Shown here: piece after piece, positions 1 to 64,000 of the stretch
Position numbering within the stretch: the first letter of the stretch is position 1
How the letters are laid out: each line of letters opens with the position of its first letter
Source of the DNA: Octopus vulgaris
Taxonomy: Eukaryota
Reading direction: 5' to 3'
Length of the DNA stretch: 64,000 bases
NCBI GenBank assembly: GCA_951406725.2
Contig: OX597824.1
Span: 90,086,001 to 90,150,000 of the forward strand
The notes under the pieces: model-generated
The model's input: the letters and a program-made list of their open reading frames with translations, nothing else
Databases searched by the model: none
What the model was told of the DNA's origin: nothing
Position numbers and translations under genes: made by a program

Positions 1-74
1 CTTGATCATCTGTTGTGATTGCACATCTATAAGCATTTGGAACTTTTACTGCAGGGATCCAAACAACTAAAAGC

Positions 75-275
75 TCTATCTCTGTCCGGGTTGCGGATCC
101 GTGGAATAAGCTGCCGGACGAGATAGAGAAGATGCCGACGACCGCTCGGTTCAAGGTCTCCCTTGACCTCAAGTGTCCTGAACTCTTTACATGAACACCA
201 CCCTGTACTTAACTCCATGTCCCCCTACATGGCCTTGCTTTTTGCTTTTTGAGCCAAAAATTAACTTAACTTAAC
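75..275 (+). mobile_element. 3' end of CR1/L2-like LINE (ORF2 C-terminus plus tail)
   Basis: Reads SVRVADPWNKLPDEIEKMPTTARFKVSLDLKCPELFT*, the RV..WN.LP...FK..LD C-terminal motif, followed by a (TTAAC)n tail. Confidence 0.65.
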
Positions 276-347
276 CATAATGATTAAACGCATGCAGGAA
301 CTATGATATAAATTTGTGTTTATGTTATTTCTCCTTCAGATATTCTT

Positions 348-557
348 TTCTACTCTAGGCACAAGGCCCGAAATTTTGGGTGAGGGTCCAGTCGATTAGA
401 TCGATCCCAGTAGGCAATTAGCACTTAATCTATTGGCCCTGAAAGGATGAAAGGCAAAGTTAACGTTGGCGGAATTTGAACTCTGAATGTAAAGACAGAT
501 GAAATACCGTTACAAATTTTGCTCAGCGTGCTAACGATTCTGCCAGCTTGCCACCTT
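348..557 (-). mobile_element. tRNA-derived SINE, family A (GGCGAGCTGGCAGAA head)
   Basis: Same sequence recurs at ~13038-13268(+), 16797-16970(-), 42635-42845(+), 44585-44798(-), 54765-54955(-) and 61497-61705(-); has A/B-box-like head. Confidence 0.75.
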
Positions 558-928
558 ATTTCTCCTTCAGATATTAAAAAAAAAACAACGATCATCAGCC
601 TTGAAGGATAACCATGACGATGACACACACACACACACCATTAAAGATGTACTGATTGGATCTAAAACCGCTGTCATTAACGAGCAAGTAATTTAAATCT
701 GCTATGGATGCCAAAACTCTCTGCGGCTCTTGAGCAGTCCTATTTCAGTGAAGTTCATTTTCTTGTGCTCTGCAAACAAGGTTAGCAGCTGTTCCATTTG
801 GGATTGGTCATTTCTTGTAGACCAATAGTTTTACCAAATTAAGGTCACCATCCTGCATAGTATTAACACGTCTTTGTACAAATAAATAATCTCGCATTTA
901 CTATTGTTTTCTTTTCTTTTCTCTTCAG

Positions 929-983
929 AAGTGGCGATAAAGCATTCTTGACAATAAATCAACTTATTGACTTCTTCAATGAA
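929..983 (+). CDS. PLCB4: PLC-beta4 exon (EF-hand region) SGDKAFLTINQLIDFFNE
   Basis: Polypyrimidine tract + CAG acceptor, GTAAGT donor; 55 nt; ends phase 0, matching next exon. Confidence 0.88.
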
Positions 984-2415
984 GTAAGTATATTGGAGGA
1001 AATGGTAGAGTTGGGTTGAAGAAGGGGTTGTTTTTTTTTCTCATTCACAATATTCTAGAAACTTTTTGTTTTTGTGCTTGGTTTGTAAGATTCTCTTGGT
1101 GTGAACCTGTGTTTTGAAACGTAATTTGTTCTGTCTTGGGAGGGTCATTATGCCAGTAATGAACACACACATGCTGGTTGTATTTCACTTCTTTTATTAT
1201 TATCATTATTATTATTAGTAGTAGTATTATTATGATAGTTATTATTTGTCAATTTGATAACTATTTAACTAATTAATTGATTAGTAGATTAATTGTTCAG
1301 TTGATAAATTATTGAGTTAGGTTTGTCAAAATCTTTTCTTCTCCATTCATGACTTCATCAATAATGTACCTCTCTCTACTCCTGCTCTGCTGTAAGTCTC
1401 TGGCTGCCTATGAGAATGACCTCATGTCATTGAAGAGGTTGCAAACGGCCTTGAAAGGACTTCCATTGACTGATTGACTGAACAATTAACCAAACAACTA
1501 AATAAATAATTAATTAAATGTTAATGAATTGACATTTCGATGATGTGATTGTTTATTTTTAGAATGATATTATAGGCTAAGTGTGAGAGGCCAGATCTGG
1601 TCAGTTTGGTCATGAAGCAGGTAGAATATATGGGCCCCAGATATAGGTGCCTTAAATGCTAAAGGGTTAAATCAACTCCTTAACGAATAAAAAAAAAATG
1701 GTAAAGGAGTTAACCCAAGTAAGATTTGAACCTCAAGACATGGGTGATGAAATTCATATTGGTAAAGCATCGGGTCAATTCCTTTATTATTTCTCACCCC
1801 CACCCCCATAAATGCACCCGGGAACGAAATTTGCTTTGTCAGTGTAAACCCAGTTTTTCAGGAGGATGTTCAAACATTTTTCATTACCCCCACCACCACC
1901 AACCTACCCCACCCAAGATAATTTTGGGGATGCACTCTCAGTCCCTGTAACCCATCTCTGAGCCTATGCCCCAGCTCTGCTCCCTGTCTAAGGGCTAAGT
2001 TGATACTGATATAAATATACGGACTGTTGAATTGGTTTATGTTGATCGCAGCTAAAAAAAGGAGGCCATCTCGATTCAGTAGATCCTTAAACGAAGGCAT
2101 AAATTTATTTTGATTAAGTTTTGGTTTTGTTTTCCTGAAAAAAAAACTTGACAAGCCCCTTAAATTTACGTCTCTTATATGGGTGAAATAAGGGTTGTTC
2201 AAACTCTTTGATGTAATGAATGCAAAGCTGAAAATCTAATGTACTTCACTGTTATTCGTCCTCACATCACGACACTTAAGTACCCGGCTTATATATACCC
2301 TTATGACACACGCCACTACCTCTTGTACAGCAATGCAGTAAATATTGATGATGACGATGATGATGATGAGGAGGATTTTCTTTTATATACCTGTACCTCT
2401 GCACAAAGCTTGCAC

Positions 2416-2470
<55 letters not shown>

Positions 2471-3324
2471 TCTTCTATTGAATCTATGAACAAGCAGTTG
2501 AAAACAAAAACCAAAAAAAAAATTTATAAAAATAAAACAAAAATTTAAAAAAAAGGGAAACACAAAACAAACAGAAAAATAAACAAAATAGAACCTTTTT
2601 CTGCACTTTGCACCTGTGTAAGTAACCGACAACACTAATGTGCAGTTGCACTTTGTACAACAACAACAACAACAGCAGTAACAGCAACAACTGCAGCCAA
2701 CCGCACTTTGATTTTTCACATCACGGCAACATAGATTTCAGCACCAAGCCAGCCAAAAGCTACTTGGAGATGTGCACCACTTGCAGCTATCTGCAGTTGC
2801 AGTGAACATTTGGTAGTTTGGTAGGTAGACACACGCGTAGAATAATCAATATACCTCGTCGCTTTGCACACAGAACACCAGAGCTTCTACCGCCACCCGT
2901 ACTGCATCACGGAACCTGCAAGCCGATAACAGGCACATACTAAACTTTGGACATTTCCTTCATCCGTAGTGGATCTCCATGAAAGAAGGAATGAAGGAAA
3001 ATGAACCAGGCGAACTCACATTTGGTAATTGTTCAAGGCTGGAACTTCTTCAAGGCTGGAATTTTCTTCATGGCTGAAACGAACCGCTTCCTAAGTGTAA
3101 CTTCTTTGCAACTGAAAATTCTTCGTGGCGGCAACTTTCTTCGTGGCTGGATCTGATTCGTATTGTAAGCTTTCTTCACAGATGAAACATCTTCGCACTT
3201 GGATCTTTGGATCTTCTTCTTTGGCAATAAATATTCTTTTCAATTCATTTTACACAAATTCTATGAGGTGTGTTGTATGTGTGTGTCTGTATATATATAT
3301 ACATACATACATACATACATCAAT

Positions 3325-3370
<46 letters not shown>

Positions 3371-4539
3371 TACATACATCATACATATATACATACATAC
3401 ATACATCATACATATATATATATATACATACAGACATCATACATATATATATACATACATACATACATACATCAGACATATATATATATACATACATACA
3501 TCATACATATATATATACATACATCAAATATATATATACACATACATATATACATCATAAAAATATATACATATATATACATACATCATACATGTGTATA
3601 TATATATATATATACATACATCATAAATATATATATATATACATCATATATATATATATATGTATATATATACAGTGTAAAGGAGATTGTTGGCCACCAA
3701 GTCACCCAATACCAACCATTATCTATACAAGTCAAACCACAATATTACAATAACAACACCAAATAAATATTGTAATGATATAATAATCACAACAATAACT
3801 AGAGGATTATGATTGTCTATACATTTACATATCAATAAGTCTGCTCAATCAGATCTGACCAGGGGCTAAACAGCGGCTAATCTGACCAGGCGCTTAACAG
3901 GGGCTAATCTGACTAGGGGCTATCAGGGGCTAAATGTAACTATTCAGACACTAGATTTAATTACTTAATATATGGTTTAATTAGAAACCTTCCCTACTGA
4001 TAATGGTCATAACAAAAATTATAATATAATGGACAATTTGAAGGCTTCCATCTTTGGAATTACAACACATTCTTGGAGATGGTACATCAAATAATTCAGG
4101 ATTTGGGTTTTCTTTTTTTATCAATTTGGTTATTTTTTCTACATTTTTTTTAAAATATTTAAAATCTTTTTTCTTACTTAAAATTATCTGTTTTTCCCTT
4201 GGTAAGAAGATGGTAAGAATGGTTTGAATGACAGTTCATGAGGGGCAACTGTAAAGATTCTGCCTGCTCTGGTTCCATTCTATGTCAGCCTCATAAGCTT
4301 ACCATGATGTAATTGACATTAAAATGGCCCTTGATCAGTGCAAAAGTCTTTTACTTGTCCTGGCTATTCTCCATGTAGGGTATGGTGGACCCTACATCCT
4401 TTTTTTGTATCTACTTTACCTGTCTACCTGGCCCCTATCCCACACACCTGTTGGCCCTTTCACCTGCTCTATGTCTCCCATCTGCCACATTACCAGTCCT
4501 CTCCCCCACTTCAGTTTGTTCACTTTCCCTATTGCTACA

Positions 4540-5130
4540 TGTTAACTTCCATCTTACAACATGTATTCCTATCTGCATTGTTTCCTTCTTCAAATTCTTT
4601 CCTTTATTTCACACACTCTACATGTCACCTATACTCTTCCATACTTCCCACATGTCACTTTAGTTCTTCCATGCCTCTTACATGTGACTTAACTCCTCCA
4701 TATATACAACGTCTCACCCCCATCTATTCCATGTATCCCACATGTGATTTCAACACTTCCATGCCTCCCTACATGTCACCTCATCTCCTCCATGCATCCT
4801 ACATGGAATTTCAACACCTCCATACATTCCTACATGTCACCTCATCTCCATCTCCATACATTCCACATGTTATTTCAACACCTCCATACCTCCCTACATG
4901 CCATCTCATCTCCTTCTTCATACATCCCACTTGCTACAGTGTCTACTCCATATCTCCTACATGTTAATTTCCCCGTCTGAACTTTTCCACATGTTCCTCT
5001 TTACACATAGGCCAAATATCTTCATGTTTTTGCCATACATTCAACAAATCCTTCCCTATTATCCATCTATCCCACATGTCACCTCAATTCCTCCATACAT
5101 CCTACATCTCAACCTGTCTCCCTCACACAG
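4540..5130. repeat. Degenerate ~20-bp pyrimidine-rich minisatellite (recurrent ACATGT...CCTCCAT)
   Basis: Periodic ACATGT motif. Confidence 0.6.
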
Positions 5131-5739
5131 CCACATGCTGACCTAGCTACTTAAGGCATCCCAAATTTTACCCAGTCAACTCTGCACGTGTCACATGTCC
5201 ACATCAACAGGTTTATCCCCACATGTCCCCAGATTCCCTCCTTATGCCATCTTCTGAACCCCCTACAAAATACCTGTGTTTTCGCCCCCACCACCTAATT
5301 ATCACTTCCATCCATGTTATTCCTACTAAATACCTCAGACAACCACCACCATGACCACCACCACCAACCCCACACTGTATCATTACCACTTCCATCACCA
5401 TATCCTATACTCATGCAGCACCCCACCACCTTCCAATATACTCCCACCCACCACCTTGGCATCCATTCACAGTCATTATCATCACCCCCCAGTCCAACCC
5501 CCACCCAGGGTCACCACCATCTCACAGTACCTTCACCATTATCCTAGTGTCATTATCACCACCACCACCATCACCACTCATGCCTCCACCACCACCACCA
5601 TCTTCAGAACCCATAACACCAACCCTACCTCCATTACCTCCACATCCACCACCACTAGCTCCACCTCCACCACCACCACCACTACACTTTAGCACCACCA
5701 GTGACCAATGCCGCTGTTTTGTATTCTTTCTGCTTCCAG

Positions 5740-5848
5740 AGACAACGTGATCCCAGACTGAATGAGATCCTTTTTCCATTCTACGACCGCAATAGAATAC
5801 TTCAGATCGTCACCCAATACGAGGAGAGTGATGAAATGAAGAAGAAAG
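5740..5848 (+). CDS. PLCB4: PLC-beta4 exon [36 protein letters not shown]
   Basis: TTCCAG acceptor, GT donor at 5849, 109 nt; [12 protein letters not shown] motif. Confidence 0.95.
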
Positions 5849-6390
5849 GTTTTTGTGGCTTGCTTTTCTTTCATTCTTTCTTTCTTTATTTATTTATTAA
5901 CTGGGTGTATATATATATATATATATAGGTACCTGCTTTGAAACCTTCATCTTCCATATCCAGAATATAAATTCCACATTTATACCAATAAAAATTGTTT
6001 CACTTGGTTTTGTTGGTAAACATCTAAGTAACAACATGGGAAGGTTACAGTTTACACAAAAAGAAATCACCCAGCTAGCATGCACATTGCAAAAACAAAC
6101 TATAAGCGGAACAGTAAAAATATGCAAGACATTTTTCAAGTTTGAAATGTGAATTTGTTTTTGTTATCTACATTTCAATGATGGAACTTTGTTTCTTTGT
6201 TAAAAAGCAGCTTCTGACTCAAAGGAAGAATTTAAATAATTAAAAACAGAAGAGAATGAACATACATACATACATATATACATACATACATACATATCCA
6301 ATCCATCACTGGAACTGCAAAAATCTGTAAAACTTTCCAGAAGTTTATCATGTAAATGTATATGAGCATTATTTTTGTCTTTTTTTTATG

Positions 6391-6625
6391 GATATTTATC
6401 CTCATCTTGTTTGTTGTTAACACAACATTTCGGCTGATATACCCTCCAGCCTTCATCAGGTGTCTTGGGGAAATTTTGAGCCTAGGTTATCATTCCTAAG
6501 GTATTTTTCAATATTATTAGGAATGAGAACCCAGGTTCAAAACTTCCCTAAGACACCTGATGATGGCTGGAGGGTATATCAGTTGAAATGTTGTGTTAAC
6601 AACAAACAAGATGAGGACAAATATC
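6391..6625. repeat. Long inverted repeat (Penelope-terminus-like) with hammerhead-core motifs in both arms
   Basis: ~110-bp arms are reverse complements; each carries CTGATGA..ggctg..cagcc/cagtt..GAAA; same family as 19673-20139. Confidence 0.75.
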
Positions 6626-7336
6626 TGTCAATAAATGACATAAATAATGTACATAATTACCCATCTCTTAAATATAGAACTGTATTATATATGAGCGTGT
6701 CTAGATATGCAACTATATTCATGAGAATACATATATATATATATATATATATACTTTATTTAAAGCAGCAGAAAATTCCATACATTTTCTGCTGCTTTAA
6801 ATAAAGCATATTACTCTACCACTGGTATTTGAGTACTCTTTTTTTCCACCTTGTTTCACATTTGTGTTTACTCCGGTATATATATATATATATAATCATT
6901 ACAGATAAAGGGTGAAATAAAATTAATTTAATAAAATCAACAAATTTCACCTAGTAGCACTTCGGTATGGAAAAGGACCATATTCGGTAAAAGTTTATAT
7001 AATTATAACAATAAGGGTCTTTGCAACAAGTTGCTTGACCACATACCGAAAATTTTAGAAATAGCAGCCAGAGGACTGCTATTTCCTTTTACTACAGAAA
7101 TATGTCTCCTTTCTGTGCCCTTCTGATATTTGCAAATATCAGAAGGGCACAGAAAGTGTGTCTAAAGCCGACTGGAGACGACGATCTCCTGGGGCTAAAA
7201 GCTTCAGTAACACCCACCCCCAGTGGCTATCCACATTCAGATGGCTAGTACACTTTACGTTATATATATATATATATATATTTAAGTTTAGAAATTGCTT
7301 CTAATGTCTGCCTCTGCCTTTCTCTTCATCTTTCAG

Positions 7337-7547
7337 AATGTTTAAGTTTAGATGGCTTCTGTCGATATCTGATGTCTGATGATAATGCTCCAGTATTCCT
7401 GGATCGTCTTGACATGTACCAAGACATGGATCAACCATTGTCTCATTATTATATCAACTCATCACACAACACATACCTGACTGGCCGACAGTTCGGAGGG
7501 AAATCCTCCGTCGAAATGTATAGACAAGTCCTCTTAGCTGGATGCCG
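7337..7547 (+). CDS. PLCB4: PLC-beta4 exon, start of X box ([70 protein letters not shown])
   Basis: CAG/GTGAG sites, 211 nt, catalytic SSHNTYL motif. Confidence 0.98.
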
Positions 7548-7745
7548 GTGAGAGCCTTTACTGCTTCATTTTCTTATATTCTTTCCTTTTCAGTTTTCAT
7601 TTCTTTTTTGCTCCTTTTTCTTTTTATTTTTCTAAAATTCCATGGGCAGGCTGTAGTTTTCGGTAAATAGGGAGACTGGGTCAATTTAATTGAGTAGTCC
7701 CCCCACCCCAAAAAAATTTCAGACCTTGTTTCTTTAATAGAAAGG

Positions 7746-7794
<49 letters not shown>

Positions 7795-7795
<1 letters not shown>

Positions 7796-8235
7796 CATTG
7801 AGTGAGAGAGTAGTGCATGCCATCAAAGTGACACTGGGGTAAAATATACGAAGCCCAGTATACCCATCATGACTACCCGTTTTATAAGGGTACACTAGGC
7901 ACAGGCATCACAACCATATGTGCGCAACATGGTGATCTCATATCAAGATAAACAGCACATGACTTTGCAGGTGGGGCCCAGTTAGAATTTACTTCTGGTC
8001 AAGTAACCCATCTCACTCAAAAGGTCCCTGAATAAGGGTTGTTTAAGGATGTTGAACGAACCACCTATGTTTTCAAAGGTGAATTATCCAAACCTCTAAG
8101 AGTTCCTTTCAACACACAGCTATGATGCTCCCCTACTACTTCTGCTTGTGATCAGAGATGCACATATCGTCAGCCACTAAGGGACATGCTCAACTGGTTA
8201 AGGTCAAACAACTGACAAGCAAATCTATGTTATTG
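7795..8235 (+). mobile_element. Interspersed repeat, family C (~450 bp, flanked by (ATT)n)
   Basis: Near-identical copies at ~16275-16760(-), 26270-26680(+) and 44090-44555(-). Confidence 0.75.
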
Positions 8236-9106
8236 ATTATTATTATTATTGATGATGATTATATGAATATGGAGACTTGTACATCCACAAAATTTATCTT
8301 ATAATCTTATACAGCATATCATAATAACCTGCACACGTTTCTGCTGCAGCCGCTACTCACTGTTGCAAATGCAACATTGCATTATCGTTGGTGCAGCTTC
8401 ATCAGGATCCATCCCTTTGGTCATCCTCAAAGTGGACCTTTTGTTGTTTTTTTTACTTGTCTTAGACATTGGGCTGCAGCCATGCTGGGGCACTGCCTTG
8501 AAGGGTTTAGTCAAAGAAATTGACCCCACTCCGTCCCCACTCCAAGGGCTCATTTTTCAGTCTAGTTATTGGTTTCTTTTAACAAATTGCTAAGATACAA
8601 GGACATGAACCAACCAACACCAGATGTCGAACAATGATTTGGGACAAACACACACATAGAATATATGGTGCTGGTGCCATGTAAAAAGCACCCAGTACAA
8701 TTTGTAAAGTGATTGGTGTTAGGAAGGACCTCCATTCAAAGAAACCATGCCAGAAGAGACAGTGGAACCGGGTGCAGCTCCTGCCAAACCATTCAACTCA
8801 TGCCAGCATGGAAAACGGATGCTGAATGATGACAATGATGTTGATGATGATGATAATGATGATATGCTTCTGACCAGTATCTACCAAATTTACTAACATG
8901 TCATTGACCGGTTTGGGGCTATAGTAGAAGACAATTTCCCTAGATGTCCTGCAGTGGGACTGAACCTGAAACCATGTGGTTTCAAAATGAGCCTCTTAAC
9001 TGACACATGTGCCTACACTTAATATTCCATTGTATCTGTTTCTCTTTATATTCCTCGAAATGTAGACAGCTTATGTTAACACCTCACACAATGCCCCAAA
9101 AACAAA

Positions 9107-9502
9107 TCTTTATATATAAAAGTGAGGTTGTGTGCTGTCTGTCTCCTACGATTTAGATTCCTAACTACTGCCACATTTTGCGGTGCATTTTAACCAAAAG
9201 CGGGTATCTTATAGTCGTGATTCATATCGAGCCCTTCTGTGTATTAGCGTGCATCTACGATGAGTCTATGATTTAAAAAAAAATTTACCATCAATTTTTT
9301 CCCATTTTTAATGCATTTTTGGCATATATAAGGGAAGTAACTCTCTAAAAATTTATTATTAAATTTCAGAACGTAAAAAGTTACAGTAACACCCCCCTTT
9401 GTGGTTAGCCATATTGAGATGGCTATTATACTTTACATCTCTAAAAATGCTTATATAGTTATTTCCCTTACAAACCCGAGCAACGCCGGGCGATACTGCT
9501 AG
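9107..9502 (+). mobile_element. Non-autonomous Helitron-like element
   Basis: Starts TC, ends CTAG, sits between A and T, subterminal GC hairpin CCCGAGCAACGCCGGG; same 3' end at 49497(-). Confidence 0.7.
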
Positions 9503-9543
9503 TATCTTATATTATTTACCTCAATGCTTCTTCTCTCCCTTAA

Positions 9544-10141
<598 letters not shown>

Positions 10142-10479
10142 ACACAAGCTAATGAGGTAACCTCTACATTGTCACATAAACTGGTAGAAATAGTAGCCAA
10201 ATTTCACTCAAATCACACCCAGCCATCTTAGAAAAGAACACATAGCATCAAGTGGTCTTGAGTTGCCTGCATAAATGAATAAAAAAAAACTGGGATGGCC
10301 ATAGTTAGATTGCCTAAACAGGTTGAGCTAATACATAGAGGTTTCCAAAACCCAGTTGATTAACACTATACTTACCTATCAGGTCAATATCAGTTCTTCC
10401 TCTACTCTTGGGCACACAAGGTAGAGAGTTAATACCAGTAATTTCCATTGGGAGCAGTTTTCTCTGCATCCAGGCCCAT

Positions 10480-10960
10480 GACATTAGCCTCTTCCATTTC
10501 GGTTATGAATGTTGTTCTGCACCATGGGGTTCCCAGCCTCCCTCTGTCTTTTACCCTCCAGTGGTGTCCATTTAAAAGCTATTTCAGAATGGTATTGTTC
10601 TGGTAGAGTCAATCTTTGTTTTGTGATGGTTTCACTAAATGGTTTTGTATTGAATAATAAAGTTTATTTGCCAATGGAATGTGGCAGTTCTATTCGGTTC
10701 TGTTACTGTATATCTCTCACTCAGAGATTTAAAACAAGTTTTGTATTGACTCTCTTTAGAACACCATTATTGGTTATGTAATCTTGCCAGGGACGTTCTC
10801 ATAATCCTTCTCAAGCATCTTCAGCAGAACACATCTAGCTTTCTATCAAGTTTCATGGTGTTCTTCCATGATTGATAGAACTATGCTGTTATAGAATCAG
10901 ATCTTTGTGTGTAAGCTGATGGAGTTAGAAAACCAGATAGCACACACACACTCTGAAACA
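10480..10960 (-). mobile_element. Degenerate RTE-like LINE ORF2 fragment
   Basis: Minus strand reads KLDRKLDVFC*RCLRRIMRT..WQDYITNNGVLKRVNTK with stops and frameshifts. Confidence 0.55.
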
Positions 10961-11108
10961 GCTGTTACCTTCCTATACATTAATTCCATCATTATAAATT
11001 TCTGAATTCTATAAATTAGGCTAAATGGAAAGGTACCCGTGAATTGTATAAAATGGCACCAAAATATGTTATTCATTATTAATTCTATTATCTCACCCTT
11101 CTTCTCAG

Positions 11109-11188
11109 GATGTTATTAATGCAATTAAGGAAACAGCTTTTATTACTTCTGACCTGCCTGTCATCCTTTCATTTGAAAACCATTGTAG
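11109..11188 (+). CDS. PLCB4: PLC-beta4 exon [26 protein letters not shown]
   Basis: CAG/GTAAG, 80 nt. Confidence 0.98.
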
Positions 11189-12293
11189 GTAAGTACCTCA
11201 TTTTATACCTCTCCTTCTCTCACCCCATCTCTCCCTATATGTTTACTACATGTGTGTGTGTTTATGTATAATCATATACATAAGTGCACATGCACACACA
11301 TGTGTATATATATATATATGCATGCGTATATGTTCAAAATAGATGTATGCATAAATAAAATTATATTAAAATTAAAGTTAAACTGTGTGCTCGATATTTT
11401 GAACATTAGCTCTTTTTCAAGAAAGAGAAGAGATTTTTAAAAAGGAAAGGAAAGTATTGTCTGTGTAGTGTTTCAACAGTTCAACATGTATGATAAATGT
11501 GAATATTGGGAATATGTAATATATTGAGGGGAAAATGTTGATCATACAGAGAAAGAAGTGATGAGTGTAAGTGACAGTTGACAAGTGTAGGCAAGTGTGT
11601 ATGAAGATGCCAGTACGTATGTGTGATTGGGTAATGAAACAAGTGGTGTATATGCATCTGTGTGTATGAGGTGGTAAAAAGATCACTGAAACCGTTTGAA
11701 GAATAATTGGGTTTCTTTTAAAATTCCATCTGGAGAGAATATTGCATAAATCAGAGATTGAACCACCAACTCTCCAGATTGAACCAGTACTTTTCTATAT
11801 TGAGAAGTCACAGTTTCGGTACTATGAATGTGATGAAAATGTCACAGGGAAAGACTGCAAGATGGATTCTTCAAGCCAAACCAAATAGCAGGGGTCATCA
11901 ATGGGAACAGGGGAGATCCAGGAAGTTGAGAGAAGTGTCAGATGGGGGATACAGATTCTAAAGCAAAATAGAAAGCATTACATGTGTGTGTGTGTTTGTG
12001 AGTGTTTTTTACCATTTGATAACCTGTGCTGGTTTGTTTATGTCCCTGTGATTTAGCTGTTTGGCAAAAAGAAACTGACAGAATATGAACCAGACTTTAA
12101 AAATATAAGCAGTGAAGTTGATTTGATTGATTAAACTCATCAATGCAGAGCCCCAGCATGGCCACAGTCCAGTGATTGAAACCAGTAAAAAATATAATGA
12201 ATTTTTTTTTGTTTTTCTCTTTTTCCTTTATTTGTGTCTAATCCTTTATCTAAATCAGCTGTTCTCAACTGCAGCTCCCAGGGCTGCATGCAG

Positions 12294-12650
12294 CTCTCAA
12301 GCATCCTTTCATTAGCCCTCAAGCATCCCTCCAGTGACCCTCAAGCATCCCATCAGTGGCCCTCAAGCATCCCTCTAGTGGCCCTCAAGCATCCCTCAAA
12401 TGGATCTCAAGCATCCCTCCAGTGGCCCTCAAGCATCCCTCCAGTTGCCCTCAAGCATCCCTCCAGCGGCCCTCAAGCATCCCTCCAGTGGCCCTCAAGC
12501 ATCCCTCCAGTGGCCCTCAAGCATCCCTCCAGTGGCCCTCAAGCATCCCTCCAGTAGCCCTCAAGCATCACTCCAGTGGCCCTCAAGCATCCCTAATGTA
12601 GCCCACAAGCATCCCATCAGTGCACCTCTGGCATCCTTCCACTAGCTCTC
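12294..12650. repeat. 22-bp minisatellite (CCCTCAAGCATCCCTCCAGTGG), ~15 copies
   Basis: Direct head-to-tail units without spacers. Confidence 0.9.
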
Positions 12651-12880
12651 AATAATCTTCCCTCTATAAATACAAGTTTTTCATTAATTGACCCATGTTT
12701 TACTTTTTTTGGTGCAACCCTCTAAAGGTGCAAACCCCTAAAAAAACTCCAGTTTTGAATCTGGCTCAAATATTAAAAAAGGTTGAGAACCATTGGTCTA
12801 AATTCTAACTCTTTATATTTTACCTGTAAAATATATCCTAATTATTGATCCTGTATTGATATTCCTTTGTAAATCTACAG

Positions 12881-12965
12881 TAAACCACAACAGTACAAAA
12901 TGGCGCGATATTGTGAAGACATTCTTGGGGATTTACTATTAAAGAGAAAATTAGACAACTTTGAC
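12881..12965 (+). CDS. PLCB4: PLC-beta4 exon [28 protein letters not shown]
   Basis: CAG/GTAAG, 85 nt, phase fits both neighbours. Confidence 0.96.
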
Positions 12966-13037
12966 GTAAGTATTTTACCATTTTTGTTATTTATGTAAGT
13001 GCAGGTATGGCTGGGTGGTAAGAAACCTGCTTCCCAA

Positions 13038-13268
13038 AGGTGGCGAGCTGGCAGAAATGTTAGCACGCCGGGCAAAATGCTTAGCGGTATTTTGTCTGCT
13101 GTTACGTTCTGAGTTCAAATTCCGCCAAGGTCGACTTTGCCTTTCATTCTTTCGGGGGTTGATAAATTAAGTACCAGTTATGTACTGGGGTCGATGTAAT
13201 CAACTTAATCCCTTTGTCTGTCCTTGTTTGCCCCCTCTGTGTTTAGCCCCTTGTGGGCAATGAAGAAA
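13038..13268 (+). mobile_element. Family A SINE inserted into the head of a family B SINE, with 19-bp target-site duplication
   Basis: TAAGAAACCTGCTTCCCAA at 13019-13037 and again at 13269-13287. Confidence 0.8.
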
Positions 13269-13829
13269 TAAGAAACCTGCTTCCCAACCACATGGTTCTG
13301 GGTTCAGTCCCACTACATGGCACCTTGGGTAAAGTGTCTCCCACTATAGCTTTAGGCCAACCAAAGCCTTGTGAGTGGATTTGGTAGGCAGGAGCTAATA
13401 GAAACCTGTTGTGTGTGTGTGTGTCTGTCTGTCTGTTTGTCGCTCACCTCTGTTTAACAACTGGCGTTGGTGTGTTTACGTCCCCATAACTTTGTAGTTC
13501 AGTAAAAGTGACTGATATAATAAGTGCAAAGGTTTTTTAAAATAATAACTGTGGTCCAGTCGTTCAGCTAAAAAAATTCTCTAAGGCAGTGCCCCAGCAT
13601 GGCCACAGTCTAATCACCAAAACAAATAAAACGAAAAAAGATAAGGACTTATTTTGTTTTATTTGCTGTTCAGCCCCAGAAGCATTTTAATTAAACAGAT
13701 CTAAAATCAATGGTACACCAGCTGTGTCTGTTTCCATCTTTTGTTCAAACATCATGCACCTAAGATAACATCAATCTAAGATGACAGAATGGAGTTTAGC
13801 TGTTACTTCTAGCAGGTCAAAGTGAAATA

Positions 13830-14215
13830 CTGCGTGGTAAGTAGCTTGGTTACCAACCACATGGTTCCGGGTTCAGTCCCACTGCGTGGCACCTTGGTCA
13901 AGTGCCTTCTACTATAGCCCCGGGCCAACCAAAGCCTTGTGAGTGGATTTGATAGACGGAAACTGAAAGAAGCCTGTCATATATATGTGTGTGTGTGTGT
14001 GTGTGTTTATGTTTGTGTCTGTGTTTGTCCCCCCAACATCGCTTGACAACCGATGCTGGTGTGGTTGCGTCCCCGTAACTTAGCGGTTCGGCAAAAGAGA
14101 CTGCTAGAATAAGTACTAAACTAACAAAGAATAAGTCCTGGGGTCGAGTTGCTCGATTAAAGGTGGTGCTCCAGCATGGCCCCAGTCAAATGACTGAAAC
14201 AAGTAAAGGAGTAAG
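13830..14215 (+). mobile_element. tRNA-derived SINE, family B (GTGGTAAGTAGCTTG...GGTTCAGTCCCACTG...GTGGATTTGGTAGACGG)
   Basis: Copies at ~13270-13630, 43268-43660, 52645-52860(+), 52912-53075(-), 57505-57640(-), 8870-9015(-) and 28780-28940(-). Confidence 0.75.
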
Positions 14216-14345
14216 ACAATAACAGAGAGGGTAACATTATACCCTTATTTTCTCTTCTGATTTAACAAAATCTCAAAGGTTTTTTCTTTATTTAACGATT
14301 TGCTTATAATTTCCTCAACCAATTTGATTTTCTTCGCTTATCCAG

Positions 14346-14436
14346 TTAGAACCTGGCATTCCGCTGCCCTCACCATCAGAGCTGAAAAGAAAGATTCTCA
14401 TCAAAAATAAACGTCTGAAATCTGAGGTAGAAAAAA
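14346..14436 (+). CDS. PLCB4: PLC-beta4 exon, end of X box [30 protein letters not shown]
   Basis: CAG/GTGAG, 91 nt; LPSP..LK.KILIKNK motif. Confidence 0.97.
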
Positions 14437-14454
14437 GTGAGTTCTTTGCTTTGT

Positions 14455-14533
14455 TTTGATTTGTCTGTCTGTCTGTCTCTCCAGCTGTTCCTCTACTTGT
14501 CTGCCTCTCTCTCTCTCTCTCTCCATCTCTCTC

Positions 14534-14564
<31 letters not shown>

Positions 14565-14799
14565 GCCTATCTATCTATCAATCTGTCTGTCTGTCTGTCT
14601 ATCTATCTATTTATTTACCTATCTATTTAATCTTTCTCTTTATCTATTCATCAATCTATCTACTTATCTATCTCTATCTATCCGTCTATCTATCTACCTA
14701 TCTGTCTGTCTACTTATCTGTCTGTCTGTTTATCTATCTGTTTAATCTATCTATCCATCTATTTATCTATCTATCTATCTCTCTCTCTTTCTCTCTCTT

Positions 14800-14854
<55 letters not shown>

Positions 14855-14870
14855 CTGTCTACCTGTCCAT
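14455..14870. repeat. (TCTA/TCTG/TC)n microsatellite block
   Basis: Direct reading. Confidence 0.9.
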
Positions 14871-15079
14871 CCATAAATCTCTATAAGTCTATATTTTGTT
14901 TTTTCAATATCATTTAATTCAATTTTTCTTCCTCTTCTTCTGGCAATGCGGGCTGCTATGATTGTTGTACTGATGCTGCATCTTTCAAAACTGAGCTTAA
15001 AAACTGCAATGAATTGTGGGATGTTTATTGAAAATGCAACGGATTGCAGTTGGGAGAGGTTTCATAAAATTTCACTGAG

Positions 15080-15490
15080 ACTGTGTGTGTATATGTCTTT
15101 GTGTGTGTGTTTGTGTGTGTGTGTATGTCTTTGTGTGTGTGTTTGTGTGTGTGTGTATGTCTTTGTGTGTGTGTTTGTGTGTGTGTGTATGTCTTTGTGT
15201 GTGTGTTTGTGTGTGTGTGTATGTCTTTGTGTGTGTGTGTATGTCTTTGTGTGTGTGTTTGTGTGTGTGTGTGTATGTCTTTGTGTGTGTGTTTGTGTGT
15301 ATGTCTTTGTGTGTGTGTCTGTGTGTGTGTGTATGTCTTTGTGTGTGTGTTTGTGTGTGTGTGTATGTCTTTGTGTGTGTGTTTGTGTGTGTGTGTATGT
15401 CTTTGTGTGTGTGTTTGTGTGTGTGTGTATGTCTTTGTGTGTGTGTATGTGTGTGTGTGTATGTCTTTGTGTGTGTGTTTGTGTGTTTGC
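15080..15490. repeat. TG-based minisatellite (GTATGTCTTTGTGTGTGTGTTTGTGTGTGT)n
   Basis: Direct reading. Confidence 0.9.
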
Positions 15491-15969
15491 ATGTCATCAT
15501 CATCATCATTTAACGTTCCTTCTCCATACTGGCATAGGTTGGAATGTTTGATAGGAGCTGGCAAGGGTGGAGAGCTCGACCAAGCTCCAAGTGTCCATTC
15601 TGGCATGGTTTCTATGGATGGATGCCCTTCCTAATGCCAACCACTTTACAGAGTGGACCGGGTATCTTTTTTTTTATATGTGGCACCAACATAGGAGCTT
15701 TTTACATGGCTCCAACATGGGTGGTTTTTCTGTGGCACCATCATGGGAGCTCTTCATTTGGTGCCAGCACAACTGCTTTTTACATAGCCCCAGCATGGGT
15801 GCTTTTTTTTTATGCGACCTCAGTACAGGTCCTATACATTTGATTATTTATAAACTCCACACCGTTGGTTCTCCAATAAATACATCGATAATTTCACAAT
15901 TTCCTGAATCTCTATAAGTCTATATTTTGTTTTTAATATCATTCAATTCCATTTTTCTTCCATTTTTAG

Positions 15970-16080
15970 AGCAACTAGAGATGTTCTTGAAAGGACAGGA
16001 ACAGGCGATTAATGAAGACAGCGAAACTGCTGAGGATGCAAACGCTGTTTGTGTGGTGGATGGAGAAGAAGGACCAATTG
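15970..16080 (+). CDS. PLCB4: PLC-beta4 exon, acidic X-Y linker QLEMFLKGQEQAINEDSETAEDANAVCVVDGEEGPI
   Basis: TAG/GTGAG, 111 nt; continues EVEK-K-QLE as in PLCB4. Confidence 0.92.
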
Positions 16081-16244
16081 GTGAGTACCAGAACCACTTG
16101 TTTTTTAGGGGACATGCCAAGTCCAACCTTTTCATTTCTGATGTGATTGCCACAAATATATAGGGGCATTCAGTGGTGAGAAATGTTTCATATTTGTTAG
16201 AAAGTAATTTACTTACTGGAAGAAGAATGAAACAAAACAGTGTA

Positions 16245-16279
<35 letters not shown>

Positions 16280-17111
16280 TAATGTCTTGGTATAAAAGAT
16301 GGCCTACAGCAAATATTCTGCCCAATACCACAGATTTGCTTGTCAGTTGTTTGACCTTAACCAGTTCAGCATGTCTCTTACTGGCTGACGATATGTGCAT
16401 CTCTGACCACGAGCAGAAGTAGTGGGAAAACATCATAGCCATGTGTTGAGAGGGGTTCTTTGGAGTTTGAATAATTCACCTCTGGAAACATGGGTGTTTC
16501 ATTCAACATCCTTAAACAACCCTTATTCAGGGACCTTTTGAGTGGGATGGGTTACTCGACCTGAAGAAAATTCTAACTGGGCCCCACCTGCAAGGTCATG
16601 CACTGTTTAACTTGATATGAGATCATCATATTGTGCACATATGGTTGTGATGCATGTGCCTGGTGTACCCTTATCAGACGGGTAGTCATGATGGGTATAC
16701 TGGATTTCGTATATTTTACCCCAGTGTCACTTTGATGGCATGCACTGCTCCCTCACTCAATAATAATAATAATAATAATAACAACAATAATAATAATCCT
16801 TTCTGCTATTGGCACAAGGCCTGAAATTTTGAGGGATGGTGATAGTTGATTTCATTGATCTCAGTACTTGACTGGAATTTATATCATCAACCCCAAAAAC
16901 ATGAAAGGCAAAGTTAACCTCCATGGAATTTGAACTAATAACATTAAGACAAAATGCTATTCAGCATTTTCTCAACACCATTCTTTCAAAGATTTCCTGA
17001 ATATGGGGTTCTAACCCCAAAATATAAAAATGTAATCTAAAAGTACAAACCATCAATTTGTATTTTGTCTTATAACTTGCACTGTATTGGCTTAAAAAAA
17101 AAACTGTAAAC

Positions 17112-17149
<38 letters not shown>

Positions 17150-17407
17150 GTTTATCAATTTGTGTTGCAAGATTCCTGATGTGAAACCGTGTGTTAAAAC
17201 AGATATTGTTGTATTTCAGGATGGTCACTTTTTTTTCTGTTTACCAAATAAACACATGCACTATATATTAGTTCTTCGCTCATTTATTACTGTTCTTATT
17301 CTAGCTCATGTCCATTGTCCAGAAATCTTTTGTCACCCATCTGTGACCTCTTCAGCGACACTTTTCGTTTTCGCATGTCTTCTTGCTCCACTTACTCCAT
17401 TCTGCTC

Positions 17408-17460
<53 letters not shown>

Positions 17461-18127
17461 CATATAGAAATACAATAAGAGGCTTCCAAATAGGAAAGCG
17501 TTGTGCTAGAAAGAGCAGTAGAAATCTCAAAAACCACAAAAAAGGATAAATTCACGAAAGGAATGAAAATTAAAAACGTTTACCATCTCAACTATTTCCT
17601 TATTTTTTTTATGCTAGGCCACAGGTAATAATAATTTATTATTACCCTATTTTATTATGTTTATATACATATATATATCTATATATACATATATATATAT
17701 AAGTTCAGCAAAATTTAGATTCAAATGAATCTTAAACTTCAACATGAATAACTTTAGACATTTATTTTACCCCTTCCTATATCTATAAATAGAAAAATTC
17801 TTTCTCTCCATCCAACCGAAAATCCCTCCATCCCCACTAACAGATCTAAATAATTAAAGGAAAAATCTATAGTCAGAAGGTAAATTTTAATACTATCATA
17901 TTCTTAACAATCAAATCAACCTGTCTGTCTGTATATCTACCCTCTTTATAATGTTGGCAAACGAAATGAAAATAAGAATATGTATTGTCCATTTGATGGA
18001 AAACTTCTATAAATGGCTGAAGATTGCTCAACATTTTAAAACTGATGTAATACTTACAATGTTTAATAAAATGAAGTAGCATGAAACAATCGTACCAAAT
18101 TACCAAAGATATACTTGTTGCTTATTT

Positions 18128-18181
<54 letters not shown>

Positions 18182-18258
18182 CAAAATGTGACCGCATGTA
18201 TACTGTTGGCGATTTTTTTTCCTCCGTCTTCCCTTCTTTGGATCTTTCCTTTTCCTAT

Positions 18259-18293
18259 GTTTCTGACGAAGAGCTCCGCTCGAAACGTTAAAC
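18259..18293 (+). ncRNA. Minimal type I hammerhead ribozyme motif
   Basis: gttt-CTGACGA-a-gagc tcc gctc-GAAACGTT-aaac: stem I gttt/aaac, stem II gagc/gctc, palindromic ACGT helix III. Confidence 0.6.
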
Positions 18294-18391
18294 CCTCCTT
18301 CTTTCCTTCTTTCCTGAGTGTCCAATAATACTATATTTGTTCCACGTCCTCACGTTGCTGTGTTTTCTCTTTGTCGTTTTCATATTTGGAT

Positions 18392-18552
<161 letters not shown>

Positions 18553-18650
18553 CATAATGCATTTTTAAATTGTATCTGTTCTTTGATTTCCATTTTCTTT
18601 GACTTAATGACACTTTTTTTTTATTCCTTGTTTATTTGTTCTTCCTGCAG

Positions 18651-18772
18651 AAAACCCGGGTGGCCAAACTGAAACCGATGCCCATCCTGAATATATCTTT
18701 TCAAAATCTAGTTCAACAGAGACTGTTGATGATTCAGAGAAGAAGAAAGGTTTGAGTTCATCGGGGAAAAAA
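18651..18772 (+). CDS. PLCB4: PLC-beta4 X-Y linker exon [40 protein letters not shown]
   Basis: CTGCAG acceptor; AHPE motif as in PLCB4; GTAATT donor at 18773 gives phase 0, matching exon 42376. Confidence 0.88.
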
Positions 18773-19672
18773 GTAATTACACACTTCAATTTATACCTCC
18801 AATTAACTAATTAATACTTTCTTAATCAAACCAACTAATATTAAATAATTAAAACACACATTTTACTTCAGTTTAGCATCATTCTTTATACAGGGATGAG
18901 GCAAAGAAGGTATACAGTTGCTTAACATAAGTTGCCAGAAATCCAAAAAGAGGGTTTCCAATAAACTAGGTACCTCATGCAGATCCCTTAGTTATGAATT
19001 ACTTAGGTTTAAAAAAGAACACTCCACTCATATTAAGCAACTGTGGACCTGCTTTTGTCTGTCCCTGTATCGTATTTTTTCCCCTCCTCATTCAGTCTTC
19101 TTTCAATACCAACAATATCAAAGCTATGATTATTATTGTATATTTCCTGTGTATAATATTAGTTTTTATTTCCAGTATGTTCTTTGAAAAGATTTTATAT
19201 TCTTCTTGTTTTATTTTCAAATTTTCAAACAATGAAAATATTTTTCAGTGTTTAGCGTGGAAGTAAGTCGTGGCTGTGTTGGCTAAGTTGAGAGGGTTTT
19301 CAATACCTTTTACGGAGATCCGTGGTTCTCACACTCATTAAACTACATCACTAACAAATATATAAATAAATAAAAATCTCCTTCTCTCTCCTTCCCTCTC
19401 TCCCTCTCTCTCTTTCTCTGGTGCTCTCCATCCATTTTGTAACCCTTTCTCAGTTGTTGGAGTCAACTTTAGAGACTAAATCTTTATATTGTGTGTGAAG
19501 AGCACCAATTGTCCCACCAAAGACAAGAGCCTGAATGTCAGAGACCATCCTTCTCCAAGAGCTATTTTCTCTGGCCAGATATTGCTGGCATGAGAAGAAG
19601 TTTAAATGAAATAGTTCAAATGAGAACTGAATTCTTGTCCAGTTCTATATTTAAGAGATGAGGAATTATGTA

Positions 19673-20139
19673 CATTATTTACATTTAACGAAAATTTGTC
19701 CTCATCTTGTTTGTTGTTAACACAACGTTTCAGCTGATATACCCTCCAGCCTTCATCGGGTGTCTTCAGGAAATTTCAAACCTGGGATCTCATTCCTAAG
19801 GTATTTTTCAATATTATTATTATTATTATAATTATTATTATTCAGGTCACTGCCTGGAATCAAACTCAGAATCTTGGGGTTAGTAGCCCATGCTCTTAAC
19901 CGCTATGGCCATATGGCGTAGTGGTTAAGAGCATAGGCTACTAACCCAAGATTCCGAGTTTGATTCCAGGCAGTGACTTGAATAATAATACTAATAACAT
20001 TGAAAAATACCTTGGGTATGAGAACCCAGGTTCGAAATTTCCCCAAAACACCTGATGAAGGCTGGAGGGTATATCAGCAGAAATGTTGTGTTTAACAACA
20101 AACAAGATGAGGACAAATATCCGTCAAATGTAAATAATG
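19673..20139. repeat. ~470-bp near-perfect palindrome: head-to-head tRNA-like heads plus hammerhead-containing arms
   Basis: Centre GCCATATGGC at 19908-19917; arms are reverse complements. Confidence 0.85.
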
Positions 20140-20689
20140 AATTCTTGTCCTAATTAAACCAAAATGTACCTTAGTTTCAGCTCACCTAACCTCACCCATA
20201 ATTTCCATGTAACACACAGGACAACTGATAACTTATTGTTTTGATCATTAACTTTTATAGAAAGGACCTTCAGCAAGATCAAAGATCATGATTGATTTAA
20301 GCCTTTCATTATCAAATTTCTATCGAAATACACTACTTCTGTTCCAATCAGTTTTGAAAATAATGAAGTATTTAAGCAAATTAACCATCGTTATTAAATT
20401 GGTGTTTGGAACTAAATTAACTTTGAATTTTGATGGAAGGTTGTGATTTAGTTTGTTTTAAAAATGGCAGTTTGTGGTTTACCATGGAGATATAATTCTC
20501 CTTTTAGGCAAATACTGAGTTCATTGTCTTTGGACAAATGGCAGACCATAATGAAAATGGCCTTTTCACAGGTTAAATCTGCCCAAAATATATTTGAATT
20601 AATTGAATTTCTTTATTTCAAATCACTGCTTCATGTACCATCCACGTATTTTGTTCCAGCCTGATGGACATAACACGCAGGCAGCATAT

Positions 20690-21002
20690 TTCGTTGCCCT
20701 TTTCAAGCCTAGCGAGGCTCATGGGCCTGGTTTCCCCGGTTTCTATGGCATATGTGTTCCTCCCAGCTGGACAGGATGTCAGTTCATCACAGTGTTACTC
20801 AAGAAACAGGAAGAGAGAGAGTGAGAGAAAGTTGTGGCGAAACAGTACAACAGGGGTTACCACCACTCTCTCCCGGAGCCTGATTGTGCTTTTTTAGGTG
20901 TTTTTGCTCAATAAACACACACAACGCCTGCTCTGGGAATCGAAACTGCAGTCCTCCAACCGCGAGTCCACTGCCCTAACCACTGGGCCATTGCACCTCC
21001 AC
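20690..21002 (-). mobile_element. tRNA-derived SINE, family E (head shared with 36698-37060 on +)
   Basis: GAGGTGCAATGGC.CAGTGGTTAGGGCAG head, then TGTTTATTGAGCAAAAACACCTAAA. Confidence 0.7.
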
Positions 21003-21561
21003 AGGCTGCATATATTTTCTATTAATTTATTATGAGGAAGCCAAGACTCCCTGTCATTTCAGAGTTGTCCCACTTGGTACATGATGAGAGTATAAAAAGC
21101 TCGAAATACCTATTTCAGTTCACAAGGGCTGCTCTAAAGAGAATTTAGTGTTTTAAATCTTTTGCTTAAATTGTGAATTTTTCTCCATGGCAAACCTCAG
21201 TGAAAACGGCCTTTTTACAGGTCAAATATGCTCCAAACATATCTGATAATCTAGAGTTTGATTTCATCTTTAAAATGAAGTTCAATAGTCTGGGAAATTT
21301 TCTTATTAATCTTATTGATTGATCTCTTTTTAATTAGCAAATCCATCACCACAATTATCTCATGACAACTGACCTCCCACTACAACCAGATATCATCACC
21401 TTAACCATTAAGCCTGGCTGCTTCCCAATAACTTGCCTTGCCATCTCATCTCTTGCTGCAATGGACGGCTATCTCCTCCCTTCTGCCGCTGTGATGGCTG
21501 ATATCCCTTTACTTCTTCATGGCCTCTTCACAGCTCTCTTGCTCTTTTTTTGTCATTCCAG

Positions 21562-21627
21562 GATGCAAGTATTGGATCCCTGAACCAAAATTCTCCTGAG
21601 GTTTGCTCCTCAATAAGTTCTCCTGAG
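21562..21627 (+). CDS. Candidate cassette exon in X-Y linker [13 protein letters not shown](VCSSISSPE)
   Basis: TTTTTTTGTCATTCCAG acceptor; in-frame donors GAG|GTTTGC (21600) and GAG|GTACGT (21627); phase 0-0, no stops. No transcript evidence. Confidence 0.45.
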
Positions 21628-21800
21628 GTACGTTTACCTTAACCCCAGCCCCTCACTGCCTTGCCTGATTTGCAGAATTGTATATATATATATATACACA
21701 AATATATATATATATTGTTTGCTGCCACATTTCTGTAGAAAAATACAAAAGCAAAAAAGAATCTGCATGTGTTTGCCCAAACTTAGTAGCTTGTATTGTT

Positions 21801-22029
<229 letters not shown>

Positions 22030-23518
22030 TTATGTATATATACATGCATATATATGTATGTACATGTGTAGAGGTATGTACACGTATATATAGGTGTATA
22101 GATGTATGTCTGTGAATATTCATATCTATGTATGTAATATGTGTGCATTTATCTGTATTTGTGTGCATGCATATAAATATGTATGCTTGCATGTGTACAT
22201 GGATTTCCATGTCGAACTGGGTTTAATTTTGTTGATTGATCAAGTCTTTCACCTAATGGATTGCTGCGGCTTTTTTGTTTTCTAATGCTCGATCTTTGGA
22301 CCGTAAACTGCACTGAAATACATAAACACACACATACAACCATATATATATTTATTAGATATACATAAATATACATGAATCATAAAGACAAACAAATGGG
22401 CTGCCTGGTATGACTACAATTGTTTCATTCTCTTTATAGTAATGTAAATATGCTACAGTGAGGTATGTAGTGTGCACAACATTCTATAAGATTATGTAAC
22501 ACATTATCTGACTCCCAACTCATCAGGTTTACCAAATATATTTTCTCTCTTTCTTTTCTTTTCCTCTCCACTGAAATTATACAGATACTTGTGCCATTAT
22601 CCTCAGTTTTCTTTAAGCTATTTTCCCTGAATAATAAATAGCTGGATCTCCTTTAATTAAAGGTTAATATTCTATTAGTTCTGCAATAATTAATCAGAAC
22701 ACTTTAATCAAGTAGAATTAAGTAAATGAATAAGTACTACAGAAATTTATTAACCATATCAATCTTTAATATACTAAACAATATAACAGAGTAAATGGAT
22801 TTTTTGTTTGTTTAAAGAAGAATGTTGGCAACATTTTGATAGGGTCAAATGTCATACTTGTCACCTGCTATCTGCTGGTATACAAGACTGTTTCGCCAGT
22901 ACCAATCTTTATAAGTGAGGTCACTAATGTTAATAACATCTTTAGAATAGATATTATGGTTTAATTATTCTTTAATTTGCAATCTCATTCTACTATCCAC
23001 CCTAATGATTGATTGATTATAGCCCCGCCCACTTTAGCATTTCTTAAATGTTGGTAATTCTGATTCGAAATTTCACTTGTTGATGAACTGTTGATTCATC
23101 AGCATGTCACTGCTCATTCATATGTTTGGTAAACCTGAAGAGTTGAGAGTTGCATAATATATTACATAATCTTATGGAATGTTGTACAGGCTACACACCT
23201 GACTGTAGCATTTTTAAGCCATTATAAAGAGGATGAAACAATTGTAGCCATACCAGACAACCCATTTGCCTGTTTTTATTATGTTTTTGCACTACACTTA
23301 AGATTCCATTCCTCTTTGAATACTTTAGGATACTATTGAAGTGACAAATTACCAAACAACGGTGAACTTCTCTTCATCAATGCATTCCACCCAATGATAA
23401 TAGATTACTTAACTATATCCCATTTTACATCTTGCAGTCTAACCTATAATTGGGGTGCACTTCACTGTGATGTGCCTTGATTCTATATGAATCCCCTTTA
23501 ACCAAATATATATATAAC

Positions 23519-23729
23519 AGAATACAAAAAATGGGACAAGAATGCAACAGGTGAAAACAAAACATCCAGACAGTTGGATTATACAAAAAAGAACAAGAAA
23601 AAGCAAGGATGGGTCAATTGGAGTCCGAATGACCCGTCCTTATTTTTTTCTTGTCCCTTTTTTGTATCATCCAACTGTCTGGATGTTTTGTTGTCGCCTG
23701 TTGCGCTCTTGTTCCATTTTTTGTATTCT
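23519..23729. repeat. ~210-bp imperfect palindrome
   Basis: CATCCAGACAGTTGGA / TCCAACTGTCTGGATG and flanks; centre ~23621. Confidence 0.85.
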
Positions 23730-26700
23730 TTTTTATATACATATAGCAGTGTACATACACTTTAGTCTCTTATATATGTATGTGTGTATATATACATATA
23801 TATATATATATGTGCGTACATATACACATATATATACATATACACATATATATACACATACATATACACATACATTATATGTATATTCTATATATGTATA
23901 TTATATATATATGTATATGTATATATATCATATATTGCACACACACACAAAATAACCATTTCCACTGAAATTTCATTTTCAAAGACAAATCAGAGATTTT
24001 TTGCATCATTCATGATTAAATGCATTCAACTTCCTGAATTAAATTGTAATGCTGGGCTGTTTTTCGTTGCTGCTTTGAAGTACTTATTCTTCCCATTATG
24101 CATCTATATATATATAGTTTTTTTATTTGCTTGTTTGTTAATACCAAGAAACAAACATTGTCCATTACAAATGATTTATATTGCTGTTGTTCTTGTTGAT
24201 GCCGTTGCTTGAGAAACCAGTTTTTGATGTTTTGTTTTATCTTCAAAAAAAGAAAAAAGGAAAAAGTGGGAATCAACCAATTTCTTGATTCAGTGGTAGA
24301 TTTCGTAGAGTGGAAAGGAAAAATGCTTTGTTATTTTGGTTTTTACCCGATTACCTCTCTTTGACATTTTGTATCCAAATCCTGCCAGAAAGAATTTTGC
24401 CTCCCATCTTCCCCCAAGATCAATAAAATAAAGACCAGTTGAGAACAAAAGACCAATTTTATATTAAACTTAGATAAACTTAGATATGTTTCAACCAATG
24501 ATTGATCCAGGCCATGTCTAACTTAATAGCACCACCTGTTAGGATTATTTGAATCCTGTTTAAGTCAAGTTTTGTTTATGGTCCATTCAAGTAGTGAGTT
24601 TTTGTTGGGTGAGTTGTATCCAGTTTTGTTCAAGTAGTGAGTTTTTGTTGGGTGAGTTGTATCCAATTATGGGTGGCTTATCTGGTATTCCTTGAAGGAA
24701 TCTATCCAGACTCCGTTTAAAGTTGATGGGATCCTTTTCCTCTTTGATCTCTTTCGGGACAATGTTAAATAGGGCAGGGCCTGTTGAGGAAAAGAAATTA
24801 TGTTGCAGTGTACATGTATGCTGTGATCTTGAATTGGGAAGGGGACGTATGGCCTGTGTGACTGTAATTTACCCACATAGCTTGTGGCCTTCTGATTTGA
24901 TTTAGGAATTACCGTTTTTAAAATACTAATAGCTCTGCACATAGGTGTGTTGTTTCTAGAATACGTAGGCGTGAGAGAGAATCACAAGCCGTCAACAAAT
25001 CTAATTAATGTCACAAGGTATGGTTTTTTTATACTTGATGTTAGTGGAGAAAGAAAATATGTCTTTCTAGGGTTGCATGTAGAAGTAATTAACAACAGTC
25101 ACAAACATTTAATGGCAAAATAACAGCAACAGTTACTCAGCTGCAAAGATAAACTACTTGGGTCTATGAGTATTTAACTGGTTTGTATCAATCTGGCCCA
25201 TCCCAACTGAGAAAATAATCACGCTATATTCACAACAAAACATGTGTTTTCTAAACTATTGTAAGTATGAAAATGTCAGGTGGCTACCCCAGCATTTATA
25301 GGATTCAATGAGGAAGTTCTAGAAAGTCGAATCATGTGTGATGGCTTGATATTGATCAGTTGGTTAAATTGGCTGATCATGTGACACAACTGTGTCTTAA
25401 CCGTGATGTTTACACAGCTGTCTTGTGATTTAGTTTTGAATCTACCACACCTTTCCGGAAATAATCCATGCTGGTTAACCTGATCATTTCAAAACAGTTT
25501 GAGTTTCAACTGCTTTCCTCGAAGGAAAGGCAGTGTTCATCATGTTTTTAAGACCATCCATTGGCAAATCGGTACCACAAGTCCAGCTTAAATGTCTGCT
25601 GGTAGGTACAGAAGCAAATTCTGGTTTATTCAGTCTCTTTGATTGACAGTAGATCCCATCGTGACTCACAGTGATTGACTTGTGTATATGTGCTAGAGTG
25701 ATGGAGAAGATGCCTTCCAGTACTTGTTCCGATTCTCTCCATTCTGAGTTCAAATCTTACGCCTGAGTGGTTAAGGGTCAGAGCCCTAAGATAGCTTAAG
25801 CATCATTACTGCTACAGCCATTGTGAGTTGCTACTTGACAAGGGACATAACTCTGCTTGCCTTAGATTGCATCTTAAACAGCAGGATACTCACCTATTTC
25901 ATATTTTAGCATTTAGTGGTAGAAGGCAGAAGCAGATACTTGTTGAACCTGTATAAATTTCAGTTACATAATATAATTTGTACCTACCCCTCTATATACA
26001 TGTATATGGTTGGTACATTTAGAGACAACTCAGTGATGAAGTATTAATATCTAAAACAGTATCCATTTCTTCACGAAATATAGTTTCAATCTACAGACTT
26101 CTGGATTATGATCCCAGCATTCTTCAACTGCCTCACTCCACTCAAAGAGTGTTTGGAAAAATATATAATGCATTAATTCTTATATTGTCTGTTCAGGGTT
26201 ACATTAATTCTATCATTTTAAGGTGGCGAGCTGGCAGAATTGTTAGCATGCTGGGCGAAATGATTATCAAGATAAACAGCACAGGACCTTGCAGGTGGGG
26301 CCCAGTTAGAATTTTCTTCTGGTCGAGTAACCCATCCCGCTCAAAAGATCCCTAAATAAGAGTTGTTTAAGGATGTTGAATGAAACACCTATGTTTCCAA
26401 AGGTGAATTATTCAAACCCCAAAGAATCCCTCTCAACACATACCTACGATGCTTCCCCACTACTTCTGCTCGTGATCAGAGATGCACATATCGTCAGCCA
26501 CCAAACAGTATGCTCAACTGGTTAAGGTCAAACAACTGACAAGCAAATCTGTGGTATTGAGCAGAATATTTGCTGTAGCCCATCTTTTATTCCAAGATAA
26601 AACAATGTACATGATAACACTTCCAATCAGTTAAGATCAGAAGCCATGTGAGCCACTGCCTGGTACTGCATCAGGGCATTATTATTATTATTATTATTAT

Positions 26701-27528
26701 TATTGTTATTACTACTACTACTACTGTATGTCAACCACTGTCAGGAGCTGCATGCAACGATGATTCCTGCTAATTAACATTACTTTAGAGCATTGCCATG
26801 TTTCTGTTTCAGTTTGTTTCTCTTTTGTCTGATGATGATGATGATGATGATGATTAACTTGGATGTTGATTAACTTGAATGTCCAAAAAGTTGCTTTTTT
26901 TAAGAAACGAAAAAATAGTTTCACCATTCCATTTCTTTTTACATTAGCAAAATACTTTGCTGAGTTCATAAAATCCTAACTCCATGCATGTATGATATTT
27001 TCAGTCGGAAGTATTTTTGCAAAACTGTCGTATGTGGGACTTACTACACTTTTGAAAAAATGCTAAACCATTGTACTACTCTTTGATAATATTCAAATCT
27101 TGGCATCTGAAGCAGCTGGAGATACGACAGTTTTACCAAAAGAACCAGTTATTGCAAGCAAAATTAAATATTGAAAAGAACACATTTGGGAAAATTTGAA
27201 CATACAACAGTTTAACATAATAGCTACGATATATATATATATATATACATACATATACAAATATTAAATATATGATTTAACTTATTAAACACAGTTCAAC
27301 TAATTCATTCATATTTATGTAAATGGAGGAGATTAGATGTTAAAATGGATTATAGTTTTTTTTTCTATTATTCATACAAGTTGTGTCGTACAGAAAGACC
27401 AAGTTATTCATAATAGAAAATCTGAGTTGACAGAAAGTACTCGTTGGTAGCTTAGATAAAACCTAAAAAGACGTTAGAATTACACAGGTATGGTGTTAGT
27501 AATCTCCTTGTAATGTGCTCTTGTTCAG

Positions 27529-27566
27529 GATGGACAACATTCCAGAAGAAGGAGCACATTACATAG
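27529..27566 (+). CDS. Candidate 38-nt linker exon DGQHSRRRSTLH(S)
   Basis: TTGTTCAG acceptor, AG|GTAACA donor, purine-rich body; in frame only if paired with 31131-31176. Confidence 0.35.
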
Positions 27567-27866
27567 GTAACACCATACCTATGTCATTCTAACATGATTT
27601 CCTGGTGATCCCTAGCCATATTCCTAACTAGCAACTTGGCATCATTAAACATCATCATCGTCGTTGTCGTCATCACCATTACCCTCATCATCATCATCAG
27701 CATCATCACTTATGGAACTTGAAGAAATGCAACATGTACTACAGCTTGTGATAAATAAATATATATATATATATGTATGTATGTTCCATGTACTCAAGCT
27801 TATATATATATACACATATATATATATATACATACATGTATGTGTGTATATATATATACCTACATG

Positions 27867-27913
<47 letters not shown>

Positions 27914-28156
27914 ATGTTAAATGTTGCATGTTTATTATTACAAGAGTGTAGATTTTATTTCCTGAAAGTTTTTAATTATTGTGTTTGTTGACTACTAAAT
28001 AATCAATTTATGATTTTAATAATTTCATATATATATAGATATATATATATGCATACATACATACATGCATATATATATATATATATACATATATTTACAT
28101 ATAACCTGATGATATTGATCATGTTTTAGCTCTTCAGTGATAATATTTTCTTCCAG

Positions 28157-28512
28157 ACATAGTAGACAGGTTCTGTTACCTGAGTAACCCAATGACCAAA
28201 TGGAGGCAGATGTTCTAAAAGCATAGCTACGAGAATAAGTTCATTTTCCAACCACATAGTCTCAGGTTCGATTCCACTGGGTGGCACCTTTGACAGGTGT
28301 TCTCTCCTAAAAGATCCAGACCAACCAAAACCTTACATAGTAGACAGGTTCTGTTACTTGAGTAACCCAATGGCCAAATGGAGGCAGATGTTCTAAACGC
28401 ATAGCTACGAGAATAAGTTCATTTTCCAGCCACAAAGTTTCAGGTTCGATTCCACTGAGTGGCACCTTTGACAGGTGTTCTCTCCTATCGATCCAGACCA
28501 AGCAAAACCTTG
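28157..28512. repeat. Tandem duplication, 178-bp period, including a SINE head
   Basis: ACATAGTAGACAGGTTCTGTTAC at 28157 and 28335. Confidence 0.9.
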
Positions 28513-29247
28513 TGACCAAATTTGGAAGACAGAAACTGAAAAAAAAAGCCCATCATATATGTGCATGCATGCATGTATGTGTGTGTATGTATGTACATAC
28601 ATATATACACATAAACACATACACACATGCTCATAAATATATATATTTTTTTTTTTTTGTGACCAACTGGGCCATCAGATGTTGCTACACATCACTGGTC
28701 ACAATGCGCTTCACATTGTTTTAGCTTTCAATGACGCCACCCCACTGGCTAAGTGAGCAGGCCAATATATATATATATAATGGGCTTCAATATAGTTTCA
28801 ATCTACCGAATTCTCTCTCAAGGCATTGGTCACCCTGAGTGTATAGTAGAAGACATTTGTCCTAGGTACCACTGCACAATGGGACTGAACCCAAAACCGT
28901 GTGGTTGTAAAGCAAATTTCTAAACCACACAGCCACCCCTGCATCTAAATGTGGAATAGACTCAATAAAATTACCTCAAACACAGAGTCACGGAAATACC
29001 TGTCCAGCAATGGAAGTGGTCTGGCTTCTCACTTCATCCCGTGACTTGTTTCTTCATCCACGTGGCCCCTGTTTTCAGCAGATCAAAGCAAAAATCAGCA
29101 GAAATGAATGGGAAAAAAGCCATATTAGGCTTTCTAGTCTCTGCTAAACACAAATGAGAACTCAAAATTGAATTACATACAATTGTATGTGTGTGTATAT
29201 ATACACACACATATATACAGATATGCACATATGCAAACATATATATA

Positions 29248-29284
<37 letters not shown>

Positions 29285-29383
29285 GAACATATTTCTCACT
29301 CAATATATATATATATATATATATACATACATATACATGTATATACAAACATACACACACACATAGATATGCATATATGCAAA

Positions 29384-29423
<40 letters not shown>

Positions 29424-29739
29424 AACATAAATACTCATACACACCTACATAAATACATGCGCACAGACACACGTGTGCATGCACACACACAAGCAGATAC
29501 ATAGACGATTACAGTATGATATATTAACATATTAAATTGAAATTAGTGGTGAAAACATGTATTTCACTTCCATTGGGTTTATGTTTGCAGCCAATTTTTA
29601 GCGCATTACACTTTCTATCCATCATAAGTTTTTTAATAATTTTTTTCTGTGTGAGTGAGTGTTGTAGGGAGCTATCCTGCTGATTGAGTGGGTTTTTTTT
29701 ATTTCTCCTCTTGTTTTCATAATCCTAATGTTTCTTTCT

Positions 29740-30960
29740 TTCCTTAATCCATACCTAATTACGAAAAACATTTCACATCTCACCCCATATATTTCCCTCT
29801 TTCACACCCATTCATACAAATATTTCACATCTTCCTCCACACATTTCACACCTCATCCTGAACATTTCATATCTTCTTGCCCATATTTCACACATCACAC
29901 CATACATTTTACACCAACACCATTTCACACACTACCCTATAAATATCACACCTTATCACATAAATACCATGCCTTGTCCCACAAATTCACCCCTTTACTT
30001 CACACATTCCACCTCTTATCCCACACTTCCTATCTATCCTCATTACTTCATAATTTCCTTGTTTCACGCACACTTTTCACAATTTCTTATTAGCTTATCA
30101 ATCTTCACACATTTCAGCTCTCCTCACCGACTTCAAATTTGTTCCTACTTAATTTAATTTTCTATATTATTTATTATTATTTATTATCATCATTATTTTC
30201 TTATTCATTTATTTTTTGTAAAGATTGTACTTTAACTTTCTAATTAGTTACCTGTTGTTTTGCACATACCTCTTTTTTGCATTTAATTCACATTTTTTGC
30301 ATATAAATCACATCTATGTTAAATATAACTCACATATCTTTTGTATATATTTTTTATATTTCTTTTTTAATATAATTCACATATTTTCTCTATATTATTT
30401 GCATCTTTGTTTTATGTAATTCACATCTGTTTTATGTATGTATAATAATCCACATCTTCTTTTGTATACTTTTCACATTTTTAGCATATTCTTCACATTT
30501 TTAGCATATTTTCACATTTTAGCATATTTTCACATTTTAGTATATTTTTCACATTTTTAGCATATCTTTCACATTTTAGCATATTTTTCACATTTTTAGC
30601 ATATTATTCACGTATTCTTGATCTCAATTTCACATTTTATTTTTCTGTGTTTTAGCATCTTTTATATTAATTTTTTTTTATTCCTTTCTAAAACACATTG
30701 ATGTGTCTTCAACGTTTCACATAACTTTATTAAATATCTTTACATTTTGTTTCACTCACATCTAACTTCTTTGTTACTTTGTCACATTTTCCCTAATTTT
30801 ATTCACATTTTGGCATTTTAAACCTAACAGTTCTTAACACCTGTTTCACAGTTTTGTTGTTTTTTTTTAATTTTATAAAATCATTATGAATTATTATTTA
30901 AGTTATTTTTGAAAGTTATGTTTTAGTTTTTTTTTTTGTTATTGTTGTTTTTAATCACAT
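29740..30960 (+). promoter_or_regulatory. G-poor, YCAY (TCACAT/TCAT)-dense tract, including an ~18-bp TTTTCACATTTTAGCATA repeat; candidate splicing-regulatory region
   Basis: Dozens of TCAC/TCAT motifs on the sense strand directly upstream of the polypyrimidine tract and microexon candidate. Confidence 0.4.
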
Positions 30961-31038
30961 TTTACACAATTTAACGCTCTTCTTTATTAACATATATCTT
31001 TCTTCTCTTTTTCTTTTCTTTTTTCAAACCTGTCCCTC

Positions 31039-31086
<48 letters not shown>

Positions 31087-31164
31087 ATCTATCTATCCCT
31101 CTTTCTCTCCCGTCCCCACCCCCGGCGGAGCCTTATGGTACTGGATCAAAATCTTTTCCTGCAG

Positions 31165-31176
31165 GATTTTGACAAA
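31165..31176 (+). CDS. Candidate 12-nt microexon DFDK (or the 3' end of a 46-nt exon from 31131)
   Basis: TCTTTTCCTGCAG|GATTTTGACAAA|GTGAGC; phase 0-0 fits flanking exons; long pyrimidine tract upstream. Confidence 0.55.
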
Positions 31177-32992
31177 GTGAGCCAATCTGTTTCTGCTGAT
31201 GTGCTGCTATTTCTGTAAATTCTTCGTGCCATGCGTACCCGCAATGTCTTTTTTTTTTAATTTATTTTCTTTTATATATATATATATTATATATGAGTGA
31301 GTCAATATATAGTGGTGAGGGGATGGAGAGGTGAGGGGACAAGGTAGGGAGTTGGAGACGTTTTTCATTGTGACCCCTACTTGTTCATTCAAACCCTCCT
31401 TCCTTGTGTTTCTAAGAATTTTCGGGAGTAAGGATATATCTCCCCACTCTCTCTTTTTTTCTTTCTTCTTTATCTCTCTTCTCTTTTCTCACCCCCTCCT
31501 TCTCTCTCCCTCTCTCTTTTCCTTTACACCCCTCCATATCTCTCTCCCCTATTCTGCTACCCTTTGCCATGTCTTCCCTTCCTTTAAAAACATTACTTAA
31601 CTCCAATGCCTTTCATTCTTTATGAAGTTTCATGAAGTCCAAAACAGGCTTCAAAATCAAGGCTTACTCATTAGTTTTTTTGTGGGGCTGGGGGGCGTTC
31701 AGCAAACCATTCCTTCTGGTCTCTAAAATTACACTGTACACATCTTCATTCAGTCATTTCCCCACAAAAATAAAATTTCAAAATGAATTCTTAAAGAATG
31801 GTATAAACCTTAAAACATGGCTATAAAATAGCCCACTACAAATAACTTACATTTTTTATGCTTAACCCTTGTTACCAACCCAGCTGAAACCGGCTCTGTT
31901 ACCAACCCTGAGTAAGCCAACTGTATTGGAGGATTAACTAACACACATTCTCTGGAATACGGTCACAGCTTTGCCAATTCCATGGTTGATGTTAGTCTAA
32001 ATATTGCCTTTGTTACTGATGCTATTACCCAGATAGGTGAATCTGTCAATTGCCTCCCAGAACAGCTTTCAAAAAGATGACATCAGATGGAAAAAGGAAA
32101 AAAAAACTGGGAAGCACATGGCATAGAACATTCATAATTTGCACAAAAGGGGTCAATTATCACATGGTCAGAGGCAGAGAAACCTGCCTCCAACAAAAAC
32201 CAGCGGAGTCAAACTTGCTGCTCAAAGTGCTCAAAAGTACAGGAGGAAATGAACTCAGTATCTAAAGCACTGGAATTATTAACGCCATGCCAAACTTTAC
32301 CATTATGTAATAAAGGCAATGTCTGTACTTTAGGCAAGAAAACCAAATAGACTGTAGGGAGCCTGTCTATTCCCAAAAGTTCTTGCCAATTCTTCTCATT
32401 TATCAAATGATGTCCTTCGGTTTCCTGACTGTTGACCTCACTGGACGATTCCTCTACAACTAATGGTTTGCTTCCCACACCATAACCCCTACCATCAATA
32501 ATTTACCATTCTCTTTGAGTGTCTATTAATCCCAAAACATATCTACATACCTTTGATATTCATCTCTCTCCAATCACTCCCTTACTTTCTCTCTCTCACT
32601 CTCTCTCCCTTTTTGCTTCCTATTCTCCTTCAGCCTCTTTCTCTCTTTCTCTCTCTCTCTTTCTTGTCTGTCTTCACAACCCCACCCCCACCTCACCAAT
32701 GCCATTATTGCTATTTAGTTCCAATGTATTTTGGCTTTCTATGAGCTTGTGTGCTGCGCTTGGCTGCTAGTATTTGTTGCCTCAGTATCTGTCGCCTAAA
32801 TTATATATAAATACACTCACACACGCACACACACATTCATGTTTAATATATTTTTTATACATAAAACACATTTATTGCATATAGTGTATATATATATGAA
32901 ATATTACATATATATTTATATATGTAATGCTTATACAAACACATTTAATATATTTGTATAGACATCAACACATACAATACATGTGTTATATT

Positions 32993-33043
<51 letters not shown>

Positions 33044-34524
33044 TGTGACAAAACTTTTATAAACTCAAAACCCTGACATAATTATTACTCTTATCAGTAT
33101 TAGAATTCCTGTGAAAGATAATCACACAATATAAATCTATGGTGTAATATATACAACTAAACCACCATAAAATGAGAAACCAGGAAACCTTAAATAAGTT
33201 CAACAAGTCAAGAATGAAGTATAGCTTAGATAGATAAGTACAGAAGATATAGAAGTTCTCAAGCAACAAGTACATCAAACATATAATCCCTTTATCTGCT
33301 GCTTAAAAGCTTATGTATCTCGTTATCCCAAAACGCATTCTAAAAAAACTATAAATTACAGTGTAACAATGCATGAAGGCTTTCAAGGGGCATTTACCAT
33401 TAAGAAGGACCAGTGGAATTCAGTAGAAAAAATGTATTATTAGTGTTAAAGAGTTGTTTTGGTTTAAAGTGGATAACTAATTTCGCAAAATTTTTACACC
33501 ACCATTAGGTTACCTTAACTGACTTTCTATCGAAAACTTTAGCTTACCTTAACTAACTTTCTATTGAAAACTTTAGGTTACCTTAGCTGAGTTTCTATTG
33601 AAAACTTTATAATTATAATTAATTGATAAATGGAAAAATATTGAATTTAAAAAGTCTTTGGCAATGTTTCTTCATACATTTAAACTATAAATATATTTGT
33701 ATATTTATTCAAGAAACTCTTAAACAAATTTACAATTAGCCTTTGGAAGCCCATTTAGTTTCTATAAGAAAGCTGTGAGTATTTTGAAATCAAATGATCA
33801 ATCACTGAATATACTTCTTCCTAATGTATCAGGCAGCTTTCATTCAAATTCATGAAATGAATTACAACTTTTTTTTTTTTTTTTAAAACATTCATGAAAA
33901 TCAGAGACGCAAGTTGTTGTGACATACCTCACAATTCCCACTTTCCAAATGTACACCATTGAATAGATGAGCTTTGAAATTATTGCAAATTTTAGAAAAC
34001 TATAGATCTTGATATTTCCATTATTGACTCCATTTTTTGGAGATTTATATGTTGCAGAAACATCTCAAATTTTTGAGTTATTTTTCTTGCACAATTAGAT
34101 TCTTTAACTTGCATGCAATTTTTATATATATATATTTTTATATATTCTCACACATATACTCACATTTTTTTCATATTTTTACCTAATTTTCAACAAACAT
34201 ACCTACATAATTTTGCGTAACCCCATCGTCCCACCTCTAAGTGATGGTACATTCTCCTTCCTCTTTCACAACTAACAGTCTACATATCACATCCTTTTGC
34301 ACCATTTTATACAATCGGAACTTGCATTATTCAAAAACAGCTAATGTATGTTTATTTAATGTTTCATAATTGTGTGTAGATTAGAGAGAAGACACTTCAG
34401 ATGATAACTTGTAAAATTTCAGTATCCAAAAATTATGTATATCTTGTGTGTGTGTGTGTATGTATGTGTGTGTGTGTGTGTGTATAAATATACATAAGAT
34501 ATGGGTGTAGTTGTATGGATGTGA

Positions 34525-34860
34525 AGGAGCATGGCTCAGTGGTTAGAGCATCGAACTTACGATTGTGAGGTTGTGAGCTCAAATCCCGGACCGGGCTGTG
34601 TGTTATGTTCTTGAGCAAGACACTTTACTTCACATTGCTCCAGTTCACTCAGTTGTAGAAATGAGTTGCGATGTCACAGGTGCCAAGCTGTATCGGCACC
34701 TTTGCCTTTCCCTTGGATAACATCAGTGTTGTGGAGAAGGGAAGGCCTGTATGCATGGGTGACTGCTGGTCTTCCATAAACAACTTTGCCCAGACTTGTG
34801 CCTGGGAGGGTAACTTCCTAGGTGCAATCCCATGGTCAGTCATGACTGAAGGGGGTCTCA
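34525..34860 (+). mobile_element. tRNA-derived SINE with TTGAGCAAGACACTT core
   Basis: A box TGGCTCAGTGG, B-box-like TCAAATCC; related copy at ~42920-43190. Confidence 0.65.
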
Positions 34861-36378
34861 GTTGTATGAACAAAGAAGCCTGCTTCCCAACTCTGTGGTT
34901 TCAGGTTCAGTCCCACTGTATGGATGTGTACAAAATCTGCTTCAACAAATTCTGTGTGACCCATGCAGGCATGGAAAATTGGATGTTAAATGATGATGAA
35001 GATGTATACATCTATGTATACAAATTATTTATAAAAAAATACTCATATAATGACATGTGTATATATATCAATATACACACATTATTAAAAGCATCCATTT
35101 CATTCTTGGAGTGGTTGGCATTAGGAAGGGCATAGAACCATAGAAACCATGCCAAACCACACTGGAACCAGTTCCAGTAAAACCATCTAACCCATGCCAG
35201 GATGGAAAGCGAAGCTAAATGATGATGATGATGGTGTGTGTGTGTGTGTGTATGCATATGTATGTACAGAGGGGAGATGGTGTGTACGTTTGCATGTATG
35301 AGAGAGCTATCAAGCATTAAAGGCCTTTGTATGTAGTAATATTAATGATCATCATAATAATGATAATAATAAGAGCACTCAGAGAGCACAAACCTCTACC
35401 AAGGCAACACCAACATCGTCTCAACGGTTATCCAGAAGTGATTTTTAAAATGAGAATATCTGAAATAAACTCGACTGCTCTCACAAACAAGAATACTAAA
35501 AATTAACCTGACTGCTCTCAAAGATTAACTAAAAAGAAAAGACGGAAAAATAATCCAGTATTTTTGTCCAATACCAGATCGATCCCAAAATCTAATCAGT
35601 TTGTGCTAGACACGAGACCAAACATCCTTGAAAGTTTCATCTGAATCCATCCAGTGGTTCTTGAGATATCTTGTCCACAGACAAACAAACAAATACAACT
35701 GAAAACAATATCTCCACCTTTGCTAAGGCAGAGATAATAATAAAGCTGCAGCACTTGTTTATGTTTTTAGTGATTGAATATATTATGCATTACACTTTTG
35801 TTTGTTTTGGTATTTTACGATTTCTTGACCTTCAAACTATGAGTAAATACAAACAAAAAATACAAATAGTATACAAACCTCCATCGCTGCTTATACTTAT
35901 TTCAACACATTACATCAATACAGTCCAGTCTTCATATCTGATAACAATGTGGTGCACACACTTACAGACAAACACACATAAATACATATTTGTTTGTATT
36001 TATGTATGTGTATATATGTATGCATATGTATGTATATGTGAGTATGTGTGTATGTATATGTGAGTATGTGTGTATGTATATATATATGTGTTTATGAGTG
36101 TATGTATGTATGTATGTATATATATATATATATATATATATAATGTTTATGAGTGTATATATATACATATATACATACATTCCTGAGTGTGTATATATAT
36201 ATATATACATATATATATGTATATATATATATACGTGTATATTTGTAAAATATATTTATATTTATGTATCTGTTTATGTATACTTATGTATATATGTGTA
36301 TGTCTGTATGAGATCTGTAAATGTTTGTGAATGTATATATATATATATATATATATATATGAATGTATATGTATGTAC

Positions 36379-36419
<41 letters not shown>

Positions 36420-38223
36420 TGTATTTCTGTGTGTGTAGTGTGTGCATGCTTCATTAGACACCATCACCACCACCACCACCACACTGTCCCTTCCACTCCC
36501 CACTCTTAACAACCTGTTAAGTAGAACCATGACAATATAATATGTTAAATATTTAATTGCGCCGTACACTTATGTCTGATAAATAATCAATCAGTTGACA
36601 TTTCCTGATCAAATATCTGCATGCAATGACTAATAAGAGCAATTCCTTTCAAAGGTCTTTGGAGATGAGTGTTGTGACAGTCGTACTTAGCCATGAGGAG
36701 GTGCAATGGCACAGTGGTTAGGGCAGCAGACTCGCGATCGTAGGATCGCAGTTTCAATTCCCAGACCTGCTGTTGTGAGTGTTTATTGAGCAAAAACACC
36801 TAAAAGCTCCACGAGGCTCCAGCAGGGGGTAGTTGCAGACCCTGCTGTACTCTTTCACCACAACTTTCTCTCACTCTTTCTTCCTGTTTCTCTTCTACCT
36901 GTATTTCAAAGTGGGCTAGCCTTGTCACACTGAATATCCCCGAGAACTACGTTAAGGGTACACGTGTTTATGGAATACTCAGCACATTAATTTCACGAGC
37001 ATGCTCTTCCATTGATCGGATCAACTGGAACCCACATCATCGTAACTGACGGAGTGCCATGACTTAGCCATAATGGCGTCAGTTATGGAAAATAAAAGGG
37101 ATATCAAATATTTACTGCAGGGAATCAGGCTGGGGTTCACGAATGAGTGAACAAATGTGCCACCTTTCCTGCACAACATAATGCCAAAGGTTTTGCTTAT
37201 TGCCTCTGTGAGGTCCAACACTCGAAAGGAACTCAACCACTGACTGAAACCAGAAAGACAAAACCAATAACAACACATTTCCGTAACACACTGGAATTCA
37301 AGTATTTGTGTGTTCTTCAAAAGTTTAAATGTATTATTCCCCAAAAATGTATTATTCCACAAATCCCTTTCCAAAGTTATCTCTACAGACCTTTAAGAAT
37401 TAGAGCCAGCACTGAATGTTATAACATTTCATATACGAATATGTCTGTGATCGAAGATAGAAAAATGAGTAATGGATGTATATGCAGATTTCGGGAGTTA
37501 TTGCTAAGTCATCAGCATCACACCCAACTCACTAACCATTCATAAACATATTGCTTAAATACCAGTAATTGATATTCCACAAATATGAGAAATATCCAAT
37601 ATCAGATCATTCAAATAATTAGTTTATCTATTTCATTTTTGCATTTGGTTTGCAAGATTCTTGATGTGAACTTGTGTGTTGAAATATATTTTGTTGTATC
37701 TTGGTGGTGGGGTCATTATGTCAATAATAAACACATGCACACACACACACACTGGTTATATTTCATTTCTTTATTTCTTATTTGTCAATTGGTTAACCAA
37801 TTAACTGATTATTTAATTAATGATTCAGTTAATCAATCAATGAGCTATGTTTGTCAAAGTCCTTTCATTACCTTTTCCTGTCACTTCATCAGTGATGTGT
37901 GCTGTCTGCTCCAGTCCTGCTTCAGGTCTGTCTGTTTGTCTCCTAGCTGGCAGGTTCAATATTTATATTGGTGTATGGATGTGAAGGGGGATGTTTAAGA
38001 GAGAAAGAGAGAAAAAGAAAGAAAAAGTGTGGATGTATGTATGAGTGTATTTTTATGCATGTTGTTGCTACATGTGTGTGTGTTGATACATGTATGTATG
38101 TGTGTGTGTTCAGATGTGCATTTATATGGTGCAGTGTGTATTTATGAGAATCCACACTATACCTCATTCTGAGAGAGAATATGTGTGTGTATGTAAGTAT
38201 GTGTGTGTGTGTGTGTATTTATA

Positions 38224-38465
38224 TATTATATCAAATTAGAGATAAAACCACTATTAGGCAAATCAAACAGTGAAAATCATAAGCCAATACATGTAAATAA
38301 ATAATTTTTTAATTTTTTTAATTTTAACTTTAATTTAAATATTTGAATTTTGAATTTTATATTTTATATATTTTTTATTAATTATTTTATTTATATGTAT
38401 TGGTTTATGATTTTCACTGTTTGATTTGCCTAATAGTGGTTTTATCTCTAATTTAATATAATATA
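38224..38465. repeat. Inverted repeat, ~80-bp arms
   Basis: AAATTAGAGATAAAACCACTATTAGGCAAATC / GATTTGCCTAATAGTGGTTTTATCTCTAATTT. Confidence 0.85.
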
Positions 38466-38541
38466 TATATATTTATACTATAAAATTAGATTTAATCCTA
38501 AATCTAATTTTTCCTGTAAGTTTGGATTTACTCCCTAATAT

Positions 38542-38593
<52 letters not shown>

Positions 38594-38664
38594 GGCAAGA
38601 AGTAAAATGGAGGGGATCCAGAGATGGTATGCATCAACTGTTAGACATTATAACAGAGAAATGA

Positions 38665-38700
<36 letters not shown>

Positions 38701-38706
<6 letters not shown>

Positions 38707-38826
38707 ATAGAAGGAGCTTCTACAGGACTAGAACTGTTTCATTCAAATGAAATCATCAGGAAGCTTCCTGATGATTTCATTTGAATGAAACAGTTCTAGT
38801 CCTGTAGAAGCTCCTTCTATAAAATA
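38701..38826. repeat. Perfect 126-bp palindrome centred on AAG|CTT
   Basis: Arms checked base by base; contains CTGATGA...GAAAC. Confidence 0.92.
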
Positions 38827-38897
38827 AATTAATTTACTCTGCTATGTATTGAGTACCTTATTTACTGTGATTAACCCCGACTCAACCTGGGACCCAC

Positions 38898-38953
<56 letters not shown>

Positions 38954-39899
38954 CACACTTATACAAAACATCATAAAGAAGAATGGAGAATTAGAACAAG
39001 ATTATTTGTCACAGTATTATTCTTAATAAATTCCAATCCAACATGTGTTTCTACAGGATAAGTATCCTAATGTACTTTGATGTAGCATTCATGTGCATTT
39101 GGTTGCTCCCTTATTGAGTACTGCTTAATTGTTTAACTTTTACAATTCGGTATGTTCCCTGTCATTTGATGTGGTTAGCCAGATCTGGATTATATACCAA
39201 GATATCTGCCCAGATCTGAATCCCTACTCCCTCATGGTTTTATATACATAAACACACATATATAGAGTTGTATCTTGGGAGGGTCATTAAGCCATTAATA
39301 AACACATGTACTGATTCCATTTCACTTCTTTATTTTATAATTGTTTAACTAATTAACTAATTGATTGTTTGATTAATCATACAGTTTATCAATCAGTCAA
39401 CTAACTTTGCTAAAGTTGTATTTTTACCATCCATGACCTTCATCAGTGACATGCCCCCCTCTGCTCCAGGTCAGCTTTATTGTCTTTTGACAGCTTTGTG
39501 TTGCCTATTGGTTATTTTTTTTTGATTTGTTTTGTTCTGTCCTCGTCTGAATGTTTTTTTATGTATATGTTGTTGGCGCTTCTTTATTATTATTGTTATT
39601 ATTATTATCACTGATAATAATAATAATAATATTGTTGCTGTTGATGTTGATGTACTTTAGTTGATTTCACATTGTATCTGTTTTATTTTCTTCTTGGGTG
39701 TTTGAATTGTGGGCAAAAGTAGGCAAACAGTTGCTTAATTTGAGTGGAATGTTCTTTGCATTTCTCTATTTTAGTTTTTAACCTAATTCAGTTCATAAAT
39801 CGACTAAGGGATTTGTGGAAGATGCCTGATTCATTGGAAGCCCTCTTTTTTTTAATTTCTGGGGATTTTGAGTAAATGTTTAATCAACAAGAATTTCAT

Positions 39900-40115
39900 T
39901 CTTTGCAATGGAAACATTGACCAACCAAGCGCTTTTTTGTGCATTGCAGACGGATCCAGTCTGCTTAAATTTGTCATGTATTCTGTAAATTATGAATCTT
40001 GGTGAAGCTGGTCTTTGAAATTCTTCAGTCCATTTCTGTCAAACCATTTCTCCATTTTCCAGCACTGCTCGACAAGCCACTTTCATTCTTTGTTGGACAA
40101 ACTTCCAGCCATATA
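39900..40115 (-). mobile_element. Degenerate Tc1/mariner-type transposase N-terminal fragment
   Basis: Minus strand reads ...PASPRFIIYRIHDKFKQTGSV..., an HTH-type 'RI..KF..TGSV' motif, with a stop. Confidence 0.45.
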
Positions 40116-41194
40116 ATGAATGTCTGAAATTAGGAATAATCATTTTATTATTGAAAGAATTAGTTAAAAACAACGTAGAATCATAGAATTCTTATCATAA
40201 AAAAGAAATAGAGAAAGGGAAAAATGTTCCATTCGTATTAAGCAACTGTATACCTTCTTTTGTACACCCCTGTTTTGATTTAAACGGTTCTAGGAAAATT
40301 TTCCGCAAACATTTTTGCCGTAGGAAAATTCCCTCAGGATTTTGGGCCAAAGGAAAGTTCATCGCATAGAAAATTTTGCTACAAGACAAAGATGAATTGT
40401 CCACCTTGGGATATAATTGTTTCAAACAATTAGAATTGGTGAAGCAATTTCCTAACTCGTTTAAACATTTTTTATTTATTCAACAAAATTTTTTTTGTGT
40501 AGCAAAAATGTTAGCAGAAATTTTAAATGAATTAAGAAATTGTTTTACCCCTTCTAATTGGCTGAAACAATTATCTACGAAGGGAAGCAATTCTTCTTTT
40601 GTCTTACAGCAAAATTTCCTAAGTGGTGAACCTTCCTACGGCCAAAAATCCTGAGGTGAATTTTCCTGCAGCCAAAATGTTTGCGACAAACTTTCTGGAT
40701 ACGATTTACAGTATATGTAATGTGTCTTGTGGAATGTATTGGTGTTGACTTATCTGACTCTGTCTAATGTCTATTTCCATATCATATCTATACGATATGA
40801 TATGTTATGCCACAGTATGATGCTATGAGGCATAGACACAGATGTAGAATTAATCTCAATGAAATAACAAACAATATCAAATAATAAAATAATCCTATAC
40901 TAAAATGAATGAAATAATAAAAAAAAGATTGTACTAACAGGTATCTTATATGTTTTATGTAAATTCCTCTTCATATAAATACAACCTTATCTATTTTATT
41001 ATTCTGTTTTATAATTTTTATAACAAGAATTGTTTTATTATACACTGACACCAGGGGTTTTTTGTTGCTATGTTTTTTTTTTCAATTGCATGACATGTCA
41101 CCTGTTTGCATCTTTAGATGCAAAAGTTTGTTGCCTCTCAACATTTCTGGTTAAGACTTGCGATAGAAATGAAAGCAAGCGCAAAGCAATAATA

Positions 41195-41225
<31 letters not shown>

Positions 41226-42375
41226 TTGTTAATGATAATGATAATTTCTTTGCTAACCACAAGAGTGTGTAATATAATACAAAACATGTCATATACAAAA
41301 GCAGGATTGTGGGGTACAAAACATCAAGAAAAGGAGGCAGGCTGTGGAAAGGAAAGAAAATTAACATGAAAAATTATTCTGCCAATAAACTATTCTTGTT
41401 GTTGTTGAGTTCTATACTACTTATTTTAAACATTCACACAAGTAAAAGGATTTACCAAAACTAAGCGAAATACTGCATCTGTTTTTTTGAGTCGGTAAAT
41501 TTTTCTAAAAACATTCCAACACTTGTTTTAATTTTCTTGTGAATTTTCATTCACTTTTTATTTGTGTAATTTATGTACGTATGTATATATATGTGTGTGT
41601 GTGTGTGTGTAAGTATATATGTATACACTCACACACACACATATCTTAATGTTTGTTTTTATGTTCAGTTATAATAAAAACAATTTAACAAAGATCTGGA
41701 GAGTTACTCCATACTTTTGAAGAATACAAATTTGTTATAAGCAATAGTAAATCTCTGAACGAGGTATGAACAGTAACTGCAACACAATGTGAAGTATATT
41801 TGCCACTTAAATGTAGCTAACCACTACAGTAGTATCCACCCTTAGTGGTTAGCCACATTTAAGTGGCAAATATACTTCACAAATTTATTATTCTTTAACA
41901 AGAATAATATTGAAAGTGACCTTGAAGTTTATATACATATATATAAATGTATCAGACTCACAAACACACTTGTACACACATATCAGAAAACCATCATAAA
42001 CCAAGAAACTAACCTGTTGATAAGTTCAACCCTGTGATAATGAAGAATATCTTAGAACAGGGAAAACACAAGATATAAAAGGATCACAGATAACAAACAT
42101 ATCAAACATATATTCCCATCATCAGTTGCCAATTGGATATCATTGTATTTTCAACACCTAGCCATGCATTGTTTAGTCATAAACATTAGCTGATATTCCA
42201 GAATACACATCTGTCCATCTCCACATGCACACACTTTGGGAATTACTATTTCCCTCCATCCAGCACACACTGATGACTCTAACACAATTATATCATTACA
42301 CTCTTTTCACTGTTGCCTTTAAATCCTGTGTCTTTGATGTCTTTCCGAAAATTCAAATTGTCTGTTGTCTTTCAG

Positions 42376-42517
42376 GGTGCCCTAACTGCTGATGAAGTAG
42401 CTGCCCTTATGTCAAACTACCAATACACGGGTGCCACAACCAACATCCACCCTTATCTCTCTGCTATGGTCAACTATGCTCAACCCGTCAAGTTCCAGTC
42501 GTTTGAAATAGCGGAAG
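42376..42517 (+). CDS. PLCB4: PLC-beta4 exon, linker end / Y-box start [47 protein letters not shown]
   Basis: CAG/GTACTT, 142 nt; [11 protein letters not shown] motif. Confidence 0.97.
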
Positions 42518-44029
42518 GTACTTCATCTTCGACTTCCTTTCATGTTTCCTCCTCCTCCTCCTCTGATTCTTACTCTCACTCTTGTTTTCCTCCTCTCCTC
42601 ATTCTCTCTTTTCCTTTTCCCTTTTCCCTTTCCTGAGCTGGCTGAACTGTTAACATGTTGGATAAAAATGCTTTGTTGCATTTTCTCTGGCTCTTCACAT
42701 TCTGAGTTCAAACCCTGCTGAGGTCGACTTTGTCTTTCTTTCTTTCTGGGCCAACAAAGTGAAGTATTAATCAAGTACTGGGGATGATGTAATCGACTTG
42801 CCCCACTCCCTTTGAAATTACAGGCCTTGTGCCAAAATTTGAAAGAATTATTATTGTTGTTACTTGAGATTCCATTTCCCCAGCAGTAAACACACCTTCA
42901 ATGATACATATAATATATAAGCAGTTAGGTTACTTGGCTTACAATCATAAAGGCCATGAGTTCAATTCCTGGCCACACATTGTGTCCTTGAGCAAGACAC
43001 TTTATTTTTCACATTGCTCCAATCCATTCAACTGGCAAAAATGTATTGTACCTGTAATTCAAAGTGGCCAACCTTGACACATCCTGAGGATCACATCAAT
43101 GGTATGTGTGTCTGTGGGGTACTCAGCCACTTGCCTGTTAATTCTAAGAGCAGGTGGTTCCATCGATCAGATCAACTGGAACCCTCATCGTCATAATGGA
43201 CAGAATTCCAGTTTTATTCCCTTTTGCAGAATTAGAGAGATGAAATGTATATAATTCAGATAATCTGGCGTGGGAGTGGCTGTTCGGTAAGTAGCTTGCT
43301 TCCCAACCACATGGTTCTGGGTTCAGTCCCACTGCGTGACACTATCGGCAAGTGTCTTCTACTATAGCGTCGGGCCGACCAAAACCTTGTGAGTGGATTT
43401 GGTAGACGGAAACTGAAAGAAGCCCGTCATATGTATGTATATATATGTGTGTGTTTGTGTGTCAGTGTTTGTCTCCCCAGCATTGCTTGACAACCGATGC
43501 TGGTGTGTTTACGTCCCCGTAACTTAGCAGTCCGGCAAAAGAGACCAATAAAATCAGTACTAGGCTTACAAAGAATAAGTCCTGAGGTCGATTTGCCCGA
43601 CTAAAAGACAGTGCTCCAGCATGGCCGCAGTCAAATGACTGAAACAAGTAAAAGAGTAATCTGTTTTCTACATCTAAATCCTACCTTATCCACCTTCAGT
43701 GTTCATCTCTCTCTAAGATTACTAAATCAGGTGTCAGAATTATTATACATATTTGGATTTTCTTCAGCCCTAGGACACATAAAACCAGTTACCCAGTTAC
43801 CATGGCATGTAAATGACTAAGGTCAAAACATTTGTCCGGAACTGGTGCAGTTTTCAAGGCCAGTAATTTTGAAGGGAGGGGAGAAATAAATTGCATTGAT
43901 CAGAGGAATGAAATGTAATGTTGACCTTAACACCGTTTGAACTCAGAGTATAAAGAGAAGGAAGAAATACATCTAAGCATCTTGTCAATTCACTAATGAC
44001 CCTACAAGCTTGTAATAATAATAATAATG

Positions 44030-44061
<32 letters not shown>

Positions 44062-44795
44062 TAAAAATAATAATGATAATAATCAAAAAAATGATAGGCT
44101 ACAGCAAATATTCTGCTCAATACCACAGATTTGCTTGTCAGTTGTTTGACCTTAACCAGTTGAGCATGTCCCTTAGTGGCTGACGATATGTGCATCTCTG
44201 ATCACGAGCAGAAGTAGTTGGGGAGAATCATAGCCGTGTGTTGAAAGGAATTCTTGAAGGTTTGGATAATTCACCTCTGGAAACATGGGTGTTTCATTCA
44301 TCATCCTTAAACAATCCTTTTTCAGGGACCTTTTGAGTGGGATCAGCTACTCGGCCAGAAGAAAATTCTAACTGGACCCCAGTTGCAAGGTCATGTGCTG
44401 TTTATCTTGATATGAGATCACCATGTCACGCACATATGGTTGTGATGCATGTGCCTGGTGTACCCTTATCAGACGGGTAGTCATGATGGGTATACAGGGC
44501 TTCATATATTTTACCCCAGTGTCACTTTGATGGCATGCACTGTTCTCTCACTCAATAATAATAATAATAATAATTTATAATAATCTTTCTACTATAGGCA
44601 CTAAGCCTGAAATTTTAGGGGAGGGGACTAATTGGCTACGTCGACCCCAGTGTTTCACTGGTATTTAATTTATCAACCCCGAAAGGATGAAAGGCATAGT
44701 CGACCTCAGTCGAGTTTGAACTCAGAACATAGTGACAGGTGAAATACTACTAAGCATTTCATCCAGCGTGCTAATGATTCTGCCAGCTTGCCACC

Positions 44796-44832
<37 letters not shown>

Positions 44833-45765
44833 TGATAACTAAATGACTTTTTATATATTTTTCTTGATTTTTTTTTCCCATTATTTCTAATTTTAGTTTA
44901 TTACATCTTATAATGCACATTTGTTGCAACGCTAGATATAACAGCTAATGTATTTCCATTGACCAATCTATCTACATATCTATATCTCTCTCTATCTTCC
45001 TCTGTATTTTCTGATCCCTCTCTTCTTCTCTCCCCCTTCAGCATCACCCTAATCCCGTGGCCTCTTCTTTTCTCTCTCAGCACAATTTTCCTTGATTTTT
45101 CCTTTCTAAATAAAGCAATACAGAGTTTAAAATCAAGAACCCCTCACCCACCCATCCACCCGTCCAAACCACTAAAACACCCCTGTCCTCCAGCACCACC
45201 TCCTCCATCAACAAGCATCAGCACCACCACCTCGTTCACAACCAACACCACCCCACAATCTCTATCACCTGCAACACAACACCAACATCATTATCATCAT
45301 TACTATCATCATTACCATCATCATTACCATCATCATCATCATCATCAGTGTCACCATTGTTTGTCATCATGATCATCCTCATCATCTTCGTCACCATTAT
45401 CACACCAAACCATTGCTGTCATCAGCTTCTGCCAACAACGTCATCAAAACCACCATTACCACCCTCCCTAACACCAACACCACTATCACCTACACCATTA
45501 CCACCATCACCATCACCACCACAACCACTGCCATCACCTTCAACATCTTAACCACCACCACCATCATCACCACCACTATCATCATCATCATCATCATCAT
45601 CACCACCACAACCACTGCCATCACCACCACAACCATTGCCATCATCATCACCAGTCTAACCACCACCACCACCTCAATTATACTCACCTGATGCACAACC
45701 CCTCTCACCACTGCCTCCAACTATTGCTACTCTCTATGTCAGTTTGCATGTCTTTATACTTCCAG

Positions 45766-45850
45766 AGCGAAACATCCATTACCACATGTCGTCGTTCAAC
45801 GAGAACGCCGGTTTAGGCTATTTAAAAACTCAGGCTATAGAATTTGTCAA
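45766..45850 (+). CDS. PLCB4: PLC-beta4 mutually exclusive Y-box exon A (E)[27 protein letters not shown](N)
   Basis: 85 nt, phase 1-2; U2-type TTCCAG acceptor; U12-type GTATCCTT donor. Confidence 0.96.
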
Positions 45851-45858
45851 GTATCCTT
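45851..45858 (+). other. U12 (minor spliceosome) 5' splice site GTATCCTT, exon A
   Basis: Exact match to U12 consensus RTATCCTT. Confidence 0.92.
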
Positions 45859-46075
45859 GTTCGTTCTAAACTGAAACCAGAAAAAAAAAACAAAAAAAAA
45901 AAGAAGAGAAACGAAAAAAATCAAAACTCCAATTCTACATGTTGTTGGGCCCTGATGGGAACTTAGAATGATCCAGCATTAGGAACCCTGCAAACAAACA
46001 TCAATCTGTTGATTTTGCTACCCTGGCCTTCCCTAGCACTGCTCGCTTCTCCCCCATTTTTGTTTATATATTGTA

Positions 46076-46446
46076 CTAGCACTGTGACCCGGCAACACCG
46101 GGTCATAGTGCTAGTGCATGCATATACAGCTGCGTGCGTGCTCACATACATGCGAGTACTGTCCAAATCTCTGACCAATCACCTACAGCTAGCTGGCGTT
46201 CAATTGGCGTATCAAGTTTCGGGCATTTTGATTGGGTTTTGGATAGAAAATTCACAAAAAAGTTACTTCTTTTGATTTTTTTAATGGCTTTGCTGGGTGA
46301 CTGGGGAAATGTAAAGATGTGCACGACCATCCTTGGACGGTTTTGAATGACCATAGAAAGTGCGAGCCCTCTAACTGAAAAATTGTGGATTTGTATAAAG
46401 GATACACACACACACACACATATTTTGTCGTTTATATATAGAGAGA
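46076..46446 (-). mobile_element. Helitron-like non-autonomous element with strong terminal hairpin
   Basis: CTAGCACTGTGACCCGG-caaca-CCGGGTCATAGTGCTAG hairpin at the CTAG end; TCTCTATATA at the other end. Confidence 0.55.
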
Positions 46447-46564
46447 TATCTAGGTATTATGTGTGTGTGTGTCTGTGTGTGCACGTGTGTGAGTGTGTGC
46501 ACTTTTAATAGGTAGACCCCCTTGATTCAAACACAAAGCTTTACAGCAGTTCATAAAACAGGTT

Positions 46565-46608
46565 GAACCAACTAGTTTCGTTTTTAATTAAAACCTCATC
46601 AGGGATTC
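46565..46608 (-). ncRNA. Minimal hammerhead motif (antisense)
   Basis: Reverse complement gaatcc-CTGATGA-g-gtttt aatta aaaac-GAAACTAGTT-ggttc; palindromic ACTAGT helix III. Confidence 0.5.
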
Positions 46609-46738
46609 TTTGCATCTGTTTTACAAGCTGCAGAGAGAATACAGCACTTACTGTTTATTGAAAGGTAAATATTGTTGTGCCAGGTATTAATAACCAGAGT
46701 CACAAAGCAGCACAGGTCTTAGATGTGTGTGTATTTTG

Positions 46739-46777
<39 letters not shown>

Positions 46778-47257
46778 TATGTATGTACATGAGTAAGCAC
46801 ATAAATGCGAAACAAGGTGGGAAAAAAATTAGTACTCAAATGCCACAGGTAGAGTAATGTGTTTTGTTTTTATTATTAAAGCTGCAAAACCATCACAAAA
46901 TCTGCTACTCAGAGTTTTATATCCTCATTCGTCAGGCAGCTGCAATCAAGAATCTTTATTGCAACAGCCCAACGAAAAGGAACATGACACTTTGAGTAGC
47001 AGTTTTTGTGATGTTTTTGCAGCTTTGATAATAAAAAATATATATATATATGTATGTATATATAGCTAAAAATGGTAAGACAACAAAAGAATGAAAGAGA
47101 CCTCGATATTATGTAAAATAAAGGAATTTATCTGTAAATATAATATGTGACAATTATTCGGTAGCCATGATAAAACTCCGAGTTTCGGATGTTGAGGTGG
47201 AAATCCACACTGCCATCGGAAAAAATGCTATGAAAAAAAAACAGAAAAAAAAGGCTG

Positions 47258-47318
47258 GATAACTGAAGAGATGGCGGCGTGAATTTCCACCTTGGCATCT
47301 GAAACTCAGAGTTTTATC
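47258..47318 (+). ncRNA. Type I hammerhead motif within inverted repeat ~47130-47355
   Basis: gataa-CTGAAGA-gatg...catc-t-GAAACTCAGAGTT-ttatc; stems I, II and III all pair. Confidence 0.55.
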
Positions 47319-47353
47319 ATGGCTACCGAATAATTGTCACATATTACGTTTAC

Positions 47354-47392
<39 letters not shown>

Positions 47393-48672
47393 ATACAAGA
47401 AGATGGAATGAATAGGCTTTAATCCAAATCCCTATATTCATTTCTGTGCATCAATATCAGCTGGTAATACTGAGTGTTTCACATATTAAACACATTATTG
47501 CATTGATAAGATTCAGCAATAAGCATGGACCTGCATGACTTCATGTGGGTTGGGTCGACCTTTACCCTGTAAGCAAAATAGCGCAGGTAGAAGCTGTGCA
47601 GAGGGCCTTTGATAAACCTATAGGTGTGTGTGTTCACATGTAATGGGAAAAAAACCCAATGCAGCCAAAAATTGGTTGCAGCATTTAATTCAGTATTGGT
47701 CACTTCTCTCTGTAGTTGATTCATTTTGTCTTTCATTGTCCAGCAAGATCAGTGAAATCAGTGCCAGACAAAGTACTGGACAGAGAGGTCATCATAATTG
47801 TTAACCACCCCACATCAGTATTTGAAGGCAGTTACCTGTAACTGCTTTCCTTTAGCCCCAAAATCATTGCAGTTGCTTGTTGGGTCAGGACAACAAATAA
47901 TGGTGATGTAGCAACACCAATTTTACAGTAAGGATTCCACCTACCTATCTGGGTACTTTGTGGCCTAACAACCTATTTATAAATTTATCTACCTACCTAC
48001 CAACCTACTTACCTACCTACCTAACTACCTACCTACCTACCTACCTCTCTTTTTCTCTCCCCTTATTGCCACAACTTCTGTACCCCAAAAACAACCATCT
48101 TCCCGGTAGAAAACTGTTCCACAGGTCCAGAAATACTAAGGAATTGAGACAGGATTTGATGGAGTGACAAGGGACATTTTAGATTTCATTCCCCTTTCTA
48201 CCGAGAACAGGTCTTGTTCTAGAATATTAGAGGCTGTTTCAAGTTAATTAATTAATCAATTAATTAATTGATTGATTAATTAATTAATCCATTAAAACAA
48301 TGGTCTGATTTTTAACTAAATTGTCAACCTTTAACTTCCATCTCCTCCAGAGCCAGTAAATAATTAAAGGTAATGCAGTCAATAGTTACAGGTAATTAGC
48401 ATTATGTCTAGTTAAAAAAAAAACAACAACAGAAGATATTCATTATCATTGTTACTGATGTTGTTGTTATTGTTTCTGTTGGATTTCTTTTAACAACTTT
48501 GAAAATATTTTGTGAATTTTAATTTTGTTATTTTTGCTATTAATCTAACTTGTTTTCTTTTGATATTAATTTAAATGTAATATTTTAAATTTGTTTTTAA
48601 AACATACCATATATTACAATCAATATGCATACACACTCATACACATCTGTGCAGGTATATACATACCCACCC

Positions 48673-48724
<52 letters not shown>

Positions 48725-49496
48725 GCACACACACACACAGAGACAGAGACAGAGGATAGTAAGAAAATATAGGCCTCACCTTTATGGTAGTTGGAGTTGC
48801 AGGTTCTGCTTGGCTGAGAAGAGGATCATACTAAAGAACTCTTTTCACCCAGGCACCTATCTTAATCGTAGGAGCGAAATTTTCTAATCCTGTCCACATG
48901 AGTGCAGGTTTGTCTTAGCATACTGGTTAGCAACATCTCAGCTATTTCCCCCATCTAAAATCTGAGGAATAAATATAAGACTTGCTACATCCATTTGTGG
49001 TACATGTACATACATAAATACATATTGACTACCTCCGCAACCATCTCCCATCCCTATTCACTCCACTTGACTACATGACTCTTCTCTTACCTGGTCCAGC
49101 CCCAACCTACAAGTAAGTATCCAACATACTATGATGGGCTTTTTTTCCAGATCTCAATCCAAGGGATGTAACTCTGGTGAACTAAAAAGTTTTTCTCCCT
49201 CGGTTCCAAACAGGACAATTTCATTCTGGATTTTACAGCAGATATAAAAACAGCTGAATGGATGTGGCACATTCAGACTTCCAGAAGGAAAAGCGATTGC
49301 ACCAAGCTATTCCTTACAGCCTTTTCTGATGATTGTTGGGCTGACCAAAGCCTTGTGAGTGGATTTGGTAGATGGAAATTGAAAGAAGCCCATCGTATAT
49401 ATATATATATACAAATCATCTGTGTCGTTGTTCAGCATGAAAATGCCAAACTCTCATCCGTCGTCTAATGAGGGGAGAGTCCATTTTATTTTTAAA

Positions 49497-49892
49497 CTAG
49501 CAGTATTGCTCGGCGTTGCTCGGGTTTGTTTCGACCCTTTAGAATTAGAATTTTTGGAAAGTAAAAATTTTGCATTATGTAGCTTGTTATTCTCTTTAAG
49601 TGAACATTTTTCTGGTTGAAATACACCAAAAAATGGTGACACAGCAATCAAAAAATCGTAAAAAAATAGGGATTTTCATAGAAAAAAAGGCACCTTTTTG
49701 ATGTAAATAATTTTTGGTGTTAACATGGTCCGATTTGAATTTTTTCTTCTACAGAAGGAAGAGCAAGCCTTCTTCTATCATACTCTCAATTTTGGTCAAC
49801 TTGTGCCGCAGGGTCTCAGAGGAGATAGTGTTAGTTGAAGGCTACCAAACCTGCCACACACACACAGACAACTTCAGCTTTATATATATAGA
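49497..49892 (-). mobile_element. Non-autonomous Helitron-like element
   Basis: 3' end (ACAAACCCGAGCAACGCCGAGCAATACTGCTAG) shared with 9107-9502; TCTATATA 5' end. Confidence 0.7.
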
Positions 49893-50630
49893 TATATCAC
49901 ATGATCACATGTTCAATAAAGCTGTTAGTTGTTGTTAAATATCACTCGACACCAGCTTTACACCATTTTAGCCTTTAAATGATGCCACCCCACTAGCCAG
50001 GCAAGCAGGCCAAAATTGCCCTCTGATTGAAAGGAGACTGCAGCAACACGAAATGAAACATTTGGCTCAAGAACACAACATGCTACCCAGTCACGGAATT
50101 GAACCTGTGATCTACTGATTATGAGTGCGATAGCCTAACCACTAGGCCACACGCCTTCACACACACACAAACATACACACACATGCATGCACAAACATAC
50201 ACATGTCCATATATTTGTTTGTTCAGCGTGTAGAAGTGTGGACATTGTCCAGAGTCACACAGTGTCTGGACACTGTCTGTGCTTCAAGAGACATTTGACC
50301 GTTTATAGAAGCAATCCAACTACACACATACACACTCCTTCTCTCTCTCCTTCTCTCTCTCCTTCTCTCTCTCTCCATCTCTCTCTGTCTCTCTCTGTCT
50401 CTCTCTCTCTCTCTCTCATCTCTCTGCATCTTTCTATCATGTTTGTGTTTTTTTTTTCTCACTACTCTTACCATTGATGTTGCTGCTAATTATTAATGTC
50501 GTTGTTCTTGTTGTTGTTGCATGAATCATTGTTTTTTTTTTGTGTTTCTGTTGTGTTTTTATTTATTTTCACTTCTTTTTGGTGTCGTTTTTTTCTTTTC
50601 TTCTTTTTTTCTTTTGGTTTTATTTGCAAG

Positions 50631-50715
50631 CTAGAAGACTTCATTACAACATGTCTTCGTTCAACGAGAACGCAGGACTGAGTCTCATCAAACACAGCTG
50701 CTTGGATTTTGTCGA
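50631..50715 (+). CDS. PLCB4: PLC-beta4 mutually exclusive Y-box exon B (A)[27 protein letters not shown](D)
   Basis: Same length (85 nt) and phase as exon A; 16/29 residues identical; synonymous changes in [10 protein letters not shown]; long T tract + AAG acceptor; GTATCCTT donor. Confidence 0.9.
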
Positions 50716-50723
50716 GTATCCTT
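50716..50723 (+). other. U12 5' splice site GTATCCTT, exon B
   Basis: Exact U12 consensus; first 11 intron nt identical to those after exon A. Confidence 0.9.
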
Positions 50724-51942
50724 GTTGTATTGTGCTCCGTCTGTCCATCCGTCCATCCTTCTGTCCATTTGTTTGTGTGTCTATATCTGGTGGTGGAGTG
50801 GCGAGGGGGACAAAGATGATGCATAGTGTTAATTGTGTGGGGTGGGGAGTAGAGGGTGCAGCTTTGAATCATATTCTTGGCCCCTTAACAATTAAACCAG
50901 ACGTAACTGGGTCAAACCCTTTTTTGTTTTATGCTAATACTGACCAGATTCGACCTCGCGTACCTATCCTGCAATGTTGTTCTAAAAAGGTGCAATCGCA
51001 TCATTGAAATCTTGAAGCTACAAGATAATCCATGATTAGTTCAAAACAATGTAGATAAACAAGGATTATATCTAACTGGGTAATCTGACTGCTGAAAGGT
51101 TAGGGACCAAATTCATGTCTGAGAGTCCAAAGATAGCATTTAAGGAATTCTACCCATGACCATCCCTTTTACTATTCTAGACTCCTAGATGTACAGATGA
51201 CTGTGTGGTTAAGAAGTTTGCTTTTCAACCACATGGTTCCAGGATCAATCACTGACAGAGTTCTTGAGACAAGTGCCTCTAGCGGTGATCCAAGGGCAAT
51301 TAATGTGGAGTCACGTGTATTTTCTAGCACTACACCTGCCCAGGTTTGGAAAAGAGTTGTTATATGTTAAGAGAAGAAGAAAAATAAAGGATCAAAGATA
51401 AGCTAAACTTTTGATCACACTTGTTGCCATCTTCAGAGCATGATCAGATGTGCATCTGATCAAGGTACCAAAGTTAATGTGTTAGAAAGTGATTGGTTCA
51501 ATTCAGAGATCAATACCTCCAAATCTATTCCATATTGTTACGAACATCTTATTTGTGGGTTAATTGATAAGAGTGTTCATATTGTGAGTTTACATCTAAA
51601 GGTTCTTAGTTCAATCTCAAGTGGGACTGTGTACACAGCATGTGATATGACACTTGGTGCGTTAGTGCTTGAATTGACAAAAACATTAATTTGTTTAGTT
51701 TAGAAGTAAAGATTCTTTGCAGGCTATATGGAAACCCCACTGGGGCTGGTGCCACATAAAAAGCACTGATGCTGGTGTGATGTAAAATGCACCCTGAACA
51801 CTCTGTAAAGTGGTTGGCATTAGGAAAGGCATCCAGGCATAGAAGCCTTGCCAAAACTGACACTGGACTACAATACAGTCCTTAGGAACATTGCATCCTG
51901 TTGAAACAGCCAACCAGTGACAGAATGGGAAACAATTATCGA

Positions 51943-51974
<32 letters not shown>

Positions 51975-54276
51975 GATGATGATTTAGTAAGTCAAGGATT
52001 ACATTAGCTGCTGTGTGCTTCTCTCTGTAAAGTAGGCAGGATATGGTTTGAGGAAGATTTGATTTCTTGCAGGTTGAGCAACTATGTACGGGTGCTGGGT
52101 GCCGTTGTTAGTTCACGTGCATATCGATGCATGCACGTACAAGACAGAGAGGGAGGAGAGAGGGGGGGTATTTGAATTCAAACGAAATTATATAACACCA
52201 CCACCACTATTTCTGTTGTTTCTGTGTAAATATTGTCCTGTAAAACTATTACTACTGCTACCACTGGTAGTAGTAGATGTAGTAGTAGTGGTAGTAGTAG
52301 TAGTAGCGATATTGTAATTATATTAATTAATATTTGTTGTATAATCATTTATTTGCTTCTGAATTGTTTTGTTTTATTTTATTTTATTTTAATATTCTCA
52401 TATTTTTGTTTGGGGGCTTTTTTGTGATTTTTATTATTTTAATTTTAATTTATTTTTGTGTTTATTTATTAACTCATATTGCTGGTGTTATGTTGTGAGT
52501 TGTATTTTACAGTGATATCAAAGTGTTTTTGCTATTTGTTAACCAATACTACCTTCTGCCCATTCTTCAAACAAGCATTATAATCCTTTATTTGATGTGT
52601 ATACATGTGTGTTGAAAAATATATATACATATATAGTAAAAGTTGTAGCTGTATGGTAAGTAGCTTGCTTCCTAACCACATGGTTCCGGGTTCAGTCCTA
52701 CAGTGTGACACCTTGGGTAAGTGTCTTCCACTATAGCCTTGGGCCGAGCAAAGCCTTGTGAGTGGATTTGGTAGACGGAAACTGAAAGAAACCCATCGTA
52801 TATATATATATGTTTGTGTGTCAGTGTTTATCCCCCAGCAGTTGTCAAGTGATGTTGGGGAAACAAAAAAACAAACACACACATACATACATACATACAT
52901 ACATATATATGTATGATGGGCTTCTTTCAGTTTCTGTCTACCAAAACCACTCACAAGGCATTGGTCGGCCCAAGGCTATAGTAGAAGACACTTACTTACC
53001 CAAGATGTCACGCTGTGGGACTGAACCTGGAACCATGTGGTTGGGAAACAAGCTACTTACCAAACAGCCACACCTGCGCCTATACTCTCACGCACACAGA
53101 AACCAATTTAACTTCAAATTACATACCAACTAACCAAATAACTCCATGTGTTTTCCTGTATGTTTGAAGGGAAATGATGAAATTATGAAAAGCACCAGTG
53201 TTATAGTCCACATATCATTTGACTGAAATCCACAGCTGGATATGTCATATAGTACATCATAGAAAACCATAAAGCAGATAGTTTGCTCATAAAATATTTA
53301 GTTACACCATCATTAACAAACAATAATAATTAGTTATTTATAATGTAAATTATATGATTCAATTGCATTGTCAAATCTTCAGAGATTCATAATTCTCATT
53401 CTTAATTTGTAAAATTAGTAATGAAAATTACGAATCTCTGATGATTTGACAACTTTAGTTTAGGAATGGAGGTCTTGGTATTGTATTTCTTCCTTCATAA
53501 GGCATTTCAACAATACATGGTTCATATCTATCATGAATACACTGGACTGGTGACAGTGTTGCTATCAGTGGACAATGTAACTGGATGATATAATTTATAT
53601 AATGTATAGCTAATTATCATTCTTTGTTAATGAAATGTGTGTAAGATGATGTAACTGAATATCTGAATGAGGTGATTGACTGTGGCTGTTTGGGATGCTA
53701 ACAATTTGGCACGGCTGACTGGATATTGAACCTGTTTGAGCCACAGTACTTTTTGGTACTGGAGGCAAACAGAGAGAGAGAGAGAGAGGAAGGTGCAGTA
53801 ATATAATCGGATGTCAAGTAAGTCATCATTGACTCAGCAATGCCAAATGAATGGTACCAAAATGCTTCATACCCAATGCATAGATCATTGTTGATGTCAA
53901 AAATGGATAAACTGATGCTTTCCAAGAAATATATCATGCTTCTTTAAGTCTCCCTTCAGAAATATAATGGACCAGTGATTGGCTCACAGGAGATTTATAA
54001 CTTACAAGATTACTGCTCTCAAAAGAGGGAAATAAGCTAGAGAAGAATATAAATGGATGTGAATGTGTGACTATATATTTATGTATTTATGTGTGTGTGT
54101 ATATAAATGTGTGCACATGCATGCACACACACACACACATATATATATAGAGAGAGAAAGAGCATAATAGGAGATATATGTATATGTGTGTATATATGTA
54201 TGTATGTATGTGTGTAAATTTATATATTTATGAATATTTATACATACATACACATATATATATATAATAAAAAAAT

Positions 54277-54315
<39 letters not shown>

Positions 54316-54448
54316 TACACACGTATATATATTTTGTCAGGCATGCTAATGATTCAACACTCTCACCACTTTAATAATAATAATAATAATAATAATAATA
54401 GTAATAACAATAATAATAACAATAATAATAATAATAATTTTGTTGTTT

Positions 54449-54676
54449 TCTGGGGAGAGTCATTTTATTTTAATGCCTTGTTAATTAACACACTCTCAGG
54501 TTCAATTTCCACTCATTTACTTATTTATTTATTTTTGTTGCTTCTTGCAACGTCTTCATGCAAGAAGCATCGAAAATTTTAGAAAAAAAAAAGGAAAAAA
54601 AGAAGTAAATGAGTGGAAATTGAACCTGTGAGTGTGTTAATTAACAAGGCAGTAAAACAGAATGACTCTCCCCAGA
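54449..54676. repeat. Inverted repeat, ~70-bp arms
   Basis: CTGGGGAGAGTCATT...CCACTCATTTACTT / AAGTAAATGAGTGG...AATGACTCTCCCCAG. Confidence 0.85.
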
Positions 54677-55030
54677 CACAATAAAATATGCTTCAACACA
54701 GGCGTTCATGTAAAGAATCTTGCAAACCAGGTACAAAAACGAAATAATAACAACAACAGTTTCAAACTTTGGCACAAGGCCAGCAAGTTCAGGGGTGGAG
54801 GTATATCAATTACATCGGCCCCAGTATGCAACTGGTATATATTTTATCGACCCTGAAAGGATGAAAGGCAAAGTCAACCTCTGTGGAATTTGAACTCAAA
54901 ATGCTGCTGAGCGTTTTGCTTGACATGCTAACAATTCTACCAGCTCACCACCTTAATAATAATAATAATAGTAATAATAATAATAATGATAATTCAAAAT
55001 CCTTTTGAAGTACTTCATTTACTCAAGAAC

Positions 55031-55494
55031 TAAGGAAACAGAAAATGTGTCATGGCCAACTGGAAACGGTGTTTCCTGGGGCTAAATAGCAATAGCATTC
55101 TTCCCTTTTATGGGACTGTCACATTAAGTTGACAACATACCATCGCTTTATCGTGCTGCTACTGTATAAATCTCTTGGAGAGATTTAGAAATGTATTATT
55201 TCTATTTTCGAAATCAGTGAATGTATTTCACTAGAAACATATGTTTCAAAGGTGGGTAGTCATTGACAGCTAGCTAGCCATGCTACTCCAGACTGATGAT
55301 GAGCAATGACTCTGAAACTAGTCTCTGAGTGCTGGCTTTTGCTGGGTGGAGGTGTTTATCTCCCCTTTGAAAACATAAGGACACAGAAAATGTGTCATGG
55401 CCAGCTGGAAACGGTGTTTCCTGGGGCTAAATAACAGTAGCATTCTTCCCTTTCATGGGACTGTCACATTAAGTTGACAACATGCCATCACTTT
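55031..55494 (+). mobile_element. ~1.3 units of a 345-bp tandem element with an internal hammerhead (retrozyme/Penelope-LTR-like)
   Basis: ~119-bp direct repeat at 55031 and 55376; hammerhead motif at 55289-55327. Confidence 0.55.
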
Positions 55495-55944
55495 GTAGAA
55501 AATATTGATTTTCGGAAAGTGTACCTGCATCCTGAGGAAGAATTTCTCTGTTTGAGCTTTGGGTACATTTAATGGAATCTGTTTGATGTTGGTAATTTGA
55601 GTCAGAGTCTCTGGTCTGTGGACGAGATCTTTATTGTATCACTTGCCCGAGGGGTTCTGGGGAGGGTCAATGGAACTGCTCTACCCTTCCTCCTCTGATA
55701 AGGCAATTAAAAAACAGAAGACAATAAGGAAAACACACACACACACGCACATGTATATATATATCCATATATATACATGTGCATGTGTGTGTTTTCCTTA
55801 TATATACATGTGCGTGTGTGTGTTTTCCTTATTGTCTTCTGTTTTTTAATTGCCTTATCAGAGGATACAGGTACACTTTCCAAAAATCAATATTATGTAT
55901 ATATGTGTGTGTGTATACATGTGTTGTATATATGTTTGTGTATA

Positions 55945-56496
55945 TGAGGGTGAGTCAAAAAGTAATACCCTTTTGTTTAGGACAGGTATAATTACCAACA
56001 CAAGAACGTGTATCATACATCGAAATGAAGCTGGTCCTCTGTGGATCACATCCCTACTTCTCAACAACGTCACCGTTTCTCTCAATAGCAATGTTCCGCC
56101 TTCAAATGGGAGCATGTATCTCTGTCCTATAAAATTCTGTTGACTGTTCTTTGAGCCACTTCTTCACTACAAAGCCAAAGAGACAACACCTTCTTTCAAA
56201 GGCTCGTAACAGGTGATGAAACATGGGTTCGTCATTATGAACTGGAATCAAAGAGGCAGTCAATGGAATGACACCACTCTGCGTCACCACCACCGAAAAT
56301 GATCAACACACAAAAGTTAGCTGGAAAAATCATGGCTACTGTCTTTTGGGATGCTCAAGGTATCATTCTGGTCAATTTCTTTTCAAGAAGAAAAATAATA
56401 AACTCATAATAAGCTTCATTTTGATGTCTGATACATGTTCCTGTGATGGTAATTATACCTGTCCTAAACAAAATGGCATTACTTTTTGACTCATCC
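55945..56496. mobile_element. Internally deleted/rearranged mariner element
   Basis: TIRs TGAGTCAAAAAGTAAT / ATTACTTTTTGACTCA; + strand VTGDETWVRHYE..SKRQSME* and AGKIMATVFWDAQG; - strand C-terminal FYRTEIHA...NGDVVEK. Confidence 0.85.
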
Positions 56497-57124
56497 AGCA
56501 AGCTAGGAGGCTGTACCAGACTCCAATCTAATCTGGAAAAGTTTCTACAGCTGGATGCTCTTCCTAATGCCAACCACTCTGAAAGTGTAGTGGGTGCTTT
56601 TTATGTGCCACCAGCATGAGGGCCAGCCAGGCAGTACTGGCATCGACCATGCTTGAATGGTGCTTTTTACGTGCCACTGACATGGGAGTGAGTAAGGTGG
56701 CACTGGCAATGACCACGCTCAAATGGCACTTTTTATGTGTCACTGGCACAAGACCAATCAGGTGGTACTGGCATCGGCCACGGTTATGTATAATTATATA
56801 TTGAAGTGTAGTATGAGATATGACCAACACCCAAAACCAATTTTTACTATCCAGAGACATACAGAGGTGGAAAAACTATAGTATATTAAAAATTAAGATA
56901 ATAATAATAATAATAATATTAATAATAATAATAAAGATGAAGAAGAAGAACAGTTTTTTGTTGCTGCTTGGCTGATGGATGGAGATTAATTCCAAAATGT
57001 TGTTGCAGTGGAGGTCTTTTCATCTTGTATTTAACCATAATAATAATAATGATGATAATTTTGTTTTTTTAATGCTCTTTCTTTTCCAATAAAAGCCCTT
57101 TCCCCACCCCACAATATTCTGCCA

Positions 57125-57146
57125 TTTTCCTTAACATGTTCCCCAG
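57125..57146 (+). other. U12 branch point TTTTCCTTAAC and CAG 3' splice site
   Basis: Exact U12 branch consensus; branch A (57134) is 12 nt from the intron end. Confidence 0.92.
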
Positions 57147-57219
57147 TTATAATAAGCGCCAAATGAGTCGTATCTACCCAAGAGGTGGAAGAGTTGATTC
57201 CAGTAATTATATGCCACAG
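57147..57219 (+). CDS. PLCB4: PLC-beta4 exon [24 protein letters not shown]
   Basis: 73 nt, GTAAG donor; SRIYP motif. Confidence 0.98.
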
Positions 57220-59609
57220 GTAAGTTTGTGTTATTTTTTTTTTACCACTTATTTGTTTTGTTATTTGGTTTGTGTGTGTGTGAGACAGACAGTGGGAGAG
57301 GGGTAAACAAACAAAAGGAAAGAGTGTTCAGTACATGTCATGAAATCCAAATATTTGTATGAAGTGTCCAAACGATCAGATGTAATGCTTGCCTCTGTAA
57401 ACTCTTCAGTAATGCAATCTTAATTCCACACTAATAATTCAAAAACTCTCTCTCTCTTTCGGAGAGGCACTGAGCAGCTATACGCACATATACACACACA
57501 GCAGTAACTTCTGCCTACCGAATTCAATCACAAAGCTTCGGTCGACTTCGGGCTATAGTGGAAGACACCTACCCAAAGTGCCACACAGTGGGACTGAACC
57601 CGAAACCATGTAGCTAGGAAGCAAGCTCCCTAACCACACAAACATATAACAAAAAGCACAAGTGCTACTCATAAGAAGGAGGCATTATCACAACACACAC
57701 ACATTTAATCATGAGCAACACCCAACTAGAGCCATCATAATTGCATTAAATATTGGGTCACAATATCGTTGAGGATCTCCCCTGGTGAAAGCACATCTTT
57801 AACAAAGCTAGGATTGCATCCCCAAAACTAATGCTTCTTGTCAGAGCTAGAGGACACTTCAGCCCATAAGGATTATTGATAAACTATAAAACTCAGATGT
57901 AATCCTCAATGGATTATAAAACTCAGATGTAATCCTCAATGGATTATTGCTCAACAGCTGCACAAATGTCATTGAGTGCAGAAAAGTTCCACGTGTCTGG
58001 TTGCCATAGTGTCACTCACTGACACATTCCAGCCTCTGGCTCACACCTAGGCATACTGTATCTTCTCCCTGCCCTTTTCTGCCACTACTCAGATGGCCTC
58101 TGCTCCTTGAAGCTGGTTGGGCTCATGCCACTCCCATTCAGGCATTCACACCCTACTCGTCTCTCCTCCTCCCATTACCTCTGCTGTGTCCAACATTCCC
58201 AAGGGCCCACACCGATCCTTCATTCTTAGAATGTCATCCCTTGGAAATCCCTTCCTTGTTCATATCTTTCCTGCAAATGTTAACTTAGAAATATTAATGG
58301 CATGATTCCCTCCAGTTCAGGGAAGCTGCAATGGCAATGTACACTTGTAAACCTATCCATTTTGCTAGGCATTTGTTGTTGTTGGCATCCTTTTGTCTTG
58401 GGAGACAATGGAGTTGCGCATAAACTAATCCAGTCTGGTTTTTACATTTCATGTCCTCTCCAGCTTCCTCTCCAGTTTTGCGCAGGCCTGGGCTAGATGT
58501 AAGAAAATCCTGTGTAGCCCAATTGTCAGGATTTCTCTCTCGACCTTGCTGATGTAGTCCAAAGGAGTGCAGAGCATTACGTTTGGCACCAGCTTGGTTA
58601 CAGGAGCTGCCGGAAGAGTGTTGAGTCGAACACTAAACCGCCTACGGGGCTCCACTCCGAATTTCTTTGAAGGTTGTCCCCTTTCTATAACCCTGGATAG
58701 GGGCCCATACTGAGTACTGTCAGCTGGAGCCAACTGAGCCCCGGACCCGTGTCAGGCAAGGTCGTCACTCCCTGAAGTGGGGAAGAAAATCGCTACCCAC
58801 TACCCACTACATCTTGCTAGGCATATCTGACCACTAACTCACACCTTCATCTACCAGTTACCCAACTATTTGGTTATTTACCTGACTGGACTCTTTCACC
58901 GCTTTTGAAGATGAAAGTTCTTCAAGACACAGCTGCACAGTGTTCCCAGTTCAGTGTTTTGTCATGTTCTGTGTTTTGGTTGGCTGAACAACTGCACAAT
59001 GAACATTATTAGAATGGGTATGATATGTGCAGAGGCAGTCCCACTCTCTTGTCCTTCAAACTTGTATTAGTTTGGTGCAACAAGTGCCACAAGTCCTTTA
59101 GTTACCAGCACGCAGGATTTGTATGAAGTTATCTTCTCTTAGATGAGCAGTTAAAGAGCCAAATGACCTCCTCTACCCAGGATCCTTTGGGTTGTTTGTG
59201 AGTGACCTTCTTCAGGAGGTAATTCCATGACATGTTAATTAACCTGTAGCTGGGACCCTGACAGGTGCTACTGCTCTGGATCAAGTGTGGCTAAGAGGTG
59301 GCTTCACACTCTTCAAAGCCTTAGGACTCCCAAACCATGACCCCCTCCACTACAGGGGGTGGTTTAAAGTCATACCCTGGACTCACCAATTTAGCCATCT
59401 AGCTAGGCACTTATTGACATCCTCACCGACAATCCAGCTATTTATGCACTCATCCTTTTATCTTTCTGGTTATGTAATTATCTGATCAGTTCCATAAACA
59501 CCCATCTTGTAGCCACCCATCAACTTACCCCGCCTATCCTCTTCCTTATTCAGGCCCTCATCCTAGACATCTTCACTTCCTACCAAACCACCCATCCCAG
59601 TTTCTTTAG

Positions 59610-59753
<144 letters not shown>

Positions 59754-60455
59754 TAAGCTGATGATTTTAATAATTCTTATTTTAATTATAATTTACATTA
59801 GTCTTAAATTCTTAAAGTCGATGGTATTGTATGTACATATATATTTATATCATATATAATTGTAATTATATATATATTAACACTGGGTAATATCTAGTTA
59901 ATAAAATATGCTTCAACACACAAATTCACATAAAGAATCTTGCAAACCACTTGCAAAAACGAAATATGTGATTAACTCATTTTTGTGTTTCATCTTCTCT
60001 TTAATTACCTAACAATTATATTCAGTGGATTGTTAATATCATTTATATAACAGTCCTATCTCAAGACACTAAAACTATCAGGATCCTTAGCTAGGTAGCT
60101 GATGAAGGCTAAATTGTTTATTGTTCTGTTACATAGTTTTATTGTTTGTGCTTATTCTTTACATTAAAGTGTGTGTGTGTTTTCATGTGCTGGTTCATTT
60201 TAATATCCTTTTTTTCCATGCTAAAATGTGTTATATTAAAAACACTGCTATATTTCAAGTTTGATCATTTTTATTAAGGATTTTTCACATTTCCATGAAG
60301 CCTTTATGAGATTCTGGTAAAAGTTTTAAATGGATTTAGAAGAAACATTGTCCTATACGAAGCTAATAACGAAATATGAAAGATGTATAATGAAAATGAT
60401 CAAACTTAAATGTTGTTGTAATTTGAATATGTTTAAAAGAAAAGCTTCCCTTATT

Positions 60456-60486
<31 letters not shown>

Positions 60487-60595
60487 ACATGATATTAGGA
60501 AAGAAAAAGAAGAGCAAAAATAAAGTTGATGTTTAACATTTTTTATTTCTTTTTGTGTCTTCCTCTTCTCCCCTGATGGCTCCTGCTTCCCTTAG

Positions 60596-60698
60596 ATACC
60601 TGCTGAAACCTGACTTCATGAGGAGGCCAGACCGGACATTTGACCCATTTTCAGAAAGCCCTGTAGATGGCGTCATTGCCGGACATTGTTCAGTTGAG
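60596..60698 (+). CDS. PLCB4: PLC-beta4 exon [34 protein letters not shown]
   Basis: TAG/GTAAG, 103 nt. Confidence 0.98.
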
Positions 60699-62116
60699 GT
60701 AAGTTCACTTTACAGTTTGTCCAGATAATCCCTTGTCCAGATAATCCCTAAAATATTTACTCTAAACATTTGGATATTATTTGTTCATCCATGTTTTCTG
60801 GTATCATATTTTAATCAACTGGGGTAGATCAAGATTAAGCTTACAGTTTATCATTTTCAGATCTTATTGTACAGCGTGCAAATAGAGATTTTTATTTGTT
60901 GGTAGATATCACCACTGATCAGAAAACAGCTTTCTTCACTGAAACTATAAACAAAGCAGTGACATCTGTAAGGTCAAACATCCAGGTGTTTCTGGCTGAC
61001 AAGTCTCATGCTGAAATACCAGTGTCCCAGAATCCTTTGCACCAATGAGCCCAGTATGTTATGAACACACTGTCATCATAAAAGAGAGAAATTGTTCTCT
61101 TGTGACATGCACAACAGCAACTAGCATATTTGTGCTTGAATTTGCCAAAATGAGTCAAGAATAAATATGTAAATCATCACATCATATATATGTAATTAGA
61201 TAAGAATTCAGTCACTATTGAATATTATGCACATAATTATATCATGTAAAAAGCTACCATACTGGTGCCATGTAAAATGCTGCTGTACTGGTGCCATATA
61301 AAATGCACCTAGCAGTTGACATTAGGAAGGGCATCCAGCCAAAACAGACAATTAATTAAAACCTGGTGCAGCTCTCTGGCATGCCAACTCTTGTCAAACC
61401 ATCCAACCCATGGAAAACAGATGTTAAATGATGGTGATGGCAACTTTGTTTCATGACATATGAAACTCATGTTTTCCAAAATAATACTTCAGAAATGCTT
61501 TCTAGTTTAGGTACAAGGCCTCACATTTGTGGGGAGGGTACTAGTCGATCACATCGACCCCACTGTATCACTGGTACTTATTTTATCGACCCCAAAAGGA
61601 TGAAAGGCAAAGTCAACCTCGGCAGAATTTGAACTCAGAACATAACGACAGATGAAATACCACTAACTATTTTGCCCGGCATGCTAACATTTCTGCCAGC
61701 TCCCCAGAAATATCACTCAAAGTGCTACATGCAAAACTGGGTCTCCCATAAGCTTTAATGCACTAAAAAAATGTTGCTGAAATTGGCATGTGTTTAATAT
61801 GCCCATGTATCTTTTAGGCTATCAAATAACCTACACTATATTAACCCTTTCAACCTGGAAATTTTTCACAAGTCGGAAATGGTAAGGGGTTTGTACGCAT
61901 GTGAGCCTTTTGAGCTGCCATTATGGTGTCATGCTCTTCAATCCTATGTCTAGTACTACATACTTACCAGAAAAACCAGAATGGTACTATACTGCATCAC
62001 ATAGAATGGGAATTTTAAAGATTTGGGTTGTAACATTTTTGACTGGTACAAAAAGATTCCAGCCGGACCAAAAGAGTTAAATACATTATTAAATTGTTAT
62101 GTAATTTATATTATTA

Positions 62117-62638
62117 CTGTAAATCCTGGAGTATAATCCGCATTTTTTTCCAAAAATTTAAAGCTCAAAATCCCTAGTGCATACTATATAAGAGGTTAAA
62201 AATGAAAAATATTTTCTAAGCAATGTCCCAGTCTCTATTTGCTGTCCGGCAATGTTTATTCAGACGCATTTTGTGATGTCGGGCGCGAAAATACTTTAAG
62301 CTAAGCCTGAAAGCAATGAAGTCATAAAAGAATCATCCATAACTAGCAGCAAGCAACATTTATTATAATAAAAGTATTCAGAACACAGAATAACATGTAA
62401 CAAAAACAATTTGCAAACATATTTACATTCCCATATAACAGTTAAGAACATCACCATTATTGTATTACGCATGCACGGAAGTGTTTGTTCGACTAGGTGC
62501 TGCTGGCTTAATTACACACGACTCAAGTTAGAGAAGGGGTGCGTATCATACACAAGGTTTCGGTTTTCCAGAGGTACAGCCCCCTAAAAATCCCCTGCGT
62601 ATTAGACTCAAGGACGGACTATACTCGAGGATTTACGG
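62117..62638. mobile_element. Tc1/pogo-type MITE with TA target duplication
   Basis: TA-CTGTAAATCCTGGAGTATAATCCG ... CGGACTATACTCGAGGATTTACGG-TA. Confidence 0.8.
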
Positions 62639-62744
62639 TATATATATATATACATGTGTGTATGTGCGTGCGTGCGTATTTATATGAATAATGTAGTTCC
62701 AATAAATGCTATTATCATTTTAATTGTCTCATTTCTAATTACAG

Positions 62745-62909
62745 GTAATCTCTGGTCAGTTTTTATCTGATAAAAAAATTGGAACATGCGTTGAGGTGGA
62801 TATGTATGGTCTACCAACTGACACCATTCGTAAGGAATTTCGCACCAAAGTAGTACCAAATAATGGTCTCAATCCAATCTATAATGATGAGCCTTTTGTC
62901 TTCAGAAAG
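62745..62909 (+). CDS. PLCB4: PLC-beta4 C2-domain exon [55 protein letters not shown]
   Basis: CAG/GTATG, 165 nt. Confidence 0.98.
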
Positions 62910-63325
62910 GTATGATGTCCTTTTTACTTTCTTTATTTTTGTTCTTCTTATTTTCTTCTTGGTGGATGAGATGTAAGAGAGGTAAATTTTTAGATTGGGA
63001 ATGAACTGTTTGATGTTTACCTTGTCAGGTATATTGCTGTGCCCCAGTATGGCCTCTGCCAATTGATTGGAATAAGTAAAGATGTTTTGTTTTTATCTTG
63101 TTTTGTTTCCGTCATTATGTTGTGGCCATGCTGGGGCAGTGCCTTTCGAAGAATTTTTAGTCAAATGAATCAACCTCAGTACTCCAGTTTTTAAATCCTG
63201 GTACTTATCCTGTTGGTCCCTTTTGCTGAACCACTAGGTTATGGGGACATAAACCCACCAACACCAGTTGTCAAATGATGGTGATATACATACATATATA
63301 TACATACATATAGATATATACATGC

Positions 63326-63396
<71 letters not shown>

Positions 63397-63934
63397 CATC
63401 ATCATCATCATCATCATTTAACGTCCGTTCTCCATGCTAGAATGGGTTGGACGGTTCGACCGGGAATCTGGGAAGCCAGAAGGCTGCACCAGGTTCCGGT
63501 CTTATCTGGCAATGTTTCTACAGCTGGATGCCCTTCCTAACGCCAATAATAGTGGAGGCAAATATATATATATTTATATATATACTTGTATGTATGTATG
63601 TATGTATGTATGTATGTATGTATGCGTGTATGTATGTGTGTACATACACATGGATATACGAGTACAGGACAAGTAACATAATGAACGACCCTTCATCAGT
63701 TGTTGGCTGTCTATCTACTCCTCATTTCGAGCATTGAACAACAATATACTCCTGCACCTATGTATAATGCAACTGCACACACACACACACACACACACAC
63801 CTACATATACACACATGTGCAATGTATACATTGCACGTGTGTGTGTTCATATACACCCCACCACATAAACACACACACACAAAAGTATACTGTTTCCGAA
63901 CTTTGTTGATTGCTATTTGGTTTTTGCCTTCCAG

Positions 63935-64000
63935 GTAGTGCTACCTGATCTGGCAGTTCTTCGGATTGCTGTGTATGAAGACACTGGTAAACTGATCGGT
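63935..64000 (+). CDS. PLCB4: PLC-beta4 C2-domain exon, truncated by window end: VVLPDLAVLRIAVYEDTGKLIG
   Basis: CCAG acceptor, phase 0. Confidence 0.96.

Follow-up and report, generated by a model that had tools for sequence, protein, structure and literature searches.

A predicted pair of mutually exclusive catalytic-domain exons between interlocked U2/U12 introns in the PLCβ4/NorpA gene of Octopus vulgaris

Results

An exon pair in the Y domain of a PLCβ4/NorpA gene

The window that we analysed is a stretch of 64,000 nucleotides of the Octopus vulgaris genome (contig OX597824.1, positions 90,086,001 to 90,150,000). It carries a gene whose product combines PH, EF-hand, X and Y domains and whose nearest named relatives are PLCβ4 proteins, which confirms the identification as PLCβ4/NorpA made in the initial annotation of this DNA. 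The solved cephalopod PLC-β chains 3qr0/3qr1 are matched more closely, in the C2 exon, by a separate PLC paralogue located at C11:83.57-83.60 Mb. The features around the exon pair, all on the forward strand, are the following.

42376..42517, +, upstream constitutive exon (end of the X-Y linker and start of the Y domain; 100% identity to Octopus PLCβ4 P0001)
45286..45673, +, CAT/CAC tandem tract just 5' of exon A (40 YCAY over the final 250 nt)
45745..45750, +, TGCATG within the pyrimidine tract of exon A
just 5' of 45766, +, acceptor of exon A (TTCCAG; without a U12 branch point)
45766..45850, +, alternative exon A (85 nt, ancestral-like; encoded in P0001, P0125 and P0127)
45851..45859, +, U12-type donor of exon A (CAA followed by GTATCCTTG)
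45851..50630, +, hybrid intron of 4780 nt (U12 donor, U2-type acceptor)
50518..50523, +, TGCATG 5' of exon B (also present about 55 nt upstream of B in the bivalve-like locus L003)
50531..50630, +, long pyrimidine-rich stretch leading to the acceptor of exon B (82% C/T in 100 nt, more than for any other of the 18 exons)
50631..50715, +, alternative exon B (85 nt, derived; encoded in P0121-P0124, P0126 and P0128)
50716..50728, +, U12-type donor of exon B (CGA followed by GTATCCTTG; the first 13 intron bases are those found after B in L003)
57127..57146, +, shared U12 branch point and AG acceptor (TTCCTTAAC at 57127-57135; AG at 57145-57146)
57147..57219, +, downstream constitutive exon (Y domain; Arg658 and Tyr660 are encoded here)

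Exons A and B encode a segment of the PI-PLC Y domain (PF00387, residues 602-716), are identical at 52 of 85 nucleotides and stand in equal phase. Re-reading bore out their coordinates, 85-nt lengths, phases (1 in, 2 out) and both GTATCCTTGTT donors; the end of the upstream exon at 42517 also stands, its full span being 42376-42517, but the acceptor of exon B, first described as a pyrimidine-AG site, actually reads AAG. A sensitive tblastn search with both exon peptides found no third copy in the window, and a search of the whole genome with exon B returned matches at exons A and B only.

Splice sites of two classes interlock around the exons

The upstream exon ends in a U2-type donor (AAG followed by GTACTT). 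Sites were called as U12-type by consensus mismatch together with duplex energy scoring. Donors A and B each have one mismatch to GTATCCTTT, while the other 15 of the 17 donors that we read have 3-7, a comparison in which one of the 15 rows is misplaced by 2 nt, the actual donor there being an ordinary GTGAG. Their contexts (AA before GT in A, GA before GT in B) lack the AG at -2/-1 that marks misclassified U12 donors (PMC10853781). The genome encodes U11, U12 and U6atac, and the 5' end of its own U11 pairs with donors A and B at -7.4 and -7.8 kcal/mol, versus -4.1 and +0.3 for the two flanking donors. On the acceptor side, scoring of consensus mismatch over the region -8 to -44 gave a minimum of 4 mismatches to the branch-point motif upstream of A, 3 upstream of B and 0 upstream of exon 57147, where U12 pairing is also strongest (-10.8 versus -5.6 and -7.8). 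The motif TTCCTTAAC occurs once in the window, ending 11 nt 5' of exon 57147, a spacing found again in the bryozoan-like locus L006; a weaker resemblance at 50880-50900 is no better than expected by chance. Motif counts are themselves close to chance (RTATCCTT, 5 found versus 6.8 expected; TTCCTTAAC, 1 versus 0.76), and it is the position of the motifs rather than their frequency that is non-random, since the chance of such a donor is about 5e-5 per position and about 3e-9 for the two named positions.

The hybrid U2/U12 layout proposed in the initial annotation is thus upheld, with U12 donors behind A and B, one branch point before 57147 and none before A or B. So is its claim that errors shift the frame: skipping both exons leads to a stop 17 nt into exon 57147, and including both leads to a stop directly at the start of B.

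Other motifs might bear on the choice between the exons. The CAT/CAC tract before exon A is probably a microsatellite and possibly a Nova-type element; a role as a conserved Nova element is not supported, as the exon at 5740 also has such a tract before it (34 YCAY) and none precedes A in L003. The two TGCATG, which we take to be Rbfox-type motifs, and the long pyrimidine tract of B are weak leads to exon choice.

Both forms are found across molluscs and beyond

Both isoforms are annotated as proteins in 13 of 13 mollusc clusters examined and in Owenia, and in 17 aligned A/B pairs, each from a single cluster, the differences are confined to the A/B segment. Exon B is present in RefSeq isoforms and in transcript contigs across three mollusc classes; in a cephalopod-like Logan cluster, full-length ORFs on contigs of 4-4.8 kb carry A in 7 cases and B in 6 among the 15 listed. 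Exon B is therefore part of spliced transcripts, and it is not decayed in relatives; decay, or a lack of spliced RNA with B, would have counted against the pair. In these database records, annotated isoforms and full-length transcript ORFs hold A alone or B alone. A protein including both appears in one of 111 segments, a Biomphalaria model with an in-frame bridge, but protein databases are blind to frameshifted products, so that this scarcity says little.

The same splice-site layout, with the A-like copy first, is found in the DNA of L003 and L006. Across the window and these two loci, the donors that follow A and B, six in total, retain the U12 consensus (0-1 mismatch) with no AG before the donor, and all six acceptors lack a U12 branch point (3-5 mismatches). 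The hybrid intron, of 4780 nt in octopus, is shorter in L003 (1533 nt) and in L006 (413 nt).

The echinoderm, fish and ant clusters examined have one form only, and Tubulanus has one, B-like, in 3 of 3 members. Ant matches to the B query were rejected as a second form, all 4 isoforms being of one A-like form, and locus L021 was discarded as a weak chance match. In the arthropod-like loci examined the U12 intron has been lost and a single exon is present, 9 rotifer-like loci are intronless at this site, and the nematode gene egl-8 goes unmentioned in a survey of mutually exclusive exons in C. elegans.

An ancestral U12 intron and a duplicated exon

Two octopus PLC paralogues, on C11 (a GT-AG U12 intron) and C17 (an AT-AC U12 intron), have an intron at the same site, behind a single exon. 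In human and mouse alike, PLCB4, PLCB1 and PLCB3 are listed as minor-intron genes, with the human PLCB4 donor given as CAAGTATCCTTA (PMC6717393 supplement 1), and 60% of PLC genes have minor introns (PMC6717393 supplement 1; PMC6865273). The human and mouse PLCB4 intron shares with the octopus one the donor context (CAA followed by GTATCCTT) and the type of branch point, and the K-Y-P read through after this exon, in models from carp, limpet, snail and an annelid, indicates the same position. What differs is the number of exons in front of the intron, a single one in the clusters of vertebrates and echinoderms that we examined and two in lophotrochozoans.

Because this intron is catalogued in human PLCB4 and lies behind a single exon in the two octopus paralogues, the U12 intron is ancestral and the exon duplication is the new part. 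At this position the ancestral PLC gene carried a single exon, preceded by a U2 intron and followed by a U12 intron. A tandem duplication, which the initial annotation had proposed for an exon bordering a U12 intron, took this exon together with both splice sites. Its idea of an origin within molluscs needs an older date: the duplication predates the split between cephalopods, gastropods and bivalves, and it probably goes back to an early lophotrochozoan, beyond molluscs.

In all 200 bootstrap trees (100%), a single branch parts the mollusc A rows from the mollusc B rows; this exon tree has 28 columns, its bootstrap is unsettled and its non-mollusc second exons are unplaced. Mean identity is 52% among 12 mollusc B copies versus 85% among 13 A copies. 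Exon B is nevertheless open and of the same length, save for a 5-residue insert in one lineage, with six core residues and a cysteine invariant in 12 of 12 mollusc copies. Judging from these alignments, A stays vertebrate-like and B diverges fast while keeping the presumed substrate-binding serine.

Consequences for the protein

Swapping A for B alters 13 residues within the stretch 622-650 of the Y domain, mainly by substitution of residues 639-647, and leaves Ser631 unchanged. By spacing, Ser631 would be the equivalent of PLCδ1 Ser522, a placement made by alignment to PLCβ2/β3 chains and by the Ser-to-Arg spacing of 27. An AlphaFold2 model of isoform B (32-row alignment) had pLDDT below 50 over the exon region and was set aside, and a PDB search with exon A alone gave no match. 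Both isoforms would be expected to be active as lipases, with differences in regulation or kinetics.

Discussion

We consider it likely that A and B form a functional mutually exclusive exon pair in PLCβ4/NorpA, separated by interlocked U2/U12 introns. As the sites suggest, the major spliceosome would remove 42518-45765 and the minor one 45851-57146, with B inside, to yield the A form; for the B form, the major spliceosome would remove 42518-50630, with A inside, and the minor one 50716-57146. A should not be joinable to B because the donor and the acceptor of the 4780 nt between them belong to different machines, and the expected product of a failure would retain 45851-50630. Skipping would require the major spliceosome to act at the U12 acceptor, which is disfavoured but possible. 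U12 branch points are also recognisable by U2 snRNP, and there are a few acceptors that serve both machines (PMC10853781), so the barrier to skipping is probably the weaker of the two. The initial annotation had exclusivity enforced by U2/U12 incompatibility, and this would hold for the joining of A to B, which the layout should forbid; the choice between the exons, however, lies outside its reach and would be left to a competition between A and B, probably set by RNA-binding proteins.

Products of skipping and of double inclusion, with their early stops, would be removed by NMD, and one could ask whether this is not the main source of exclusivity, the U12 donors being simply inherited in the duplication and the major spliceosome leaking at the hybrid intron or skipping A and B appreciably. 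The length of 85 nt, not a multiple of 3, fits such an account, as do the decayed donor at this site in locus L009 (GTATGCTT), the use of some U12-like sites by U2 (PMC10853781) and the share of human mutually exclusive clusters of the frame type (60%, versus 0.79% of the U2/U12 type; PMC5740500). We find it unlikely, however, given that the six A and B donors keep their U12 consensus without a preceding AG and the six acceptors lack a U12 branch point, and that the analogous Tmem87b showed no exon 11-11a junction reads (PMC6717393). Competing RNA structures of the docker/selector kind, or steric hindrance, are a very improbable source of exclusivity. Long inverted repeats do flank both octopus exons (43267-43499 with 52836-53084), but they resemble dispersed mobile elements; the L006 cassette has no inverted repeat of at least 14 nt and the 13 short repeats of L003 form no docker pattern at the splice sites, even if octopus and L003 have the bases directly after donor B in common. 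The hybrid introns, for their part, are all far over the 50-nt steric limit applied in PMC5740500. Finally, that exon B is a silent or decaying duplicate with A alone in use is largely refuted, since its faster divergence and its AAG acceptor in octopus are outweighed by its open frame, its invariant residues and its presence in transcripts of three mollusc classes.

In the same gene family, Drosophila norpA subtypes I and II differ by an equal-size alternative exon near residues 130-155, outside the Y domain. The closest match in design is that of exons 6a/6b (7a/7b) of the JNK genes MAPK8/9/10, where two paralogous exons are likewise separated by a hybrid intron (PMC1874599; PMC8329584). There too, two U2 acceptors and two U12 donors compete for one U2 donor upstream and one U12 acceptor downstream, the exon was duplicated with its flanks in the catalytic domain of a signalling enzyme, and a long pyrimidine tract precedes the second exon. 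The octopus case differs in being an invertebrate one, with 85-nt exons that shift the frame on error; its exons encode the PI-PLC Y domain and have no homology to MAPK exon 6, and the vertebrate PLCB4 proteins examined show one form. As the gene is unrelated, the two pairs have separate origins, in agreement with the independence from JNK first proposed. Exons 11/11a of TMEM87A/B are also equal in length, mutually exclusive and set between interlocked U2/U12 introns, but in another gene, mammalian, with frame-neutral 72-nt exons validated by RNA-seq and RT-PCR (PMC6717393). The U2/U12 cases reviewed are vertebrate JNK and TMEM87 (PMC8329584), and only about five human exon clusters use this incompatibility (PMC5740500); 'PLCB' does not appear in the main text of that paper. 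Our literature search found no description of a U2/U12 exon pair in PLCβ4/NorpA.

A broader and more speculative scenario, which we put forward tentatively, is that a single duplication in the ancestor of lophotrochozoans gave rise to a switch that is regulated by tissue and has been retained since the Cambrian. Access to the minor spliceosome, together with Rbfox/Nova-type factors, may swap a segment adjoining the active site of a Gq-coupled lipase, the cysteine of B may confer a distinct regulation (for instance redox or lipid modification), and the switch may have been lost wherever the U12 intron was lost.

If this scenario is true, the duplication of an exon beside a minor intron would be a shortcut, taken repeatedly, to splicing that is mutually exclusive from the outset, and such exon pairs would in turn lock the minor intron in place. 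An independent case older than the mollusc classes implies that such a design evolves repeatedly and is able to persist. It would also offer a natural experiment on minor-intron retention, in which single-exon lineages keep, convert or lose the intron, while in two-exon lineages its conversion should come at the cost of exclusivity. Molluscan models such as Aplysia, octopus and oyster would then have, for a central Gq effector, two catalytic-domain isoforms yet to be studied.

Two exons with U12-type donors

The initial annotation had described two paralogous exons with U12-type donors in a PLCβ4/NorpA gene, and re-reading the sequence bore out the exons as well as the phases and donors given for them. 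In forward-strand coordinates of the window, the features discussed here are:

21562-21627, in-frame 66-nt exon in the autoinhibitory X-Y linker
31165-31176, alternative 12-nt microexon coding for residues 571-574 of the X-Y linker
43267-43499 and 52836-53084, two copies of a dispersed repeat, inverted relative to each other
45766-45850, exon A (85 nt)
45792-45808 and 50657-50673, 17 identical nucleotides common to A and B
50631-50715, exon B (85 nt)
50880-50900, U12-like branch point CCCCTTAAC
57147, exon shared downstream of A and B

A and B agree at 52 of 85 nucleotides, and searches of the window and of the genome returned no third copy. Residues 230-820 of the A isoform (P0001) map onto 17 exons of the window in a protein-to-DNA mapping, with B and the microexon coming on top. 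Among the 17 donors scored, those of A and B alone depart from the U12 consensus by no more than one position, against three to seven for the remaining 15 (one of these rows is placed 2 nt off). The single U12 branch point proposed before exon 57147 also stands, as the sole TTCCTTAAC in the window ends 11 nt upstream of that exon. U12 donor and branch-point motifs are not over-represented in the window, so that the evidence resides in their position. The predicted frame disruption is borne out, since skipping and double inclusion each bring an early stop.

The U12-like branch point 165 nt past donor B is followed by an AG 11 nt on and could be an alternative U12 acceptor, although its core motif occurs 12 times on that strand and the match is likely due to chance. 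The 17 nucleotides common to A and B include synonymous sites, and there cephalopod B is closer to A than are the B copies of other molluscs; old gene conversion or a common exonic splicing element are possible explanations. The inverted repeats, about 85% complementary, lie on either side of the pair and could form a long double-stranded RNA, a substrate for editing or back-splicing.

The assignment to PLCβ4 holds, the upstream exon being identical to the Octopus PLCβ4-like protein P0001. The segment encoded by A or B belongs to the PI-PLC Y domain, and the alignment of P0001 with the B isoform (P0126) shows 13 differing positions, every one within residues 622-650. According to PMC12195575, Ser522, Arg549 and Tyr551 of PLCδ1 touch the inositol ring and its phosphates. 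The predicted structure being unusable over this region, residues were placed by spacing (27 residues from Ser631 to Arg658, 29 to Tyr660) and by alignment with PLCβ2/β3 chains, from which we infer that octopus Ser631, Arg658 and Tyr660 are the probable counterparts. Elsewhere in the protein, the microexon has good AG and GTGAG sites and is present in the 1216-aa isoforms and missing from the 1212-aa ones; some octopus isoforms skip the 66-nt exon, and similar X-Y linker length variants are found in other molluscs.

Distribution and age of the exons and the intron

B has not decayed in relatives: two forms occur in 13 of the 13 mollusc clusters looked up (octopods, a cephalopod-like Logan cluster, Patella, Haliotis, Gigantopelta, Pomacea, Aplysia, Biomphalaria, Mytilus, scallops, oysters, Mya and venerid clams), and in that of the annelid Owenia as well. 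A single form is found in echinoderms (Asterias, 14/14 listed; Acanthaster, 9/9), in salmon and pike relatives (15 listed of 84, with two variants one residue apart), in Astyanax (3), Monomorium (4/4) and Gordionus (2), and in Tubulanus, where it is B-like (3/3). Across the 14 two-form clusters, both exons appear together in one of 111 segments, from an incomplete Biomphalaria model that has A before B and an in-frame bridge; this tally leaves out 18 rows without the segment, and frameshifted products could not show in it. Scallop exon B (P0193, P0196) is five residues longer, with its phase kept.

Mollusc A copies are 85% identical among themselves and 75% to a fish exon, and B copies 52% and 44%, respectively; six core positions do not vary in either set. 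At octopus position 645, B has cysteine (12/12) and A alanine or valine. The equivalent cysteine is also found in the second exon of metagenome locus L006, in the Lingula form and in the single echinoderm exons, and because of the latter it is not diagnostic of B. Mollusc A and B split in all 200 bootstrap trees, which leave non-mollusc second exons unplaced. The exon duplication is old: it very probably goes back to one event that preceded the split of cephalopods, gastropods and bivalves, and one origin for lophotrochozoans as a whole is rather likely.

We also considered 19 metagenome loci at this site. L003, with best matches to clams, has A and B, each with a U12 donor and a non-U12 acceptor; its exon A has 91 nt (2395-2485), two extra residues and the same phase. 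L006, repeated in L011, holds the whole cassette, its branch point lying at -11, and its best match is Bugula (378 summed bits versus 313 for the next). The contig of clam-like L020 breaks off after one exon with its U12 donor; that first exon copy (2130-2214) diverges strongly from A, its U12 donor still being perfect, and the locus could represent another PLCβ4 gene. In annelid-like L009 the donor at the homologous site (1044-1053), GTATGCTTCT, has decayed, possibly a U12-to-U2 conversion under way. In four arthropod-like loci, three of them almost the same in sequence, a single exon is continuous with the downstream exon, and nine loci that we take to be rotifer-like from their gene structure lack introns at this site. 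L021 was discarded as noise.

The U12 intron at this PLC site is ancestral. PMC6717393 (supplement 1) lists human and mouse PLCB4, PLCB1 and PLCB3 among minor-intron genes, giving CAAGTATCCTTA as the donor and TTTTCCTTAATA as the branch point of the human PLCB4 intron. Where a gene model continues past the donor, K-Y-P or E-Y-P follows this exon; this is so in carp (P0096), Patella (P0144), Bulinus (P0035), Paralvinella (P0079) and Elysia (P0003), in the last after a B-type exon. Both U12 subtypes are seen at this site among octopus paralogues: a PLC-β paralogue on C11 has a single exon with the same GT-AG U12 intron behind it, and in a PLC on C17 (L033, ~47.314-47.316 Mb, minus strand) the homologous intron is AT-AC. 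At this position a third paralogue, on C13, is intronless. Genes for U11, U12 and U6atac are found in the octopus genome. In duplex pairing, the expected sites are the strongest partners of octopus U11 and U12, a test that is only indicative because U12 also pairs with the B acceptor, at -7.8, via its U-rich tract. Genome-wide, 43 U6atac matches exceed the Rfam cut-off, on many chromosomes (L024, L025 and others), versus five for U11 and three for U12; the U6atac matches are probably retrocopies.

Discussion

These splice sites would bar the joining of A to B and disfavour the skipping of both exons, with NMD as a likely backup against wrong products. The barrier to skipping would be the weaker one, because U2 can recognise U12 branch points according to Kwon et al. 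(PMC10853781). The same paper states that true U12 GT-AG donors are never preceded by AG, and all six donors behind A and B copies (window, L003, L006) conform. The expected product of failure would be retention of the hybrid intron between A and B. The truncated Patella RefSeq isoform P0144, which runs from A on into this intron, fits such retention and, equally, slow U12 splicing.

As to exon choice, A and B each have a TGCATG in the 120 nt before them and none of the 16 other exons does (a post hoc observation, with an expectation of about 0.06 for each exon); the motif flanks B in L003 and is absent from L006. No acceptor in the window is richer in pyrimidines than that of B, which is not so in L006, and JNK2 exon 6b likewise has a pyrimidine-rich acceptor (PMC1874599). 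We regard both the motifs and the tract as weak leads. Behind B, octopus (50716-50734) and L003 (4104-4124) share the first 13 intron bases and a further UG-rich stretch, a match that goes past the U12 consensus and makes a candidate conserved regulatory element.

The layout is that of JNK exons 6a/6b and TMEM87 exons 11/11a, as PMC8329584 and PMC6717393 describe them, and human clusters of this U2/U12 type number five (0.79%) in PMC5740500. In the full-text literature searched, which lies outside subscription journals, no PLC case of this design is described, nor is 'PLCB' mentioned in the main text of any of PMC5740500, PMC1874599, PMC8329584, PMC6717393, PMC9741552, PMC6865273 and PMC10853781. 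RefSeq already contains both isoforms, under the labels X1/X2 and with no names of their own. The octopus PLCβ4 pair, apparently undescribed, is a real and ancient case of a known rare design.
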